DNA from: a virus
Taxonomy: Duplodnaviria; Caudoviricetes
Reading direction: 5' to 3' (one strand)
IMG/VR virus record: IMGVR_UViG_3300043447_000250
Coordinates: 1-64,000 of that record
Length of the DNA stretch: 64,000 bases
Part shown: positions 1 through 64,000 of the stretch, piece after piece
Position numbering within the stretch: the stretch's first letter is position 1
How the letters are laid out: every line of letters starts with the position of its first letter
The notes under the pieces: generated by a model
Told to the model about the DNA's origin: nothing
Database searches by the model: none
What the model saw: the letters and a program-made list of their open reading frames with translations, nothing else
Translations under genes and position numbers: made by a program

Positions 1-444
1 CAGAAGATCATTCTCGCTATGCCACGTAAGTATCGTGCTATCAAGTCTAACTTGAAGTTCTATGCTGGTACAGACGCATTCCAGGGAATCATCAAGAACA
101 ACGGTACACTTGCAGACGCAATCGCTGAAGCATTCGCTGGTACACCAGCAGGTACCCCTGCAAACCGTCAGGCTTACCTTGATGGCGCAGCACAGACATT
201 CGGTGGAGCACGTACAACTCGTGTTCTCGGAATCGATGTGCAGGAAGTTCCTTACTACCCTGCAGGATATGTCGACTTGACATTCCCACAGAACCGTGTA
301 TGGGGATTCCAGCGTGACATCACTGTAAACCGTGAATACAAGCCAAAGAAGGACACTGTAGAATATACAGTCTTCGTACGCTTCGGTATTCAGTGGGAAG
401 AGCAGGATGCAATTGCATTCGCTGACGCTGCATCAGAAGACTAA
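1..444 (+). CDS. Major capsid protein, C-terminal part (5' end outside the window)
   Basis: Frame is open from base 1. The C-terminus (NRVWGFQRDITVNREYKPKKDTVEYTVFVRFGIQWEEQDAIAF) is typical of HK97-fold capsid ends. Followed by a hairpin and head-tail genes. Confidence 0.8.
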   Translation, partial: QKIILAMPRKYRAIKSNLKFYAGTDAFQGIIKNNGTLADAIAEAFAGTPAGTPANRQAYLDGAAQTFGGARTTRVLGIDVQEVPYYPAGYVDLTFPQNRVWGFQRDITVNREYKPKKDTVEYTVFVRFGIQWEEQDAIAFADAASED

Positions 445-462
445 TTCTGTTCAGTAACATTT

Positions 463-497
463 AGGGGGAGTAGGAGTTAACGCTCCTGCTCCCCTTA
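463..497 (+). terminator. Hairpin terminator after the capsid gene
   Basis: GGGGAGTAGGAG-ttaacg-CTCCTGCTCCCC inverted repeat; the U-tract is weak. Confidence 0.6.
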
Positions 498-507
498 CTA
501 CTTATAA

Positions 508-516
508 TGATATAAT
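508..516 (+). promoter_or_regulatory. Extended -10 promoter (TGnTATAAT)
   Basis: TGATATAAT upstream of SD AAGGAGG and ATG 534. Confidence 0.65.
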
Positions 517-533
517 ACTACAAGGAGGAAATC

Positions 534-1013
534 ATGGAAAATTATAATAATCCGTTTAAGCCAAAGGATGATGCTCCAGTTGTTGAAGAGGCAGTTGTTG
601 AAGCACCTGTAGAAGAGACACCAGTTGTCGAAACTCCAGTTGTTGAAGAAGTTACTCCAGAGCCTGTAAAGGCAGAGGAGGCTCCAGCAGAAGAGCCAAC
701 AGCGATTGCAACATCAGATTTTGCAAAGTCAGAGGCAGAAGTACAGGCAGTAGGATCAGTTGCTAATGGTGCAATTGGTGTAACTACAGCACCAAAGTCT
801 GAGCCAAAGCCTGTAAAGAAGGCTGCTGCAAAGAAGCCTGCAAAGGAAGACACAGTTGCTATCCACTCAACAAGAAATGTAACCTGGGAGGGTATTGGTA
901 AGGTCTATCGTGGCTACAATATCGTAACTAAGGAAGCAGCAGAGCAATGGCTCACACGTTCACATATCCGTATTGCTACACCTGAAGAAGTTGCTAAGGA
1001 ATTCGGTAAGTAA
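534..1013 (+). CDS. Hypothetical virion-region protein with E/A/P-rich N-terminus
   Basis: Strong SD, low-complexity N-terminus, compact C-terminal domain; lies between capsid and neck genes. Confidence 0.7.
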   Translation: MENYNNPFKPKDDAPVVEEAVVEAPVEETPVVETPVVEEVTPEPVKAEEAPAEEPTAIATSDFAKSEAEVQAVGSVANGAIGVTTAPKSEPKPVKKAAAKKPAKEDTVAIHSTRNVTWEGIGKVYRGYNIVTKEAAEQWLTRSHIRIATPEEVAKEFGK

Positions 1014-1016
1014 ACA

Positions 1017-1925
1017 ATGGAAGTAATGAGAGTTCCACCTTATCCTATCACAACAACATGGACATTGCCATACCCAGATTATGAGTATCTTGTCTATGTT
1101 GAGGATTTGGTGGACCACTCAGTAACAGAGGCTGCTATGTCTTCAGATGAGAACGGCATTTTAGTCTACGAACTACCACTTGCACAGGTACAGTATGACC
1201 GCAAGTTTTTTATTAAGTTTTATGATACAGAGGGAGAGCACACCCTGTATGAGAGCAACCTAGATATTATTCGTCCATACGTAAACCCCTCAGACTTAGG
1301 ATCAACAGCCTCAGAGATCGCAGAATATAAAATGCTTGAACTCGTCGCTAGATCAATTATTGATACACAGATTAATGATGGTTTTTATAATCACAAGCAG
1401 GTTATTCAGTGCGTTGGCCAGGGTACAGATTACTTGCCACTATGGGTAGACTCATACAAGGTGCTAAAAGTATACGAGAACAATGTTTTAGTATTTGATA
1501 TTGACACACCAGATGAAAATGTTTATGACTATAGGATTACCTTAGATAATACAGCAATACAAAGAACTATTACAGAGACATTCAACAGGAATGAAATTGC
1601 TCCACCTAACATGCCAGTGGCTCGTGGAGATCTGGGGTATTACGGGTACCAGTCAGTAGCATTCCCACAAGGATATGACTACACACTTATTGTTGATACT
1701 GGATATAAAGCAATTCCAGCAGATGTAGAATATGCTACAAGACTATTGATTGAAGATATCAAGTGTGGAAGACTAGACTACTACAAGAGATATGTCACAG
1801 CATATAATACTGATCAGTTTAGAATCCAGTTTGATAAGGCATTATTTAATGGCACTGGAAATCTAATAGTAGATAAGATTTTGGATAAGTATTCTAATAC
1901 AATTACTAAACCTGGGATTCTGTAA
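1017..1925 (+). CDS. Putative head-tail connector/adaptor protein
   Basis: Synteny; GYKAIPADVEYATRLLI resembles the gp6-like adaptor motif. Confidence 0.6.
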   Translation: MEVMRVPPYPITTTWTLPYPDYEYLVYVEDLVDHSVTEAAMSSDENGILVYELPLAQVQYDRKFFIKFYDTEGEHTLYESNLDIIRPYVNPSDLGSTASEIAEYKMLELVARSIIDTQINDGFYNHKQVIQCVGQGTDYLPLWVDSYKVLKVYENNVLVFDIDTPDENVYDYRITLDNTAIQRTITETFNRNEIAPPNMPVARGDLGYYGYQSVAFPQGYDYTLIVDTGYKAIPADVEYATRLLIEDIKCGRLDYYKRYVTAYNTDQFRIQFDKALFNGTGNLIVDKILDKYSNTITKPGIL

Positions 1926-2371
1926 TGATTTGCGATACACCAGACTTTATGTTCCCAATGCAAGCAGATGTTTTTTATCCTATTGTAGAGCAAGGTCTTT
2001 ATGGCGATTTAACAAAGCACTGGATTTTAGATCGAACAATAGTTGGAAACTTTATTCCACTAAGCAAAACTGGTAAAGAGGAAATAACCCCAAATGTTAA
2101 TATAACTAAAGAGTCAATATTGGTTTGTCGTGTAAAAAATGATATTCGTATTTCTACAAAAGAAGACGGGAACTCTGTAACAAATATTATTATTACTAAT
2201 ATTAAAGATAGAAATTTAAACGAGGTTTATACAGAGACTTCTGGACCACGTAAGGGTAAGTCTACGATATACGAAATAGCCACCCAGGAGCCTTATCTAG
2301 GCCCTTTTGGAAGTGTCGAGTACTACAACGTGGTATTGCGTAGATCAGAGAACCAGGCGAGTGATGCATGA
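1925..2371 (+). CDS. Putative head-closure (stopper) protein
   Basis: Synteny, size, beta-rich sequence; coupled to its neighbours. Confidence 0.5.
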   Translation: MICDTPDFMFPMQADVFYPIVEQGLYGDLTKHWILDRTIVGNFIPLSKTGKEEITPNVNITKESILVCRVKNDIRISTKEDGNSVTNIIITNIKDRNLNEVYTETSGPRKGKSTIYEIATQEPYLGPFGSVEYYNVVLRRSENQASDA

Positions 2372-3045
2372 TTACTTTAAAGTTTGATAGCCGTGCTTTT
2401 GAGAGAGAAATGAAAAACCTCATGGACTATTCTGTTGGATTTGTTGACGGTCTTGAGATTGGTAAAAAAGAGTTTTTAAATAGTTTAGGGCCAGTAATCA
2501 CAGAGCAAGCATCACAATTTATTGATGCAAATGCTAGATTAGATTATCAGTCTCTACACCATGTATACGAATGGTCACAAACTGGATCTCCACAAAGCAG
2601 ACTGTTTGACATTAACTTTACTGTAAGCAATCTTGGACTTTCTTTTATCTCAGAATTTCGGCAATCGACATCAGTTAAGAATGGATCATCAGCCCCATTC
2701 TATGACAAAGCAAGAGTCATGGAAGAGGGCACTTCTGTAGTAATTAAGCCAAGAGAATCTCAAGCGCTTCGTTTTGAGGTAGGCGGAGAAGTTGTTTATA
2801 CTAAAAAGCCAGTTGTTGTAGATAGTCCTGGAGGAAATACAAAGGGTCAGTTCGCAAATGCTTTTGACATGTTTTTTGGAAAGTATTTTTCTCAAGCATT
2901 TTTACGTTCAAGTGGGCTTGCTAGGTATTTTGAAAATCCAGAAGTCTATAGGAAAAATATATCTTCTGGAATTAAAGGTGGAAGATCTGTCGGTCTGGCT
3001 ACTGGTTCTAGATGGATCGCAAATGCAGGGAGGGTTGTACGATGA
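2368..3045 (+). CDS. Putative neck/tail-completion protein (HK97 gp10-like position)
   Basis: Synteny; FYDKARVMEEGT...IKPR..LRF motif. Confidence 0.5.
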   Translation: MITLKFDSRAFEREMKNLMDYSVGFVDGLEIGKKEFLNSLGPVITEQASQFIDANARLDYQSLHHVYEWSQTGSPQSRLFDINFTVSNLGLSFISEFRQSTSVKNGSSAPFYDKARVMEEGTSVVIKPRESQALRFEVGGEVVYTKKPVVVDSPGGNTKGQFANAFDMFFGKYFSQAFLRSSGLARYFENPEVYRKNISSGIKGGRSVGLATGSRWIANAGRVVR

Positions 3046-3701
3046 CTGAATCAACATTAAATACACCAGGTTTATGGGTAAACAAATATCTACAGGAAAA
3101 GATTTTTGAATTTACTCAGAATGAAACAAAGCGTGGGATAGCAATTCCATTCTTCCCTACAAGACCAGGAACAATAGATGACCTTACAGAGCAATGGGTG
3201 GTTATTCCTACAGGAGAGTTAGACATTTCTGGAGTTCCAATCTCTGAACGTGTTCCTTACCAGGGAGTACTTGCCGTATATGATAGATTGATCAGAATGA
3301 GACGATCTCCATTCCCACACATTAAGTGTGAACAATTACTTTATTATTTTTATGCAACCGAAAATACAGTGACTAACAACATGGTCGAAATTCAAGAGGC
3401 AGTCCTAAGACTTATGGACCGTGGGGACGAAACAGCCGAAGATATAAACAACTGGGCTAAAGGAAAGACCATTGGAGGTCTTCAGCCAAAATTCTACTTT
3501 CACAACTTCAAGGTCTATCAATTAGAAGAAGTTAGAGATATTATTGATTTCGGAACAGCCAGAACATTTGGCGGAAATAAGATTATTATTGACTTTGACT
3601 ATCATCAAAAGTCTAACAATTATTTTGAGACAGTTGAATCTACACCAGATAGACCAAGGTATGATACAGACTCAGTTGCCACTGAGGGTATTTTACCATA
3701 A
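3042..3701 (+). CDS. Putative tail terminator protein
   Basis: Immediately upstream of the tail tube gene; ATG 3042 overlaps the previous stop (ATGA). Confidence 0.5.
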   Translation: MTESTLNTPGLWVNKYLQEKIFEFTQNETKRGIAIPFFPTRPGTIDDLTEQWVVIPTGELDISGVPISERVPYQGVLAVYDRLIRMRRSPFPHIKCEQLLYYFYATENTVTNNMVEIQEAVLRLMDRGDETAEDINNWAKGKTIGGLQPKFYFHNFKVYQLEEVRDIIDFGTARTFGGNKIIIDFDYHQKSNNYFETVESTPDRPRYDTDSVATEGILP

Positions 3702-3718
3702 AAGATTATTAAAAAGGC

Positions 3719-3727
3719 TGTTATACT
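3719..3727 (+). promoter_or_regulatory. Extended -10 promoter for the tail tube gene
   Basis: TGTTATACT; SD GAGGTG before ATG 3782. Confidence 0.55.
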
Positions 3728-3781
3728 TATCAATGAGGAAACAAGCCCTTTATTCTATAAGAAAAAAAGAGGTGAAACACT

Positions 3782-4408
3782 ATGGCAGAATATACAAGAG
3801 GTACTAGCAACAACATCATCGTTGGTGCTGCAGCACTTTTTACATACGAAGCAGGCGTTTTAACAGACGCTGATCTTCCAGCATACGCAGATGGCGATTC
3901 ATTCCGTAAGACACTTACAAATGACGCTGACTTCCGTAACGTTGGATACACAATGAACGGCCTTGAGATCCAGTTCCAACCTGACTTCGGTGAAGTTAAG
4001 GTTGATCAGGTCCTTGACGTTGCTAAGTTGTACAAGCAGGGAATGCAGGTCTCATTGAAGACAACATTCGCTGAGTCAACACTTGAGAATCTTCTATTCT
4101 CATTAGCAGGAAAGGATGCAGACCTTACAACAGTCTCATCTAACCCAACACTTAACCTTACTGCAGGAGACATCGGCGAATGCCCTGTTGAGCGTGGTTT
4201 GGTTGCTGTAGGTCCAGGTACAGGTGACTGTGCAGTTGGATCAGAACTCGAAAGAGTTTACGTAGCATACCGTGCACTTTCAATTGAAAATGTTACAGTA
4301 TCTGCAAAGCGTGACGAGGCGACAATGTTCGAAGTATCATTCCGCCTTCTTCCAAATGACAATGCGTCATATGGTAAGATCGTTGATCGCACAATCCCAG
4401 CAGCATAA
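3782..4408 (+). CDS. Major tail tube protein
   Basis: Siphoviral tube motifs (VGYTMNGLEIQFQPDFGEVKVDQ; ESTLENL); followed by a terminator, chaperones and the TMP. Confidence 0.85.
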   Translation: MAEYTRGTSNNIIVGAAALFTYEAGVLTDADLPAYADGDSFRKTLTNDADFRNVGYTMNGLEIQFQPDFGEVKVDQVLDVAKLYKQGMQVSLKTTFAESTLENLLFSLAGKDADLTTVSSNPTLNLTAGDIGECPVERGLVAVGPGTGDCAVGSELERVYVAYRALSIENVTVSAKRDEATMFEVSFRLLPNDNASYGKIVDRTIPAA

Positions 4409-4424
4409 TACAACTTAATATGAG

Positions 4425-4458
4425 AGGCTCAATCCTTCGGGGTTGGGCCTTTCTTTTT
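4425..4458 (+). terminator. Rho-independent terminator
   Basis: AGGCTCAATCC-TTCG-GGGTTGGGCCT followed by TTCTTTTT. Confidence 0.85.
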
Positions 4459-4466
4459 GGTATACT
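4458..4466 (+). promoter_or_regulatory. Extended -10 promoter, leaderless geometry
   Basis: TGGTATACT, 6 nt, then ATG 4473; no SD. Confidence 0.65.
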
Positions 4467-4472
4467 TATATA

Positions 4473-5156
4473 ATGGCTACAGAAATCTATCAAATTAATA
4501 ACGTCTATTTAATGGACGGGACAGAACTAGAAATCTCACCATTAAAAATAAAATACTTAAGAATATTCATGAAGCAGTTCGATGAAGTTAGAAGTGCTGA
4601 AAATGATATTGATGCAATTTCTGCACTAGCCAGATGTGCAATGACCTGCATGAAACAGTACCTACCAAGGCTATCAGTTTCAATTGAGGAGTTTGAGGAC
4701 TCTGTAGACTTAAAGACTATTTATCTTATTTTAGAATATGCTGCTGGTATTAAGGTAGATAAAGACTCAGACGAGTCAGTAAAAAAGCAAGCAGTAGATA
4801 GTGGATCTTCTTGGGATGACTTAGATTTAGCAAAACTAGAATCAGAGGTTTTTCTGCTGGGGATTTGGAAAGATTATGACGAACTAGAAAGATCTCTCTC
4901 TATGCAAGAGTTAACCTCTATCTTGAACATTAAAAGAGAAGAAGATTATTCACATAAAAAATTCCTTGCAGCGATGCAGGGTGTAGACCTTGACAAGGGT
5001 AACGATAGATCTAATGCCTGGGAAGAAATGAAGGCTAGAGTCTTTAGTGGTGGAGCAGCAGCAAACTCTAAGGATATTGTTGCACTACAAGGAGTGAGTG
5101 CACAAAAGGCTGGTTTCGGAATCGGAATGGGCCTAGACTACGAAAGAATAGGCTAA
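4473..5156 (+). CDS. Tail assembly chaperone, long (GT-like) form
   Basis: Lies between tube and TMP. The N-terminal ~95 aa are paralogous to 5209..5520. The C-terminal part (W.DYDELERSLSMQEL) is gpT-like. Confidence 0.75.
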   Translation: MATEIYQINNVYLMDGTELEISPLKIKYLRIFMKQFDEVRSAENDIDAISALARCAMTCMKQYLPRLSVSIEEFEDSVDLKTIYLILEYAAGIKVDKDSDESVKKQAVDSGSSWDDLDLAKLESEVFLLGIWKDYDELERSLSMQELTSILNIKREEDYSHKKFLAAMQGVDLDKGNDRSNAWEEMKARVFSGGAAANSKDIVALQGVSAQKAGFGIGMGLDYERIG

Positions 5157-5172
5157 AAATAAGCATGGCCTA

Positions 5173-5181
5173 TGGTATAAT
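5173..5181 (+). promoter_or_regulatory. Extended -10 promoter
   Basis: TGGTATAAT upstream of SD GGAGG and ATG 5209. Confidence 0.65.
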
Positions 5182-5208
5182 TAACTAACCAAACCTAATG
5201 GAGGAATA

Positions 5209-5520
5209 ATGTCAGATACAACAACAAAGTCAATCACACTAATCGATGGTACTAAGGTCGACGTACGACCACTAAAGATTTCTTTGTTAAAGGACTTTAT
5301 GAAGCGATTTCAGGAACTTGCTGAAGTAGCAGAAAATAATGATCAGTCTATGGATGTTCTTATGGACTGTGTAGAGATTGCATTCAAGCAATATTTGAAG
5401 GATCCAGTTACACGTGAAGAATTAGAGGATAATATTGATCTTCCAACAGTCTACCAAGTTATCGATGCAGCATCAGGTATCCAACTCACTGATCCTACAG
5501 CATTGCTTACAGGAAGATAA
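5209..5520 (+). CDS. Tail assembly chaperone, short (G-like) form
   Basis: Directly before the TMP; paralogous to the N-terminus of the preceding gene. Confidence 0.75.
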   Translation: MSDTTTKSITLIDGTKVDVRPLKISLLKDFMKRFQELAEVAENNDQSMDVLMDCVEIAFKQYLKDPVTREELEDNIDLPTVYQVIDAASGIQLTDPTALLTGR

Positions 5521-5549
5521 TTAAATAAGAAAATGGGGTGTTATGAAAA

Positions 5550-8500
5550 GTGTCAGATGTAAACGCTAATATCGGTATACAGTTTGACACTGCCAACGCC
5601 CTTGCACAGTTAAGGCAACTACAGGCTGGTCTTAGTAAGTTTAACCAGTCACTCACTGAGGGTAATGTTGCTGCTGCAAATGCACAAAAGGGACTAAACG
5701 CACAACTTGTCCAGTCTATTAATGCGACTGGCAAGTTTGTTGCGTCCCAGAAAACAATTGCTTCTAGTACAGCATCTTTTACTGAGGCACTAGAAAAAAA
5801 TAAGTTAAGCATGAGCGAGTACTTCAGGTTTACTGGCGCTGCAGCAACAATGAACAGTAAGAGCCTCAAGGGGTTTTTCTCTAAAGAAAAAGAGATTCTG
5901 ACTCGTGCTAGTAAAGACAGAGTAAAGGCACTTCAGACACAGTATATTCAATTAACTAATGCTCAGGGTGACCTAGTTAAGGTTCTACAGGTTGTTCCAA
6001 AACATCTTAAGATGGTTAATGGTGAGTATGCTGACTATGCAACAAGAACTCAGATGGCTGCACAAAGACAGCAGTTCCTTAATCAATTAATTAAGCAGGG
6101 TTCAACACAACTTTTAAACTTTGGTAAGAACACGCAGTGGGCTGGTCGTCAGTTGATGGTTGGTTTTACTATTCCATTAACGATGTTGGGGTCAGCAGCA
6201 TCTAAGGTATTTAGAGAAATGGAAATGGCCGTTGTAGGATTTACCAGAGTATATGGTGATATGACAACAGGAATGGCAGATACAGAAAAGGCTGTTGCGT
6301 CAATCCAGCAACTTGCAAAAGAATTTACTAAGTTTGGAATTGCTGCAACTGATACAGTAAACATGGCTGCTAAAGCAGCAGCAATGGGTCTTACGGGATC
6401 TGCTTTAACAGCACAAGTTACAGCAGCAACAAAACTTGCTGTACTTGGTCAGGTAGAACAGCAGCAAGCACTAGAAACAACTATTTCTCTGCAGAATGCT
6501 TTTGGTATTAGTGCAGACCAACTTGCTCAAAAGATTAACTTCCTTAACGCAGTTGAAAACCAAACTGTTCTTTCTATTGAAGACTTAACAATTGCAATTC
6601 CAAAGGCTGGACCAGTTATTAAGCAACTTGGTGGCGATGTAGAGGATTTAGCATTCTTTATGACTGCTATGAAAGAAGGCGGAATCAATGCATCAGAAGG
6701 TGCAAACGCACTTAAGTCTGGACTAGCATCTCTTATTAACCCTTCTAAAAAAGCATCAGAGGTTCTTGCTGGATTTGGTATCAACGTAAAGGGAATTGTT
6801 GATGCAAACGCTGGAGATCTTAAGGCAACCGTTGTAGGCTTTGCTAGAGCACTTGATACGCTAGACCCACTCAATAGAGCAAGAGCAATTGAAACAATGT
6901 TCGGTAAGTTTCAGTTTGCAAGACTATCAACACTATTCCAAAACATAACTAAGGATAGTTCTCAGGCAGCAAGAGCACTGGGGCTAGCAGGAGCATCTGT
7001 TGAAGAGTTAGCAATCCTTTCTGAGCGAGAACTTGGCAAGGTTGAGAACGCTGTTGGTGTTAAGTTTCAGAAGCAGTTAGAAAATGTAAAGTTACAACTT
7101 ATACCAATTGGAAAAGCATTCTTAGAAGCAATAACTCCAGTAGTTCAATTTGCTGGAAAGATTTTAGAAAAGTTTAATAACCTAAGTGCTGGAACAAAAA
7201 AGTTTGTAGTTGGCTTTATTGCCATATTAGGCGGTATTGCTCCAGTTGCACTTATGACTGTTGGTCTTGTTGCTAACGGTGTTGCCAACTTGATTAAATT
7301 CTTTGGAATGCTTCGTGGTGGAATGGCCAAACTTAATGGCCAAAATAATGTTCTTGGTGGCGGATTCGATTACCTTACCCAGGCAGAAATTGATAACTTA
7401 GCACAGTCACAAGCACTACATACCTCGCACCAAGATTTAATATCAACCTTCAATGTTGAAAAGGCATCTGTAGATGCCCTTGCTGTTGCATATCAAAATG
7501 CAGCATCTCAAGCAAGAGCACTTGCATCAGGATCTCCAGGATTGTTCAATGCTGTTCCTGGAGCACAAGGTGCAGTATCAGGTCTTCCAAAGTATGCTGG
7601 AGGAAAGAAATCTGATGTGGTATCAGTGGGCGGTACAGGAAATCAAGACACAGAATTAGCATTACTTACACCAGGAGAAACAGTTGTATCTGCTCCAATG
7701 AGCAAGAAGTACGGATCATTAATTAATGCAATGATTGATGACAACGTTCCTGGATATAAGAGGTCAAAGAGAGCAAAAGAAGTAGTAGACCCATTACTGA
7801 ATGGCAAAAGTCCCCAAAGCCTACAAGATATAATCGACACCCTTGAAGTGAGAAGGGGAGTTAATATAGCCGAACAACCAACAAGCGGTGCGGTGCAAGG
7901 TGGCACTTTCCTAGATGCAGCATTTTCAGTAGATGCGATGATGGCTCCAGGTAATACTGCTTCTGGTCCAGGAATGGATATGGGTTGGCTGGCGGAATCA
8001 GATGAGGCAACAGCATCTATTGTGTCTGCACTAAAGGTTGGCCAAATGAGAGTGGAAGGCGCTTCAGTAAGTCAGGAAAACTATGCTAAGTTTTGGGCAG
8101 ACCTAACTCCAGAATTAGATGAACTTGCAGGTATTTTCCAGTCTCAAGCCAGAGGAGCAAAAGATGTAGATGATGCTGGTAAAAAAGCCTACCCATTAAT
8201 TGTTCAAAGAATTCAAGAGATGGAAGAAAGTGGAAGGCTATCTGCTGAAGACGCTGCAAAACTTCAATTAAGAACTAGAGCACTACTTGCACCAACACCA
8301 GAAGATCGATTAGCAAAAAGAAACAGAAGGTTTGAACTTGCTGTAGATCCAGAAACTGGTGGGGAAAAGGTAAAGAAGGTAAGTTGGGATGGAAGAGCGA
8401 CTGATGAAGGCCCAACATATTCTTCAGAACCTTTTCAACAAGCCTTTCCAATGGAACTTGAAAAAAGAGGAATACCTCTTCCAGCAAACTATGATAAGTA

Positions 8501-11500
8501 TCAGTTTGCACACGTAGCAGATAGGCTAGAAGGAGAAACAACAACAAGGCCTGTAACTTTAAGAAAGTATAGAGATGCAACAGGTGGTACTCCAGGAGAA
8601 GTAGAGTTAGCAAGACGTGCAGCAGCAGGTGAAGAAATTAGGCCTGGAGATACGGTATCTTCAAAGGAAGAGTTAGATTCATGGGTTAGAGAAAAGATTG
8701 ATTTAGAGTCACAGAATGAACTTGCAGATGCTGTTGATCAGCAAATTGAAAATGCAAAAACAAAAGCAAAGGTTAAGTCTCCGTCAGAAAGAACAAGAGA
8801 ACTTGGCAAAAACATTGCAGATGGACTTAAGGTTGGAATGGAAGAGGGTGAAGCAGGGGTAAGAGCCCAGTCAGACAAACTTACAGATGCTGCAATCCCA
8901 TCCGCAGCACAAACACAGGCCAAGGTTGATAGAATGGACCTGGGCAACAAGGCCTTCTATGATGACCTAAAGACTCCAGATACTCAAGATCAAAGACAGG
9001 TCCTTAAGTCAATAGATAGACAAAACAGAAAACTTGGAGTAGGTCGCAATGTTGTTGTGCCACAAGATCCTGTAAGTGGAAATGTTAGTCCATCTTCAGC
9101 AAACATTTCTGTAACAAATAATAAAACAATTATTAACCAGGCAGCCGAAGTTGCTGCAAAAGCACAGGTTGATGCATCTAACGCCGAAAAGGTTGCAGCA
9201 GATTTAAGAATAAAAGCAGCGAAGTGGTCGGAAGTTGCAGCACGTGAGTCTGGCAAGAATGCGTACACCGCTGACAATGCAAAAGAACTTGAAAAGAGAG
9301 CAAGTCAAGCAGAACAGAGAGCAGCAGAATTAAGAATTAAGGCTGCTGAAGAGCAAGCAAGAGCAGCATCAATTGCAAGAGAAGATGGCAGCGATGGTTC
9401 GATTGAGGCTGAGGTTGCAAAGGAAAAGGCAAATGAGGCAGAGAAAAAAGCAGCAGAGGCTAGAATCAAAGCAGCAGAAGCAGAGCAAAAAGCAGCGGAA
9501 GAAAGAAAATTACGTGCAGAGCAGGGGCTTGAAACTGCAGAAGATCCAGTTAAAATTACAGAATCAATTAAAAAGGAAGAAGAGTTAGTCGCTAATGGAA
9601 CACAAGAGAAGGGCGACTTATTAAGAAGAAGTGTCGCAGGGTCAGAAGATGTGGCAGACTCAACTGTACTAGTTGCAGATCAGACTTCAGACCTCGCTGA
9701 TGCAACACAAGAAGCATTAAATACTCAACTAGAAAGCAATGACAACCTTGTTACTTCTGCAGAATTAACAGATGTAACTGCTGCAAACCTTGGAGATGTT
9801 CTTCAAGCAACAGATCAGACAGGCTTGGCGCAACAAGATCTTGCAGAATCTTCAAATGAAATTGCAAAAACCAACGACGACATCTTAAAACTAAAGCAAG
9901 AACAGCGTGACAAACTTAAGAAGTACAATGCAGAAGCAGCAGCACGAGCAGCAGCAGAAGGTGCAATCCCAGAGGCATCTCAAACAAATGGCAAGACTGG
10001 AGTGCCTTCAACAGTCCTTAGTTCTACTGATGCATATGAGGAAGCAATGGGATGGTTGCCTGGTACTCATGGACCAGATGATCCAGGCTCAGATGGCTAT
10101 ACAAAAGATAAAAAGGGAAGACTTTTGTTTGACCCAGAGACTGGTCAACCAACAACATTAAAAGAAAAGGCTCTTAAGCAAAAAGCAAGAGGCCTCCGTC
10201 GTGAAAAGGTATCCAAGTTTTCTGGAAAGGTTTCTGGTGGTCTTGGTACTGCAGCCATGGTTTCTGGTATGGTCGGCGCTCCTCCACAAGTTACAGCAGC
10301 ACTTGGTGGCGCAGCCACTGTTGCTCAGTTTGCACCAATGATTGCAGGTCTTGGTCCAATTGGAATGGCAGTAGCAGGTGTCGCAGCAGTTGGAGTAGGA
10401 CTTTATGCTTTCAATAAGCACCTTCAAGGATCACAAGATGCTCAGGCAAAGTTTGTTCGTGAAACATCTGCATCAACAAAGAAGATGGCAGAAATCGGGG
10501 CAATTACTGGTAAAGTCGGAGCATCTGAAATTATGGCTAAGAGAAGAGCCACAGGAACATCTAAGGATTATATTGCCAGAGAAAGACAAGGATCTCAATT
10601 TGGAGACACATTCTTACAGTCTGATGTAGGAAAGAATATGTCAAAGATTCTTCAAAAGAATATTGAAAAGAGTGGCGCTAAAGAAGCAGTTAAGGTTTTT
10701 GGAGCAGAACTTGCTGCATATGTTCAAGATGGTGTTTTAACTGCAGAGCAAGCACAGAGCATTGCTCAACAAATTGGAATTAATTTTAAGGACACAAAAT
10801 TAGGAATCAATGTTGATGCAGAAATCTCCGCCTTAATTGGTCCAAATGGAGAAGATCTTAAGAAGGATCCTATTGTTGTAGCAACAAGATTAGTAACAAC
10901 TGCTGAGAATAGATCTCAAAGATCTTTGGCAAATATGAAGGCAGCACAAGCCGACGGCCACTGGGGTTCTACTGAGGCTGCAGATCTAGCAGCAACTGAT
11001 GCAGCAGCAGTTCAAATGGCTCAAATGCAAGCAGATGCTGTTGCTAAGAAGTTCGATGATGAAATTAGAGCGCTAGAAACTCAACTTGCCCAAACAAAGA
11101 ATAAAGAAAAGCAAGTTAAGTTAGAAAAAGAATTGAGTGAACTTAAGACAAAGGCAAATACTGCAGAAATTCAAATGAATAATCTCGTTGCAGATTCTGT
11201 AGATAATGCTGTTAATCGTTTCAAAGATAACATTCAGTATGAGACCACGTATATAGATGGTTTAACTCTTGGGTTGTCAAAACTTTGGGGTGGCGGAAAT
11301 CAGCGTGAAGCAGGCTATATGCGAGGACTCTCTGGAGCAGTAACAGATAAGTATGCAAACACAGAGCAAGCAACGATGGCACAAACCGTACAAGACAGAT
11401 TGGCAAAATATAGTGACGGTGGAGCATTCCTTGGACTAGGAACAGATAACTATACTGAGGCTGGATTTGCTGGAGGTAAGGAGGCACAAAACTTTGAAGT

Positions 11501-14500
11501 TAAGATGAAACTTCTTATGGCCAATGGAACACTTACTCCAAATCAAGAAACAGCACTCCTAGATCTTTTTGAGGGTAACCTACCAATGCTTGAAACAACT
11601 CTAGACATCGGTACAAGACTTCATGGTGCATCTCAGACTGCAGAAATGATGATGCTGCTTAGTGGTTTTGGGGATAAAGAGTATGCCCAGCAAATAGCAC
11701 TAGAGATAACAACCAAGGATAATGACACATATAAGAAGTTAGTTGACATGCTTGGCCTTGCCCAAATGCTTGATGGCAGAGAAATCAACATGGAAGTTGT
11801 TCTCAAAGAGATGGGTGGAGTTGCAGGACTTGAGTTCTATATAAAGAAGTTTGATGACCTAGAAGCAAAAATAAAAGATCTTAATGGAAAGCCAGTAACA
11901 TTAGAAACGGTTGCTAAGTTTACAGATGAAACTGGTGTTGGAGTAGACGCAGGATTCATTGATTATATTAATAAAGAGTTCAAGGGCGATGCAAAACAAC
12001 AGACTAACGCCATTAGAACCTATACAACAATTTATCAGCAGTTAATGAGCATGGACTACACAAGTCCAGAAGCAAGAGAGTACTTTAAGTCTCAAGCGCA
12101 AACAAATGTGTTTGATAGATTAGCACAACTTCAAGCAACTGGCGGGGCACCAACAGGAGCAGAACTAACTACATGGATTAAGCAACAAACAGAACTTGAA
12201 ATTGATGCAATTATTACCAAGGTAAAGGTTGACCCAAAGGCGGTTGCTAGCCAAGAAGCAATAACAGTTATTGGACAAAAACCAGTAATTGATGCAAAGA
12301 CTCCTGGCGCAGGTGCAGGCGCTGGTGCAGGGTCAGGAACTAACCCTCTAGACTTCCTTGATGCATTAGCAATGCGTATCAAGATGGTAAGAGATCAAGC
12401 ATTTAATGCACGAAAGCCACTTGAGTCAATGGTCAAGGCCTTCACAAGTAAGGAAGCACAAAAAGATGTTGCTAACATGTTTAAGTTGTTTAAGGGTCTT
12501 CAACAACAACTTATTTCTTTACAGGCTCCAAAAGAATTTAGAGACTTTATCGCAGGTCTATCTGCAGAAGAGTTAGATAAGTTAAAAAACCTTAAGGGTA
12601 AAAAAGCATTATTTACATTTGGTAAAGACAAAAACGGTAAAATTGATAAAAACAATATTACTGGATTTACTCAAGCAGGACAAGCAGTTATGGCTGCATA
12701 CAGAGAAGCGCCTCTTAATGATTTTAACATAGCGCAGCAAGAGGCAATTCAAAATACAAATAATCAGTTTAAAGCATTTGCAAGATTAAAGGCCCAAGGT
12801 GTCGATACAGACAAGGCACTAGAAATGGTATCTGATTCAGCACTTGCTGCGTCACTTGCCTCAAAAGCACTGTCTGATACAGAACTAAAGAAGTACACCA
12901 CAGATATAAATACAGCAAACAGTGCACTTGAAAAGCAAGCAGTCATAACTGACCTTATTAAAAAGAATTCAGACTTCGAGTTTAAAACAGAGGCAATGCC
13001 TAAACTAGCATCTGCCATGAACATGGCAAGTTTCAGTGCTGATCAGATTAAGGCTGTCCTAAGTGATCCAAACCTTGCAAAGCAATTAATGGATGACTTG
13101 GCTGATGGCAAGGTTGATTCAAAAGCAATTTCAGAATACCTAAAGAGTATTGAGGATCAAAAAATTCTTGATCTACAGATTAGTTTTAATGCTGGAGACT
13201 TTGCTGCATCTGCTCGTCCTGGTATGGAACTTGTTAATAAGATGTTCTCTACACAAGAGCAACTAATTAGAACTGGAATTAATAAGGTATCAAATGGTAA
13301 TACTGAAGACGTTGTTGCTGAATTAAAATCTATCAAGGCACAAAATGAAAAGGATCAACTTGCAATTCAAAAAATTCAGGTAGAGACGCTAAAGCCACTA
13401 GAAAATAAAATAGCAGATGCTCAGAGATATTTGGAAACTCAGATCTCTAGAAAAATTGAAGAGTATCAAAAGCAAATCGACTCAGTTCAAAGAAGCATAG
13501 AGTTGGCATTCGAAAGACCAATTAAGGCAATTCAGGATAGAAATGCTCTGATCTCACACGACCTAGAGGTTATGTCCCATGCAGCAGAGCAGATTAATGA
13601 AAAGTATGACAAGCAGGTCGAAGCACTTGATGCTGTAGAAAAGGCAAATCAGAGAATTCTTCGCCAGCAACAACAACAACTAGGACTTGCGGATGCTCTT
13701 TCCTCTGGTGATATTGCAGCAGCAGCACGTGCTGCACAGGAAATGAGAGCAGCCAATGCAGATGATCTCGCCACAGCAACAAGAGATAGTTTAGATGCAG
13801 CAAGAAAGACAGAGATCGACTCACTTACTGGCGTATCTTCAGGGCTTACAAGAAAACAAATTGAAGAAGAGCAGTACCAAAATGCACAAAAGATTTATGC
13901 GTTAGAAAATACCGCCACCACAAACTATAATGGACAATTGCTTACAAGAGTTCAGTTGCTAGAAAGAGTTCAGGGAATTCAGGATGCTATCTATGCAAAA
14001 GAGCAAGAAAGACTAGCCAAGCAAGCAGAGATTACTTCACTTGAGGACCAGGTTTATAATGTTAATAAGGATCAGATTAAACCATTGCAGGATGCTATGG
14101 ATGTTAGAAATCTTGCTGCAGCCAATTACGAGGCAGACCTTCAGAGAGCAATTGACACTATTCAGGTTCTTGGACAGACAAAGGATGTTTGGGATGGAAT
14201 AACTGCAAAGATTGATGCTTCAGAGTTTGCGGGGCAAGAGTTTGATAAGACTATGGGTATCATGCTTGCTTCAGTAGATGCTATTGATGGCATATGGGAA
14301 GATGTTCTCTTTAAACTTAATAGTGTATCCGATGTTACACAAGAAATTTCAGATGCAAGTGCAGATATGTTTGCAACTGCAGGCGCCAATGACCTTGATG
14401 CTAGAGAACTTGCTGATAAGGCCCAAGCGGATTATGCAACTAAGTACGCTAACTATGAAACACAAAAGGCAGAATATGATAAAGATTTTGCATTAATGAA

Positions 14501-15956
14501 TAGCATAAAGGCATCAGGTGGTGGATTGGAAGGCGCTACTGCAATTGCAGGTTTTAATGCAAAATGGAAGAATGGCGCACCTGTTGCACCAACTCCACCT
14601 GAGCCATCAAGCGCAGCCGATAATCCAAATGTTTCATACAATAATCCATCAGTAAATAGTGCAGATAAGTATATTAGTGCAAATGCTAATAAGGCTGCTG
14701 CTAAGCCAGCAGGTGGAACTGGAGGTTCTGGAGGAGGTTCTGGCTCTGGCGGTAATTCAGGAACAAAAACAGACCCAACACCGACTCCAACAAAGCCAGG
14801 CGCAGTTACTGGTACAACTGGAACAGGCTCTGCAACAGTTTCTGCTTTAGCAGAAGATAAGATATTTGATGTTCGTGAGATAAAGAAGATCACAACTGGG
14901 GCAAATAGAGACTTTACTGCTGCAACTGCAGCGGGTCAGACAGCAGCAGTTAGTAAAATTCAAACAGATATCAGAAACATTCAACTTCAAATTGATAAAG
15001 ACTTCCCTAATAGATATTCTGCAACAGATCATATCAACGCTACACTAACAACAGCCGAAGCAGATAAAACTGAATATACTAGGATGCTTGCAAAGACTAC
15101 AGATGTAAAGCAAAAGGCTGAACTAAGAGTAGAACTAGACAAAATCATGGCACTAAAAGATGAAATGAGAAAATACTTTTATGGAAAAGATAGTACTGGG
15201 AAGGTCGTTAGATCTAGTGACACCGTAAAATCTGAAAAAATGGCTCAGGCGCAACTTGATGCGACAAAGCAAATGCCTGCTGAAGTTAAAGAACTACTCG
15301 ATATGCTTAAAAACAGATCAGAGACATTCAAGGCTGATAAGAAAGAATATGATGTAAAGCAAAAATCTTATAGGGCTAAGGCAAATGACCGTGGATATAC
15401 GCAAGACTTAGATAAGATCCCTATGGGTGATATCAAGAAGGATGACCCAGATACATATAAGGTTCTATTTCCACTATCTCAGGAGTACGCTAAAGCGAAA
15501 TCTACAATGGAGTGGAGAGAACTTGCAATGAATAAAGCAAGAACACTTCTTACAGATGCTGGGTATACAAAGGATAAGACTTCTTGGTATTTCGGTGATG
15601 ATACCACTTATATGACAAGAACAAATAATGGCTCTGACTATTCAAAATGGAAGGGGTATGCTACAGGAGGTCTTGTTTCATCTAGATTTGCACAAAAAGA
15701 ATTTAAGATGGGAACTGATACCGTACCTGCGATGCTTACCCCAGGAGAGTTTGTTATGACTAAGTATGCTGTTAAGAATACTGGAGTAGATAATTTAAGA
15801 GCAATAAATAACGGTGCATCAGTGGGAGATTCAGTGTATAATTATAACCTAAGCGTTAATGTAAGATCTGATGCTAATCCAGATGAAATTGCAAGAAGTG
15901 TTATGGCTCAGATTAAGCAGATTGATTCACAAAGAATTAGAGGGGTGAGGGTATAA
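5550..15956 (+). CDS. Tape measure protein (3468 aa)
   Basis: Very long Ala-rich helical ORF after the chaperones; TP901-type TMP core (GGINASEGANALKSGLASLINP); hydrophobic segments; C-terminal GTDTVPAMLTPGEFV motif; GTG start. Confidence 0.92.
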   Translation: MSDVNANIGIQFDTANALAQLRQLQAGLSKFNQSLTEGNVAAANAQKGLNAQLVQSINATGKFVASQKTIASSTASFTEALEKNKLSMSEYFRFTGAAATMNSKSLKGFFSKEKEILTRASKDRVKALQTQYIQLTNAQGDLVKVLQVVPKHLKMVNGEYADYATRTQMAAQRQQFLNQLIKQGSTQLLNFGKNTQWAGRQLMVGFTIPLTMLGSAASKVFREMEMAVVGFTRVYGDMTTGMADTEKAVASIQQLAKEFTKFGIAATDTVNMAAKAAAMGLTGSALTAQVTAATKLAVLGQVEQQQALETTISLQNAFGISADQLAQKINFLNAVENQTVLSIEDLTIAIPKAGPVIKQLGGDVEDLAFFMTAMKEGGINASEGANALKSGLASLINPSKKASEVLAGFGINVKGIVDANAGDLKATVVGFARALDTLDPLNRARAIETMFGKFQFARLSTLFQNITKDSSQAARALGLAGASVEELAILSERELGKVENAVGVKFQKQLENVKLQLIPIGKAFLEAITPVVQFAGKILEKFNNLSAGTKKFVVGFIAILGGIAPVALMTVGLVANGVANLIKFFGMLRGGMAKLNGQNNVLGGGFDYLTQAEIDNLAQSQALHTSHQDLISTFNVEKASVDALAVAYQNAASQARALASGSPGLFNAVPGAQGAVSGLPKYAGGKKSDVVSVGGTGNQDTELALLTPGETVVSAPMSKKYGSLINAMIDDNVPGYKRSKRAKEVVDPLLNGKSPQSLQDIIDTLEVRRGVNIAEQPTSGAVQGGTFLDAAFSVDAMMAPGNTASGPGMDMGWLAESDEATASIVSALKVGQMRVEGASVSQENYAKFWADLTPELDELAGIFQSQARGAKDVDDAGKKAYPLIVQRIQEMEESGRLSAEDAAKLQLRTRALLAPTPEDRLAKRNRRFELAVDPETGGEKVKKVSWDGRATDEGPTYSSEPFQQAFPMELEKRGIPLPANYDKYQFAHVADRLEGETTTRPVTLRKYRDATGGTPGEVELARRAAAGEEIRPGDTVSSKEELDSWVREKIDLESQNELADAVDQQIENAKTKAKVKSPSERTRELGKNIADGLKVGMEEGEAGVRAQSDKLTDAAIPSAAQTQAKVDRMDLGNKAFYDDLKTPDTQDQRQVLKSIDRQNRKLGVGRNVVVPQDPVSGNVSPSSANISVTNNKTIINQAAEVAAKAQVDASNAEKVAADLRIKAAKWSEVAARESGKNAYTADNAKELEKRASQAEQRAAELRIKAAEEQARAASIAREDGSDGSIEAEVAKEKANEAEKKAAEARIKAAEAEQKAAEERKLRAEQGLETAEDPVKITESIKKEEELVANGTQEKGDLLRRSVAGSEDVADSTVLVADQTSDLADATQEALNTQLESNDNLVTSAELTDVTAANLGDVLQATDQTGLAQQDLAESSNEIAKTNDDILKLKQEQRDKLKKYNAEAAARAAAEGAIPEASQTNGKTGVPSTVLSSTDAYEEAMGWLPGTHGPDDPGSDGYTKDKKGRLLFDPETGQPTTLKEKALKQKARGLRREKVSKFSGKVSGGLGTAAMVSGMVGAPPQVTAALGGAATVAQFAPMIAGLGPIGMAVAGVAAVGVGLYAFNKHLQGSQDAQAKFVRETSASTKKMAEIGAITGKVGASEIMAKRRATGTSKDYIARERQGSQFGDTFLQSDVGKNMSKILQKNIEKSGAKEAVKVFGAELAAYVQDGVLTAEQAQSIAQQIGINFKDTKLGINVDAEISALIGPNGEDLKKDPIVVATRLVTTAENRSQRSLANMKAAQADGHWGSTEAADLAATDAAAVQMAQMQADAVAKKFDDEIRALETQLAQTKNKEKQVKLEKELSELKTKANTAEIQMNNLVADSVDNAVNRFKDNIQYETTYIDGLTLGLSKLWGGGNQREAGYMRGLSGAVTDKYANTEQATMAQTVQDRLAKYSDGGAFLGLGTDNYTEAGFAGGKEAQNFEVKMKLLMANGTLTPNQETALLDLFEGNLPMLETTLDIGTRLHGASQTAEMMMLLSGFGDKEYAQQIALEITTKDNDTYKKLVDMLGLAQMLDGREINMEVVLKEMGGVAGLEFYIKKFDDLEAKIKDLNGKPVTLETVAKFTDETGVGVDAGFIDYINKEFKGDAKQQTNAIRTYTTIYQQLMSMDYTSPEAREYFKSQAQTNVFDRLAQLQATGGAPTGAELTTWIKQQTELEIDAIITKVKVDPKAVASQEAITVIGQKPVIDAKTPGAGAGAGAGSGTNPLDFLDALAMRIKMVRDQAFNARKPLESMVKAFTSKEAQKDVANMFKLFKGLQQQLISLQAPKEFRDFIAGLSAEELDKLKNLKGKKALFTFGKDKNGKIDKNNITGFTQAGQAVMAAYREAPLNDFNIAQQEAIQNTNNQFKAFARLKAQGVDTDKALEMVSDSALAASLASKALSDTELKKYTTDINTANSALEKQAVITDLIKKNSDFEFKTEAMPKLASAMNMASFSADQIKAVLSDPNLAKQLMDDLADGKVDSKAISEYLKSIEDQKILDLQISFNAGDFAASARPGMELVNKMFSTQEQLIRTGINKVSNGNTEDVVAELKSIKAQNEKDQLAIQKIQVETLKPLENKIADAQRYLETQISRKIEEYQKQIDSVQRSIELAFERPIKAIQDRNALISHDLEVMSHAAEQINEKYDKQVEALDAVEKANQRILRQQQQQLGLADALSSGDIAAAARAAQEMRAANADDLATATRDSLDAARKTEIDSLTGVSSGLTRKQIEEEQYQNAQKIYALENTATTNYNGQLLTRVQLLERVQGIQDAIYAKEQERLAKQAEITSLEDQVYNVNKDQIKPLQDAMDVRNLAAANYEADLQRAIDTIQVLGQTKDVWDGITAKIDASEFAGQEFDKTMGIMLASVDAIDGIWEDVLFKLNSVSDVTQEISDASADMFATAGANDLDARELADKAQADYATKYANYETQKAEYDKDFALMNSIKASGGGLEGATAIAGFNAKWKNGAPVAPTPPEPSSAADNPNVSYNNPSVNSADKYISANANKAAAKPAGGTGGSGGGSGSGGNSGTKTDPTPTPTKPGAVTGTTGTGSATVSALAEDKIFDVREIKKITTGANRDFTAATAAGQTAAVSKIQTDIRNIQLQIDKDFPNRYSATDHINATLTTAEADKTEYTRMLAKTTDVKQKAELRVELDKIMALKDEMRKYFYGKDSTGKVVRSSDTVKSEKMAQAQLDATKQMPAEVKELLDMLKNRSETFKADKKEYDVKQKSYRAKANDRGYTQDLDKIPMGDIKKDDPDTYKVLFPLSQEYAKAKSTMEWRELAMNKARTLLTDAGYTKDKTSWYFGDDTTYMTRTNNGSDYSKWKGYATGGLVSSRFAQKEFKMGTDTVPAMLTPGEFVMTKYAVKNTGVDNLRAINNGASVGDSVYNYNLSVNVRSDANPDEIARSVMAQIKQIDSQRIRGVRV

Positions 15957-16669
15957 TGGCAAGCGCAGAATATATTGTTGGCAGAAAACGGTATTCAAGA
16001 CCACAGGCTATGCTTTGGTCAGATAACCCTGGCACCCTTACTGAAAGTGGCTTATACGTCCCCACAGGCAGTGAGGTGGGGGCAAATCCTACCAACTCTA
16101 CAGACGTAGATGCGTTCCTAGTCCTATCTGATCACGGAAGAGGCGAAATCAGCATGGTTCCAGAGCGAATCGAAAAAAGAGAAAGAATGATTAATGGTCG
16201 TATGAGATCTTATCATATTGCTGATAAATTAAAGATTGATTTGTCTTGGGATATGCTACCATCTAGATCTTATAATGGAAATCCAATTTTTGATGTAACA
16301 GGGTTAAGCGCAGGATCTTCAGCAATGAAGAATACTAGTGGCGAGTACACAGTAGACGGTGGAGCAGGCGGAGTCGAACTTCTTGACTGGTATGAAAAGC
16401 ACAAGGGGCCATTCTGGGTTTTCTTAGCATATGACAAATACAATAATTTTACATCTACAAATGAATCATCTAGATATAGCCACCTGCTACAATACAATCA
16501 GATTATTGAGGTATATTTTTCTAAGTTCGATTACTCAATTGTTAAAAGAGGTCAACCTTTTGTGTCTGGGTACGAACTAAATGATAATGATGAGCCAGAC
16601 TATACAAGGCCAATTCGATCAGGTGGGCATGATTTTTGGAATGTGTCTATATCCTTGGAAGAGGTATAA
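15956..16669 (+). CDS. Minor tail protein (distal-tail-like)
   Basis: Directly after the TMP; ERIEKRERMINGRMRSYHIADKLKIDLSW pattern. Confidence 0.65.
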   Translation: MASAEYIVGRKRYSRPQAMLWSDNPGTLTESGLYVPTGSEVGANPTNSTDVDAFLVLSDHGRGEISMVPERIEKRERMINGRMRSYHIADKLKIDLSWDMLPSRSYNGNPIFDVTGLSAGSSAMKNTSGEYTVDGGAGGVELLDWYEKHKGPFWVFLAYDKYNNFTSTNESSRYSHLLQYNQIIEVYFSKFDYSIVKRGQPFVSGYELNDNDEPDYTRPIRSGGHDFWNVSISLEEV

Positions 16670-19600
16670 TGTTTTTTAATGAAGAACTTCAGGCACATTT
16701 AGAAGAGTCATCAACAATTAAAACTCAGTCCGTAGTTATTGCTGAGTGGAATATGAATATCCCAACTAACATTTCTAAGATTGGTAATTATAGGTACAGA
16801 CCAAATACTGCAGACTCTATATATAAAAGATTACCAGCGACATTTGATATAAATGATGATGGAAATTATTACACCAACGCAACAGATGCAGATGTAAAAA
16901 TTGATGGAGGTGTCGATGATGATGGCATTCCAACTACACTAAAGAGTGTAAAAGAGAAAACAAGGTTGCTGTATTCTTTAGAGGACTGCTTTAAGCAATT
17001 TAGACCACGCTCTGGAATCAACAAAGCAAGAAATTTTCCTGGTACATATTTGCATCATGCTAACATAGATATGGCTAGCAGACCAAGATACTACATGGCT
17101 GATAAGAATGATGGATTTAAATATTGGACATCATTTAGAACTGAAGATGGTTTAGAGTATGGAGTTGCAAACAAAGTAGTTAATGGACAAATAGCCCTAG
17201 AAGATGCAGCACCATTTGTTGTTTATACAGACCCAATTCCAGCAAATAGACTTGTCGTCAAGATGCAAACACATATTGGGACTGTAGATCTTGGTAGCAT
17301 GACTTATGATTCTAAAGTAATCTCAGACCCACTATTTGGAAATTCTAACAAATCAACACCAGTAAAGTGGAAGATTCAGTATCTTAGTGGTACAAGTTGG
17401 CTAGATGCAATCTCATTTGACTCATCTTCTGTTAGAAGAGATGGTTCCCCCATCATTGGTTCTGATGGATACGTTGAGTTATCTTACGGGCTAAAGGTTC
17501 CAGATAAGTATAGAAACACATTTACTTTTGCAGACACAGTTCCATCTGAATCTTTGTTACCAAAAAATAATATTCAGGGGTATGCGTATCTTGTTTTGCC
17601 ATCAGAAAATGTTCCTGGAACATACCATATCTGGCATGACAATAAATATGAGACATTTTCACCAGAGTACGGATGGCAGTTGTTAGATCAAGAAGTTAAC
17701 AGGCTAACTAACTTTGTTACAGACTTGACCTCCCCATCAACATTTCGACAGTTAGATAATGGTACATATAAGTATAGAGAGTTTGAATACATTCGTGGCG
17801 TTAGGGTTGTTGTTGATTCAATGACAAAGAATGATGCAACTTTTGACTTGATTGAAATATCTCCAAGACTTACTGTTGACCTAACAGATAAAGTAACTGA
17901 ATACTCAATAACAAAAAGTGCTTCAGATCTTGGCGTGAGTGGAATGCCAGTTGGACAACTATTAGCATCAACTGGAAATGTAACCATCTTTGATCATGAT
18001 GATTCATTTAGTCCAAATAATACAAATAGTATTATTCAGAATTATATTTCTAGACATATTCAATTTAAGTTTTATGAAGCAATTCTAGATGTCTCTGGGT
18101 ATGATTATTATATTCCAATCAAAACGCTATACTCAGAAAACTTTCCAAAAATATCAAATTCATCTAGAACGGTTAGCCTAGAATTAAGAGACCTTTTCTT
18201 TTACCTAGAGTCCACTCTTGCACCACAACTACTTCTAACTGACACATCTACAAGTTCAGCCGTAGCACTGCTCCTTGATAGTGTTGGTTTTGCAAACTAT
18301 ACATTTAGAAGAGTAGAGGATGAGCCAGAGGTAACAATTCCATATTTCTTTATCCCACCAGACACAAGCGTAGCACAGATACTTCAGCAAATTGCGGTTT
18401 CTACACAAACAGCAATGTTCTTTGATGAATATAATAATTTTGTAACAATGAGCAAAAACTATATGATGCCATCAGAGTCAGAAAGAGAAACAGACACCAC
18501 TCTGATTGGAACTATTGACTATGCAAAAGATGGGGCAATTAAAAATAAACATACAAATACCAAACTTTCAAACATCATTGAACTGACTGATCAAAGTTCT
18601 CAGGTGTATAACGATGGATCGATTAACTATACCTCTAGATATATTCAGAAGACAGTTGGTTCTATTAAGCAAGCAAGCATGATTGATATTGACAAGGCAT
18701 GGGTTTATAAGCCAGTTCTATTGTGGGAAGTTGCTGGCACAGAAAATACTAAGTCAATGAATAACGAGGTTGGTAATCAGTCCTCCTATGTTCTTGGCGC
18801 AATTGCTTTGAATTCAGAACTAACAAAGACAGAGCCAAAGGTTGTTAACAATCAGGTAGTAAATAATACTATTGATTTCGGAGAGTCCGTTTACTGGATG
18901 ACTAGGTACAATGGTTACTTTTATGCAAACGGAGAAGTTATTAAGTTTGATGCAGTTCAGTATAATGTTCCTGGCTATGGCAATGTTTGGATCAGCGATG
19001 TTCAAGAGTATCAGAATTATTTTTCTAAGTTAAAATTTGGTGGAAAGATTTACCCAACAGGCCTTGTAAGAATCTATTCAGAACCAAATTACATCGAGTC
19101 TGGTGGAGTGCTCAAACTTAAAAACGGTCCTGTTGCCAAGCATGGAAGAGGTCAGTTTGGAACACCAATTGTAAATCATCCTGCTGGACTATCTGCAAGT
19201 TGGACGGACAACTCTAATGTAAGAGGATGTACGATGTTTGGAGATCGACTATTTACAACAATGGCTACAACCTTACCAGAAAGCACTGAAGGTCTTTCAG
19301 TTCCATCAGCAAATGAAGTCGGAGCAGGTAAAACAGCATTTTTAAATGTAGGATCGTTGCCAGAAAAAGATCCACTGACTAGCGATATTTTAGCAAGGCA
19401 GTCAACACGTAATGGAGTAATTAAAAACTTCATGTCTTCAACGCAGGTAGACCAGTCTATAGTGAATACAATTCAGAACACACAGGCTGGAACAGTTCAA
19501 TCATCTGCATTAGTTATTAATGGTCCAGCACTCACTACTTTCCCAAAGCCAAGAGATTTTATTTCATATGTGTATAAGCCACTATCTGATAAGTATAAGC

Positions 19601-21018
19601 ATTTTGGAACAAGAATGAGAATCATTGGCAGAATTGATAGCAGTGATCAGAAGGGGCAGACAGCAACTGGAAGCGATATCTATTACACTCTTCCTGGATC
19701 AACTCCAGATCAGTTTATAAGTATTACTGGTGGTTCTGGCGGTTTAGCAGTTATGGTTAATCCAGACACAAATGTTGGTTACTACTTTGAACTTGCAGCA
19801 CTAGGCATATCAACATCTCCAAAATCTACTAAACCACAAAATGTAAATAATGCTTTCTTTTATAAAATAATGAAAGATGAAAATGGAAATGGTGTTCCAG
19901 TAAAACTTTGGGAGGGCCTTGGAAATATTGTCGTAGATGATGGAAACTTTGTAGGCCAGTATAGAGTTACAGCGGAGCAAAATCCAACGGTATACGATCT
20001 GTCAGTAGAGTACCAGGAGATTGGTAGCATAAGAAGATTTTATCTATATATAAACAATACATTGGTAAAGACAGTAGATGATGCTAACCCACTACCTGCA
20101 TATAACAATATGGCAATGTTTGTTAGAGGCTCTGCGAAGGTTATGTTTGAAAATATATATGCATTAACAAACAATTATTCTCAAAACACCTCGTACGCCC
20201 TAGATACTCCAGTCGCATCCATCTTTGATGCGTCTGAGATTAATGCAAATGATTCATTTAGAAAATATGCAATGAGTGGAATGATTCAGGGCACATATTT
20301 ATCTGGTATTGGATCAGCAGAGCCACCAAAGTACAAACTGTATTTTGATGAGTTTGGTACAATTATGAGAGAAGCAGCAGCGTTTAATATCAGATATGAT
20401 AAGGCCTACCCAGCACTATACGCTAAACTATCTCCTACCTTTAATAGTATAAAGGGGTACACAGTTTCTGGGTTTAGGGCTGGTTCCTATGGTGCAGAGT
20501 TTATGGTTTTTAATGCAACTGATACGGCACTTAGCCTAGATGAGCAGTCTGGAAACTATCTTAGAATACAGGGTGTTACCTTTACACAGGCTTCTCAAGG
20601 TGTCTTAAAGGTTGATGACTATTTTTCAAAATATTCAAGTATGTCAGATCCAACAATTGAAAATAACACAGTTGCTATATCCCCTTTTAAGGTTTCAAAA
20701 GATTATGAAGATATCAAGTTAAGCAGAATGACATACGGCAAAAAGGATTTCTCCCTTGATGTTCCGTATGTTCAATCACAAGATGATGCAACAAACTTAA
20801 TGAAGTGGATAATCTCAAAGGTAATGAAGCCAAGAAAGTCTATGGGTGTTAAGGTATTCTCTATGCCAACTATTCAACTTGGAGATATAGTCAAGGTTGA
20901 CTATGTTGAAAATGGTGTTGATAAGGGTGGGCAGGGTAGATATGTTGTATATAATATTCAGTATTCAAGAACCAGTGCAGGACCAGATATGACTTTATTC
21001 TTAAGTGAGGTGATTTAA
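16669..21018 (+). CDS. Large tail-tip/hub protein
   Basis: About 1450 aa, follows the Dit-like gene; C-terminal PTIQLGDIVKV...YVVYNIQYS hub-type motif; ATG 16669 is coupled to the previous stop. Confidence 0.7.
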   Translation: MFFNEELQAHLEESSTIKTQSVVIAEWNMNIPTNISKIGNYRYRPNTADSIYKRLPATFDINDDGNYYTNATDADVKIDGGVDDDGIPTTLKSVKEKTRLLYSLEDCFKQFRPRSGINKARNFPGTYLHHANIDMASRPRYYMADKNDGFKYWTSFRTEDGLEYGVANKVVNGQIALEDAAPFVVYTDPIPANRLVVKMQTHIGTVDLGSMTYDSKVISDPLFGNSNKSTPVKWKIQYLSGTSWLDAISFDSSSVRRDGSPIIGSDGYVELSYGLKVPDKYRNTFTFADTVPSESLLPKNNIQGYAYLVLPSENVPGTYHIWHDNKYETFSPEYGWQLLDQEVNRLTNFVTDLTSPSTFRQLDNGTYKYREFEYIRGVRVVVDSMTKNDATFDLIEISPRLTVDLTDKVTEYSITKSASDLGVSGMPVGQLLASTGNVTIFDHDDSFSPNNTNSIIQNYISRHIQFKFYEAILDVSGYDYYIPIKTLYSENFPKISNSSRTVSLELRDLFFYLESTLAPQLLLTDTSTSSAVALLLDSVGFANYTFRRVEDEPEVTIPYFFIPPDTSVAQILQQIAVSTQTAMFFDEYNNFVTMSKNYMMPSESERETDTTLIGTIDYAKDGAIKNKHTNTKLSNIIELTDQSSQVYNDGSINYTSRYIQKTVGSIKQASMIDIDKAWVYKPVLLWEVAGTENTKSMNNEVGNQSSYVLGAIALNSELTKTEPKVVNNQVVNNTIDFGESVYWMTRYNGYFYANGEVIKFDAVQYNVPGYGNVWISDVQEYQNYFSKLKFGGKIYPTGLVRIYSEPNYIESGGVLKLKNGPVAKHGRGQFGTPIVNHPAGLSASWTDNSNVRGCTMFGDRLFTTMATTLPESTEGLSVPSANEVGAGKTAFLNVGSLPEKDPLTSDILARQSTRNGVIKNFMSSTQVDQSIVNTIQNTQAGTVQSSALVINGPALTTFPKPRDFISYVYKPLSDKYKHFGTRMRIIGRIDSSDQKGQTATGSDIYYTLPGSTPDQFISITGGSGGLAVMVNPDTNVGYYFELAALGISTSPKSTKPQNVNNAFFYKIMKDENGNGVPVKLWEGLGNIVVDDGNFVGQYRVTAEQNPTVYDLSVEYQEIGSIRRFYLYINNTLVKTVDDANPLPAYNNMAMFVRGSAKVMFENIYALTNNYSQNTSYALDTPVASIFDASEINANDSFRKYAMSGMIQGTYLSGIGSAEPPKYKLYFDEFGTIMREAAAFNIRYDKAYPALYAKLSPTFNSIKGYTVSGFRAGSYGAEFMVFNATDTALSLDEQSGNYLRIQGVTFTQASQGVLKVDDYFSKYSSMSDPTIENNTVAISPFKVSKDYEDIKLSRMTYGKKDFSLDVPYVQSQDDATNLMKWIISKVMKPRKSMGVKVFSMPTIQLGDIVKVDYVENGVDKGGQGRYVVYNIQYSRTSAGPDMTLFLSEVI

Positions 21019-21512
21019 TGGCAACAGATGCAACAGCAGACACACCAACTAGTACCAGTAGCACTATTACTGATGGTGTTAAGATTGCTACTCCAGATTT
21101 ATTTATTTTTAAAGATGAGGTAGTCCCTATAGAAACAATGACAGATCTAATATTTGAAGATATTGGTGGTCATGAACTTATTACTATTTCTAGAAATGAT
21201 ATTATTGCTGGACAGAATATCTCTTATCAGCCAATTAAAAATTTGTCAAATTTATACTTGCAATATAATCCACAAAATATTGTTGCCCTGCAGGATACAT
21301 CAGATACATTTTTTAAGAACTACACGATTAAGTTTGAGTCTTCTATCCCAGAATCTGGAACTGGACCAAATGGTGAGATAGTCTATATAGATCCAGACTC
21401 AGGCGATCTTGTGATCAATGTTACTAATCTAGACTCGTATGAGCAGGTAGAGGTTCAGGTTCTAACTGGGTGGACAAGATTTAATGATACAATATATGAG
21501 GTGAATAATTAA
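21018..21512 (+). CDS. Minor tail protein (hypothetical)
   Basis: Translationally coupled within the tail operon. Confidence 0.55.
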   Translation: MATDATADTPTSTSSTITDGVKIATPDLFIFKDEVVPIETMTDLIFEDIGGHELITISRNDIIAGQNISYQPIKNLSNLYLQYNPQNIVALQDTSDTFFKNYTIKFESSIPESGTGPNGEIVYIDPDSGDLVINVTNLDSYEQVEVQVLTGWTRFNDTIYEVNN

Positions 21513-22918
21513 TGATAACTAATAACGGTAAGCAGATTATTGCAAAATATTTGATTGGGCAAACTCCATCTTTTGCGTCCCACATTGCTGTTGGATGTGG
21601 CAGAAAGCCACTGAGACATGTAAATGTTGGAATAACTAATATTGAGATAGTTAACGGTGTAGCATTTGTTACTACTGACGTAGAGCATGGATTTGCAAAT
21701 GGTCAGTTGCTGACTATTAGTGGTACTTACCTACCAAATGAATCCAACTCTTTGAACGGCAACTTCGTTGTTCTTGATGCCCTCTCAAGCGAATCCCTTA
21801 GCGGGACTATTTGGAACAGATTTTCTATAAATGCTCCATCAGGTTTTTCTGATGATGATGTCCCACAGTTTTCAAGTTTTGCAAGGGCCATGGTTAATTT
21901 TGAATCTCAAGAAGATTTAGAGTTTGAAATGTTTCGTGTTCCAATATCTTCAAGAGGATATGTCACAGAAAATGGAGTATCAAAAATAGTCTTCACTGCA
22001 GAACTTCCAACGGAAGAACGATACGGAATGAGTGAGATTGGCGTTTTCTCCGCAGGAGCAAATCCATCTGCTGGAATCTATGATAGTCGTGTGCTGTATT
22101 CCTTTGTTGAAAGCGAAAATTGGGAGTATCATTCTCAGTCATCTTCTACTAGCATTCCTTCAAAAACTGCACCATTGGATGCTGGAGGGTCTACAGATGT
22201 AATTAGCGTTACTGAGCCAGTATTTCAGACAACTTCGGATAACAGAATTTTTACAAGCACAGATAGAATTAATAGAAACGAAGTTGGAAGATTTGTTAAT
22301 AATACAATCTTAATGGCAGGAGATACGGCAAAACTAGTTGTTGAAAATGATGACACACTGTCTTTAGATAGTCAATATTCTTCAACACACATACACCTAG
22401 ATGGAATTTCAACAGACTTTAATAAGCAATCACCGAAAGATGAATTAAGATTAGCATTTTCTGTTGTGAATAAAATAGGTGGTAATGAGTCAGCGATTCC
22501 TAGCCAGGTTCTAATGTTATTAGAATTTTCTTCTGGTCACGGATTAGATTCATCAAGTGCTAAGTTTGAAGTCAATATGGAGCACCTATCGCTAAAGAAT
22601 CATACAAATAACTTTAATACAAATAGATACTTTGTGGTTAAAAAAGAACTTCAGGATCTAATTAAAACTCAGGACTTTTCTTGGGACTCTGTTACATTGT
22701 TAAAAATTTATGCATGTGTACTGGATTCAGAAGGTGAGCCATCGCCGAACTACTATGTTGCACTTGATGGGCTTAGGCTGGAGAATAAGGCATCCATTAA
22801 TCCACTATATGGATTAACTGGGTATTCTGTAATTGCAAATCAAACGGAAAGAGCAATTATCAAAGAACAAAACACAACAAACTATGTTGAGTTTAGAACT
22901 AATATTGGTATATCATAA
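21512..22918 (+). CDS. Minor tail/baseplate-associated protein
   Basis: MITNNGKQIIAKYL..HIAVGCG and SEIGVFS motifs typical of tail-fibre attachment domains. Confidence 0.6.
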   Translation: MITNNGKQIIAKYLIGQTPSFASHIAVGCGRKPLRHVNVGITNIEIVNGVAFVTTDVEHGFANGQLLTISGTYLPNESNSLNGNFVVLDALSSESLSGTIWNRFSINAPSGFSDDDVPQFSSFARAMVNFESQEDLEFEMFRVPISSRGYVTENGVSKIVFTAELPTEERYGMSEIGVFSAGANPSAGIYDSRVLYSFVESENWEYHSQSSSTSIPSKTAPLDAGGSTDVISVTEPVFQTTSDNRIFTSTDRINRNEVGRFVNNTILMAGDTAKLVVENDDTLSLDSQYSSTHIHLDGISTDFNKQSPKDELRLAFSVVNKIGGNESAIPSQVLMLLEFSSGHGLDSSSAKFEVNMEHLSLKNHTNNFNTNRYFVVKKELQDLIKTQDFSWDSVTLLKIYACVLDSEGEPSPNYYVALDGLRLENKASINPLYGLTGYSVIANQTERAIIKEQNTTNYVEFRTNIGIS

Positions 22919-23346
22919 TGGCAGGGCCAAGAGTAAAAAAGGTCATCATATCTAAAAATGATCTGCCAGCAGTAGGACCAAACAATGATTATTTAGTTAG
23001 ATATAGGATTGTGTCAGAAGACAAGAACAGATCTTCACACTGGTCGCATATGTGGAGGCTTGCTGCACAACCTGTTTCACCAGGAACTGGCGGGGTAGAG
23101 TTGAGAGATTCTATGATCACTACAACGTGGCAAGACACCGTTAGCCCATCTGACAAGAAGACTTATGATATTCTTATTAGCGTAGATGGCGGCGAATGGA
23201 GTTATGTTGGATCTACACAGGAGCACACTTTTACTTTTATTAAGCCCACTATCGAATCAGAGATTTCTATAGTAGTTCAAGTTGAAAGTTATTTAAAAAT
23301 CTACAGCACTGATCTTATTATCTTTGTTCAGACCGTTGTGGTATAA
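22918..23346 (+). CDS. Small beta-sandwich (FN3-like) tail protein
   Basis: YLVRYRIVSEDKNRSSHWS pattern. Confidence 0.5.
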   Translation: MAGPRVKKVIISKNDLPAVGPNNDYLVRYRIVSEDKNRSSHWSHMWRLAAQPVSPGTGGVELRDSMITTTWQDTVSPSDKKTYDILISVDGGEWSYVGSTQEHTFTFIKPTIESEISIVVQVESYLKIYSTDLIIFVQTVVV

Positions 23347-23347
23347 T
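23339..23347 (+). promoter_or_regulatory. Extended -10 promoter
   Basis: TGGTATAAT before SD AGGAG and ATG 23364. Confidence 0.55.
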
Positions 23348-23363
23348 TGATTAGGAGAGTATA

Positions 23364-23807
23364 ATGGCAAAAATTTCATTACCAGAGCGTGGACAACCAC
23401 TAGATGTTTCATATATTAGCAGACTAGCCTCTGCAATCAATGATCTGTCTGAAACAGCAGCACCTTCTTTATATAAATACTTTATGGTAGACACTAAGAC
23501 CGCTGCAAAGCAAAGTGTAAAGATTGCTGAGTCTAGAATCCTTGGTGCCTACATTGAGGTTGCAACATCTGCAAGCCGAAGCAAGGGTATCAGCGTAGAC
23601 TTCTCATATGATTTTTCTGGTTTTAAGTATGCACCAATTGTAACGGCAACTCCGCAGATTGTAGGAAATGCAACATCTGCTGGAAAGAATGTTTCTGTTG
23701 TTATTAAGTCTGTAACAACATCTAAGGTTGAAGGGTCTGTAATCTTTAATGAAAGTGGAGATGTCGCAGTCGCAGTTAACCTTATTATCATTGGAATACC
23801 AAACTAA
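23364..23807 (+). CDS. Minor tail protein with H-type-lectin/gp53-like C-terminus
   Basis: FKYAPIVTAT...V+IKSVTTSK...VNLIIIG pattern. Confidence 0.5.
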   Translation: MAKISLPERGQPLDVSYISRLASAINDLSETAAPSLYKYFMVDTKTAAKQSVKIAESRILGAYIEVATSASRSKGISVDFSYDFSGFKYAPIVTATPQIVGNATSAGKNVSVVIKSVTTSKVEGSVIFNESGDVAVAVNLIIIGIPN

Positions 23808-23998
23808 TGCTAAAATGTAAAAAGTGCAAAGGAAGAATGTTTGTTGATCGACAATACAGTAGCATTTCTCACTTAGAAACTTACTGCATCCTATGTGGTC
23901 ACAGAGATTTCTTTGATCCACCACAAAATTCAACGGAGGGGCAATGGCTCTTAAAAAAGGAAGCGTTGAGAGCGAAGGCTACAATCTCGCCCCTGTAA
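23807..23998 (+). CDS. Small zinc-ribbon protein
   Basis: CKKC...CILC. Confidence 0.6.
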   Translation: MLKCKKCKGRMFVDRQYSSISHLETYCILCGHRDFFDPPQNSTEGQWLLKKEALRAKATISPL

Positions 23999-24486
23999 TC
24001 CCTGGTAACAAAAAGGTCTGGTTTCTTAATGGAAGCCTTGTTCGCATTCATCATTTAAATAGATCTAATGGAATAATGTCTGTTTATAATATCACGCATG
24101 ATAGGATAGAAAGTTGTCTAATTAGTGATTTTAAAAAAAAGAGGGAACGTGCTTATACAGTTGGAGAAACTGCTGAATTATTAAATAGACATAAAAAGTA
24201 TTTACCAAGATTAATGAAAAGCGGTGCAATACCAAAACCAATGGGGTCACAAAAAGGTGGTGCAACTGGGTGGCAAGTTCGATCATACTACTCTGAGTCG
24301 CAAGTACGAGAGATACGTGATATACTTGCTACGTACCATATTGGTAGACCAAGAAAAGATAAATTAATAACAAATGATTCAACCCCTAGTGTGCAAGAGT
24401 TGACACGGCGTATGGGGGACGGTATAATTACATATACGAAGACAGAAGATGGACGGTTTGTTCCAATTTGGAGTGAATCTATTTAA
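23944..24486 (+). CDS. HTH DNA-binding protein (MerR/excisionase-like)
   Basis: YTVGETAELLNRHKKYLPRLMKSGAIP...RSYYSESQV. Confidence 0.65.
   Translation: MALKKGSVESEGYNLAPVIPGNKKVWFLNGSLVRIHHLNRSNGIMSVYNITHDRIESCLISDFKKKRERAYTVGETAELLNRHKKYLPRLMKSGAIPKPMGSQKGGATGWQVRSYYSESQVREIRDILATYHIGRPRKDKLITNDSTPSVQELTRRMGDGIITYTKTEDGRFVPIWSESI
24400..24428 (+). promoter_or_regulatory. Consensus sigma70/SigA promoter for the replication genes
   Basis: TTGACA-17 nt-TATAAT, located inside the HTH gene. Confidence 0.75.
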
Positions 24487-24499
24487 CGAAGGGTATGAA

Positions 24500-24709
24500 A
24501 TGGAAAACGATTCAACAAAGGTATCTGTAACACTAGGGTACACACTTAATCTAGGAAACTTTCAGTCTTTGCGACTTGACCTTGGTGTTGTAGATGCAAA
24601 GCGTGATGGAGAAAATACAGAGCAGGCTTTTGAGCGTGTCTACAAGTTCGTTGAGGACAAGTTGACAGAAAAGATCAAGGAAGCACAATCGGAGGCTGCA
24701 GAAGCATAA
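24500..24709 (+). CDS. Conserved hypothetical phage protein
   Basis: TKVSVTLGYTLNLGNFQSLRLDLG motif. Confidence 0.6.
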   Translation: MENDSTKVSVTLGYTLNLGNFQSLRLDLGVVDAKRDGENTEQAFERVYKFVEDKLTEKIKEAQSEAAEA

Positions 24710-25017
24710 TGGCAGAACGCAAAGACCGTATGGCTTTGCTTTCACGCTATAGCAAGTTTCATACTGCAAAGTATGAGCAAAAGCCATCACTAAACCTAAA
24801 TGTAGAGCAATGGGCAGCAGATGCCCTTATTGAGTCATATGGAATAGGAGCCTGTTATGATGTTCTTGAGTATTACTTTAGTGTTGCTCAGTCTCCTTCT
24901 TGGAATTACTTTGCATACAATACAGAAAAAATATTACAAGCAAGACTAGATAAACAAAGAGATGATGAAGAGAGAGCAGAGCGTAGACGAATGGCAAAGG
25001 AGTGGCTAAGTGAATAA
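24709..25017 (+). CDS. Hypothetical protein, possible helicase loader
   Basis: Coupled upstream of DnaB. Confidence 0.45.
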   Translation: MAERKDRMALLSRYSKFHTAKYEQKPSLNLNVEQWAADALIESYGIGACYDVLEYYFSVAQSPSWNYFAYNTEKILQARLDKQRDDEERAERRRMAKEWLSE

Positions 25018-26230
25018 TACAGAAGCAAAAGTAATCTCCGCAGTCCTACAAGACAAGCAGGTTCATGTTTTGCTACAGGCGAATATTGATAACTTGCTTC
25101 GAACCCACAATGATGTTTGGGAGTTTATCCGTAACTACTTTGAGCACAATAGTGCTGTTCCTCCAGTATCTCTAGTTGTAGAAAAGTTCCGTGACTTCTC
25201 CCCTATTGAGGGTATTGGAGCAACCAAACACCATCTGGAAGAGTTGCAGACAGAATATCTAAACGATAGCCTAAAGGATATTCTTCGTTCCGCTGCAGGT
25301 GATGTTCAGTCAGGAAATGGAAATGCTGCACTTGACAACCTAATTACACAAACATCAGAGTTGAAGAAGAATACTTCAGCAATTCGTGATATCGATGTAA
25401 CAGATCTAGAGTCTGCTCTTGCATACTTTGAGCACCTTAAGGAGCAAAAGTTGCTTGGTCATGTTGGTATCAAAACTAACTTGCCAGGGTTTGACAACTA
25501 CCTTCCTTCTGGAATTATGCCTGGACAACTTGGTGTGTTCCTTGCTTATCCTGGTATTGGTAAATCATGGATGGCACTATACTTTGCGGTACAGGCTTGG
25601 AAGCAAGGCAAGTCTCCACTAGTAATCTCACTTGAAATGAGTGAGACAGAAGTTCGCAACCGTGTATTCACAATCATGGGTGAAGGACTTTGGTCACACC
25701 GCAAGTTGTCAAATGGTGAAGTAGAAATGGATACACTTAAGGAATGGCACAAGCGTCATCTAGAGGGTAAGCCAGAGTTCCATATTATTTCTAATGATAA
25801 TGGTGGAGAGATTAACCCATCTGTACTTCGTGGAAAGATTGATCAATACAAACCAGACTTCGTAATTGTGGACTACCTACAGTTGATGAGCCCAAACCAA
25901 AAGGCTGATAACGAAACGGTAAAGATGAAGAACCTTTCAAGAGAACTTAAACTTATGGCCATTGGAGAAGAGATTCCCCTAATTGCTATTTCATCTGCTA
26001 CACCAGATGATGTTAATGATCTTAGTGGTGTTCCTACACTTGGACAGACTGCTTGGTCTAGACAGATCGCATACGATGCTGACTGGGTTATTGCCCTTGG
26101 TCGTGCAACCAATAGCGATGTGATTGAGTGTGCATTTAGAAAGAACCGTAACGGATTTATGGGAGACTTCCTAGTACAGGTTGACTTTGATAGAGGATAC
26201 TATAGATACAAGGATTTTGAAGATAAGTAG
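25010..26230 (+). CDS. dnaB: DnaB-like replicative helicase
   Basis: Walker A AYPGIGKS, SLEMSE, VIVDYLQLM, KNRNG. Confidence 0.95.
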   Translation: MNNTEAKVISAVLQDKQVHVLLQANIDNLLRTHNDVWEFIRNYFEHNSAVPPVSLVVEKFRDFSPIEGIGATKHHLEELQTEYLNDSLKDILRSAAGDVQSGNGNAALDNLITQTSELKKNTSAIRDIDVTDLESALAYFEHLKEQKLLGHVGIKTNLPGFDNYLPSGIMPGQLGVFLAYPGIGKSWMALYFAVQAWKQGKSPLVISLEMSETEVRNRVFTIMGEGLWSHRKLSNGEVEMDTLKEWHKRHLEGKPEFHIISNDNGGEINPSVLRGKIDQYKPDFVIVDYLQLMSPNQKADNETVKMKNLSRELKLMAIGEEIPLIAISSATPDDVNDLSGVPTLGQTAWSRQIAYDADWVIALGRATNSDVIECAFRKNRNGFMGDFLVQVDFDRGYYRYKDFEDK

Positions 26231-26244
26231 GTATAATATGCTTT

Positions 26245-26571
26245 ATGGAAAGATATCACCATAAGCAGATTAAAAAGTTTAACCTCAGCGGGGTTATCCA
26301 TGATGAGTCTGCTATTGGTAGATTAAAAATTGAATATATCAGATTAGTTACATCAGAAATGAGGCTTTCGGGTTGCGTTCCAAGATTTGACCTGGAGCCT
26401 GATTTCACGGTAGACTATGATGAAAAGAAAAAAACATTTGAGTTTGAGTTAACATTATATGGAATTTATGTAGGGAAAAGGAAAGCAGAATGGATAGCAG
26501 GGGTAGACGGGTACAAAGCAATACATATACCAAGGAACAAATCAAAAGAGTCCTTACGGGAACAGGTGTAA
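26245..26571 (+). CDS. Hypothetical protein
   Basis: Preceded by GGTATAAT; overlaps the primase start by 82 nt. Confidence 0.55.
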   Translation: MERYHHKQIKKFNLSGVIHDESAIGRLKIEYIRLVTSEMRLSGCVPRFDLEPDFTVDYDEKKKTFEFELTLYGIYVGKRKAEWIAGVDGYKAIHIPRNKSKESLREQV

Positions 26572-27434
26572 CAATTGAGTCAGAGATTGACTCAGACTAC
26601 ATCGTTTTTTGTCCATACCATAACAACAACAGAACTCCTGCTGGAGAAGTAGACAAATTTAACGGTACATTCTTTTGTTTTTCTTGCCACCATGTTGCAA
26701 ACCTTATAGAGTTTGTTATGCATATGTCTGGCAGAACATACTTTGAGGCAATCAGGTATATCAAAGGAAAAGAAACTGAGCAAGATCTTGAAAGAGATAT
26801 CAATCAAAAACTTATTGTTAAGCCAGACTTTGTTCCATATGACGAATTAATTTTAAAAAGATTAAATAATAATCTATCATCATCGGATAGAGCCAAAGAT
26901 TACTTTAAGTATAGAAAGATTGAGCCATCGTCTTGGGCTAAGTTTTCTCTTGGCTATTCGGAAAAACAGGACATGGTTACGGTTCCAGTTCATAGTCCAG
27001 ACGGTATTCCAGTTGGGTTTGTTGGTCGTTCAATCGAGGGTAAGGAGTTTAAGAACACTCCAGGATTACCAAAGGCAAAGACACTGTTTAACTTAAATAG
27101 AGTAAAGACAGCAGATAAGGTTTATGTAGTTGAATCATCATTTGATGCCATTAGACTTGATCAAGTTGGCTTCCCAGCAGTAGCAACATTGGGGGCTAAT
27201 GTCTCTAACATACAAATAGAATTGCTTCAAAAGTACTTCAATAACATTATCGTTATTGCAGATAATGATGAGGCAGGAGGAAATATGAAAACTAAGATAA
27301 TTGAAAAACTTGGTTCTCGTGTATCCGTTATACAACTAAATAAACAATATAAAGATATAGGCGACATGGATGACAAGTCAATTAAAGAACTAGATTATGA
27401 GTTTGACAAGTCAATACTATCCATGCTAAACTAA
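26490..27434 (+). CDS. dnaG: DNA primase (Zn finger + TOPRIM)
   Basis: CPYH...FFCFSC zinc finger; VVESSFDAI and ADNDEAG TOPRIM motifs. Confidence 0.92.
   Translation: MDSRGRRVQSNTYTKEQIKRVLTGTGVTIESEIDSDYIVFCPYHNNNRTPAGEVDKFNGTFFCFSCHHVANLIEFVMHMSGRTYFEAIRYIKGKETEQDLERDINQKLIVKPDFVPYDELILKRLNNNLSSSDRAKDYFKYRKIEPSSWAKFSLGYSEKQDMVTVPVHSPDGIPVGFVGRSIEGKEFKNTPGLPKAKTLFNLNRVKTADKVYVVESSFDAIRLDQVGFPAVATLGANVSNIQIELLQKYFNNIIVIADNDEAGGNMKTKIIEKLGSRVSVIQLNKQYKDIGDMDDKSIKELDYEFDKSILSMLN
27403..27432 (+). promoter_or_regulatory. Promoter for ssb/dnaE
   Basis: TTGACA-18 nt-TAAACT with TG extension. Confidence 0.55.
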
Positions 27435-27462
27435 TACATAACAACACAAAAGGAGCAATACA

Positions 27463-28116
27463 ATGAGCGTAATTAAGGGTCTTAAGGACATTAGCGCACT
27501 ACTCGACAAGCCAAAGTTTGAAAGCACAGGACAAAAGGTTCGTTGGGTTAAGTTAGCAGACGGCCAATCTGCTAAGATTCGTTTCGTTGAGGAATTGGAT
27601 CAAGATTCAGCACACTACAATGAGGCCCGTGGCCTTTCAGTTGTAGTATCAGAACACACAAACCCAAAGGATTACAAGCGTAAGGCTGCTTGTACTATTG
27701 ATTCAGAGGGTCGCTGCTTCGGTTGCGAAATGGCAAAGAAGGAACCTAAGTCTGGCTGGAGAGCACGACTTCGTTTCTACTGCAACGTTCTTATCAATGA
27801 CGGCACAGAAGATGCTTACATCGCTGTATGGTCACAGGGTATTTCAAAGCAGTCAGCATTCAACAACATTCGTGAGTATGCACTTGATACAGGTAGCATC
27901 TCAAACCTTGAGTGGAAGTTAAAGCGTAATGGACAGGGAACTGAAACCAACTACACACTTCTACCTTCAAAGCCAGATACAGAACCATTTGTATGGGATG
28001 GCTTTGAATACTTCAACCTAGAAAAGGTTGTCCGTGAGGTTCCTTACCCAGAGCAGGAAGCATTCTACTTTGGGTTTGACACTCCATCCGTTACCAGCAC
28101 GAATATCGACTGGTAA
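27463..28116 (+). CDS. Single-stranded DNA-binding protein (gp32-like)
   Basis: Between primase and polymerase; H..C..C..C zinc site; KRNGQGTETNYTL; acidic/aromatic tail. Confidence 0.75.
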   Translation: MSVIKGLKDISALLDKPKFESTGQKVRWVKLADGQSAKIRFVEELDQDSAHYNEARGLSVVVSEHTNPKDYKRKAACTIDSEGRCFGCEMAKKEPKSGWRARLRFYCNVLINDGTEDAYIAVWSQGISKQSAFNNIREYALDTGSISNLEWKLKRNGQGTETNYTLLPSKPDTEPFVWDGFEYFNLEKVVREVPYPEQEAFYFGFDTPSVTSTNIDW

Positions 28117-28119
28117 TAA

Positions 28120-31100
28120 ATGAGTTACGTAGGCTTACACGTACATACCCACTATTCCCTCTTTGACGGAATCGCTACTCCAGAAGAATACATTGACCGT
28201 GCAGTTGAGTTAGGGATGCCAGCAATTGCCATCACTGACCACGGTACTTTATCTGGGCATAGGGAACTGCACCGTATTGCAAAAGCGAAGGGTATTAAGC
28301 CTATACTTGGTGTAGAAGGCTATATGTGTCAAGATAGATTCGATACAAGAGATAAGTCTGAAAGAGACGGAGACCTTGATCTAGTCTACAACCATATAGT
28401 CCTTCTCGCCAAGAACCAAATTGGTTTAGAGAACCTTAATAAGATTAATGAGATTGCGTGGACAGAAGGATATTTCAAGAAGCCAAGATTTGACTTTGAA
28501 ATTCTTGAAAAATACTCAGAGGGTATTATTGTTACCTCTGCATGCCCAAGTAGCGTACTTGTAAAGGCACTTGAGAACAATGAGTTTGCCATTGCTAAGA
28601 AGCACATCGAATGGTTTAAACGAGTATTTAATGATGATTACTATATTGAGGTTATGCCACACAATGAGGCAGAAATCAATAAGCAGTTAATTCAGTTGGC
28701 TGATGAGTTTGGCGTACAGGTTGTTGTTACACCTGACTGCCACCATAGTTCAGCAGATCAGAAGGAGATTCAAGAATTTAAACTTCTTCTTAATACCCAT
28801 GTCAAGATTGACAAGGAACATACTTTTGAGAAGTCCAAGAAGTATACAGACATGATGGAACGCCTAGATTATCTATATGGTCATGACCGTCAGATTACAT
28901 TTAATGAGTTTGATATTCACCTTCTTTCATATGAAGAGATGAAGTCAGCAATGGAAGCACAAGGTATTGACCGTCCTGACATTTACTCTAATACACTTGC
29001 TATTGCAGAAAAAGTTGGGGATTATGGAATACAAGAAGGCCTAGACCTTCTACCAGTACAATACAAGCACCCAGATAAAGAACTTAGAGAACTTGCACTT
29101 GCTGGATTAACAGAGCGTGGAGTAGACTCGCAGGAGTATTTAGATAGACTAGATGAAGAGTTAAAGGTAATTAAAGATAAGAAGTTTGCACCATACTTCC
29201 TAGTTGTACGAAGCATGATTAACTGGGCAAAGAAGGAAGATATTATGGTTGGTCCAGGTCGTGGATCAGCAGCAGGTTCATTGCTCTGTTACTCACTAGG
29301 AATTACAGACATTGATCCAATCAAACATGGTCTTCTGTTTTTCCGATTTATCAACCCAGAGCGTAACGACTTCCCAGATATTGATACAGATATTCAAGAC
29401 TCTCGTCGTGAAGAAGTGAAAGATTATCTAGTTAGACAGTATCGACATGTTGCATCTATTGCTACATTCCTTTCGTTTAAGGATAAGGGTGTTGTAAGAG
29501 ATGTTGCACGAGTATTAAATATTCCTCTAACAGATGTTAATAAGGTTTTAAAGTTAGTAGATACATGGGATGACTTCTGTAACTCAAAGTCAACAAGAGA
29601 GTTCCGTGAAAAGTATCCAGAGGTTGAAATCTACGGAGAGCAACTCCGAGGTCGCATTCGTGGAACAGGTATTCACGCTGCAGGTGTTGTAACATCTAAG
29701 GACCCAATCTTCCGATTTGCACCAATGGAAACAAGATCTTCTACTGGAAGCGATGAGCGCATTCCCGTTGTCGCTGTTGATATGGAAGAGGCAGAGCGTA
29801 TTGGGCTAATCAAGATTGATGCCTTGGGACTGAAGACACTTTCAGTTTTAAAGGACACACTTGATATTATTGAAGAGCGAGATGGAAAGAAGATTGATCT
29901 TCTTAAGATTGATATGGACGATAAGAATGTTTATCAAATGCTATCTGACGGGTATACAAAGGGTGTCTTCCAGTGTGAAGCAACACCATATACAAACCTT
30001 CTCGTTAAGATGGGTGTCAAAAACCTAGCAGAACTTTCTGCTTCTAATGCTCTTGTTCGTCCTGGTGCAATGAACACAATTGGAAAAGACTACATTGCCA
30101 TTAAGCATGGTCGCCAGAATCCAAACTACAAGCACCAAGTTATTAAATCATTTACGGAGGAAACATATGGCTGTATTCTTTACCAGGAACAAGTTATGCA
30201 AGCATGCGTACAACTTGGCGGTATGTCCATGTCGGAGGCAGATAAAGTCCGTAAGATCATTGGAAAGAAAAAAGATGCTAAAGAGTTTGATGTGTTTAAG
30301 GATCAGTTCGTTAAAGGGGCTTCTCAATACATTTCGCCGAATCAGGCTCTAGATCTATGGCATGACTTTGAGGCTCACGCAGGGTACTCATTCAACAAGT
30401 CACACGCTGTAGCATACTCAACACTCTCATACTGGACAGCATGGTTGAAGTACCATTATCCACTAGAGTTTATGTACTCACTACTTAAGAATGAAAAGGA
30501 TAAAGATGCAAGAACTGAATACCTCATTGAAGCGAAGCGAATGGGCATTTCGATTAAACTGCCACATATTAACGATTCGGATATTGATTTTAAAATTGAA
30601 GGCAAGGGTATTCGGTTTGGACTATCAGGCATTAAGTTCATCTCTGATAAAATTGCAGAAAGATATATTGCATCTCGCCCGTTCCTATCCTACAAAGAAC
30701 TTGAAGAGTTTACCTTTACAAAGGGTAACGGGGTTAATTCTAGGGCTCTTCAAGCATTAAGAGTTATTGGAGCAGCAACTTTCCAGGATAATCCTAGAAA
30801 CGATGCAGAGATCAAAGAGCATCTATACGAGTATCTCAATCTCCCAGAGTTTAACATCTCTGTTCCATCTCACTATCATGCTTTTATTACGCCTGCAGAG
30901 GACTATGAGGAAAAGGGTTCATTTATTCTCATGGGGATGGTTAAGGGTATCAAGAGAGCAAAGGGATGGTCAAGAGTAGAGTTACTAGATAAGACAGGAA
31001 GCGTAGGAATTTTTGATGACGAAAACAGTGCTATTGAGGCAGGTATCTCGTATATTGTTTTGGCTAATGACAATAGGATTGTTTCTGCAGTCCCTGTTGA

Positions 31101-31389
31101 TCAAATAAAGGGTTCTGATTCAGCACTGATTAAATTCTTAAATTATAAAATGTTACCATACAAAGATGATGACATGTTTGTAGTTTCTTTTAACCCAAGA
31201 ATTACTAAGGCTGGAAAGAAGATGGCATCTCTTACATTAGCAGATGCTTCAAGAGAACTTCATTCTGTTACAGTATTTCCAACGGCATTTGCCAAGGCAT
31301 ACATGAAGATAGAAGAAGGCAACACATACAAGTTTAGTTTCGGAAAGACTAAAGATGGAACAGTTATATTGGAGGATGTAAATGCTTGA
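28120..31389 (+). CDS. dnaE: DNA polymerase III alpha subunit (family C)
   Basis: PHP domain LHVHTHYSLFDG, AITDHG, GRGSAAGSL, FPDIDTD, GYSFNKSHA; no intein seen. Confidence 0.97.
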   Translation: MSYVGLHVHTHYSLFDGIATPEEYIDRAVELGMPAIAITDHGTLSGHRELHRIAKAKGIKPILGVEGYMCQDRFDTRDKSERDGDLDLVYNHIVLLAKNQIGLENLNKINEIAWTEGYFKKPRFDFEILEKYSEGIIVTSACPSSVLVKALENNEFAIAKKHIEWFKRVFNDDYYIEVMPHNEAEINKQLIQLADEFGVQVVVTPDCHHSSADQKEIQEFKLLLNTHVKIDKEHTFEKSKKYTDMMERLDYLYGHDRQITFNEFDIHLLSYEEMKSAMEAQGIDRPDIYSNTLAIAEKVGDYGIQEGLDLLPVQYKHPDKELRELALAGLTERGVDSQEYLDRLDEELKVIKDKKFAPYFLVVRSMINWAKKEDIMVGPGRGSAAGSLLCYSLGITDIDPIKHGLLFFRFINPERNDFPDIDTDIQDSRREEVKDYLVRQYRHVASIATFLSFKDKGVVRDVARVLNIPLTDVNKVLKLVDTWDDFCNSKSTREFREKYPEVEIYGEQLRGRIRGTGIHAAGVVTSKDPIFRFAPMETRSSTGSDERIPVVAVDMEEAERIGLIKIDALGLKTLSVLKDTLDIIEERDGKKIDLLKIDMDDKNVYQMLSDGYTKGVFQCEATPYTNLLVKMGVKNLAELSASNALVRPGAMNTIGKDYIAIKHGRQNPNYKHQVIKSFTEETYGCILYQEQVMQACVQLGGMSMSEADKVRKIIGKKKDAKEFDVFKDQFVKGASQYISPNQALDLWHDFEAHAGYSFNKSHAVAYSTLSYWTAWLKYHYPLEFMYSLLKNEKDKDARTEYLIEAKRMGISIKLPHINDSDIDFKIEGKGIRFGLSGIKFISDKIAERYIASRPFLSYKELEEFTFTKGNGVNSRALQALRVIGAATFQDNPRNDAEIKEHLYEYLNLPEFNISVPSHYHAFITPAEDYEEKGSFILMGMVKGIKRAKGWSRVELLDKTGSVGIFDDENSAIEAGISYIVLANDNRIVSAVPVDQIKGSDSALIKFLNYKMLPYKDDDMFVVSFNPRITKAGKKMASLTLADASRELHSVTVFPTAFAKAYMKIEEGNTYKFSFGKTKDGTVILEDVNA

Positions 31390-31705
31390 CAACATGGCAA
31401 CTGAGTTGCACAAGAATGCAGTAGTGAAGGGCTTTTGGCCTGAAGTGGAAGATGTAGATGATATCTTTGTTGCAAAACAATTGATGATGATCGTGTCTGA
31501 AGTTGTTGAAACAATGGAGGCTATTCGCAAAGATAAGGGTGAAGAAGAAATCACAAAGGAATTTGCTGATATTATTATCCGCACACTTGATCTTTATGCA
31601 GGAGTTGTTGAAGCAGGGTATACTAAGTTATCTCTAGACGAAGCCTTAAATGAAAAGGTTGAATTTAATAAGTCTAGACCAGAGAAGCATGGAGTTCGAT
31701 TCTAA
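31382..31705 (+). CDS. MazG-like NTP pyrophosphohydrolase
   Basis: SEVVETMEAIRK...EFADIIIR motif. Confidence 0.8.
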   Translation: MLDNMATELHKNAVVKGFWPEVEDVDDIFVAKQLMMIVSEVVETMEAIRKDKGEEEITKEFADIIIRTLDLYAGVVEAGYTKLSLDEALNEKVEFNKSRPEKHGVRF

Positions 31706-32718
31706 TGACCGTAACAATTGAAGATGTACTGGCTCAACTTAATCCTAAGTTGCGTAAGACTATTATGTCTGGTGATTCTATACCACCAACAGAATATGCA
31801 ATCACCCCTAGTGTCGGTCTGAACCGTGCTCTAAACGGTGGACTGCCCTATGGTAGGCAAGTACTCATTTGGGGCTCAAAGTCGTCTGCAAAGTCCTCTC
31901 TATGCCTCCAGATGATTGGTCTGGCACAGAAGGAAGGAAAGATCTGTGCTTGGATTGATGCTGAAATGTCATATGATAAGTCTTGGGCTGAAAAACTTGG
32001 GGTAGATACTTCAAAGTTGATCGTATCTCAGTGCAGAACTATTAATGAAATGGTAGATATTGGCACTAGCCTAATGCAGGCTGGAGTAGATATGATTGTT
32101 GTTGACTCAATCACATCATTGCTACCAGCAATTTATTTTGAAAAGGATTCAGATGAACTCAAGCAACTTGAAAACACAAAACAAATTGGTGCAGAGTCTC
32201 GTGACTTTAGCAACGCATGGAAGATGATTAACTATGCTAATAATAAAGTTAAGCCAACTCTGTTTGTCCTTATTAGTCAAAGTCGTAATAATATTTCTGC
32301 TATGTATACTAGCCAGCAGCCTACTGGTGGTCAGGCTACTAAGTTCTATTCTTCAACAGTTATTAAACTGTTTTCGTCAGAATCAGATAATCAAGCAATT
32401 AAGGGTAAGATTCACGTTGGTGACAAACTTATTGAAGAAAAGATTGGTCGCAAAGTTCGTTGGGAATTACAGTTCTCTAAGACATCGCCTGGTTTCCAAA
32501 GCGGAGAATATGATTTTTATTTCCGTGGAGACGATGTTGGTATTGATAGTATTGGCGACCTTGTTGACACTGCTGAGTTGGCGGGACTAGTTAATCGAAC
32601 TGGTGCTTGGTATCAACTAGAAGATGGCACAAAGGTACAGGGTAGAGAAGGTTTTGTTAACCGTGTCAAGGAAGACTTGGATTTGCAAGATAGCCTAAGA
32701 AAGCAACTCAATGGCTAA
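31705..32718 (+). CDS. recA: RecA-family recombinase
   Basis: LNGGLPYGR, GSKSSAKS, WIDAE, VVDSI, GGQATKFYSS, GAWY. Confidence 0.93.
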   Translation: MTVTIEDVLAQLNPKLRKTIMSGDSIPPTEYAITPSVGLNRALNGGLPYGRQVLIWGSKSSAKSSLCLQMIGLAQKEGKICAWIDAEMSYDKSWAEKLGVDTSKLIVSQCRTINEMVDIGTSLMQAGVDMIVVDSITSLLPAIYFEKDSDELKQLENTKQIGAESRDFSNAWKMINYANNKVKPTLFVLISQSRNNISAMYTSQQPTGGQATKFYSSTVIKLFSSESDNQAIKGKIHVGDKLIEEKIGRKVRWELQFSKTSPGFQSGEYDFYFRGDDVGIDSIGDLVDTAELAGLVNRTGAWYQLEDGTKVQGREGFVNRVKEDLDLQDSLRKQLNG

Positions 32719-32887
32719 CTATACTGTTTATAATGGTCAGTTCTTATGTCATACCTGCAAGGTGGAGGTAAAAACTTTAAGACTATATCCAGATACAAAA
32801 ATTGCAACATGGATGTGCAAAGATAAGCACTTAACAAGTGTTAGTTTTAATAAGAGAAAGAAGAGTGATTTTGAGCGAGAGGAGTGA
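32711..32887 (+). CDS. Small Zn-binding protein (58 aa; not in the ORF track)
   Basis: Translated by hand: MANYTVYNGQFLCHTCKVEV...WMCKDKH; fills the gap between recA and the resolvase. Confidence 0.6.
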   Translation: MANYTVYNGQFLCHTCKVEVKTLRLYPDTKIATWMCKDKHLTSVSFNKRKKSDFEREE

Positions 32888-33158
32888 GTCTAAGCGCATC
32901 GGCGCAAAGCAACACAAGAACTCAGGACGAAACACTCACAAGGGGGATGCTACTTGGAGAAATTTTACGGTTGACTTCAAAGAGTACCCAAAAGGCATTA
33001 CCATTAGCAAAGAGATTTGGGCTAAGGCTGTTACTGATGCTATCAGGAACGGTAATGATCCAGCAATATTTTTGGTACTAGGCGAGGGTAATGCCAAGGT
33101 AAGACTTGCAGTAATAGAGGTGGACATGCTAGAGCAACTAACTGAGGAGGAATCATGA
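32871..33158 (+). CDS. Hjc-like PD-(D/E)XK resolvase
   Basis: SGR..KGD...VDFKE motif; probable TTG start. Confidence 0.65.
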   Translation: MSERSESKRIGAKQHKNSGRNTHKGDATWRNFTVDFKEYPKGITISKEIWAKAVTDAIRNGNDPAIFLVLGEGNAKVRLAVIEVDMLEQLTEEES

Positions 33159-33460
33159 CAGAACAACAAACAACTTTAGAGATGGTAAACGGTCTTGCAG
33201 AAATTGCAGAGTATATGGATGACAAAGAGTTGACGGAGGCGCTTACTTTTATTGCCAAGATTATTATTAAGCCAGATATCCCTACTCAGGTTGCTACCAT
33301 AGAGATAGTCCGACTACAGGCAATCGCAGCAAAGATGTCCTTGAAGGCTACTTGGATGGCTAATGTGGACAAGTCTGATCGTGGAAAGAAGAATCTTTAC
33401 TATACTTCAGCAGAAGCAATAAATAATCTAGTCTCTGCTTTAAAGTACATAACCCGATAA
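33155..33460 (+). CDS. Hypothetical helical protein
   Basis: SD GAGGAGG; coupled to the previous gene. Confidence 0.6.
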   Translation: MTEQQTTLEMVNGLAEIAEYMDDKELTEALTFIAKIIIKPDIPTQVATIEIVRLQAIAAKMSLKATWMANVDKSDRGKKNLYYTSAEAINNLVSALKYITR

Positions 33461-33495
33461 TCTGCTATACTTATACTAATAGAAACGAGAAACAA

Positions 33496-34293
33496 ATGAC
33501 AAAAAGTTTATTACAGCAGGTTATGTTGAAGAGAGAACCAAAGCGAGAGTCCTTCCTTGATACTGACGCCTTAATTGAAAAAATTAATTCTGGCTATACT
33601 GTTAACAGAGTTGACAAGCATACACAGAAGAAAACGTTTGCTCCATCAACAATTGCTTACTCTCATGGAGAGTGCCCAAGATATTGGTACCTAGCATTTG
33701 ATGGTCAAACATTCGAAGACAATGCAGATGCATACGGTGCTGCTAACATGACAGCAGGAACGAAGTCTCACGAAAGAATTCAAGAAGCCATGGCAAATGT
33801 GCCAGATGGATTCTTAGTCGACTCAGAATTTAAAATTACTTATCCTGACCCACCGATCTTTGGGTATGGTGATGTAATGCTTAACTGGGAAGGCGAAGAA
33901 CTTCTTGGTGAAATCAAGACAATGCTTAACGAAGGGTTCGAGTATCGTAAGGCTGCAATGAAGCCAAAGACAGGCCACCTAATACAGTTGCTTATCTATA
34001 TGAAGATTCTAAAGAAAGCAAAAGCAGTACTAATTTATGAGAACAAAAATAATCACGAACTGCTGGTTTTGCCAGTAGAAGTAAACGATCATTACCGTCG
34101 GTGGGTAGACCAGGCATTTGATTGGATGCGAGAAGTTCGCAAGGCATGGACAGATAGAACCATTCCTAAGAAGAATTATAGATCAAATTCAAAGATCTGT
34201 AAGACTTGTCCAATTCAAAAGGCTTGTGCATCAGCAGATGCAGGAGACATTAAAATTAATTCTCTGGAGCCATTGAAAGATGAAACATTGTAA
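33496..34293 (+). CDS. Cas4/RecB-like exonuclease
   Basis: CPRYWY, GTKSHE, GYGD...EIKT, QLLIY, C-terminal CKTCP...C Fe-S-type cysteines; upstream TGCTATACT at 33463. Confidence 0.85.
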   Translation: MTKSLLQQVMLKREPKRESFLDTDALIEKINSGYTVNRVDKHTQKKTFAPSTIAYSHGECPRYWYLAFDGQTFEDNADAYGAANMTAGTKSHERIQEAMANVPDGFLVDSEFKITYPDPPIFGYGDVMLNWEGEELLGEIKTMLNEGFEYRKAAMKPKTGHLIQLLIYMKILKKAKAVLIYENKNNHELLVLPVEVNDHYRRWVDQAFDWMREVRKAWTDRTIPKKNYRSNSKICKTCPIQKACASADAGDIKINSLEPLKDETL

Positions 34294-34564
34294 TTGGTGC
34301 GATTCGCAGTTTGAGACTTCAATAAGTTATCAAATCTATTGTTCGCAAGAATGTAGAGAGTCTGCTACAAAAGAAAAGATTGCTGCTAGGTATATCCATA
34401 TACGAAGGCAAAAGCGTAAAGATAAAGATAGAAGGTGCAAGTCTTGCAACAACAAACTTTCTATCTACAACGATGAGTCTTTGTGTATGGAATGTACCAT
34501 CAATCCTACAGATGTAACTAAGACATTAAAGCAGATCAAGAGGTTGATAAATGGTACAGAATAA
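34280..34564 (+). CDS. Cys-rich zinc-finger protein
   Basis: CNWC, YCSQEC, CKSC, CMEC. Confidence 0.65.
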   Translation: MKHCNWCDSQFETSISYQIYCSQECRESATKEKIAARYIHIRRQKRKDKDRRCKSCNNKLSIYNDESLCMECTINPTDVTKTLKQIKRLINGTE

Positions 34565-35141
34565 GTGGGGCATTGAGGTCCAGCCAGAAAGAATTTGTGC
34601 TATTGACGCTAGTACAAATAGTCTTGCGTATGCTACCTTTCATGGAGGACACCTAAAAGAGGTTGGCAAAATTAACTTTGAAGGTAAAGATATTTATGAG
34701 AAGGTTATTGATGCTGGGAGAAAGTCTAGAGGTTTGTTTGAGCATATTGTAAATGTAGATGCAATTGTTATTGAGCATACAGTATTCATGAATAGTCCTA
34801 AGACCGCTGCTGACCTTGCATTAGTTCAAGGTGCCCTTCTCGGTGCAGCAGGTCAGTCAGGGATTAGAACCATTGGTAAGGTTGCTCCAATTACCTGGCA
34901 AAACTTTATTGGCAATAAGAAGATTTCTAAGGATGAAAAACTATATATTAAATCACAGAATCCTGGAAAGTCTGAATCATGGCTTAAGGGGTATGAGAGA
35001 GAGTTGCGAAAGCAGAGAACAATTAACTTTATTAACATCCAGTATGATAAGGCTATCACTGATAATGATGTGGCAGATGCTTGTGGTATTGGTCATTGGG
35101 CTGTAAAGAACTGGGGCAAAGCAATGGGAGTTGACAAATAA
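34551..35141 (+). CDS. RuvC-like Holliday junction resolvase
   Basis: ICAIDAST, IVIEH, DNDVADACGIG. Confidence 0.8.
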   Translation: MVQNKWGIEVQPERICAIDASTNSLAYATFHGGHLKEVGKINFEGKDIYEKVIDAGRKSRGLFEHIVNVDAIVIEHTVFMNSPKTAADLALVQGALLGAAGQSGIRTIGKVAPITWQNFIGNKKISKDEKLYIKSQNPGKSESWLKGYERELRKQRTINFINIQYDKAITDNDVADACGIGHWAVKNWGKAMGVDK

Positions 35142-35145
35142 TACC

Positions 35146-35301
35146 ATGGCTGCTAAACTATATACATCAGAGGCTTTTATGCGTAAGCGTTATCTTATGG
35201 ATAAGAAGACTCCAGAAGAAATTGCAAAGGAGTGCGGTGTGAGTCTAGAGACAATCTATGTATACCTTGCAAAGTTTGGTTTAAGGAAGTCAAAAAGATG
35301 A
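35146..35301 (+). CDS. Small HTH protein (51 aa; not in the ORF track)
   Basis: Translated by hand: KTPEEIAKECGVSLETIYVYLAKFGL. Confidence 0.7.
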   Translation: MAAKLYTSEAFMRKRYLMDKKTPEEIAKECGVSLETIYVYLAKFGLRKSKR

Positions 35302-35927
35302 GCATAAAAGACAATAACCATATTGCTAAAAGTTTCTTTACACCAGAAGAAGTTCTAGAGTTGAAGAAGATAATTTACTCTTACTATAACTCAAGACCAA
35401 AAGCACCAGTAGATTTAGATAAAATAAAAACAGATGGATATCCAAAAGATACAGTAATGATTCAAGACTGGTCTGGAAGATCTAGTTTTAGAATAACAGA
35501 CATGCTACCAAGTAACATTATTAAAAAGTTAGAAGACTATGTTGAGGGCTATGGAGCAGAACTTGACTGGTATAGTTTTACATTTGTTAGGTATTCAAAT
35601 GAGTTCGGAACTCCAAATCTTGGCCCGCATCTAGATGAGCATGATACAAACTTTACTATTGACTATCAGTTAGAGTCAAACACATCTTGGAGTGTTGTTG
35701 TAGAAGGTAAAGAGTATGATTTGTCAGATAACGATGCAGCCGTCTTCAGTCCATCTGAGCAGGTTCATTGGAGAAATCCAAAAAGGTTTGCAGATGGAGA
35801 GTATGTAGATATGATTTTGTTTTATTTTACAGTAAAGTCAAACTCAAAAAAGTTGACAGTTGAAGAAAAGATAAAAATATCAAGTCAGTATCAGTCTAGT
35901 TATTTTAAAAAAGTGGAGGAACTATGA
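35298..35927 (+). CDS. 2OG-Fe(II) oxygenase-like protein
   Basis: PHLD...H-W-R double-stranded beta-helix motif. Confidence 0.7.
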   Translation: MSIKDNNHIAKSFFTPEEVLELKKIIYSYYNSRPKAPVDLDKIKTDGYPKDTVMIQDWSGRSSFRITDMLPSNIIKKLEDYVEGYGAELDWYSFTFVRYSNEFGTPNLGPHLDEHDTNFTIDYQLESNTSWSVVVEGKEYDLSDNDAAVFSPSEQVHWRNPKRFADGEYVDMILFYFTVKSNSKKLTVEEKIKISSQYQSSYFKKVEEL

Positions 35928-36166
35928 ACGATAAGTTTGTAATTACAGTAGATCAGGTCAATCATCCAGAGCACTACACTAGTGATCCTTCAGGGATTGA
36001 GTGTATTCAGATTACCCGTCATCGTAACTTTAATATTGGTAATGCCTTTAAGTACCTTTGGAGGGCAGGACTCAAAGATGAGTCGAAGACAATTCAAGAC
36101 CTTGAGAAGGCAATTTTCTATATTAAGGATGAGATAAATAGACTAGAGGGAAAGTATGACAACTGA
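35924..36166 (+). CDS. DUF3310/SaV-like protein
   Basis: DQVNHPEHY..IECI..GNAFKYLWRAGLK..QDLEKAIFY. Confidence 0.85.
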   Translation: MNDKFVITVDQVNHPEHYTSDPSGIECIQITRHRNFNIGNAFKYLWRAGLKDESKTIQDLEKAIFYIKDEINRLEGKYDN

Positions 36167-36689
36167 GCAAGACTTAATTAACCATTTAGATCAGGTAAAC
36201 CTAGTTGTTGAAGAGTACTTAAAGGGTAATGACCCAACACAAATCTCAAAACAGTTAACGATTCCAAGACAAAGAGTCGTCGCCTACATTGATGAGTGGA
36301 AGGTCAGCGCATCCAATAATGCTGCTATCCGTGCTCGTGCAAAAGAAGCCCTTGCAGGGGCAGACCAGCACTATGGTATTTTGATTTCAAAATCTTACGA
36401 AGTGATTGATGAAGCATCTATGACTAACAACCTTAGTGCAAAGACTGCTGCAATTAAACTTGTTATGGATATTGAGTCTAAGAGAATTGATATGCTACAG
36501 AAGGCTGGCTTGTTGGAGAACAAGGAGTTGGCTGATGAGATGATACAGATTGAGAAGCGTCAGGAAGTTCTTGTTGGAATTCTGAAGGATATTGCTTCTA
36601 CTCATCCAGAGGTAAGAGACTTAATCATGAGAAGACTTTCTTCAATATCAAAAGAAGATGAAGTTATAACAGTGGTGGCAGATGTTTGA
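36156..36689 (+). CDS. Probable terminase small subunit
   Basis: N-terminal HTH plus coiled helices; overlaps the TerL start. Confidence 0.6.
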   Translation: MTTEQDLINHLDQVNLVVEEYLKGNDPTQISKQLTIPRQRVVAYIDEWKVSASNNAAIRARAKEALAGADQHYGILISKSYEVIDEASMTNNLSAKTAAIKLVMDIESKRIDMLQKAGLLENKELADEMIQIEKRQEVLVGILKDIASTHPEVRDLIMRRLSSISKEDEVITVVADV

Positions 36690-38451
36690 TGACTTCTTAG
36701 AGGCACTTAAAGATAATAACTTTAAGGAAATGCCAGTAAATGCTAAGACTTTTGTTGAAGGCGAAGACTACCTTGGTCAGCCACCACTATCAGACGTCCA
36801 GTATGACATCGTTGAGGCCATGAGCCAGATATATAAACTAGAAGATGTTATTGAAATTCTGGGGGAAACAGAAGGAACTAGGTATTATAAGAAGTATACA
36901 AAGAATGAGATTATTCTGCAACTTGGCAAGGGATCTGGAAAAGACTTCACATCTACAGTAGCATGTGCATACATTGTATACAAACTTCTATGCTTAAAGG
37001 ATCCAGCAAGATACTTTGGAAAGCCTTCTGGAGATGCTATTGATATTATTAACGTGGCTATTAACGCTCAACAGGCTAAGAATGTTTTCTTTAAAGGTTT
37101 TAAAACAAAGATTGAAAGATCCCCATGGTTTGCAGGAAAGTTTAACGCTAAGGCTGAATCTATTGAGTTTGATGATTCTATCACTGTTTATTCTGGTCAC
37201 TCAGAACGTGAATCTCATGAGGGTTTGAACCTTATCCTTGCGGTTCTTGACGAGATTTCTGGCTTTGCACAAGAGGTAGGAACTGGCAACGAGCAGGGTA
37301 AGACTGCTGACAATATCTATAAAGCATTCCGTGCATCTGTAGACTCTCGTTTCCCAGACCTTGGAAAGGTTGCACTACTTTCATTCCCTCGTTATCCTGG
37401 AGACTTTATCTCTCAGAAATACGATGATGTTATTGCTGAGAAAGAAGTAATCAACTATACCCATAAGTTTATTATGAATCCAGATCTTCCAGAAGATGCT
37501 ACTGGTAACTCCCTTGAAATCAATTGGGATGAAGATACTATTGTGTCTTACAAATACCCAGGAGTGTTTGCACTTAAGCGTCCAACATGGATTGTAAACC
37601 CTACAAGAAAGATTGATGACTTTAAGTTAGCATTCTACACAGATCTTGGTGATGCTATGCAACGCTTTGCCTGTGTTCCTACATACTCATCAGATGCATT
37701 CTTCAAACAGATTGAAAAAGTTAGAACATGTATGACATTGAGAAACCCTCTTGATCAGTTTAGAAGATTTGATGAAACCTTTAAGCCAGATCCAGATAAG
37801 ACATATTATATTCACGCTGACCTTGCCCAGAAGCATGACAAGTGTGCGGTAGCAATTGCACATGTGGATAAGTGGGTAAATATTCAGGTAATTAAAGATT
37901 ATGCACAGGTAGCCCCAGTAGTTGTAGTAGATGCAGTTGCGTACTGGGAACCAAAAGTAGAAGGCCCTGTAAACCTTTCAGAGGTCAAGCAGTGGATTCA
38001 AAACCTTCGTAGGCTTGGCTTTAACATTGGCATGGTCTCATTTGACCGCTGGCAGTCGTTTGATATTCAAAATGAATTAAAGCAGGTTGGAATGAGAACT
38101 GAGACTGTTTCTGTTGCAAAAAAGCACTATGAAGATATGGCTATGCTTGTATATGAGGAAAGACTTGCTATGCCAGCAATTGATCTTTTGTTTGAAGAAC
38201 TTACAGAACTTAAGATTATGAAAAATAATAGAGTTGACCACCCACGAAAATCTTCCAAGGACTTGGCGGACGCCGTGTGTGGAGCAATCTTTGGGGCCAT
38301 TTCTCATACCCCAAAGGATTTAAATCAAGAGATAGAAATTCATACTTTTAGAGATCGACCACGAGTTGACACCTCTAAAGATAATGTGATAGAATATAAA
38401 CCTATGCCAGATGATGTAAAAGATTATTTGGATAGATTCAATCTAATATAA
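36682..38451 (+). CDS. Terminase large subunit
   Basis: Walker A GKGSGKD, Walker B VLDE, nuclease HADLA...DRWQS...DHP..SKDLADA. Confidence 0.9.
   Translation: MFDDFLEALKDNNFKEMPVNAKTFVEGEDYLGQPPLSDVQYDIVEAMSQIYKLEDVIEILGETEGTRYYKKYTKNEIILQLGKGSGKDFTSTVACAYIVYKLLCLKDPARYFGKPSGDAIDIINVAINAQQAKNVFFKGFKTKIERSPWFAGKFNAKAESIEFDDSITVYSGHSERESHEGLNLILAVLDEISGFAQEVGTGNEQGKTADNIYKAFRASVDSRFPDLGKVALLSFPRYPGDFISQKYDDVIAEKEVINYTHKFIMNPDLPEDATGNSLEINWDEDTIVSYKYPGVFALKRPTWIVNPTRKIDDFKLAFYTDLGDAMQRFACVPTYSSDAFFKQIEKVRTCMTLRNPLDQFRRFDETFKPDPDKTYYIHADLAQKHDKCAVAIAHVDKWVNIQVIKDYAQVAPVVVVDAVAYWEPKVEGPVNLSEVKQWIQNLRRLGFNIGMVSFDRWQSFDIQNELKQVGMRTETVSVAKKHYEDMAMLVYEERLAMPAIDLLFEELTELKIMKNNRVDHPRKSSKDLADAVCGAIFGAISHTPKDLNQEIEIHTFRDRPRVDTSKDNVIEYKPMPDDVKDYLDRFNLI
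38366..38395 (+). promoter_or_regulatory. Promoter for the secreted-protein gene
   Basis: TTGACA-18 nt-TAGAAT with TG extension, inside the 3' end of terL. Confidence 0.55.
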
Positions 38452-38467
38452 AAGAAGAGGAAAATAA

Positions 38468-40162
38468 ATGAATTCATTTAAGAAAATCGCCCTAGGTCTT
38501 GCTGCAGCAATGTCATTTGGCGTAATGTCAGCACTTCCGACAAGTGCTGCTGTGAATGCACCAACTCTTACTATTGACTCAGCAACCGATGCTGTATCAA
38601 CAGGTGAGTCTGCAACTGCAGTAGTAACATTGTCATTTGTGTCACAAACATCAGCAGATACGGCAACAATCATTTCTGCAATGTTCACACAGCCAACAGG
38701 TTCAGCAAAGTCTGCAACCTTCTCACTACTTGAGACATCTACAGCAACTGCAGCAATTGCAGGTAACCGTGTCTCAGCAGATGTTAACTCAACAGTTAAC
38801 ACACCAACATATGTAACAGCAAAGTTCTTGGTAACTTTGGATACCCCAGCGGTAGCAGGTTCATATGAGGCTCGTATTCTTACTACAAGCCCAATCAATG
38901 GTCCATCAGTAACATGGACTGTAACAGTTAAGGCAGCGGACCTAACACCTGCAGCCTCAACTACAACATCAATTCTTAATAAAGGTGAGACAGTTTCTGC
39001 AACAGCAGATGAGGCAGTCTATGCTCCAAAGGCAACTGCAACAGATGCAGCAGCAGTTATCGCTGTTACACCTAAGAACGCAGCAGGTGGATCTGCAACT
39101 GAGTCAATCCTTGCAACTGTAACAGGTTCAGGACTTATTGGTTACGGAACAAACCCTGCAACAATCTCAGCACAGGGTCGTGCACTTGTAATCCCAACAG
39201 GAAATCACATTGGTGTATTTGCTGACGGTACAGCGGGAGTATCAACAATTACTCTTACAACACTTACAGGTACAGTAATTGCAACAGAGAAGGTCACATT
39301 CTATGGTGATATTGCTTCAATCGTTGCAACACCAGTTAAGTCTGTTATTGCAGCAGGCTCAAATGTTTCAGTAGTTAAGGCAGTTGCATACGATGCATCA
39401 GGCGTAACAGTTGGAGCAGGAACACTTAATGCTTACTCAAGCGATATCTCTGTAGTATCTGATTCAGGTACAGCAGCAACTATCGTTAATGGCGAAGCAG
39501 TGTTCACACTTACTGGTGTAAAGGCTGGAGGAGTTGCTCTTACAGTTAAGGCAGGAACAGTTGCTGCAATCGCAGTTCCAGTTCGTGTTGAGGGTACACT
39601 TTCAGCAGTTAAGATTGCATTTGATAAGTCTGAGTATCTTCCAGGAGAAGCAGCAACAATTACTGTAACTCCAGTTGATGCAGCAGGACTTCCATTGTCT
39701 GCAAAGACACATGCAAATCTTTTTGCAACAGGTGGAATCACTTCATCTTATGCATTTGGATCAGGCTCAGATGTTATTACTGGAGTTTCTGTAACAACAG
39801 ACACATCAACAGTTAAGACATTCAAGGTATTCATGCCATTGACTGAGACAGAAGTTAAGGTAACTGCAACTGGTGGAACTTCACTTCCACTTGCTGGACA
39901 GGTAGAAGTATCTGCAACAGCAAAGGTTACAAACAAGGCATCAGATGCAGCAAAGGAAGCAGCAGAGGCTGCAAAGGCTGCAACACTAGCAGCAGAAGCA
40001 GCAACTAAGGCTGCTGATGCAGCAACACTTAAGGCACAGGAAGCAGTAACAGCAGTTGCTACTCTATCTGCACAAGTTGCTACATTAATCGCTTCACTTA
40101 AGAAGCAGATTACATCACTTACCGCACTGGTCGTAAAGATCCAGAAGAAGGTAAAGGCATAA
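38468..40162 (+). CDS. Secreted Ig-like/S-layer-like surface protein
   Basis: Signal peptide MNSFKKIALGLAAAMSFGVMSALPTSA; A/T/V-rich beta repeats; C-terminal coiled coil ending IASLKKQITSLTALVVKIQKKVKA. Confidence 0.75.
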   Translation: MNSFKKIALGLAAAMSFGVMSALPTSAAVNAPTLTIDSATDAVSTGESATAVVTLSFVSQTSADTATIISAMFTQPTGSAKSATFSLLETSTATAAIAGNRVSADVNSTVNTPTYVTAKFLVTLDTPAVAGSYEARILTTSPINGPSVTWTVTVKAADLTPAASTTTSILNKGETVSATADEAVYAPKATATDAAAVIAVTPKNAAGGSATESILATVTGSGLIGYGTNPATISAQGRALVIPTGNHIGVFADGTAGVSTITLTTLTGTVIATEKVTFYGDIASIVATPVKSVIAAGSNVSVVKAVAYDASGVTVGAGTLNAYSSDISVVSDSGTAATIVNGEAVFTLTGVKAGGVALTVKAGTVAAIAVPVRVEGTLSAVKIAFDKSEYLPGEAATITVTPVDAAGLPLSAKTHANLFATGGITSSYAFGSGSDVITGVSVTTDTSTVKTFKVFMPLTETEVKVTATGGTSLPLAGQVEVSATAKVTNKASDAAKEAAEAAKAATLAAEAATKAADAATLKAQEAVTAVATLSAQVATLIASLKKQITSLTALVVKIQKKVKA

Positions 40163-40179
40163 ACTAAGCCAACAACTAA

Positions 40180-40210
40180 GGGGGTTAGCCTAGTGCTAGC
40201 CCTCTTTTTT
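40180..40210 (+). terminator. Rho-independent terminator
   Basis: GGGGGTTAGC-ctagt-GCTAGCCCTC followed by a T-run. Confidence 0.8.
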
Positions 40211-40221
40211 GTGCAATAAAA

Positions 40222-40230
40222 TGGTATAAT
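40222..40230 (+). promoter_or_regulatory. Extended -10 promoter
   Basis: TGGTATAAT right after the terminator. Confidence 0.65.
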
Positions 40231-40267
40231 CATCCTATCAGACATCCTGTCTGCAAGGGGGAAGGTT

Positions 40268-42442
40268 ATCAAAAGATTAATACTAAGATCAGCATTTATA
40301 ACAGCACTATTAGCCCTATGGTTACTGATATTTCCACAGGATCACGCTCACGCTGATGAGATAAGTACTGTCCAAATAACCCCATCTGAATCATCTACAG
40401 TAGTAATAGAAATAAATTCAACAGTCATTATAGAGGCAGCACAGACTGCAATAACTCAGGCTGAAACTGCCACGGCAGTCATACAGACACAAGCAGCAGC
40501 CATTACAGGACCTTCAGAGACAGTTACAGCCACTATCGCACAGGCTCAGGACTCTATCATACAGGCACAAGCAGTAGTAGATAGTGCTACTGTGGCTCTT
40601 GCTCAGGTAGATGGAGCAACCGTACTGGTTGTTGAGGCTGAGGAAAATGTTGCTGTTGCTCAAATTGCAGTTGATTCTCAAACAGCAACGGTATCATTAG
40701 GACAGACAATAGTAGATAGTGCTACTGCTACAGTAAATGCAAACACTTCACCTGGACTGACCATGACCATAATCCATAACCCTGGATACAACAATGCGCC
40801 ACCACTTAATGTTGGAAATGTTGTAAGGGTTGTTACTGACACCAATGGAATTAATGAAAACTTTGATGCTAATGCAAATTTAGTAATGGCAAATGATGAT
40901 TTTAAAGTAAGGTGGGATGGACTTTGGACACCACAAACAACTGGTACTCAATATATTACAGCCCCTGCAGATGACGGAGTTCTTTTATATTTAGATGGAG
41001 AGTTAGTCATTAATGATTGGTTTGATAAAGGTGGTGGAGGATCTACCGCAGATGTTATGACAACCGCTGGAGTGCCAAAGCAATTTAGAATGTGGTACTA
41101 CGAAAATGGCGGAGGAGCAAATATATCCTTGATTAGATATACAGGCTCTGGATGGGAAGTAATTCCTGCATCAGAATTTAGCACAACCAGTGCAAGTCCA
41201 CAACAATTACAAGCACTTGCTGAAGCAAGAAATAACCTTAATGTTGCACAGGGGGCACTAGATATTCTTGAGGGTGACTTAACTACTGCAGAGGAAGATC
41301 TAATTGAGGCAGAAGAAAATCTTCAAGATGCTCAAGATGAATTAAACTCTTTAGTGCTTCAGGTTGGAACAGCAGTAAGTATTATGGAAAATAAAGTTGC
41401 ATACGCTAATAATGCAGTTAGCCAAACACTTGCCAATGAAGAAGCAGAAAGACAAGCAGCAGAGCAAGCAAGACTAGCAGCAATTGCTGCAGAGAATGCA
41501 AGGATAGCAGCACAACAAGCATATGAAGCAGAGCAGGCTAGAATCGCTGCAGAAGCAGCCCGTGTAAAGGCTGAGGCAGAAGCAAAGGCAGCAGCGGAGG
41601 CTGCAGCAAAGGCAGAAGCAGAAAGAGTTGCTGCTGAAGAGGCTGCTAAGAAGGCAGAGGCAGAGCGAATTGCAGCAGAAGAAGCAGCAGCAAAAGCCAA
41701 GGCAGAAGCAGAAAAAGCAGATGCAGATAGATTAGAGGCTGAAGCAAAGGCGAAGGCTGCAGAAGAAGAAAAAATAAAGGCAGAACTAGAAGCAAAGATT
41801 AAGGCTGAAGAAGAAGCCAAAAAGTTAGCAGAAGAAAAAGAAGCAGAAGAGGCTAAGGCTAAAGCAGAAGCAGATAAAGCAAAGGCAGAGGAAGAAAAAT
41901 TACTAGCAGAGCAAGCAGCAAAGAAGGCAGAAGAAGAAAAACTTGCAAAGATTGCTGAAGAAGCAAAAGCAGGAAAAGAATTATCTACTGAAGAAAAAGC
42001 GGTAGTTGTAGAAGCATTGATTGCAGATCTTAAGCCAGGAGAATCAGTGTCAGCAGCACAGGTGCAGGCATCTGGTGTATCTTACGCTGATCTTCCACCT
42101 TCAACTCCGATTGAATTGAGAACAGATGAGAGTGGAAACGCTCTTGTAATTACTGCAGAGGTAGCAGCAAATGTTGAATTAGTTCAAGATCCAGGTGCAT
42201 TGTTAGAGGCAGCATTAACAGATCCAGGAGCAGCATTGGCAGCACTTGGAAGTATTGGTGCAGATATGACAGAGGAAGAAAGAGAAGAAGCAAAAGATAT
42301 GGTAGTGGCAACAGTAGTTGCAACAGGCGCAGCCCTTAATGCTGTAGGTTTGGCTACTGGAGGATCAGCACCTGCTGCTCCATCTAGTGGTTCAGCAACT
42401 GGAGCAAATTCAGGTGGTTCAAGGAGGAATGAAAAATGGTAA
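40268..42442 (+). CDS. Secreted PA14-domain protein with long coiled-coil stalk (probable ATC start)
   Basis: PA14 motif (FKVRWDG...ADDGVLLYLDGELVINDW...YYENGGGA); EAKA-rich coiled coil; the frame extends without stops to 40268 and encodes a signal peptide ending AHA. Confidence 0.75.
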   Translation: MKRLILRSAFITALLALWLLIFPQDHAHADEISTVQITPSESSTVVIEINSTVIIEAAQTAITQAETATAVIQTQAAAITGPSETVTATIAQAQDSIIQAQAVVDSATVALAQVDGATVLVVEAEENVAVAQIAVDSQTATVSLGQTIVDSATATVNANTSPGLTMTIIHNPGYNNAPPLNVGNVVRVVTDTNGINENFDANANLVMANDDFKVRWDGLWTPQTTGTQYITAPADDGVLLYLDGELVINDWFDKGGGGSTADVMTTAGVPKQFRMWYYENGGGANISLIRYTGSGWEVIPASEFSTTSASPQQLQALAEARNNLNVAQGALDILEGDLTTAEEDLIEAEENLQDAQDELNSLVLQVGTAVSIMENKVAYANNAVSQTLANEEAERQAAEQARLAAIAAENARIAAQQAYEAEQARIAAEAARVKAEAEAKAAAEAAAKAEAERVAAEEAAKKAEAERIAAEEAAAKAKAEAEKADADRLEAEAKAKAAEEEKIKAELEAKIKAEEEAKKLAEEKEAEEAKAKAEADKAKAEEEKLLAEQAAKKAEEEKLAKIAEEAKAGKELSTEEKAVVVEALIADLKPGESVSAAQVQASGVSYADLPPSTPIELRTDESGNALVITAEVAANVELVQDPGALLEAALTDPGAALAALGSIGADMTEEEREEAKDMVVATVVATGAALNAVGLATGGSAPAAPSSGSATGANSGGSRRNEKW

Positions 42443-42606
42443 AACTAATCAAGGATATTCTTGATCAACAATGGACTCTCCTAGGCATGTTTATCGCTTG
42501 GGTTGTTTTGGACGGTAGTGCAAAGACAGTTGTTGGTTATGGAATTATATTTACAATGCTAACTTGGATATTAAGTTATCCAATTAGAAATAGAGGAGAT
42601 GAGTAA
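42436..42606 (+). CDS. Small two-TM membrane protein (56 aa; not in the ORF track)
   Basis: Translated by hand: MVKLIKDILDQQWTLLGMFIAWVVLDGSAKTVVGYGIIF...; SD AGGAGG. Confidence 0.65.
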   Translation: MVKLIKDILDQQWTLLGMFIAWVVLDGSAKTVVGYGIIFTMLTWILSYPIRNRGDE

Positions 42607-42833
42607 TGAAAGATAAAACAATGTATCTTCTAGCCATGATGGTAGGAGCAGCAATTTTAGCAGCAATCATAGGAGACTATGTAGTTGCAGGTATAGAAAC
42701 ACAAACTACAGGAGAAGCCGTTGAGGTTTCTTCAGATGTTATGACTCTTGTCCAAACAGCACTTGGTGGTGTCATAGGTATCCTTGGAGGATACTTTGGA
42801 TCAAAGGGTAGTAACAAGGATAAGGAGGACTAA
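42606..42833 (+). CDS. Small two-TM membrane protein
   Basis: Two hydrophobic segments; GGYFG C-terminus; SD GAGGAG. Confidence 0.65.
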   Translation: MKDKTMYLLAMMVGAAILAAIIGDYVVAGIETQTTGEAVEVSSDVMTLVQTALGGVIGILGGYFGSKGSNKDKED

Positions 42834-42834
42834 C

Positions 42835-43134
42835 ATGAACAGTATTACAAACATTTGGAATATCCTTATGCGTATTGTTGCAGTCTTTGCAGCAAATGCT
42901 CTAGCAGTAATTGGAGCAGGAGCAATTGCAGGGATCTCAGTAGCAAAGGCTATGACCGTTGCTGGACTTAGTGCAGTAGCAGTAGTTGTTGAGAAGTTGG
43001 CTCGTGCATTTATGGATGACGGTAAACTCACAAGAGATGAAATTAATGCAGCATTTTCTACAACAGACAAGAACGCAGTAACAGTGCAGGATGCAGCAGT
43101 AGAAACACGCAGAAAAAGATCAAAGACAGCATAA
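42835..43134 (+). CDS. Small membrane protein
   Basis: SD AAGGAGG; two hydrophobic helices, then DDGKLTRDEINAAF. Confidence 0.65.
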   Translation: MNSITNIWNILMRIVAVFAANALAVIGAGAIAGISVAKAMTVAGLSAVAVVVEKLARAFMDDGKLTRDEINAAFSTTDKNAVTVQDAAVETRRKRSKTA

Positions 43135-43156
43135 GTAAGCATAGATAAAGGCTTAT

Positions 43157-43185
43157 TTGACAGCCCCTTCTAGAACTGGTATACT
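43157..43185 (+). promoter_or_regulatory. Sigma70-type promoter embedded in a hairpin
   Basis: TTGACA-17 nt-TATACT. Confidence 0.75.
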
Positions 43186-43215
43186 TGATATATCGTACCT
43201 AGAAGGGGTTTTTGT

Positions 43216-43746
43216 ATGACATGTATTGCTGTTGTTCGTGATGAAGTAAACAATAAAATCTATATGGCTGGTGATCGTGGTGCATCAGACAACTCTACTA
43301 TTCTACCATTAACTGCCCCAAAGGTGTGGAAACTAGGCCCATATCTAATTGGATATGCAGGCTCTATGGACGGGGAGCGTCTTCGTTATAACTTTAACCC
43401 CTATGTTCCTGACATTAAAGATACAGACAAGTTTATGCAGACTAAGTTTATTAAACAACTCAAGCAGTTTTATACTGATTGGTGGGTAGAGACTGGAAAA
43501 GATTCAGACTTTGGATTGATAGTTGCAGTTCGTGGAGAAATCTATGAGCATAGTGCGGGAGACATGTCACTATCTAAGTACAATGTTCCATTCTTGGCGA
43601 TGGGCTCTGGCTCAGATTTTGCTATGGGGTACCTTGATGCAACAAAAACAACCAAGGATGCCCGTAAGCGTGTGGTAGGAGCGGTGAACTCTGCAATTAA
43701 GTTTAGCCCAACATGCATGGGCCCAGTTGACGTAGTAAGTATTTAA
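43216..43746 (+). CDS. HslV/proteasome-beta-like Ntn hydrolase
   Basis: N-terminal Thr (MTCIAV), AGDRGAS, K, GYAGS, AMGSGS. Confidence 0.8.
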   Translation: MTCIAVVRDEVNNKIYMAGDRGASDNSTILPLTAPKVWKLGPYLIGYAGSMDGERLRYNFNPYVPDIKDTDKFMQTKFIKQLKQFYTDWWVETGKDSDFGLIVAVRGEIYEHSAGDMSLSKYNVPFLAMGSGSDFAMGYLDATKTTKDARKRVVGAVNSAIKFSPTCMGPVDVVSI

Positions 43747-43761
43747 GGGTATACTTATAAT

Positions 43762-43956
43762 ATGAACGAAGAGTTATCAATAGAAGAACAAGAGTTTGGT
43801 ATTTGGATTACCAACGGTATTGAGCGGGGATGGATCACAGAACCGTATTGTGATACTCATGATGGTGGATACCAGTACATGAGTGAAGAAGAGATTGAAG
43901 AATGGGAGCAAGGTGGAGACCCATGTTGCCATGTTGTAAGGTTGATGATTTCGTAG
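43762..43956 (+). CDS. Hypothetical protein (leaderless)
   Basis: TTGACG-17-TATACT-6-ATG; CDTHDG...DPCCHVVR. Confidence 0.65.
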   Translation: MNEELSIEEQEFGIWITNGIERGWITEPYCDTHDGGYQYMSEEEIEEWEQGGDPCCHVVRLMIS

Positions 43957-43982
43957 TGCCTCATGTATAGGGAGTTTACCTG

Positions 43983-44630
43983 TTGAGTATATTTTTAAAA
44001 AACAACATCTACGGATCTGAGTTTTGGGTTAATTCAGAAGAACTTAGTTTGTTAGAGATACTTGATGGGTCTGCTATGCCAGAAAACTGGAAACGATTTA
44101 ATTTAATTTCAAGCGCCTATGATCGTTTTTTAATCAAGCCAGTAAATCCTTATGTAGATAATCTATATCCAAAACCAGAGATAGTTTCGTTCGATAAAGA
44201 AAATTTAAGCATTATCTTAAGGCAAAGAACACATGCTGAAATATGGGTTGAAAAAAGAAAAGAATCTTTGTATGCGCTAGATAAGTGTTGGCAAAGACAA
44301 TTTTATCCATCAAAAAATAAGTACGAAGACTTGAATTGTTTTTCCCCAACATTTAGATTTTATATGCCATGGATATTTGATAGGGAAAGAGATGCAATTG
44401 TTTGTGGGGTTGATGATAGTCCCTTTTCTGTAAAAAAACAAATAGTTAAATTTAAACAGGCTAGAGAAGAAGCACCTAACAACTTTGTTGATTTTAAGAT
44501 TAAAAGTTCAGGTAAACATATGGTAAATGATAAATATGGTATCATTGATATTGGGTCTACAATGTATGACATTCATATTAGTTTAACTGAAAAGGAAGTG
44601 GAGGCCATAGATGAACAATACAGAAAATGA
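43983..44630 (+). CDS. Hypothetical protein
   Basis: Long ORF with TTG start; weak resemblance to the following family (FRFYMPWI...DSPF...GIIDIGSTMYDI). Confidence 0.55.
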   Translation: MSIFLKNNIYGSEFWVNSEELSLLEILDGSAMPENWKRFNLISSAYDRFLIKPVNPYVDNLYPKPEIVSFDKENLSIILRQRTHAEIWVEKRKESLYALDKCWQRQFYPSKNKYEDLNCFSPTFRFYMPWIFDRERDAIVCGVDDSPFSVKKQIVKFKQAREEAPNNFVDFKIKSSGKHMVNDKYGIIDIGSTMYDIHISLTEKEVEAIDEQYRK

Positions 44631-45351
44631 AAAAATAATTACTTTTGTTCCTAGTGGTGACGAGAGCCTGCTTCTTGAGCCAGAGCCATCATATAAAAAG
44701 ATACCTCAGTGGTATAGAGATCTTGGAAAGCATTATAACTCTAATGATCTTGGCGACCTTAATCCAATTAATGATAGGGGCGGAGACGGCTCCAATGTCT
44801 CAACAAAACTTTGCTTGCCATTTCAAGATGCCATGAGTCTTGGGTATATGTACTGCTTAGAAGATGACCTACATGTTACACTTGATATTAATGGAAAGCC
44901 AGAGTTATCCTGGTCAGCAGACTTTATGATGATGGATAAGAGGCCAAATGTAGACTTGGCAATTCCAGAGGATGTTCATCCACTGCATTTTGGAGTAAAG
45001 ATGCAATGGTTCTACGAAACTCCAGAAAATTACTCTTTGCTTTTGACTATGCCTATTAATAGACCAGACCTGCCATTCTGGATCCCGTCAGGTATAGTTG
45101 ATTCTGATATTTGGGGCTTGCCTGCATTTTTACCATTTTTCCTTAAAAGAAATTTTGAGGGGGTTATTCCAAAGGGTACACCAATTGCACAGATGATACC
45201 AATCAAGCGAGAGCCTTGGAATATGGTTGTTGATACCTCACAAGAGGCACGAGATAAGCATGAGTGGATGTCAGAAAATAGAAGGTCTCACATCACTGCA
45301 CATTATAGAAAATGGGCATGGCGTAAAAAGCAATACAAAAGCACGATGTAG
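44611..45351 (+). CDS. Unknown-function family protein (DUF6065/dUTPase-fold-like), copy 1
   Basis: PEPSYKKIPQWY..K.C.PF.D...GY..SGIVDSD..GVIPKGTPIAQMIPIKRE.W. Confidence 0.65.
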   Translation: MNNTENEKIITFVPSGDESLLLEPEPSYKKIPQWYRDLGKHYNSNDLGDLNPINDRGGDGSNVSTKLCLPFQDAMSLGYMYCLEDDLHVTLDINGKPELSWSADFMMMDKRPNVDLAIPEDVHPLHFGVKMQWFYETPENYSLLLTMPINRPDLPFWIPSGIVDSDIWGLPAFLPFFLKRNFEGVIPKGTPIAQMIPIKREPWNMVVDTSQEARDKHEWMSENRRSHITAHYRKWAWRKKQYKSTM

Positions 45352-45383
45352 TATAATAGACTAATAGCAATAAGGAGAAAAAG

Positions 45384-46046
45384 ATGCTAAACATTAGAGA
45401 AAACCGTACTCCAACAAACAAGGAGCACAAGTTTTTTGAAAGATATCTGGACAACGATCTGCAAGATCTTCAAAAGTTCTTAGAAGAAAAGTATAAACTT
45501 ATTGAGGCTGCACAATTGCGTGGTGTTTCAGACCTAGAGAATGATGAGAAGTACTGGTTTGACTCTGGTAGCCTTTCTACTGTAAAGTGGAGAGAGTATA
45601 ACGTGTTTCAACTTTATCATGCTGGACTTCATAATCTGTATAAGGCGCTATCAGATACTGTTAAGGAAGCGTGTGAATACTATGGCGTTGATTTTGAAAA
45701 GGAACAATACTACGTTCAAGGCTGGTTTAATATCAATCACGCCAATGTCGGTAAGTTAAACTGGCACGACCATGGTGGACCATGGGCACCACACTTCCAC
45801 GGATATTACTGTGTCAATGCAGAGCCATCGATCACACACTACAGACTATTTAATGATGAGTCAAGACTTGTTGAAAATGTAAATAAGAATAATAGACTTA
45901 TTGTGTCCGAGATGGGTCACCCACATGCTATGGGAGATTGGACTTGGGAAGGCTCTAGAGTAACAGTTGCTTATGACATTGAGCCTCTGAGCGCTCTCAT
46001 TAATAACTATGGTACTGTCCAGCAACATTGGATTCCATTAATTTAA
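45384..46046 (+). CDS. 2OG-Fe(II) oxygenase-like protein (HxH type)
   Basis: QGWFNIN...WHDH...HGYYCV...H...RVTVAYD. Confidence 0.65.
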   Translation: MLNIRENRTPTNKEHKFFERYLDNDLQDLQKFLEEKYKLIEAAQLRGVSDLENDEKYWFDSGSLSTVKWREYNVFQLYHAGLHNLYKALSDTVKEACEYYGVDFEKEQYYVQGWFNINHANVGKLNWHDHGGPWAPHFHGYYCVNAEPSITHYRLFNDESRLVENVNKNNRLIVSEMGHPHAMGDWTWEGSRVTVAYDIEPLSALINNYGTVQQHWIPLI

Positions 46047-46882
46047 TGAAAACAATTTTTGTCCATATTTGGGGATATAAGAGTAGGTCACTTGCTGATG
46101 CGGTGGATACTCTTATATCCAACCAAAGTGGAGAAAATCAGATCACGGTTTCTGTACATGATCAAACCAATCTTACTAGGAAAGATAAGTTCCCATGCCG
46201 TTATAGTCATGTTCCGTGGGATACAATGGAATCTCCATATAAACTATTAGAGAAATCAATTGCTAATGTTAACGAAGATTTTTTTATGTATGTCAACGGC
46301 GCAATTTCATTTGAAGAAAACTGGGATACCAAGTTGCTAGAGCAGTATAATGATAAAGTTATTATATCTGGCAATCACGGTATTGATTTTTATAGTGAGT
46401 ATAAGTTCCGTCCAGCCTATAGTAAGAGGCCTATTGATAATGTAGAGGTAACTAATTGGATTACCAATGATTTTATTTTTGCAAAGACTTCAACATTTAG
46501 AAAAGCACCAAGTATATCTGGATTAAAGTATTTTGGCTTAGAAGATATCTACTCAATCTATGCAGCCCAGAATGGAGTAAGCATTTTTGCTATGCCAACA
46601 TCATTTTGCAAAAGGCTAGATGTGGAAGTACAGGACTTTGACTATGTTCCATTCTCTCTTAATCATGGGTATAAAAAAGTTATAGATACCTATCATGGGG
46701 AAAACGCCTTCTTTTTAAATGCAAGGGAGGGCGTCTATAAGTTATCAGAACTTCTCAACTTTGAGTTCTATAAATTATATAAAATGCCTTTTGAAACCGA
46801 CGACGTTTCCTATAATGTTAAGATGGACTATGATGTCAAAAGTGTTGAAAAGTTTCTTGAAAATATTAGATATATTGGATAG
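46046..46882 (+). CDS. GT-A glycosyltransferase-like protein (GT60/Gnt1-like, possibly degenerate)
   Basis: IFVHIWGYKS...EDFFMYVNGAISFEENWDTKL...YFGLEDIYSI resembles IFVSIASYRD...QIDSH.RF..WD..L...F.GEE. Confidence 0.5.
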   Translation: MKTIFVHIWGYKSRSLADAVDTLISNQSGENQITVSVHDQTNLTRKDKFPCRYSHVPWDTMESPYKLLEKSIANVNEDFFMYVNGAISFEENWDTKLLEQYNDKVIISGNHGIDFYSEYKFRPAYSKRPIDNVEVTNWITNDFIFAKTSTFRKAPSISGLKYFGLEDIYSIYAAQNGVSIFAMPTSFCKRLDVEVQDFDYVPFSLNHGYKKVIDTYHGENAFFLNAREGVYKLSELLNFEFYKLYKMPFETDDVSYNVKMDYDVKSVEKFLENIRYIG

Positions 46883-46906
46883 TGGTATAATTGATCAGGA
46901 GGGTTT

Positions 46907-47452
46907 ATGCTAAAGAGACCGATTGTTATTGAAGATTTTATAGAAGAAGAAGATGCCTTAGTCTTGCTAGAAGAGATGAAGAGGCCATCTGAATCAAACC
47001 CATACCCAGAATATTACAAGAAAAGATATGGTGGCACTGCCTACCCATATAATAGTAGGGTACTGGCAATTCAAAAAAAGTATGCTATCAAGTCAAACCT
47101 AGTACATCAAAGACTAAATCCAGAAGAGCAAAAAGAAATTAAAACCTTTAAGTGCTTTGGATCTATCTGGTCTACTGGAGGATATGGCTCAGTCCATATT
47201 GACGACCAAGACCCAGAGCCATTTATCGAATACAGCACTGTAATATATTTAAATGATAACTTTGAGGGTGGAAAGATATTTTTCCCAACTATGTCTTTTG
47301 AATATACACCAAAGAAATACTCTGCAGTATTTTTTATAAGCGAGGGCAATGACTGGAAACACGGAATCACTCCCATTGAAAGTGGAGAAAGGTCTACTCT
47401 GTTATACATGCACACAACAGAAATTGAGCATGTAGATCCAGATCTGGACTAG
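46907..47452 (+). CDS. Prolyl-4-hydroxylase-like 2OG-Fe(II) oxygenase
   Basis: HIDD, VIYLNDNFEGG, HGITPIESGER. Confidence 0.85.
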   Translation: MLKRPIVIEDFIEEEDALVLLEEMKRPSESNPYPEYYKKRYGGTAYPYNSRVLAIQKKYAIKSNLVHQRLNPEEQKEIKTFKCFGSIWSTGGYGSVHIDDQDPEPFIEYSTVIYLNDNFEGGKIFFPTMSFEYTPKKYSAVFFISEGNDWKHGITPIESGERSTLLYMHTTEIEHVDPDLD

Positions 47453-47467
47453 AGGATAGAGAATATT

Positions 47468-48145
47468 ATGATGACATATAAAAAACTTGGCGATGGCTTG
47501 GTTTACTACCAGAATGTTATAGAGAATCCAGAACAGATTATTTTGGATTTAGAAAATCTTAATGACCGTGCAGTTAAAGACATTAGTTCTGGTAATTTGG
47601 CTGCATCTTTTTCTTCAGCACAACCGTGGCATAATTGGGACTATGGAGATGGAGAAAGCAAACTCCACTTCTGCAAACAAAAATGGCTACCTAGGTCTGA
47701 GGATATAGATAAGCAAGACATGTACTATGAAGAGTTCTCATCTATATCTGATAGACTATTTGCTGGTTTAGATAAAAGTTTTGAACACTACTCCAAAGAG
47801 ATCTATCCATATGCATCCACAAATATCAAAGGCAAAGAGGATAGGATGAGCGTTTTGAAGTATGAGACCGCTGGCTATCTTCCAGCACATACGGATCATG
47901 GAATAAGCAGCAGAACTTTGTCCGTGGTTCTTTATCTTAATGATGATTATGAAGGTGGGGAGATCACATTTCCATATGTCGGTGATGGCGTAACAATAAA
48001 GCCAACTGCTGGCAGCGCTATCTTCTTCCCATCCATGTTCGTCTATGTTCACGAGGTGTCAGCAGTCACTAGCGGTACAAGGTATGCACTACCTAATTGG
48101 TACCACAATATGGTAAATAAGATTAACTCTGATGGGAGTGTATAA
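47468..48145 (+). CDS. Prolyl-4-hydroxylase-like 2OG-Fe(II) oxygenase
   Basis: HTDH, VLYLNDDYEGGE, HEVSAVTSGTRY. Confidence 0.88.
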   Translation: MMTYKKLGDGLVYYQNVIENPEQIILDLENLNDRAVKDISSGNLAASFSSAQPWHNWDYGDGESKLHFCKQKWLPRSEDIDKQDMYYEEFSSISDRLFAGLDKSFEHYSKEIYPYASTNIKGKEDRMSVLKYETAGYLPAHTDHGISSRTLSVVLYLNDDYEGGEITFPYVGDGVTIKPTAGSAIFFPSMFVYVHEVSAVTSGTRYALPNWYHNMVNKINSDGSV

Positions 48146-48321
48146 TGGAAGATATGGATAAGGTAACTAAGTTAGAGATGGAACTAAAGTTTATGTATAA
48201 TAAATATGAAGAACTGTGTGTTGCCTACAAGAAGTTGGCAACATCACTTGGAAAAGTTGATCCAAATGTTGTACATGATATGAGCAAAATGAAGTTTGCA
48301 GAAAATAACAAGGGAGAATAA
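48145..48321 (+). CDS. Small hypothetical protein (58 aa; not in the ORF track)
   Basis: Translated by hand; coupled and fills the gap before the endolysin. Confidence 0.5.
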   Translation: MEDMDKVTKLEMELKFMYNKYEELCVAYKKLATSLGKVDPNVVHDMSKMKFAENNKGE

Positions 48322-48323
48322 AC

Positions 48324-49106
48324 ATGGCGGTAAAGGGCTCAGTAGAGGCAATCATTGAGGTTGCTAAGAAAGAAATTGGAACCATTGAAGGTCCAAAAGA
48401 TAATGAGACAAAGTACGGTAAGTGGACTGGTGCTAACTTCCAGCCATGGTGTCAGTCATTTGTTTCATGGTCAGCATACACATCAGGACTAGATGCAAAG
48501 AAGTATCCAAAGACTGCTTCAACAGTAGCAGCAGCAGACTTCTTTAAGAAGAATAATCGATGGGCAGATGCTCGTAACGATGATCCAACTCCAGGAGACT
48601 GGATCTTCTTTGATTTCCCAGATGATGGTGTAAATAGAATTTCACACGTAGGTCTTTGCATTAAGAATAATGGCGATGGAACTATCCAAGTTATTGAAGG
48701 AAATACTTCAGGAACTGCAAAGGGAGATCAGCGAAATGGCGGAATGTGTGTAGAAAAGACACGTGCATATGTAAAGCATAAGACACTAATGAATGCAGTA
48801 GTTGGTTGGGGTCGTCCAATCTATGTAGGAGAAGAGAATGCTCCTCTATTATCTAAGGGTGGAGTAGTTACAGAATCAAAGCCTGCTCCAAAGTCAGCAG
48901 TTAAGAAGTCTGCAACATTTAAGCCACTCAAGAATGGCTCTAAGGGAACTGGTGTTAAGACTGTACAGACGCTTCTTGGTATCAAGGCTGATGGTTCATT
49001 TGGTCCAGGTACTGCAAAGGCTGTTCAAGACTTCCAAAAGAAGGCGGGACTGCCAGCAACAGGTATTGTTGATCAGGCTACATTAAAGGCATTGAAGGCT
49101 AAGTAA
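48324..49106 (+). CDS. Endolysin: CHAP domain + peptidoglycan-binding domain
   Basis: PWCQSFVSW, HVG, IEGNT; C-terminal ADGSFGPGTAKAVQDFQK...TGIVDQAT (PG_binding_1). Confidence 0.9.
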   Translation: MAVKGSVEAIIEVAKKEIGTIEGPKDNETKYGKWTGANFQPWCQSFVSWSAYTSGLDAKKYPKTASTVAAADFFKKNNRWADARNDDPTPGDWIFFDFPDDGVNRISHVGLCIKNNGDGTIQVIEGNTSGTAKGDQRNGGMCVEKTRAYVKHKTLMNAVVGWGRPIYVGEENAPLLSKGGVVTESKPAPKSAVKKSATFKPLKNGSKGTGVKTVQTLLGIKADGSFGPGTAKAVQDFQKKAGLPATGIVDQATLKALKAK

Positions 49107-49306
49107 TGGAGTCAACAAAGAGATCAACAGCAAAAACAGTTAGTTGGGAAACCTTTCACCTTGTAGTGCTTGCTGGAATCATTTACTTGTTTACTGGTGA
49201 GTGGGAGTATGCAAGCATCGGTGCAGTACTATATATTGCTATCGAAACACTTGGATATTTTGTTCATGAAAGATTATGGGCAAGATTTGGGAAAGGAGTT
49301 AAATAA
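49106..49306 (+). CDS. DUF2061-like membrane protein
   Basis: ESTKRSTAKTVSW...YFVHERLW. Confidence 0.8.
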   Translation: MESTKRSTAKTVSWETFHLVVLAGIIYLFTGEWEYASIGAVLYIAIETLGYFVHERLWARFGKGVK

Positions 49307-49410
49307 TGCGTATTAAAATTATTAAGTTTATCGTTAGGGTACTTGGATACGAATGGGGCGGAGATAGCCTTAAGTTGCCATACTGGACTGTAAAAGAAAA
49401 GAAAAAGTAA
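49306..49410 (+). CDS. Small hypothetical protein (34 aa; not in the ORF track)
   Basis: SD AAGGAG; coupled at both ends. Confidence 0.45.
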   Translation: MRIKIIKFIVRVLGYEWGGDSLKLPYWTVKEKKK

Positions 49411-49595
49411 TGCCTATCTATGAATATAAATGTCAATGTAATGATAAAGTAGTTCCATTTAATACTAGCATGGCTAGTTATAAAGAAACTTATCCTTGTG
49501 GTGAGTGTGGTGCTGATATGAAAAGACACTACACTCCCATAGGGGCTCAGTTTACTGGTTCGGGCTTCTATAGCACAGACAATAGAAAAAAGTAA
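49410..49595 (+). CDS. FmdB-family zinc-ribbon protein
   Basis: MPIYEYKC.C...CGEC...FTGSGFYSTD. Confidence 0.85.
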   Translation: MPIYEYKCQCNDKVVPFNTSMASYKETYPCGECGADMKRHYTPIGAQFTGSGFYSTDNRKK

Positions 49596-50255
49596 GTGAA
49601 GATTAACTTTATTCCTGGATCTGAAAAGATTAAGGAATTAGTTCCAGCACCTACCGCAGCAAAGTCTGTGGTTCCAAAATGGTACAAGGATATAATGCCA
49701 AATAAAGATATACCAGGCATTAAAAACTGCGTACCATTTTTGGACTCATTAACTTCTGGATACATACAGACGACATGGACAGACATTTTGGTAAATAATA
49801 ATAATGGTGAAGTCTCTATTGAATTAGTTAATCATAATGTTGAGATGGTAAGAGAGAGGCCAAGACCATCTGTTTCAATATCTGAAGATATGTACAGTAA
49901 AGAATTTGTTTGGCAAAGACCATGGGCAATAAAACTTCCAGATGGATATAGCAGTCTTATTACTCATCCATTAAACCAGATAGACTTGCCATTTTATACT
50001 CTATCTGGAATTGTAGACTCAGATATGTATCATCATGACACAGTTGGAAATATACCATTTTATATTAAGAGTGGGTTTTCTGGGGTAATCCCAGCAGGAA
50101 CCCCAATGTTTCAGATTATACCTATAAAAAGGGAAGATTGGGTTCCAGAAGAACTTGACTATGATGTTGAATTTTGGTATGATAGATACCTAGAGAAAAA
50201 CTTAAACAGAGATTCTGTTTATAAAAAGAAGTTTTGGCAAAGAAAAAACTACTAA
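49596..50255 (+). CDS. Unknown-function family protein (DUF6065-like), copy 2
   Basis: PTAAKSVVPKWYK..KNCVPFLDSLTSGY..SGIVDSD..GVIPAGTPMFQIIPIKREDW. Confidence 0.65.
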   Translation: MKINFIPGSEKIKELVPAPTAAKSVVPKWYKDIMPNKDIPGIKNCVPFLDSLTSGYIQTTWTDILVNNNNGEVSIELVNHNVEMVRERPRPSVSISEDMYSKEFVWQRPWAIKLPDGYSSLITHPLNQIDLPFYTLSGIVDSDMYHHDTVGNIPFYIKSGFSGVIPAGTPMFQIIPIKREDWVPEELDYDVEFWYDRYLEKNLNRDSVYKKKFWQRKNY

Positions 50256-50271
50256 CTATGGGGAGTACAAT

Positions 50272-50517
50272 ATGATCATGCAGGATGAGAAGGTAAAAGA
50301 GTGGACACTTAGCCCAGTAGACCGATGTGATTCTTGCAACGCAGAGGCACTTGTTATGGTGACTGGTTTGAATGGTGAACTTATGTTTTGTGGTCATCAC
50401 TACAATAAGATTATGGATAACTCAACTGGATATAAGAAGATGATGAGTTTTGCTATAACGATACTTGATGAAAGAGACAAGTTGATAGAGAATAGAGCAA
50501 AGGGAGAGTCGTACTAA
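50272..50517 (+). CDS. Small actinobacterial-type Zn-binding protein
   Basis: DRCDSCNAEA...LMFCGHH. Confidence 0.65.
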   Translation: MIMQDEKVKEWTLSPVDRCDSCNAEALVMVTGLNGELMFCGHHYNKIMDNSTGYKKMMSFAITILDERDKLIENRAKGESY

Positions 50518-50924
50518 TGTATGAATATTATGTAAGAAAAGTAGAGAATGTCGTAGATGGAGATACCATTGATGTTCTTATTGATTTAGGGTTTGATATC
50601 CTATTTGCATCTCGTGTGAGACTGGCTGGTATTGATACCCCTGAGTCTCGCACAAAGGATCTTGCTGAAAAGGCACTTGGTATTGAGGCTAAGGAATATC
50701 TAAAGAAGCACCTAAAGGATGCTAAGTCTGTTGTCATTAAGACTGAAAAGATGGACTCGTCTGAGAAGTATGGTCGCATTTTGGGTTGGGTATATGTAGA
50801 TGGTAACACAATTTCCCTTAATGATATGATGATCAATGACGGTTATGCATGGGGATACCTTGGAGATACTAAGGTCAAGGACTTTGATGCCCTTGCAAAG
50901 GCAAGAAAGAAGTCTGGAAAGTGA
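50517..50924 (+). CDS. Thermonuclease (SNase family)
   Basis: VVDGDTID, VRLAGIDTPE, KYGRILG. Confidence 0.92.
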   Translation: MYEYYVRKVENVVDGDTIDVLIDLGFDILFASRVRLAGIDTPESRTKDLAEKALGIEAKEYLKKHLKDAKSVVIKTEKMDSSEKYGRILGWVYVDGNTISLNDMMINDGYAWGYLGDTKVKDFDALAKARKKSGK

Positions 50925-51172
50925 GCCACGTACTTTATTTTACCGCAGACTGGTGCAATCCATGTGCAAGAACACGCCCAGTAGCAGAAGAACTAAAAAG
51001 GGATGGGCTGATTGATTTTGTTTTTGTAGATGCTGACATAGAGACAGAACTCCTTGAGCAGTTTAGTATCAAGTCTATTCCAACATACATCCTGCTTCAA
51101 GATGGAAAAGAGGTCAAGCGTATGAACGGTGCAAAAACAAGGCAAGACTTCCTAGACTTTGTTGGAGAGTAA
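50921..51172 (+). CDS. Thioredoxin
   Basis: FTADWCNPC, IKSIPT. Confidence 0.9.
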   Translation: MSHVLYFTADWCNPCARTRPVAEELKRDGLIDFVFVDADIETELLEQFSIKSIPTYILLQDGKEVKRMNGAKTRQDFLDFVGE

Positions 51173-51393
51173 TGAACCCAAAAACTACAGCAATGGTTGA
51201 GCACCTGATCAATCAGGGGGCAGTGCAAATGCACTCTATTGACAATGATGGTCATATTGTATATAAGATAACTGACAAACTTAAGGAAGTAAGTCCAGAA
51301 CTATACAAAGATCTAAAGGGTCAATACGATGATCATATGTTTAGGCTTATAGAGAAGGGTCCTACAACCATGACATGGAGACTCAATGGATGA
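51172..51393 (+). CDS. Hypothetical protein (paralog of the next gene)
   Basis: LI..GA.....D..G...Y..TDKL..VSP.L. Confidence 0.6.
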   Translation: MNPKTTAMVEHLINQGAVQMHSIDNDGHIVYKITDKLKEVSPELYKDLKGQYDDHMFRLIEKGPTTMTWRLNG

Positions 51394-51715
51394 GGATAAG
51401 ATTTTTGAAGACTTGATTTTAAGCGGTGCTCTTGAGCCTGCAGGAATGGATATTGACACTGGAGAAATGCTTTATAACTTCACTGACAAGTTAGAAGATG
51501 TTAGTCCAAAACTACATGATGAGTTTTCAAAATATTTTTCTATGGAGGTTACTGGTCTATGGCAGAATGGTTTTTTAGATATGAATGTCATGGAAGATAA
51601 TCCAAACATCACCCTTACTAGTAAGGCACTTGATCCAGAGCAGGTAGCAAAGTTAGATAAAGAAAAGCAGTATACTTTAAAAGAGATTATAAGGGTTATT
51701 CTAAATAGGGGGTAG
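51386..51715 (+). CDS. Hypothetical protein
   Basis: Shares the motif with the preceding gene. Confidence 0.6.
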   Translation: MDEDKIFEDLILSGALEPAGMDIDTGEMLYNFTDKLEDVSPKLHDEFSKYFSMEVTGLWQNGFLDMNVMEDNPNITLTSKALDPEQVAKLDKEKQYTLKEIIRVILNRG

Positions 51716-51717
51716 GT

Positions 51718-52143
51718 GTGGATTTTATTATTGGATCTTTTACTACACTTACAATTATAATTTTAATGTATGCTTATTTTAGTAAACTAGAAAAAATTGT
51801 TAATGTGGAATTAAAATATAATTTTTCACAAAGTTCTGTTCATGAAATGATCAAGCCGCTTTTACCAGATGATTTTTTTAAGCAAAAGAAAAAAAGAACT
51901 CAGTCGTCTGTGTATGAAGAAAAAACAAATGTTCGTGTAATTATCTTAGATGGTTTGGCATACTGGATAAGAGATAATAAGATATACGAAGCAGATATGA
52001 ACTCTGATGGAATAGATAAAGATTCTACGAGAGTAGTTGACACGATGAGTATGGATAGGGTACAATTAGATAAGATTACATTTATTGTTGATGCACTAAG
52101 AGAGGGGTTGGACGATGATAGTGGGAGTTCAGGGAACAAGTAG
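51718..52143 (+). CDS. Membrane-anchored hypothetical protein
   Basis: N-terminal hydrophobic helix; GTG start. Confidence 0.6.
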   Translation: MDFIIGSFTTLTIIILMYAYFSKLEKIVNVELKYNFSQSSVHEMIKPLLPDDFFKQKKKRTQSSVYEEKTNVRVIILDGLAYWIRDNKIYEADMNSDGIDKDSTRVVDTMSMDRVQLDKITFIVDALREGLDDDSGSSGNK

Positions 52144-52465
52144 TTTTGACGACTACAAAGTGTTTCTTCGTGGCATGGCAGTAGCCATGTCGATGTTAAA
52201 GACTGAAGATCAACACTTTGATATTTACTCTGCAGGTCCTGGCAATATCAACGCCATGGCCTCTGAGTTCACCAACTTGTCAGAACGTGGTATGAAAGCA
52301 CGTGGCAAGAAGATTAAGTTTCACAAAGTTGCTCCGTCATGGATCAGTGAAAACATTAAAGAGTTTAACTATATTGTTTATTTAGCATCGCCAAATGAAC
52401 AATCTTCTAAACTAGTTACAGAAGCACAAGACAACAATGTCGAAGTGGGAATTTTTAGATACTAA
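52115..52465 (+). CDS. SLOG/YspA-like protein
   Basis: MIVGVQGTSSFDDY pattern; upstream TTGACA-18-TACAAT. Confidence 0.5.
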   Translation: MIVGVQGTSSFDDYKVFLRGMAVAMSMLKTEDQHFDIYSAGPGNINAMASEFTNLSERGMKARGKKIKFHKVAPSWISENIKEFNYIVYLASPNEQSSKLVTEAQDNNVEVGIFRY

Positions 52466-52475
52466 GGGGAATAAA

Positions 52476-52685
52476 ATGGTAGTAACATCACTTGAAAAAA
52501 TGGAAGAGATTGTACTAAACAACAAAGCATTGCGCTGGGATGGGTGGACTGTTGTGCACTCGTATGTGTCAGACAAGGCACGTACATCAAAGTTTGGTGC
52601 ACTTGTAAATGGAAAGTGGCAGATGGAAAAGTACTTTGTACCAACAACGGCTGGGTGGGAGATCCCAGATAAGTTTGTGAGGTAA
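52476..52685 (+). CDS. Hypothetical protein
   Basis: SD AAGGGG; LRWDGWTVV motif. Confidence 0.6.
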   Translation: MVVTSLEKMEEIVLNNKALRWDGWTVVHSYVSDKARTSKFGALVNGKWQMEKYFVPTTAGWEIPDKFVR

Positions 52686-52689
52686 CACC

Positions 52690-52971
52690 TTGAAGCATGA
52701 TTGGAAAGAGGATGGTGCTTGCCTAGACTTTGACACTAACTTATTTTTTGATAAGTATGAGGAAGATGAGTTGCTAAGACCCGCAATCGATAAACTTTGC
52801 TCTGAATGCCCAGTAAGCAAGACATGTTTTGCTGTTGGTGTTTCTCAAAAGGAGTGGGGCATTTGGGGAGGGGTATACCTTGAAGGTGGGGGAATTTCCA
52901 AAGAGTTTAGCAGGCACAAAACAAAGGCTGACTGGGCAAATACCTGGCAGTATTTAACAATGGAGAAGTAA
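52690..52971 (+). CDS. whiB: WhiB-family transcription factor
   Basis: W...GAC...FF...C.ECPV..C...EWGIWGG. Confidence 0.9.
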   Translation: MKHDWKEDGACLDFDTNLFFDKYEEDELLRPAIDKLCSECPVSKTCFAVGVSQKEWGIWGGVYLEGGGISKEFSRHKTKADWANTWQYLTMEK

Positions 52972-52972
52972 T

Positions 52973-53185
52973 ATGTGGTCATGGATATTAGCAGCAGTGG
53001 GAGTAACAGGCATTTATTTCGTAGGTAGAAAAACTATCTGGGGATGGCTGGTATTGCTTGTAAACGAGTGTATCTGGATTGCATATGCACTTGCTACAAA
53101 ACAATATGGTTTTATTGTTATGGCTACCGCATATTCTGCAGTATACATTAAATCATTTATTGGATGGAGAAAAGAGTCAAAATGA
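52973..53185 (+). CDS. Small PnuC-like membrane protein
   Basis: About 3 hydrophobic segments; RKTIWGWLV..N...W pattern. Confidence 0.5.
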   Translation: MWSWILAAVGVTGIYFVGRKTIWGWLVLLVNECIWIAYALATKQYGFIVMATAYSAVYIKSFIGWRKESK

Positions 53186-53943
53186 TTATTCAGATTATTG
53201 GATTGCCTGGTTCTGGAAAGACAGAATTAGCAAAGGCATTAAAAGATCGTATTAATGCAATACATCTTAATGCAGACGAAGTTCGTGCAACAGTCAACTC
53301 TGACCTAGGGTTTTCACCAGAGGATAGAATTGAGCAGGCTCGTCGTATGGGTGAGATGGCTAGGCTTATTGCCAAGCAGGGCGTGGCACCAGTTGTAGTA
53401 GACTTTGTATGCCCCACTGTGGCTACCAGAGAGGCCTTTGGAAAGCCTGACATCTTGATTTACATGGACACAATCAAGGAGGGTCGCTTTGAAGATACAA
53501 ACAAGATGTTCCAAGCACCTGACAAGTATGACTGGTCATTTTTAAATCATACACTTGAGTCCTATGATAAGGCCACAGTAGTAATTGAAGAGTTCAAACT
53601 TCATGACTGGTCCGCTCCAACAACACTGATGCTTGGTAGATATCAGCCATGGCACGAAGGTCACCATGCTCTCTACGAAGAGGCTGGAAAGCGCACTCCA
53701 CAGGTTCTTCTGGGTGTAAGAAATACATATAAGACCAGCGAAAAGGATCCACTTAAGTTTGATCAGGTAAAGGAGTATATTGCTAAGGATGAATTTATGG
53801 ATGGAGCAATGGTCTTGAGACTTCCAAATATTACTAACATTGTCTATGGTCGTGATGTCGGATATAAGATTGAACAGGTTAAGTTAGGAGATGAACTTGA
53901 GGCTATTAGTGCTACTCAAAAGCGTAAAGAGATGGGTATCTAG
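53182..53943 (+). CDS. APS-kinase(CysC)-like domain fused to an HxGH nucleotidyltransferase domain
   Basis: GLPGSGKT, LNADEVR..DLGFS.EDRIEQARR; second domain GRYQPWHEGH...ISATQKR. Confidence 0.8.
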   Translation: MIIQIIGLPGSGKTELAKALKDRINAIHLNADEVRATVNSDLGFSPEDRIEQARRMGEMARLIAKQGVAPVVVDFVCPTVATREAFGKPDILIYMDTIKEGRFEDTNKMFQAPDKYDWSFLNHTLESYDKATVVIEEFKLHDWSAPTTLMLGRYQPWHEGHHALYEEAGKRTPQVLLGVRNTYKTSEKDPLKFDQVKEYIAKDEFMDGAMVLRLPNITNIVYGRDVGYKIEQVKLGDELEAISATQKRKEMGI

Positions 53944-54002
53944 TTTTATTTTAGATAACAACCTTGGAGATGTTGAGGAACGATTCTATTTTGGAGATAA
54001 AG

Positions 54003-54206
54003 ATGACAGTAACAAAGGCTAGATCTTTTATTAAGGCGTTAAGTTATCGTATCTGGGGAACACTATCTTCATTTATTGTTGCTTATATACTTACTGGAGA
54101 TGCAACTCTATCTGGAGCAATTGCATTCTGGGAGACTGTAGTCAAAGTATTTATCTATTACGCACATGAGCGTGGGTGGAATCATATTCAGTGGGGTAGA
54201 AAGTAA
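54003..54206 (+). CDS. DUF2061-like membrane protein
   Basis: RSFIKALSYRIWGT...YYAHERGWNHIQWG. Confidence 0.85.
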   Translation: MTVTKARSFIKALSYRIWGTLSSFIVAYILTGDATLSGAIAFWETVVKVFIYYAHERGWNHIQWGRK

Positions 54207-54448
54207 TGTATACAGAACAAAATAGAAGAGCATTCCAGTCATTGTCACACTTTGCACCAAAGGGATTCTCTTTGCAGATTATAGATAATGATCATTTTCT
54301 TACTGTTAAGGCTAGTGAAAGGCAGTTTATGTCATTGACTGGCGAAGATAAGGTACGTGCAGTAGAGTATATGGTAAGAGCAAAGCAGGCACTAGAAGAT
54401 ACTGGCGCTATTGTTTTATTAGTAAGAGAAGGTGGCGAGGAGCAATGA
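54206..54448 (+). CDS. Hypothetical protein
   Basis: Coupled ORF. Confidence 0.55.
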   Translation: MYTEQNRRAFQSLSHFAPKGFSLQIIDNDHFLTVKASERQFMSLTGEDKVRAVEYMVRAKQALEDTGAIVLLVREGGEEQ

Positions 54449-54843
54449 TTATAAACATTATTTTAGGGGTAGTAACAAGCCTATCAGTTTCACTATCTAT
54501 GTTCTTGGTGGTAAAGTTGCTTGTATTGCGTAATGACTTTGCAGATATGAATCTTCGCACAGCACTTTTGGAGCAAAATATAAAGCAGTCACTAGAAAAA
54601 CCAGTAGAGCCAATTGAAAATAGTGAAGGGTTTTTGAGGTTTGTTTCTGAGTCCCGTGATTGGGCGTTTCAATATATTGAAGAGTTTCAGGCTGGGTTGA
54701 AAGATTTTGTATCTTCAATTGAGCCAGAAATCAACTACTTTAAAGAGTATGGAGATATAAACTCTATGTCTCCAAATTATTACTCATTAAAGAAGATAGT
54801 TGAAGAGTACGAAAAGTTGAAAGGACTATTGCCAAATGAGTAG
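54445..54843 (+). CDS. Membrane-anchored hypothetical protein
   Basis: N-terminal TM; EGFLRFVSESRDWAFQYIE. Confidence 0.6.
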   Translation: MIINIILGVVTSLSVSLSMFLVVKLLVLRNDFADMNLRTALLEQNIKQSLEKPVEPIENSEGFLRFVSESRDWAFQYIEEFQAGLKDFVSSIEPEINYFKEYGDINSMSPNYYSLKKIVEEYEKLKGLLPNE

Positions 54844-54872
54844 TAGTCTTATATAATATCCTAGGAGGAAAA

Positions 54873-55169
54873 ATGAATACAACACAACTAAAGGCACTAC
54901 TAGCATCATACGGACGCTCAGTCCTTGCTGCTGCAACAACACTCTATATGGCAGGGGTAACTGATCCAAAGGACCTAGCATACTCTCTCGCAGGTGCAAT
55001 TGTTCCAGTAGTGCTTCGCTATGCAAACCCTAATGATAAGGCCTTTGGTCGCCTTCCAGAGGTTGCTGAAGTAGATGCAGCACTAAAGACGGTAAAGCCT
55101 ATTAAGGCTCCAGCAAAGAAGGCAGCAGTCAAGAAGACTACTGCAAAGAAGGCTGCTTCAAAGAAGTAA
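54873..55169 (+). CDS. Holin-like membrane protein with K/A-rich tail
   Basis: LASYGRSVLAA...LRYANPNDKAFG; SD AGGAGG. Confidence 0.55.
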   Translation: MNTTQLKALLASYGRSVLAAATTLYMAGVTDPKDLAYSLAGAIVPVVLRYANPNDKAFGRLPEVAEVDAALKTVKPIKAPAKKAAVKKTTAKKAASKK

Positions 55170-55182
55170 TAAATAATAGTAG

Positions 55183-55215
55183 ATAGTGGGTAGGAAAAAT
55201 AATCCTGCCCACTAT
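55183..55215. terminator. Hairpin between convergent genes
   Basis: ATAGTGGGTAGGA-aaaataa-TCCTGCCCACTAT. Confidence 0.7.
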
Positions 55216-55802
55216 TTTACTTTTCCAAGAAAGTTTATATTTATAACTATCCTGTTTTCTGATATCTTTGGTCCAGATGATGAGTGGTAGTAGAGCCCAT
55301 CAAACAAAACAGCCCTACCCATCTTGGGTGATACCATTTGTTTTACTGTTAAATCTGGCATGCTAGATCCATCAAACTTTTCGTTAAAGATAATTGTGTC
55401 TCCATCAGAGTCATTGACATAGTATAAAAGCACTAAGTGCTCCATATCAGTGTCAACATGCGGTGGGTGAATTGAATTTTCCTTGTTTGTTTTATATAGG
55501 ATGTTTGACTTTACTCTTAATAGTTTAAATACATCTATGTTATTTTGTAAGGCAAATGATTCAAGAATGTTTGCACCTAATTCATGGACGGATGAAAAGC
55601 CATTTCCAAAAAAATAGCCCATGTGGACATCTTGTCTTTCTTCAATAATATTAAGATTTAGATCGTTCAGTGTTGGGTATTTCTCTACATTATTTGTTGA
55701 CTCAAATTCTTCCCAAAATAAACTTTTATTATTTTTATTGAGTACATCCTGTATTTTTGATGAAACGCCTTCTTCTAAGAAGTTATCGCTTACAATGATC
55801 AT
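55212..55802 (-). CDS. 2OG-Fe(II) oxygenase
   Basis: PHVD, LYYVNDSDGDT, HSSS..RIVININF; own TGATATACT promoter (55832-55840, - strand). Confidence 0.8.
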   Translation of the reverse strand: MIIVSDNFLEEGVSSKIQDVLNKNNKSLFWEEFESTNNVEKYPTLNDLNLNIIEERQDVHMGYFFGNGFSSVHELGANILESFALQNNIDVFKLLRVKSNILYKTNKENSIHPPHVDTDMEHLVLLYYVNDSDGDTIIFNEKFDGSSMPDLTVKQMVSPKMGRAVLFDGLYYHSSSGPKISENRIVININFLGKVK

Positions 55803-55844
55803 ACGACTCCAGTTCTATTGTAACTTAAATAAGTATATCATATA

Positions 55845-55853
55845 TGATATAAT
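55845..55853 (+). promoter_or_regulatory. Extended -10 promoter of hsp20 (divergent pair)
   Basis: TGATATAAT, back-to-back with a - strand TGATATACT. Confidence 0.6.
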
Positions 55854-55883
55854 GATATAGCCTGCCCATTAGGGGGGTATAAC

Positions 55884-55906
55884 TTATTCGCTTGAAAGGG
55901 GAATAA
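55884..55906 (+). promoter_or_regulatory. ROSE-like RNA thermometer hairpin
   Basis: UUAUUC-G-CUU-GAAA-GGG-GAAUAA occludes the SD; contains UCGCU with a bulged G. Confidence 0.55.
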
Positions 55907-55907
55907 A

Positions 55908-56309
55908 ATGGTAGAAACAATGCTGGGTCTTTTAGATGACCCATTTTTTAATAGGTTCAATCAAACACTAAGAACAACACAAAATAACTATCCGCCATAT
56001 AATCTAATTAATGTCGCTGATAGTTTATTTATTTTGGAGTTTGCTCTAGCAGGATTTGATAAGGACGAAGTATCAATCACAGTAGAAAATGGTCAACTAA
56101 AGATTAGTGGGCAAAGGTCTGAGGTTGAAGAAGATGAGTCCGTAACCTATTTACATAAGGGAATCGCTGCGAGAAAGTTTTCAACAGTGTTTAACTTGCC
56201 AGAATATATGGAAGTTGAACAGGCACTTTTTTCAAATGGTATCTTAGAGATCACACTTGAAAAGCGTATTCCAGAAGAAAAGAAACCAAAAACAATCGAA
56301 ATCCAGTAG
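55908..56309 (+). CDS. Small heat-shock protein Hsp20 (IbpA-like)
   Basis: YPPYNL, ALAGF, YLHKGIAARKF, NGILEITL, PEEKKPKTIEI. Confidence 0.93.
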   Translation: MVETMLGLLDDPFFNRFNQTLRTTQNNYPPYNLINVADSLFILEFALAGFDKDEVSITVENGQLKISGQRSEVEEDESVTYLHKGIAARKFSTVFNLPEYMEVEQALFSNGILEITLEKRIPEEKKPKTIEIQ

Positions 56310-56320
56310 TACAATTAAAG

Positions 56321-56411
56321 CCTATACACCCAGACACCTGGGCAGTGTAGGTAAAACAAGGGTCGCTACCCCTTGGATGGAGTCCTGAGTATGACTTTAA
56401 ACTGCTCTTTT
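56321..56411 (+). ncRNA. Candidate structured RNA (two hairpins + H-type pseudoknot)
   Basis: CCUAUAC..CCCAG/CUGGG..GUGUAGG; CAAGGG/CCCUUG; GAGUC/GACUU whose loop GAGUA can pair with the downstream UGCUC. Confidence 0.45.
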
Positions 56412-56433
56412 AAAATTCTGGTATAATGATTGC

Positions 56434-56709
56434 ATGACAATTCATTCAAATCCAACGCTCTCTACTTCAGAGCCAACACGACTTTCTCCAAATGGAGTAC
56501 ACTCAGGTGTAGATATTACAATTCAAAACCTAAGCGAAACTGCTTATATTTACCTTGGTGGAGAAAATGTAGATGTAGAAAGTTTTGGCTACCGTCTATC
56601 ACCAGGAGCAGCATGGTCTGTTGAACTACCTGGAACAGATGCACTTTATGCAGTTGGAGATGAAAACGGATCTTATATCGCAGTACTCCAGACAGGACTT
56701 GATAACTAA
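56434..56709 (+). CDS. Small beta-rich protein (leaderless)
   Basis: TGGTATAAT-6-ATG; IQNLSETAYIYLGG..GYRLSPG..DALYAV pattern seen in phage structural proteins. Confidence 0.6.
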   Translation: MTIHSNPTLSTSEPTRLSPNGVHSGVDITIQNLSETAYIYLGGENVDVESFGYRLSPGAAWSVELPGTDALYAVGDENGSYIAVLQTGLDN

Positions 56710-59165
56710 TGGCACGGTTTACTGGAGCAGATGGTGGCAATAATGGTGCATCAGCACTTAACTATGTTCAAGTAGCAGGCACACCTCAGACAATCTCGTC
56801 TGCACCTAATTCAATTGTTGATCTTAATATTACAACAACAGGTAAGCCTGTACAAATTTCCGTAACTGGTGAAGGTGCTAATGCAAATGCTGGTTCTTGG
56901 TTAAGACTTAATTTATTCCGTGACGATGTTGAAATCGGAAATGCTATTCAGATGGAGTCATCTGCAGCATCTGAAAATGTTCCATTTGCAATTAACTTTA
57001 TTGACGATGTTCAGGCAGGTACATACAACTACTCTGCTCGTGTTACAACACTTGCTGGAGGCAACTGGACATTTGGCGAGGCTGCTGGTCCTGTTATGAA
57101 TGCCGTTGAACTTACAGGATTTAAGGGTGATCGTGGTCTTAGAGGACTTACTGGTGATCAAGGTCCACAAGGTGAGCCTGGTCCTGCAGGATCTGGTGGT
57201 GGAGATTTAGTTATTCCAACAGCAATCAAGGATGAAAACGATTCTGACTTTATTACTTTTACAAGAACAAATACTGGAACTGCCCGTATTGATGCACCAC
57301 AGGATGACCTCTCACTTCGTTCTGCTGCAGACATCACTCTTTATGCTGGAACAGATGGACCAGGAAACGTTTATATTGGTTGGGGAGATGCAGAGTATAC
57401 TCCTGACTCACCAAACCGTGTAGCAACTATTGGAGATATTCAGGCAGAATCAAATCATGGAGATTTCTATTTTGATGCAACAACACTAAAGGTAGATTCT
57501 TCAAATGATATGGTTTTAGAAGCAAACGAAGGTGATGGAACTATTGCTGCACAGATAAAAGTTGGTGCTGGATATGTTCCAATTGATATCGCTGCCTATG
57601 AAGTACAGGAAAATTCATTTAATACTGGAGATTGGTCTGCAGCCGAATGGCAGCAAGATGGTTATGGTGCAGGACTGATTGCTTTAACTGGTATGACAAA
57701 CTTGGAACAATATCTTAATAACTTTAATGGGGATTTTCAAAAGATTCTTATAAATAACTCTACACTAGTTGTTTATAACGGCGCAAGTTATGGTGGCGGA
57801 AATGCAACTATCTATGTTTCTGAAGCACCAATAGAAACAACAGCAGTTAACGATTTAACTTTTATTCAGTCCCTTCGTTCTGGCTTAAGAATTGATCTAG
57901 ATGATTCACAAATGGATCTCAATGCCCCTAACATGGACCTAGGTCTTTATGCAGGAGATGATCTAGACATTAGTGCTGGAGATGACATTAGATTCTATTC
58001 TAACAACAATAATAACAGTTATCAGTGGAGAATGACTTCAGACGGAATGTTTGAACTTCCAGGTGATGGATATATTTCAAATCCTTCACAGTCTTCTGGC
58101 GATGGATATAATAATGACACAATTCATATTGTTCCAGATAGCGATTTAAATTCAGATCAGTACTTAATTATTGATCCAACCGCTCCAAACCATATTCATA
58201 TTCGTGCAGGTGGAACACAAGATTCTTCCAATGCTGATTTAATTATTGGCGGGGAACTGACCAATGTAAGAGTATCTGATGGAGACAGAAATGTAACTAT
58301 TAGTTCAAAGCCACTTCCACAGTCAATGGCTCATCTAAATGTTAATGCTGTACCAGGAGATAATTTTATAACAAACGATGTTGTAACTGCTACTCCAGGA
58401 TGGACAGTAGAAGTAGATGGTATTTCATACCAAATCTCTGATGTTTATTATGACAATCCTTCACCAGGACAGACTACCATGGTTGCTCCAGGTGCAATTT
58501 TTATTTATGAAGGAGTTTACAATGTGTTTGCTCCACAATCTACACTTCAGTGGGAATTTGATTACAATGGAACTCTATATGGTCCAGCAGGAGGTTATGT
58601 AACTGTTGCAGGAATTACAGGAGAGCCAGGGGATAACATATTTAATGTTGTTGCAGATCAAAATCTTGTATTGCAAAATGGTGAAGGCTATGGAGCATAT
58701 CTAAATGACTCTAACAGTGGTTTAAACCAGATTGCAACAATTGGAGATTTAAACAACATTTATTCAGGCGAGGTGTCATTTACTGTTAATGGTGGCTCTC
58801 TCGGAACAATGCCAACATTTAATGGTGCCCCACTATTTAGCGGTACATATGTAAAGACAGGACCAATGGTACACTTCCAGATCCAAGTAGATATGGATAA
58901 CATTACTAACTTTGGTACTGGACAATATTATGTTGATCTTCCATTCCCTGCAAAATACGGGTATCAAGTAAGAGAAGGATGCTTACATGATATATCTGCA
59001 GATAAGCAATACGCTATAGGTGGACATGTATTTGCAGGAGAGTCTAGATTAAAATTATTCTTTACTGATACAAATGGACAGGATCAGGAGTTTGATCATA
59101 ACAGTCCAATAACACTTGCTATTGCAGATAACTTCCATGTTTCTGGTACATACATAACTGAGTAG
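56709..59165 (+). CDS. Collagen-motif fibre/structural protein
   Basis: G-X-Y run GFKGDRGLRGLTGDQGPQGEPGPAG; repeated ATIGD motifs; tail-fibre-like C-terminus (GTYVKTG..GTGQYYVDLPF). Confidence 0.65.
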   Translation: MARFTGADGGNNGASALNYVQVAGTPQTISSAPNSIVDLNITTTGKPVQISVTGEGANANAGSWLRLNLFRDDVEIGNAIQMESSAASENVPFAINFIDDVQAGTYNYSARVTTLAGGNWTFGEAAGPVMNAVELTGFKGDRGLRGLTGDQGPQGEPGPAGSGGGDLVIPTAIKDENDSDFITFTRTNTGTARIDAPQDDLSLRSAADITLYAGTDGPGNVYIGWGDAEYTPDSPNRVATIGDIQAESNHGDFYFDATTLKVDSSNDMVLEANEGDGTIAAQIKVGAGYVPIDIAAYEVQENSFNTGDWSAAEWQQDGYGAGLIALTGMTNLEQYLNNFNGDFQKILINNSTLVVYNGASYGGGNATIYVSEAPIETTAVNDLTFIQSLRSGLRIDLDDSQMDLNAPNMDLGLYAGDDLDISAGDDIRFYSNNNNNSYQWRMTSDGMFELPGDGYISNPSQSSGDGYNNDTIHIVPDSDLNSDQYLIIDPTAPNHIHIRAGGTQDSSNADLIIGGELTNVRVSDGDRNVTISSKPLPQSMAHLNVNAVPGDNFITNDVVTATPGWTVEVDGISYQISDVYYDNPSPGQTTMVAPGAIFIYEGVYNVFAPQSTLQWEFDYNGTLYGPAGGYVTVAGITGEPGDNIFNVVADQNLVLQNGEGYGAYLNDSNSGLNQIATIGDLNNIYSGEVSFTVNGGSLGTMPTFNGAPLFSGTYVKTGPMVHFQIQVDMDNITNFGTGQYYVDLPFPAKYGYQVREGCLHDISADKQYAIGGHVFAGESRLKLFFTDTNGQDQEFDHNSPITLAIADNFHVSGTYITE

Positions 59166-59204
59166 TCTGTAAATACAAATAATATTAATGATCTTATTAA
59201 TTTA

Positions 59205-59873
59205 TTATCTATATTTTTTTATATTTCTGTATGACTTCTTGTAATTTTTAAATAGTTTACTATGCTTATCTATTTTGTCACTAATACTCTTGGCAAACTC
59301 TTCCTTGGTTGCAACTTCCATAGTCCACTCATCTCTTTTAAAAGGAAGGATCTGAGCAATTGGAGTTCCTTTAGGTATAACACCCTCAAACTTTAAATCA
59401 TTAATAACCATTGGAAAATTGATTGGAAATATATAGTTGTCTGTATCTACAATCCCAGGAAGTATGGTAAAAACAGACTCCCTATGATTTGGATTAACCA
59501 CTTCAATTGAGTATCCAGGAGGTGTTTGTATTGACCAATAGTTCTTTAACTTTGGATAATCTTGACCATTTGCGTATGGATGAGATCTTGCCTGCTCAAT
59601 AGAATGAGATAAAATTAAATCAAAGTCCTTAGACTCAAATGTTTGAACGCCATTAATAATTTTTACATTAATATCTTGAGGCAAAAGAATTAAATATCCA
59701 GCAGTAATAGAGTCAAAAACTGGCATGCATTTTTTTATTGTTGGCTTATCTTTTTCCTCATGAAAATAACTCTCCATATCCTTATACCATCCTGGAACTA
59801 CCTGGGAGGCTGGTACAGGCTGAAGCAGGTCAGGGTAACTTGAAGTGTTAATAAACTTAATTATTTTATGCAT
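59205..59873 (-). CDS. Unknown-function family protein (DUF6065-like), copy 3
   Basis: PVPASQVVPGWYK..TIKKCMPVFDSITAGY..GIVDTD..GVIPKGTPIAQILPFKRDEW; leaderless promoter. Confidence 0.65.
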   Translation of the reverse strand: MHKIIKFINTSSYPDLLQPVPASQVVPGWYKDMESYFHEEKDKPTIKKCMPVFDSITAGYLILLPQDINVKIINGVQTFESKDFDLILSHSIEQARSHPYANGQDYPKLKNYWSIQTPPGYSIEVVNPNHRESVFTILPGIVDTDNYIFPINFPMVINDLKFEGVIPKGTPIAQILPFKRDEWTMEVATKEEFAKSISDKIDKHSKLFKNYKKSYRNIKKYR

Positions 59874-59939
59874 ACTAAAAGTATATCATGCGTGAAACTG
59901 CTTTATTTTAAGAATATTTATATATGCTATAATTATATA

Positions 59940-60662
59940 ATGACTGATATGCCAGAAAACCCAATAATGCCAACTCAGACCTACGAGGGTTGTGAGTGCG
60001 ATACATGTGCAGAAAATAATACATCTTGTGCCAACTGCCCTGATTGTGGAGGTAAAGATGCAGAGACAGAGATGGCTGAATATGATGCATCAGTAGGTAA
60101 GTCAGACTGTTGCCCAGAAGACATTTCTAAGCAAGCACCTTGTTGGGATGGATATGTACAGCGTGGTATGAAGCCAGGAGATAATGGTAAGCCAGTTCCT
60201 AACTGTGTACCTGCAGCAAAAGCAGATGACCTATGGGAAGATGATGACACAGTAGTTTATGAAACAGATACAGTATCTAAGGCTGATGGATATTCACCAC
60301 CAGCAGGAGCAAGATCTGCTGCTCGTAGAGCAATTAAGTTTAAGGAAGATGGTAAGGCTAACGGTGCAGGAACATCTGTTGGCTGGACTAGAGCGGGGCA
60401 GTTAGCAAGAGGAGAGACAATTTCTCTTAGTACTGTTAAGAGAATGTACTCATATTTCTCACGCCATGAAGTAGACAAGAAGGGTAAGGACTGGGGAAAC
60501 TCAGCAAATCCTTCTAATGGATACATCATGTGGCTAGCATGGGGTGGAGACGCAGGTTTCTCATGGTCAAGATCAATTGTTAATCGTGAAAAAGATAAAG
60601 CATTGTTTGCTGATTTTGGAAAAGATTACACTAACAACAAGACTGAAAGGTACTTAATATAA
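59940..60662 (+). CDS. Multi-module protein, probably virion/head-associated
   Basis: TGCTATAAT-6-ATG; Cys-rich module, CWDGY..G.K..VPNCVP module, and RAGQLA...KRMYSYFSRH...WGGDAG domain. Confidence 0.6.
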   Translation: MTDMPENPIMPTQTYEGCECDTCAENNTSCANCPDCGGKDAETEMAEYDASVGKSDCCPEDISKQAPCWDGYVQRGMKPGDNGKPVPNCVPAAKADDLWEDDDTVVYETDTVSKADGYSPPAGARSAARRAIKFKEDGKANGAGTSVGWTRAGQLARGETISLSTVKRMYSYFSRHEVDKKGKDWGNSANPSNGYIMWLAWGGDAGFSWSRSIVNREKDKALFADFGKDYTNNKTERYLI

Positions 60663-60790
60663 TGCCAAAGAAAAAAGCAGGAGCATTTAACGACACACAG
60701 ATCAAAGACGGTTGGATTGTTAAAATGCGTAAAGATGGAACAGTAAAGTCTCAAGTTGCACCTTACGAACCAAAGCATCCAAATAAATAA
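60662..60790 (+). CDS. Small basic protein (42 aa; not in the ORF track)
   Basis: MPKKKAGAFNDTQIKDGWIVKMRKDGTVKS; coupled. Confidence 0.5.
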   Translation: MPKKKAGAFNDTQIKDGWIVKMRKDGTVKSQVAPYEPKHPNK

Positions 60791-60794
60791 CTTG

Positions 60795-60866
60795 CGTCCC
60801 TGATAGGATTCGAACCTATGACCTACACCTTAGAAGGGTGTCACTCTTCCGCTGAGTTACAGAGAC
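60795..60866 (-). tRNA. tRNA-Arg(UCU)
   Basis: Cloverleaf folded by hand; anticodon loop CT-TCT-AA; TTCGAAT. Confidence 0.9.
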
Positions 60867-60870
60867 CTTG

Positions 60871-60944
60871 TACACCAGGTAGGACTTGAACCTACGATAA
60901 CCGAATTATGAGTTCGGGGCCTTAACCAACTTGGCTACTGGTGC
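60871..60944 (-). tRNA. tRNA with CAU anticodon (elongator Met or Ile2)
   Basis: Loop CT-CAT-AA; no initiator GGG/CCC anticodon stem. Confidence 0.85.
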
Positions 60945-60960
60945 TTATTAAGTTTTATTG

Positions 60961-61031
60961 CTCTCCCCCCTGGATTCGAACCAGGATTGCCAGTGCCAAA
61001 AACTGGAGTCCTACCGTTGGACGAAGGGAGA
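60961..61031 (-). tRNA. tRNA-Gln(UUG)
   Basis: Loop TT-TTG-GC; U1-A72; G73. Confidence 0.9.
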
Positions 61032-61042
61032 TAACCTTCCTG

Positions 61043-62197
61043 TTAGGGAAGAATCTGGAATGACGTAGTGGTTACCTTAGACTCACTCCAAATATTGTTT
61101 CCACCTACAGATGCAGATAAACTACAAACTCCAGGTGCAATAAACTTTATCAACTTGCCCTGGATCTGGCAAGTCAAAGGTGTTGTAGATGTTACAACTG
61201 GTGCAATCGTAAAACCAACTACTGGAGCCTTTGATGATGCATAAAGATATGCATTCCAACTAGGTCCACCTGTTGCACTCCATACAGCCATTGAGTATGT
61301 TTTTGCAAATCCACTAAAACTAATAGATTGTGCAAACTTTGCTTGCATTGAGTAGGAAAGGTTGGTTGCTGATGGAACAATCTTTGGATAGGTAAGTGGA
61401 TCAACAAATTCTGTCGAACAGGTGTATGAGTTCTTATTAATAGTTACCCCAAGTGCTGCTGCTTCTCCTGCATCTGCAGTTCTATTCCAACAGGCTGTTG
61501 AGGGGCTTCCACCGCTCATAAAGACTGGTGCCTTGATTGCACTAATTCCTGTCGAGCCAGTTGTTGAGATGTATGTCCACTTATCAGCAGAGTTACAACC
61601 GTATGCGTTGCATGATGCAACATTGACTACATAAAGAGTGCTTGGTTTTAGACCTGTTGCTGAAAAGGTAGTATCCAAAGATACTGAATCAACAGCCACT
61701 GGTCCTGGGTCACCATTTGCCTGTGACTCCCAAACATTTACACGGTACCCATAAAGCGAAGCACCACCATCATTTGTATTAGGAACCCAAGCAATGTCAA
61801 CAGATGTATCTGACTTAGCAACTGCAAGTGGTCGCTGAGGTGCGTAAGGAATGGATGCAGCCTTAACTGGATTAGATGGTACAGATGCAATTCCAATTCC
61901 ACCAGCAGAGTTTACAGTTACAGTAAAAGTATAAGTATTTACAAAGCCTAGTTGTGCTGTTGCAAACACACATTTTACGTTTGTAGCACCAGACGCTGTA
62001 CAGATCTGTCCTGTATTTGAAGTAACAGTATAAGACTTAATACCTTTGGTATCTGATGGCAATGTCCATCCAACCATGTATCCAAGATCTACACGATAGT
62101 ATGCACTCACGCCAGTTACAGTTCTAGATTCAGCAGCCTCTGCTGGATAGACTCCAATAGATAGCAAAGTAGCCAATATCAAAAAAATCTTTTTCAT
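61043..62197 (-). CDS. Secreted fibronectin type III domain protein
   Basis: Signal peptide ending AEA; two FN3 repeats (W..P...Y.V...TGLKPSTLYVVNVAS.N). Confidence 0.8.
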   Translation of the reverse strand: MKKIFLILATLLSIGVYPAEAAESRTVTGVSAYYRVDLGYMVGWTLPSDTKGIKSYTVTSNTGQICTASGATNVKCVFATAQLGFVNTYTFTVTVNSAGGIGIASVPSNPVKAASIPYAPQRPLAVAKSDTSVDIAWVPNTNDGGASLYGYRVNVWESQANGDPGPVAVDSVSLDTTFSATGLKPSTLYVVNVASCNAYGCNSADKWTYISTTGSTGISAIKAPVFMSGGSPSTACWNRTADAGEAAALGVTINKNSYTCSTEFVDPLTYPKIVPSATNLSYSMQAKFAQSISFSGFAKTYSMAVWSATGGPSWNAYLYASSKAPVVGFTIAPVVTSTTPLTCQIQGKLIKFIAPGVCSLSASVGGNNIWSESKVTTTSFQILP

Positions 62198-62229
62198 ATG
62201 TTTTTTCCTTTTTTTAGTAGTATGTATTA

Positions 62230-62258
62230 AGTATACATCCTTGAAGTGTGATTGTCAA
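62230..62258 (-). promoter_or_regulatory. Sigma70-type promoter
   Basis: TTGACA-17 nt-TATACT on the - strand. Confidence 0.75.
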
Positions 62259-62261
62259 ATA

Positions 62262-62666
62262 CTAAACAGCAAAACTATCTGAAACTTCTTGAGAATATCT
62301 ATCTATAATATTAAGCAAGTGTGTGCTAGTCCCAGGATAAAACTGATTAAAAAAATCTTTATAGCGACCAAAAAGTAATAAAGACCCTGAAAACTTAGCA
62401 AAGTATTCCATATCTGGAACAAAGAACCAGTCTCTCAAATGATTAGATAACTTTTCTAGCACCTGTCTGTTTCTTATATCCTCTATATCAACATTTTCAC
62501 GAACAAGTTCTACTAGGTCATTCATAATCTCAGTAGCCTCACCAGACATAGTTATCCAGTCCTGCCTTGAATACTGATTTATTCTTTCTTTTGCTTCAAC
62601 TACAAATTTGTCATCTGGCTCATTGGCCTTCCAGTCAATCCACAAAGACATACAAGATATATTCAT
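62262..62666 (-). CDS. Stand-alone TipAS-like domain protein (leaderless)
   Basis: True start is probably ATG 62666 (TGGTATAAT-6-ATG); YSRQDW..EATEIMNDL...H..WFF...RYKDFFNQFYPG pattern. Confidence 0.55.
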   Translation of the reverse strand: MNISCMSLWIDWKANEPDDKFVVEAKERINQYSRQDWITMSGEATEIMNDLVELVRENVDIEDIRNRQVLEKLSNHLRDWFFVPDMEYFAKFSGSLLLFGRYKDFFNQFYPGTSTHLLNIIDRYSQEVSDSFAV

Positions 62667-62689
62667 TAAGCAATTATACCAACAATTAG

Positions 62690-62761
62690 TAGCCCCAACG
62701 GGAATCGAACCCGTCTTGCCAGATTGAAAATCTGGAGTCCTAACCGATAGACGATAGGGCC
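62690..62761 (-). tRNA. tRNA-Glu(UUC)
   Basis: Loop TT-TTC-AA; canonical T arm. Confidence 0.9.
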
Positions 62762-62765
62762 TTAG

Positions 62766-62845
62766 TCCGTTATCTTGGAATCGAACCAAGCATGCTATTA
62801 GCGGGGGATTTACAGTCCCCTGTCCCACCTTGGAACATATAACGG
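62766..62845 (-). tRNA. tRNA-Tyr(GUA), atypical
   Basis: Loop CT-GTA-AA, long variable arm, C1-G72, unusual D arm. Confidence 0.75.
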
Positions 62846-62849
62846 AAAG

Positions 62850-62932
62850 CGGAAATAATAGGATTCGAACCTATGGATCTTGCGATCTACGATTTAGCAA
62901 ACCGTTGCATTCGGCCTCTCTGCCATATTTCC
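62850..62932 (-). tRNA. tRNA-Ser(GCU)
   Basis: Loop TT-GCT-AA, long variable arm, G73. Confidence 0.9.
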
Positions 62933-62937
62933 ATTTG

Positions 62938-63010
62938 CTGGGGATGCAGGCCTCGATCCTGCGACTTGCGAATTAACAGTTCGCCACTCTACCAACTGAG
63001 TTAATCCCCA
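62938..63010 (-). tRNA. tRNA-Asn(GUU)
   Basis: Loop CT-GTT-AA; T loop ATCGAGG. Confidence 0.88.
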
Positions 63011-63067
63011 TAGAGTATAAAGTATAACATGAAAAGTAAGTCTAGGAACAGACCAACCCTGATGTCG

Positions 63068-63141
63068 TGCTTCTCACAGGAGTTGAACCTGTAACACCCA
63101 GATCCTAAATCTGGTGCCTCTACCAATTGGGCTAGAGAAGC
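63068..63141 (-). tRNA. tRNA-Leu(UAG), short variable loop
   Basis: Loop TT-TAG-GA; 5-nt variable region; A73. Confidence 0.85.
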
Positions 63142-63144
63142 AAT

Positions 63145-63312
63145 GTAAGCGGGGATTGACTAATTCCCCCTTACTGACTCTATACTAAATATCCTACGAG
63201 TAGTAGCAACCATGGACACACTCGTTCCTGCGGTAAGGTTAGTACCGTTGCTAGATTTCAGTCTAGTCCCTACACCGTAATAACGAATACGATAACGAGT
63301 GTTAGTCACTAC
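63145..63312 (-). ncRNA. Unidentified structured RNA inside the tRNA array
   Basis: Two stacked 9-bp helices closing a junction with three hairpins, plus a 3' hairpin; no ORF in the track. Confidence 0.6.
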
Positions 63313-63316
63313 ACTG

Positions 63317-63387
63317 CAGGCTCTCTAGGAGTCGAACCTAGGCTTACCGCTTTGGAGACGGTAGTGCTTCCGTAACACTTAGAACCT
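63317..63387 (-). tRNA. tRNA-Trp(CCA)
   Basis: Loop CT-CCA-AA; G73. Confidence 0.88.
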
Positions 63388-63388
63388 G

Positions 63389-63462
63389 TGGAGCGAGTGA
63401 CCAGAATCGAACTGGCACAACCAACTTGGAAGGATGGTGCACTACCATTATGCAACACTCGC
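63389..63462 (-). tRNA. tRNA-Gly(UCC), CCA encoded
   Basis: Loop CT-TCC-AA; U73-CCA. Confidence 0.9.
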
Positions 63463-63485
63463 AATTACTCTATTTAATTATACTG

Positions 63486-63558
63486 TACCCGAAGTGAGAT
63501 TCGAACTCACGCTTGGTAAATTTTAAGTCTACTGCCTCTACCGCTGGGCTATTCGGGC
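63486..63558 (-). tRNA. tRNA-Leu(UAA), short variable loop
   Basis: Loop CT-TAA-AA; 5-nt variable region; A73. Confidence 0.85.
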
Positions 63559-63563
63559 AAACC

Positions 63564-63719
63564 TTAGTTTGCTAACAAGCCAATTAAAAAGCCAATTAAA
63601 AACATTGATGTTCCAATAACCCAGTGATATCTACGCATAAGATAATCTTTAACAATCTTATCTTGAATAGATTCTGGAACCTCTACGTACTTATCTCTAC
63701 CAACTTCAATCTCATACAT
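63564..63719 (-). CDS. Small membrane protein (51 aa; not in the ORF track)
   Basis: SD AGGAGG; C-terminal hydrophobic helix. Confidence 0.55.
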   Translation of the reverse strand: MYEIEVGRDKYVEVPESIQDKIVKDYLMRRYHWVIGTSMFLIGFLIGLLAN

Positions 63720-63813
63720 CTTTGTCCTCCTGGTCAACACCATAAGTCATAGTTACATAACATACATAGAATCCTGCAGCAAATGCGGGGATAATGAATA
63801 ATGCATCAATCAT
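63712..63813 (-). CDS. Small membrane peptide (33 aa, leaderless; not in the ORF track)
   Basis: TTTACA-17-TATACT-6-ATG. Confidence 0.5.
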   Translation of the reverse strand: MIDALFIIPAFAAGFYVCYVTMTYGVDQEDKDV

Positions 63814-63849
63814 ATATTAAGTATACCTCAATCGAATAGTTTTGTAAAG

Positions 63850-63978
63850 TTAAGCCAAAGATGCATCTGGCATTGTTTCACCACAAGGGCAAATGATAGA
63901 CTCAGGAAGTTCGTGGACCTCAGTCTCAATAGTGATAAGAGTTTTGCACTCTGAGCAAGCATAAGTAATTTTTGTCAT
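63850..63978 (-). CDS. Small Zn-ribbon protein (42 aa, leaderless; not in the ORF track)
   Basis: CSEC...CPCG; TGGTATCAT-6-ATG. Confidence 0.55.
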   Translation of the reverse strand: MTKITYACSECKTLITIETEVHELPESIICPCGETMPDASLA

Positions 63979-64000
63979 GTATTAATGATACCACAGTATG

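Follow-up and report, generated by a model that had tools for sequence, protein, structure and literature searches.

In phage lambda, the tail assembly chaperones gpG and gpGT are produced at a ratio of ~30:1, which is set by the efficiency of a frameshift. As far as the treatment in PMC5009743 extends, this −1 frameshift is widely conserved in long-tailed phages, with T4 as the stated exception, and the same article reviews the primary literature on it (Levin 1993; Xu, Hendrix and Duda 2004, 2013, 2014). Some T4-like phages are reported to carry a short tail assembly chaperone (TAC) gene and a separate long fusion gene with no frameshift, as summarized in PMC10885494 from Vladimirov, Gautam and Davidson (2022, Virology 566:9). 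In long-tailed phages the G/GT frameshift is treated as nearly universal and is sought by annotation pipelines and frameshift predictors. Here we analyze a locus within a window of 64 kb, the first part of a 91-kb IMG/VR virus record, that probably encodes a pair of tail assembly chaperones corresponding to gpG and gpGT of lambda, and in which the −1 frameshift has, on this reading, been replaced by duplicated, separately signaled genes.

Two paralogous genes between the tube and tape measure genes

The two genes have the major tail protein gene on one side and the tape measure gene on the other, and the same order is found in related loci. The features of the region, all on the plus strand and numbered from the first letter of the window, are as follows.

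3719–3727 (+): extended −10 element TGTTATACT, 5' of the major tail protein gene with a leader of ~55 nt (pattern search and sequence)
3782–4408 (+): major tail (tube) protein gene, 208 aa (phrog_2175, E 3e-33; phrog_885, major tail protein, E 6e-6)
4422–4453 (+): intrinsic terminator with a 14-bp stem, TTCG loop and T-run, predicted to terminate the tube-gene transcript
4458–4466 (+): extended −10 element TGGTATACT, predicted promoter of the long gene, its last T 6 nt 5' of the ATG at 4473, with no Shine-Dalgarno (SD) sequence
4473–5156 (+): putative long chaperone gene (GT equivalent), 227 aa, ATG at 4473; G-like domain (residues 1 to ~95), linker and T domain (residues ~113–227) in a single frame
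4781–4787 (+): A_AAA_AAG heptamer, in frame, at codons 103–105 of the long gene and the G/T boundary
5173–5181 (+): extended −10 element TGGTATAAT, predicted promoter of the short gene (pattern search)
5200–5204 (+): SD sequence GGAGG, 4 nt 5' of the short-gene ATG at 5209
5209–5520 (+): putative short chaperone gene (G equivalent), 103 aa, the ancestral-type copy
5550–15956 (+): tape measure protein gene, 3468 aa, GTG start, 29 nt 3' of the short gene; syntenic with Streptomyces phages and kept in related loci

The blastn matches of the tube gene were Streptomyces phage genes annotated as major tail protein. Comparing the two small proteins directly, BLASTP aligned residues 10–95 of the long protein with residues 8–93 of the short one at 35/87 identities (40%; E 2e-20), and both proteins matched the same family, phrog_10504 (E 3e-17 for the long and 1e-19 for the short protein). 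The C-terminus of the long protein (residues 131–217) matched a separate family, phrog_10474 (E 6e-16), from within one open reading frame, and its T domain also matched T open reading frames of relatives. The two products have a common N-terminal G domain, paralogous and not identical, to which the longer one adds a C-terminal T extension, with the junction around VDSGSSWDDLDL. An earlier note, made from the sequence alone, had aligned the first ~95 residues of the long product with the short one by eye and had seen the additional C-terminal domain as continuous with the long frame; the pairwise and family searches bear out both observations.

The layout is conserved on a large scale. Relatives of the long protein numbered at least 586 in IMG/VR, and the protein database held 6478 clusters of it, nearly all of 226–228 aa. 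Among the best 80 of the at least 586 loci, 72 had the tube, long, short and tape measure genes in this order and the others were cut by contig ends. Two more sets, seeded with more distant proteins, contributed 73 and 79 loci with the fused gene followed by a G paralogue, along with a further 6 and 4 loci in which the fused gene was present and the contig ended before a short gene could appear. An in-frame G–T gene with a second G was thus found in all ~220 loci that reach far enough, so that the two-gene arrangement is kept in every fused-type relative examined that was long enough. The long and short paralogues are 30–45% identical inside every genome, which implies that the duplication is old. 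Estimates of dN/dS were 0.18 for the G part of the long gene, 0.08 for its T part and 0.11 for the short gene, with dS near saturation; both genes, in all their parts, are under purifying selection. One related locus (L018:4682–5902) has, separating the long and short chaperone genes, a 1.2-kb insertion whose two genes encode a 204-aa 2OG-Fe(II) oxygenase-like protein (E 8.5e-5, a match that misses the cut-off) and a 154-aa DUF6817 protein (E 4e-17); the pair therefore tolerates separation.

The neighboring tape measure gene has its own regularities. Across the distinct start contexts of the window and related loci, it begins with GTG or TTG in 25/32 and with ATG in 7/32, 13–29 nt past the short chaperone gene, and is preceded by a GAGGTG- or GGGGTG-type SD sequence. 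This combination of start codon and SD type may keep tape measure output low. The tape measures of Gordonia phages with ~540-nm tails, at ~3,300 aa (9,984-bp genes), are described as among the longest known (PMC4982279), and the tape measure in the window, at 3468 aa, slightly exceeds these. Such a very long protein would be expected to create a correspondingly large need for the short chaperone.

Expression signals of the two genes

Signals were counted over 104 unique loci. A TGnTAnnnT motif ends 6–9 nt before the ATG of the long gene in 104/104 of them, with a spacing of 6 nt in 52 loci, 7 nt in 13, 8 nt in 12 and 9 nt in 27 (the background frequency at a random position is 0.8%), and an SD-like motif in the last 20 nt before this gene was found in 0/104. 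A hairpin followed by a T-run likewise lies 5' of the long gene in 104/104 loci (minimum free energy −18 to −29 kcal/mol); the stems differ in sequence between lineages, with the pairing kept. The short gene has a different set of signals: TGnTATAAT is positioned 23–29 nt 5' of its ATG in 104/104 loci, and GGAGG or AGGAG is present in 97/104. Within the window, the motif TGNTATAMT occurs 17 times versus 7.0 expected, and no shuffle got to 17. The stretch between the long and short genes showed no terminator, and transcription from the first promoter should accordingly extend through the short gene. The earlier note had read most of this from the window, namely a terminator with a UUCG loop between the tube gene and the chaperones, an extended −10 element for each gene, and leaderless geometry for the long gene alongside a strong GGAGG for the short one, and the hairpin, the promoter motifs, the leaderless geometry and the SD sequence recur across the 104 loci at the frequencies given above.

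A leaderless start of the long gene is plausible and its geometry is conserved; it stands as a prediction from sequence. The same arrangement of an extended −10 element, 6 nt and an ATG was observed at four more genes in the window, with starts at 56434 (+), 59940 (+), 62666 (−) and 59873 (−), spans of 56419–56436 and 59925–59942 (+) and of 62681–62664 and 59888–59871 (−), and open reading frames of 91–240 aa. This phage seems to make recurrent use of leaderless starts.

Leaderless mRNAs are common in Actinomycetota and are translated efficiently there, so the assumption that a leaderless gene yields a scarce product is not guaranteed to hold. The window also encodes a WhiB-family protein (52702–52875 (+); PF02467, 44 bits versus a cut-off of 23.6), and WhiB is a hallmark of Actinomycetota and their phages. 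This gene points to an actinobacterial host and, taken with a G+C content of ~39% and the kinship to Streptomyces phages, suggests one of low G+C. The habitat of the clade is probably freshwater.

Frameshift-bearing relatives and the explanations they favor

Searching GenBank phages with the long protein by tblastn returned 127 Streptomyces and 3 Rhodococcus phage records, in which the best matches were split in two and coincided with genes annotated as tail assembly chaperone. In Patelgo, the chaperone pair is annotated as a joined (frameshifted) coding sequence between the major tail and tape measure genes, and in its DNA T is read in the −1 frame with respect to G; EGole shares this layout, its T being called as a hypothetical gene of its own. 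Run against 1.84 billion representatives, a long-protein profile recovered only ~3 full-length fused clusters, together with many G-only (~100–120 aa) and many T-only (~85–115 aa, positions ~120–226) open reading frames, which is what gene callers make of frameshift loci.

Four uncultured relatives (L085, L165, L250 and L251) each carry one G gene, T being open in the −1 frame; we looked for a second G gene in all four and found none. Their G genes end in canonical X_XXY_YYZ heptamers: C_CCA_AAA in L085, C_CCA_AAC in both L165 and L250, and A_AAC_CCA in L251. A programmed frameshift close to the 3' end of G is present in these four and in Patelgo and absent from the window. The relationship is close, with the tube proteins of L085 and L165 51–71% identical to that of the window and the T domains of the frameshift-type relatives 47–58% identical. 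In L085 (positions 286–2028) the major tail protein is encoded twice 5' of the single G, by paralogues with 61% and 71% identity to the gene of the window.

Across the sampled loci, the fused gene always occurs with an extra G gene and the frameshift always with a single G gene. No other observation argues as strongly for the short gene as a replacement of the frameshift's zero-frame product, and this exclusive pattern also sustains the earlier note's proposal that duplicated genes, long before short, stand in place of the frameshift: the two genes are paralogues, and the frameshift-type relatives lack a second G gene. In a G-domain tree, the fused N-domains lie on one side of a branch with 100/96 support, and the short G proteins and frameshift-type G proteins (those of Streptomyces phages among them) on the other; the G proteins of L085 and L165 are 44–49% identical to the short protein of the window and 36–39% identical to the long N-domain; and the signals 5' of G in all four frameshift-type relatives, a terminator, TGcTATAAT, a leader of ~25 nt and GGAGG, are arranged as before the short gene here. 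Tree, identities and 5' signals together identify the short gene, with its promoter and ribosome-binding site, as the conservative one of the two copies, and the fused one as that which diverged and lost its leader. Trees of the T domain place L085, a frameshift-type locus, inside the fused sequences, on a long branch and with moderate support, and a single clade of fused sequences is not rejected by the AU test (p 0.118), so that a single origin of the fused gene is neither shown nor rejected by the G-domain and T-domain trees and this test. Given the nesting of the L085 T domain, the frameshift and two-gene states may interconvert.

These observations can be arranged in a simple scheme. The ancestral unit would have run from a terminator, an extended −10 promoter and a leader with an SD sequence through G and a slippery heptamer to T, read in the −1 frame; the gene order seen here would follow from its tandem duplication, from promoter through leader, G and slip site to T. 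In the first copy, a change would then have restored the frame, yielding the in-frame G–T fusion, and the leader and SD sequence would have been lost, while the second copy would have lost T but kept its promoter, leader, SD sequence and G. If the lambda model (PMC5009743) carries over, many copies of the short protein would coat the 3468-aa tape measure, and the long protein would enter this complex by way of its G-like domain and use T to recruit tube protein; the long N-domain is only ~40% identical to the short protein, so co-assembly on the tape measure might differ from that of lambda G and GT. The long gene would be read from a leaderless transcript only, and the short gene both by read-through of the long-gene transcript and from its own promoter, with a strong GGAGG. 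The ratio would accordingly be set by two promoters for the short gene versus one for the long, and by a strong SD sequence versus a leaderless start. From these expression signals only, we infer a large excess of short over long protein; the binding partners, the activity of the promoters and the leaderless start are predicted elements of the scheme.

A different use of the same two chaperones is conceivable and, in our assessment, unlikely: a division of labor in which the diverged G-like domain of the long protein binds elsewhere or to another partner (one specific stretch of the 3468-aa tape measure, for instance), with no lambda-type large excess of G. Such a role would fit the fast evolution of the long N-domain, which sits on the long 100/96 branch, has a dN/dS of 0.18 versus 0.11 for the short gene and is 40% identical to the short protein, and it would fit the efficiency of leaderless translation in Actinomycetota. 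However, the exclusive occurrence of either a frameshift or a second G is a prediction of one-for-one functional replacement, and the loss from the fused gene of the leader and SD sequence that the ancestral-type G has kept suggests that its output was re-tuned.

Replacement of the frameshift by separate genes would be incomplete if recoding persisted at A_AAA_AAG (4781–4787), where a −1 slip would produce a truncated G-like protein and leave the ratio partly set by frameshifting. This heptamer is a strong slip site in Escherichia coli (PMC5009743) and lies at the G/T boundary, with a stop in the −1 frame after 4 codons. We nevertheless consider persistent recoding very improbable: any heptamer occurs at this position in only 12/50 unique loci, lysine 105 of the long protein is not conserved, and every locus has a dedicated short gene. 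An in-frame scan of the long and short genes for X_XXY_YYZ heptamers found no conserved one, and A_AAA_AAG, being non-conserved, is probably incidental. No T-like frame follows the short gene: both alternative frames are closed there, and 13–29 nt separate it from the start of the tape measure gene. The earlier note had named a functional slippery site generating the fusion as a finding that would overturn its proposal; we found none, with the long form in frame and no heptamer conserved.

The two proteins were also compared with curated families and solved folds. No Pfam family scored above threshold for either protein. PF23857 (Phage_TAC_19) was sub-threshold at 19 bits versus a cut-off of 27, and 2/25 members matched it at E<0.01; weak matches to SGTA_dimer (6/25 members) were set aside as probable helical-hairpin noise. 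Both small-protein PHROG families carry the label 'unknown function'. Several long homologues (P0032, P0058–P0061 and P0086) bear the JGI name 'translation initiation factor 1 (eIF-1/SUI1)', a label that has no Pfam support and is probably a propagated misannotation.

In AlphaFold models, the G domains of both proteins form a beta-hairpin followed by four helices; pLDDT is 72 in the short protein and, in the long one, ~88 over the G domain and ~50 over the poorly modeled T domain. The solved tail assembly chaperones are YqbN (3KLU), Rbstp2171 (3FGX) and HK97 gp13 (2OB9) (PMC9603447). A fold search other than Foldseek over 48,161 representative PDB chains placed 3KLU at rank 1 (Z 5.4), 3FGX at rank 9 (Z 4.0) and 2OB9 at rank 48 (Z 3.5); these Z values are low, and placement of all three solved chaperones in the top 50 by chance seems unlikely. 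Matches in BFVD were mostly tail assembly chaperones, including N15 GT. Foldseek with the whole long model against the PDB returned nothing meaningful (top match IDO1 at E>0.2), an empty result for which the poorly modeled T domain is the likely reason, and a profile of the short family gave only chance-level matches to PDB sequences (E>0.5). That the two genes have nothing to do with chaperones (and encode, say, small structural or regulatory proteins that are unrelated), or that the layout is an assembly artifact of a frameshifted locus, is hardly credible: the sub-threshold Pfam result and the 'unknown function' labels would allow it, but the in-frame fusion recurs in hundreds of independent contigs and 6478 protein clusters, synteny and homology link it to annotated chaperones, the relatives carry the defining frameshift, and the fold matches are chaperones.

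Significance and comparison with known systems

An abundant lineage, with >580 IMG/VR contigs and thousands of protein clusters, has two genes where its close relatives keep textbook heptamers. Our confidence is evenly divided on the broadest reading of this, which is that a very large uncultured clade of actinobacterial phages lost the frameshift, which ranks among virology's most conserved recoding events, in favor of a duplicated pair, re-tuned the fused gene as leaderless, and thereby reveals that the only essential job of the frameshift is stoichiometry and not coupling in cis. If true, the clade and its frameshift-bearing sister lineages would amount to a natural experiment on the G/GT frameshift. 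With both states side by side in close relatives, they form a comparative system for asking whether the frameshift serves ratio setting or co-translational coupling, and would show how a ratio, here a predicted one, can be rebuilt from a promoter, a leaderless start and an SD sequence. For annotators, the practical consequence is that a frameshift should be neither forced onto such genomes nor called 'missing' from them.

We found no description of the chaperone layout of this clade in the literature. The arrangement is like that of lambda in that the locus lies between the tube and tape measure genes and encodes a short G form and a long form comprising G and a C-terminal T, and in that homologues in Streptomyces phages and in the four uncultured relatives use a canonical −1 slip. 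Unlike in lambda, there is no frameshift here and the long form is one open frame, the short form has a paralogous gene of its own (40% identical) 3' of the long gene, and each gene has its own promoter and a different type of translation start.

Among the closest known systems are the chaperones of the Stanwilliamsviridae (Streptomyces cluster BE-type, for example Patelgo and EGole), phages which have true homologues of both domains (38–40% identity, E to 3e-31), share the synteny of tube gene, terminator, promoter, chaperones and tape measure gene, and also have a long tape measure. Theirs, in contrast, is a single G gene with T in the −1 frame (a joined coding sequence in Patelgo) and no second G, and their G has a leader with an SD sequence.

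The T4-like phages, as summarized in PMC10885494, resemble the window in making short and long chaperone forms from separate genes without recoding. They differ in being contractile-tailed, whereas the tail module here is of the long non-contractile type and related to that of Streptomyces siphoviruses. A Pfam scan at E<=1 found no T4 family for either protein, and the lack of a detected sequence relation to T4 families, together with the different virus group, marks this as an independent origin. The split between a leaderless and an SD-led start and the frameshift-bearing outgroups are documented here, with T4-like phages compared as far as the summary in PMC10885494 describes them. On that account the separate-gene principle has already been published for T4-like phages and the locus described here is an independent instance of it, and a second independent case makes the solution look convergent and not a one-off.

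Follow-up and report, generated by a model that had tools for sequence, protein, structure and literature searches.

A 174-nt gap in the tRNA array of an uncultured phage encodes a conserved and structured RNA of a new family, probably released by processing as a discrete molecule, as an earlier note on this DNA had proposed from the letters alone. We refer to it as element A. It lies between tRNA-Trp and tRNA-Leu(UAG), as delimited by ARAGORN and Rfam, on the strand of the tRNA genes and within the window, which denotes the whole 64,000-nucleotide stretch of viral DNA that was analysed. Sixteen copies of the element, that of the window included, were found in uncultured viral contigs. Their comparison reveals a conserved fold with six hairpins and at least one pseudoknot, which differs from the multi-helix junction computed for the window sequence.

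Genomic location of element A

The window belongs to a 91-kb IMG/VR virus record, which is estimated to be 83% complete. Its minus-strand array has eight tRNA genes at 62689-63558 and three further ones at 60794-61031, called by ARAGORN in agreement with Rfam, and a twelfth tRNA gene of the phage is located at G000:C1:73200-73274. The eight tRNAs within 62600-63700 score 29-61 bits with the Rfam tRNA model. In all 12 genes (window 60794-63558 and G000:C1:73200-73274), N73-C is followed by a non-C base, C74 being the only part of the CCA end that is encoded. Since this holds for twelve genes out of twelve, the C at the upstream border of the gap is the tRNA's own, and element A begins at position 75. 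The CCA-adding enzyme (PF01743) was not found in the 83%-complete genome. The spacers between tRNAs in these arrays are mostly 1-4 nt long, which, together with tRNA genes encoding C74 only, suggests an array built for RNase P-driven dicing. The last hairpin of element A ends 2-5 nt ahead of the next tRNA. The coordinates of the element, its parts and its neighbors are collected in Table 1.

Promoter-like sites were called at 63848-63820 and 62258-62230, both with a TATACT -10 box. The 56-nt spacer between tRNA-Leu(UAG) and tRNA-Asn (63011-63066, minus strand) contains GTTATACTTTATACT, which is similar to the TATACT -10 boxes and may be an internal promoter, one uncalled by the scan and without a -35 box. 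The 22-nt spacer between tRNA-Leu(UAA) and tRNA-Gly (63463-63484, minus strand) begins with AGUAUA and contains AUAGAGUAA. It loosely echoes the 5' end of element A (AGUGUAG) and the AUAGAGUCAGUAA block, and a spacer of equal length is present in L050, one of the related viral loci (designated by L numbers). This likeness could be a deletion scar or chance.

Table 1. Coordinates of element A, its structural parts, the flanking tRNA genes and the copies of element B. Positions are those of the window unless a locus is named.
Feature	Position	Strand	Remarks
Element A, whole	63142-63315	-	174 nt, from C74 of tRNA-Trp to +1 of tRNA-Leu(UAG)
tRNA-Trp(CCA), upstream neighbor	63316-63387	-	Ends N73-C74, CCA not encoded
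tRNA-Leu(UAG), downstream neighbor	63067-63141	-	ARAGORN and Rfam
S1, 5' strand AGUGUAGUGACUAACACUCGU	63295-63315	-	Positions 2-12 invariant in the family
H1, UAUCGUA/UACGGUG, loop UUCGUUAU	63273-63294	-	Two-sided changes in 4 of 6 pairs; 98.9% paired
H2, CUAGA/UCUAG, loop CUGAAA	63251-63266	-	Hand parse, all stems canonical
H3, CGGUA/UACCG, conserved 7-nt loop CUAACCU	63231-63247	-	Two-sided changes in 5 of 5 pairs; 97.3% paired
H4, GGA/UCC, 9-nt loop ACGAGUGUG	63214-63228	-	Two-sided changes in 3 of 3 pairs
H5, CUAC/GUAG, loop UACUC	63194-63206	-	100% paired
H6, 3' hairpin, 10 bp with bulged G, loop AUUAGUCAA	63145-63174	-	Two-sided changes in 7 of 10 pairs; 100% paired
PK1 5' strand, UAACC in the H3 loop	63237-63241	-	C/U covaries with G/A of GGUUG
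PK1 3' strand, GGUUG	63207-63211	-	Covaries with the H3 loop
PK2 5' strand, UGACUAA, putative partner of the H6 loop	63302-63308	-	Conservation, not compensatory change
GAGU in invariant AGAGUC	63177-63180	-	Candidate PK3 partner of H5 loop ACUC, or else of S1 ACUC
Element B copy	L048:10963-11132
Element B copy	L047:911-1079	-
Element B copy	L053:787-956	-
Element B copy	L056:15-184
Element B copy	L052:10860-11028	-
Element B copy	L055:~9066-9234
Element B copy	L005:1540-1713
Element B copy	L061:8709-8860

Homologues and distribution

The first homologues came from a search with the 5'-terminal 25 nt of tRNA-Leu(UAG), which occur without mismatch in ten contigs; five of these carry an obviously homologous insert of 174-180 nt. 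Three more pattern scans on invariant blocks brought the family to 16 copies (15 of them distinct), 174-181 nt in length, in 16 uncultured viral contigs with one copy per contig. A covariance model of the family, R1, was run over 480 kb of loci and returned exactly these 16 copies at 127-205 bits, the element in the window scoring 188.3 bits (E 4.5e-57). Of 24 related virus records, 15 contain a single R1 match each, and one of these 15 is a complete genome of 113 kb that has terminal repeats. The nearest cultured kin, judged by DnaE at 55% identity, are Streptomyces phages of or near Stanwilliamsviridae, and R1 has no match in three such phages, BillNye, Blueeyedbeauty, and Ankus.

Wider searches for element A gave no match with blastn against 50,697 cultured-phage records, none in two scans of GTDB species-representative genomes with the invariant motifs, and none among viral sequences with an exact 19-mer of the element. 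The 3' 24-mer of tRNA-Trp likewise has no viral match, and no relatives of a 130-aa neighbor protein were found. The neighboring fn3 gene led to 4 viral and 41 metagenome loci, which hold no homologue of element A because tRNA arrays differ even at 60-70% identity in the fn3 protein; these relatives carry different, smaller tRNA sets than the window.

The 5' junction is the same in 16 of 16 copies: the upstream tRNA ends with N73-C and is directly followed by (A/G)GUGUAG. The flanking genes are not the same. They are Trp-Leu, Leu-Ser, Leu-Val, Asn-Glu, Trp-Ser, Glu-Gly, Gly-Asp, and Asn followed by an ORF, and the downstream neighbor is not a tRNA in L063 and L064. The carriers are uncultured siphovirus-like phages, in which element A is a single-copy module of tRNA arrays.

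Conserved fold of element A

The copies were aligned with MAFFT and by fitting to the model (A4). Alignments A1 and A2 contain a series of long invariant blocks, namely the 5' GUGUAGUGACU, UGUAGG, the H3 loop CUAACCU, GUUGCU..UACUCG.AGG, AGAGUC, and the H6 loop UAGUC, and the first 12 nt of the element are almost invariant across the copies. The stems of the hairpins between these blocks, on the other hand, differ completely from copy to copy. Parsing by hand gave six hairpins, H1 to H6, in every copy. The stem of H2 has just 2-3 bp in several copies while its loop (C/U)GAA is kept in 14 of 15, and register shifts account for its being only 66% paired in the covariance-model alignment. The three-base-pair stem of H4 occurs as GGA/UCC, GAG/CUC, AAG/CUU, GGG/CCC, GAC/GUC, and GCC/GGC. 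The middle pair of H5 is A-U in 12 copies, G-C in two, and C-G in one. The loop sequence UAGUC of H6 is conserved in 14 of 15 copies.

In A4, an alignment that leans towards the structure fitted to it, two-sided changes are seen in 24 of 33 pairs, and the paired cells amount to 93.9%, as compared with 74.7% for shuffled alignments (none of 500 reached the observed value) and 31-53% with slid partners. The plain MAFFT alignment, evaluated for H3, H5, H6, and the candidate pseudoknots, gives 99.0% paired against 90.5% shuffled and 30-45% slid, with 11 pairs changing on both sides. A mutual-information scan that assumes no structure places pairs of H1, H3, H5, H6, and PK1 at the top. RNAalifold on the raw MAFFT alignment recovers P1 (see below), H3, and H6, and it misses H1, H2, and H4 because those stems are misaligned. 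Two further pairings were tried and rejected. A terminal helix between 5' GUGU and 3' ACAU is incompatible with A170 and C171 forming the base of H6, as confirmed by an inserted A-U pair in L062, and pairing of UGUAGG with the 3' strand of H6 or with the H3 loop is ruled out by covariation or mismatches. Comparison of the copies thus shows a fold of six hairpins plus an H-type pseudoknot, PK1.

Every complementarity listed in the earlier note is present in the window sequence where it had been placed. Its three junction hairpins (AUCGUA/UACGGU, CUAGA/UCUAG, and CGGUA/UACCG) correspond to H1, H2, and H3, which are conserved and covarying, and its 3' hairpin is H6, likewise conserved and with two-sided changes in most of its pairs. 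The suggestion that G-U pairs favor the minus strand is also borne out. The U-G pair closing H1 is kept in 14 of 15 copies, a U-G pair in PK1 is invariant, and one position of H6 has a G-U pair in 8 copies. These pairs place the RNA on the tRNA-sense (minus) strand and exclude the opposite strand. The search for conserved, covarying homologues that had been proposed as a check has a positive outcome, with its 16 copies and 24 of 33 pairs changing on both sides.

The same data bear on the reading that the gap is non-functional as an RNA and consists of degenerate tRNA genes, the scar of a mobile element, or a gene for a small protein. Its length is roughly that of two tRNAs, it contains a 49-codon ORF with a GTG start, and HNH endonuclease genes invade related arrays (L005). 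However, the coding reading was rejected, as the ORF is interrupted by in-frame stops in most homologues, and there is neither a match to the tRNA model at E<=10 nor an ARAGORN call. Invariant blocks together with compensatory changes over 15 diverged copies indicate purifying selection on an RNA fold. We regard a non-functional gap as highly improbable, the covariation having refuted it, and the earlier claim of a discrete, structured and non-coding RNA on the tRNA strand is upheld by the 15 copies besides that of the window and by the broken ORF.

Pseudoknots and competing folds

PK1 joins the H3 loop and GGUUG as an H-type pseudoknot with 1-nt connecting loops. The second C of UAACC and the first G of GGUUG are C-G in 11 copies and U-A in 4, without exception. 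On a tree built without those two columns, three independent concordant switches from C-G to U-A are found and no single-change intermediate; a sign test on the three switches gives p = 0.25, their number being too small for significance. The covariation nevertheless shows PK1 as part of the common fold.

Two further pseudoknots, PK2 and PK3, have the same geometry as PK1. In PK2, which connects the two far ends of element A, the H6 loop UAGUCA is complementary to the 5' UGACUA in 14 of 15 copies, with 97.8% of cells paired, in line with the loop pairing that the earlier note had drawn for its 3' hairpin. L063 adds a G-C pair to this helix, an A-to-G change in L067 keeps a G-U pair, and there is a mismatch in L057 and L062. 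In PK3, the H5 loop ACUC and GAGU are invariant and 100% complementary. As PK2 and PK3 are almost invariant, both are treated as putative pairings. A second long-range pairing of the note, UACUAA/UUAGUA, is not conserved because it falls in a variable linker.

The minimum free energy fold of the minus strand is a different one and coincides with that drawn in the earlier note. It consists of P1, P2, the hairpins, and the 3' hairpin at -51 kcal/mol (z = -2.1, an energy matched by 8 of 200 shuffled sequences). The plus strand has a similar z of -2.5, so that thermodynamics alone decides nothing and the comparative evidence is decisive. For the nested covariation model, the window sequence gives -31 kcal/mol, to which the pseudoknot duplexes would add about -11 kcal/mol. 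P1 (GUAGUGACU/GGUUGCUAC), which the earlier note had drawn as stacking on P2, stands as a complementarity, with 98.7% of cells, but not as a covarying helix, as none of its pairs varies on both sides. The 3' strand of P1 has other covarying partners: its GGUUG goes with the H3 loop, and its CUNC goes with GNAG in the local hairpin H5. P1 therefore excludes both covarying helices. P2, described there as closing the junction, fails as a general helix. It pairs in 48% of cells and does better than shuffles only in the window, L050, L049, and L051, being confined to the window and its three close relatives. In the window's lineage, P2 can form between the H4 loop and CACUCG of S1. The local 3-bp H4 covaries in place of P2. 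The multi-helix junction with P1 and P2 is thus probably not the conserved fold, as far as covariation tells, and P1 plus P2 could be an alternative conformer in the window, where it is the computed optimum.

Two exclusive folds raise the question of regulation in cis, in which element A would act on downstream tRNAs or genes as a riboswitch, for example, or by signaling termination or antitermination. P1 and PK1 plus H5 are mutually exclusive, nearly all substitutions seen fit either fold, as could be the case in a switch, and a pseudoknotted fold with invariant junction nucleotides resembles an aptamer. Yet transitions opposite G or U always keep wobble pairing, and dual compatibility is thus weak evidence. 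The downstream neighbor moreover varies freely, with one ORF and five kinds of tRNA in this place, no U-tract follows H6, no terminator-like site was called there, and no conserved expression platform is seen. Cis-regulation of this kind is very unlikely.

Comparison with known RNAs

A search of Rfam 15 with the 1.1-kb segment 62600-63700 at E<=10, the check that had been suggested for this locus, gave no match in element A. The absence of a T-loop claimed earlier agrees with the lack of any ARAGORN call in 63142-63315 and of any RF00005 match at E<=10, by which a tRNA or pseudo-tRNA is rejected. A bacterial Y RNA was considered as well. No match to YrlA (RF02553) is present in element A. Neither the window's genome nor any of five related records, of which one is 100% complete, encodes TROVE (PF05731), and the window's genome lacks RtcB as well.

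Theta ribozymes are minimal HDV-like ribozymes with a nested double pseudoknot (P1-P2-P3-P1'-P4-P2') and the catalytic C in J4/2, and they lie within 5 nt of phage tRNA 3' ends (PMC10879173). Element A resembles them in being structured, pseudoknotted, and directly at a phage tRNA 3' end, but it is 174-181 nt long and without an Rfam HDV-like match. No Rfam ribozyme family matches at E<=10. We also threaded alignment A2 manually onto the HDV topology. The one P2-like pair available, ACUC/GAGU, comes after a variable linker without a conserved C, and in the window the linker before the candidate P2 3' strand lacks C altogether. The threading further requires P1, in conflict with the covarying PK1 and H5. 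The statement that no HDV or theta core could be fitted is hence corroborated.

The precedent of theta ribozymes nonetheless raises the question of a cis-acting element for tRNA 3'-end processing, in which element A would be a new ribozyme that cleaves itself at its 5' edge, or a guide for RNase P or RNase Z, and would free the upstream tRNA. The element abuts N73-C74 in all 16 copies, its downstream neighbor need not be a tRNA (L063 and L064), its first 12 nt hardly vary, and its fold is compact and multiply pseudoknotted. Against this stand the missing Rfam ribozyme and the failed HDV threading, and the other tRNAs do with 1-4-nt spacers while one tRNA per genome has an element A. Such a role is quite unlikely.

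In phage T4, two small stable RNAs are annotated in the layout tRNA-Arg, 1 nt, rnaD, 6 nt, rnaC. Both rnaC (species 1, 139 nt) and rnaD (species 2, 119 nt) are, like element A, non-coding, encoded on the tRNA strand, and of similar size, and rnaD starts 1 nt after a tRNA just as element A abuts one. Element A thus has the position typical of the T4 RNAs, being in a tRNA cluster, on the tRNA strand, and directly next to a tRNA. The stability and processing of the T4 RNAs are documented, also in the record annotation, and are predicted for element A. We know of no function established for rnaC or rnaD. Homology was rejected, since R1 with filters off gives at most 3.3 bits across the T4 cluster.

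The manA RNA motif (RF01745; Weinberg et al., 2010, PMC2864571) is the second comparison. It is about 185-190 nt long, multi-hairpin, and pseudoknotted, and it occupies a slot between tRNAs as element A does, but it differs from element A in helix order and conserved nucleotides. No match to manA was obtained at E<=10 in 62600-63700, the gathering score being 55.2 bits, and R1 in turn matches no manA copy and no copy of element B (below). The search was sensitive enough, as manA was found in L048 (10702-10886, plus strand, Gly-manA-Asp) at 74.7 bits and in L053 (1033-1213, minus strand, Asn-manA-Asp) at 65 bits. Both loci share the 5' 25-mer of the window phage's tRNA-Leu(UAG). The likening of the position to T4 RNA C/D and to manA is accordingly supported by the T4 cluster layout and by manA in tRNA slots of these two loci.

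Widespread in marine phages, manA RNAs of <200 nt are reported to form RNA-only cages of 8, 10, and 60 copies through kissing loops and GNRA-receptor contacts (preprint, 10.64898/2026.07.01.735769), whereas element A is likened to them by slot and fold type only. By analogy, element A could be a self-assembling RNA in which UGACUA/UAGUCA and the GAA-containing H2 loop serve as intermolecular contacts for homo-oligomers or cages, as in manA, ROOL, and GOLLD. Its genomic niche is shared with manA in related phages. Covariation cannot separate intramolecular from intermolecular pairing in a homo-oligomer, and PK2 joins far ends of the molecule. However, the argument is one of analogy, with no homology to manA. 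The 1-nt and 0-1-nt loops of PK1-PK3 suit ordinary intramolecular H-type pseudoknots, and a palindromic kissing loop is lacking. We consider self-assembly unlikely.

A second uncatalogued RNA family, element B, was found in the same arrays. Its 8 copies are 152-174 nt long and mostly adjoin the 3' end of tRNA-Asp or tRNA-Gly. Of 42 pairs in the RNAalifold prediction, 18 have two-sided changes. Element B has no Rfam match and no detectable homology with element A, although both occur in one array in L047 and L061. It is absent from the window's genome.

Other gaps in related arrays

Many further non-tRNA gaps of 91-309 nt are present in the related arrays. They include Val-136 nt-Ser and Ser-92 nt-Gln in L051, Ser-91 nt-Gln in L054, Glu-129 nt-next tRNA in L057 and L061, Leu-119 nt-Ser in L060, Ser-193 nt-Arg and Met-309 nt-Arg in L066, and Asn-285 nt-Ile in L067. 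The 91/92-nt Ser-Gln insert is common to L051 and L054. No Rfam family reached its gathering score in the gap-bearing loci scanned, and none appeared at E<=1 in L051. The tRNA array of L005 contains an HNH-endonuclease-like ORF (L005:895-1368). The stretch from tRNA-Thr to tRNA-Met is conserved between L004 and L005, and in L005 it includes an odd 82-nt 'tRNA-Gln(CUG)' call by ARAGORN.

Proposed model for the production of element A

Most likely, in keeping with established tRNA-processing biology and the T4 precedent, element A is cut from the tRNA transcript as a discrete RNA by host tRNA-processing enzymes. The promoter-like site at 63848-63820 would drive transcription of the whole array, tRNAs and element A together. 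An RNase P cut at +1 of tRNA-Leu would set the 3' end of element A and leave a 3-nt tail, and the 5' end would be freed by an enzyme of the RNase Z or RNase E type that cleaves behind N73/C74 of tRNA-Trp, which has no encoded CCA. The compact knotted RNA would then persist and act in trans as an RNA particle. Element A would thereby correspond in function to T4 rnaC/rnaD and to manA in related phages, and it may self-associate via its conserved complementary loops. That element A represents a new catalytic or self-organizing class of RNA tied to tRNA maturation, either a ribozyme at its 5' edge or a manA-like multimer, is possible but doubtful. If true, phage tRNA arrays would be a general production line for such RNA particles.

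Implications

Orphan structured RNAs within phage tRNA clusters are a known kind. The family and the fold of element A are new with respect to Rfam 15, 50,697 phage records, and a limited literature search. Phage tRNA arrays are usually annotated as tRNAs and spacers, to which element A adds a well-supported, multiply knotted RNA family. manA was reportedly first classified as a cis-regulatory 5'-UTR or riboswitch element, and its occurrence in tRNA-flanked slots argues against that original view. At least manA, element A, and element B would be interchangeable modules in one phage lineage, sized by the tRNA-processing machinery, and such modules point to a guild of trans-acting RNAs made in step with the phage tRNAs.
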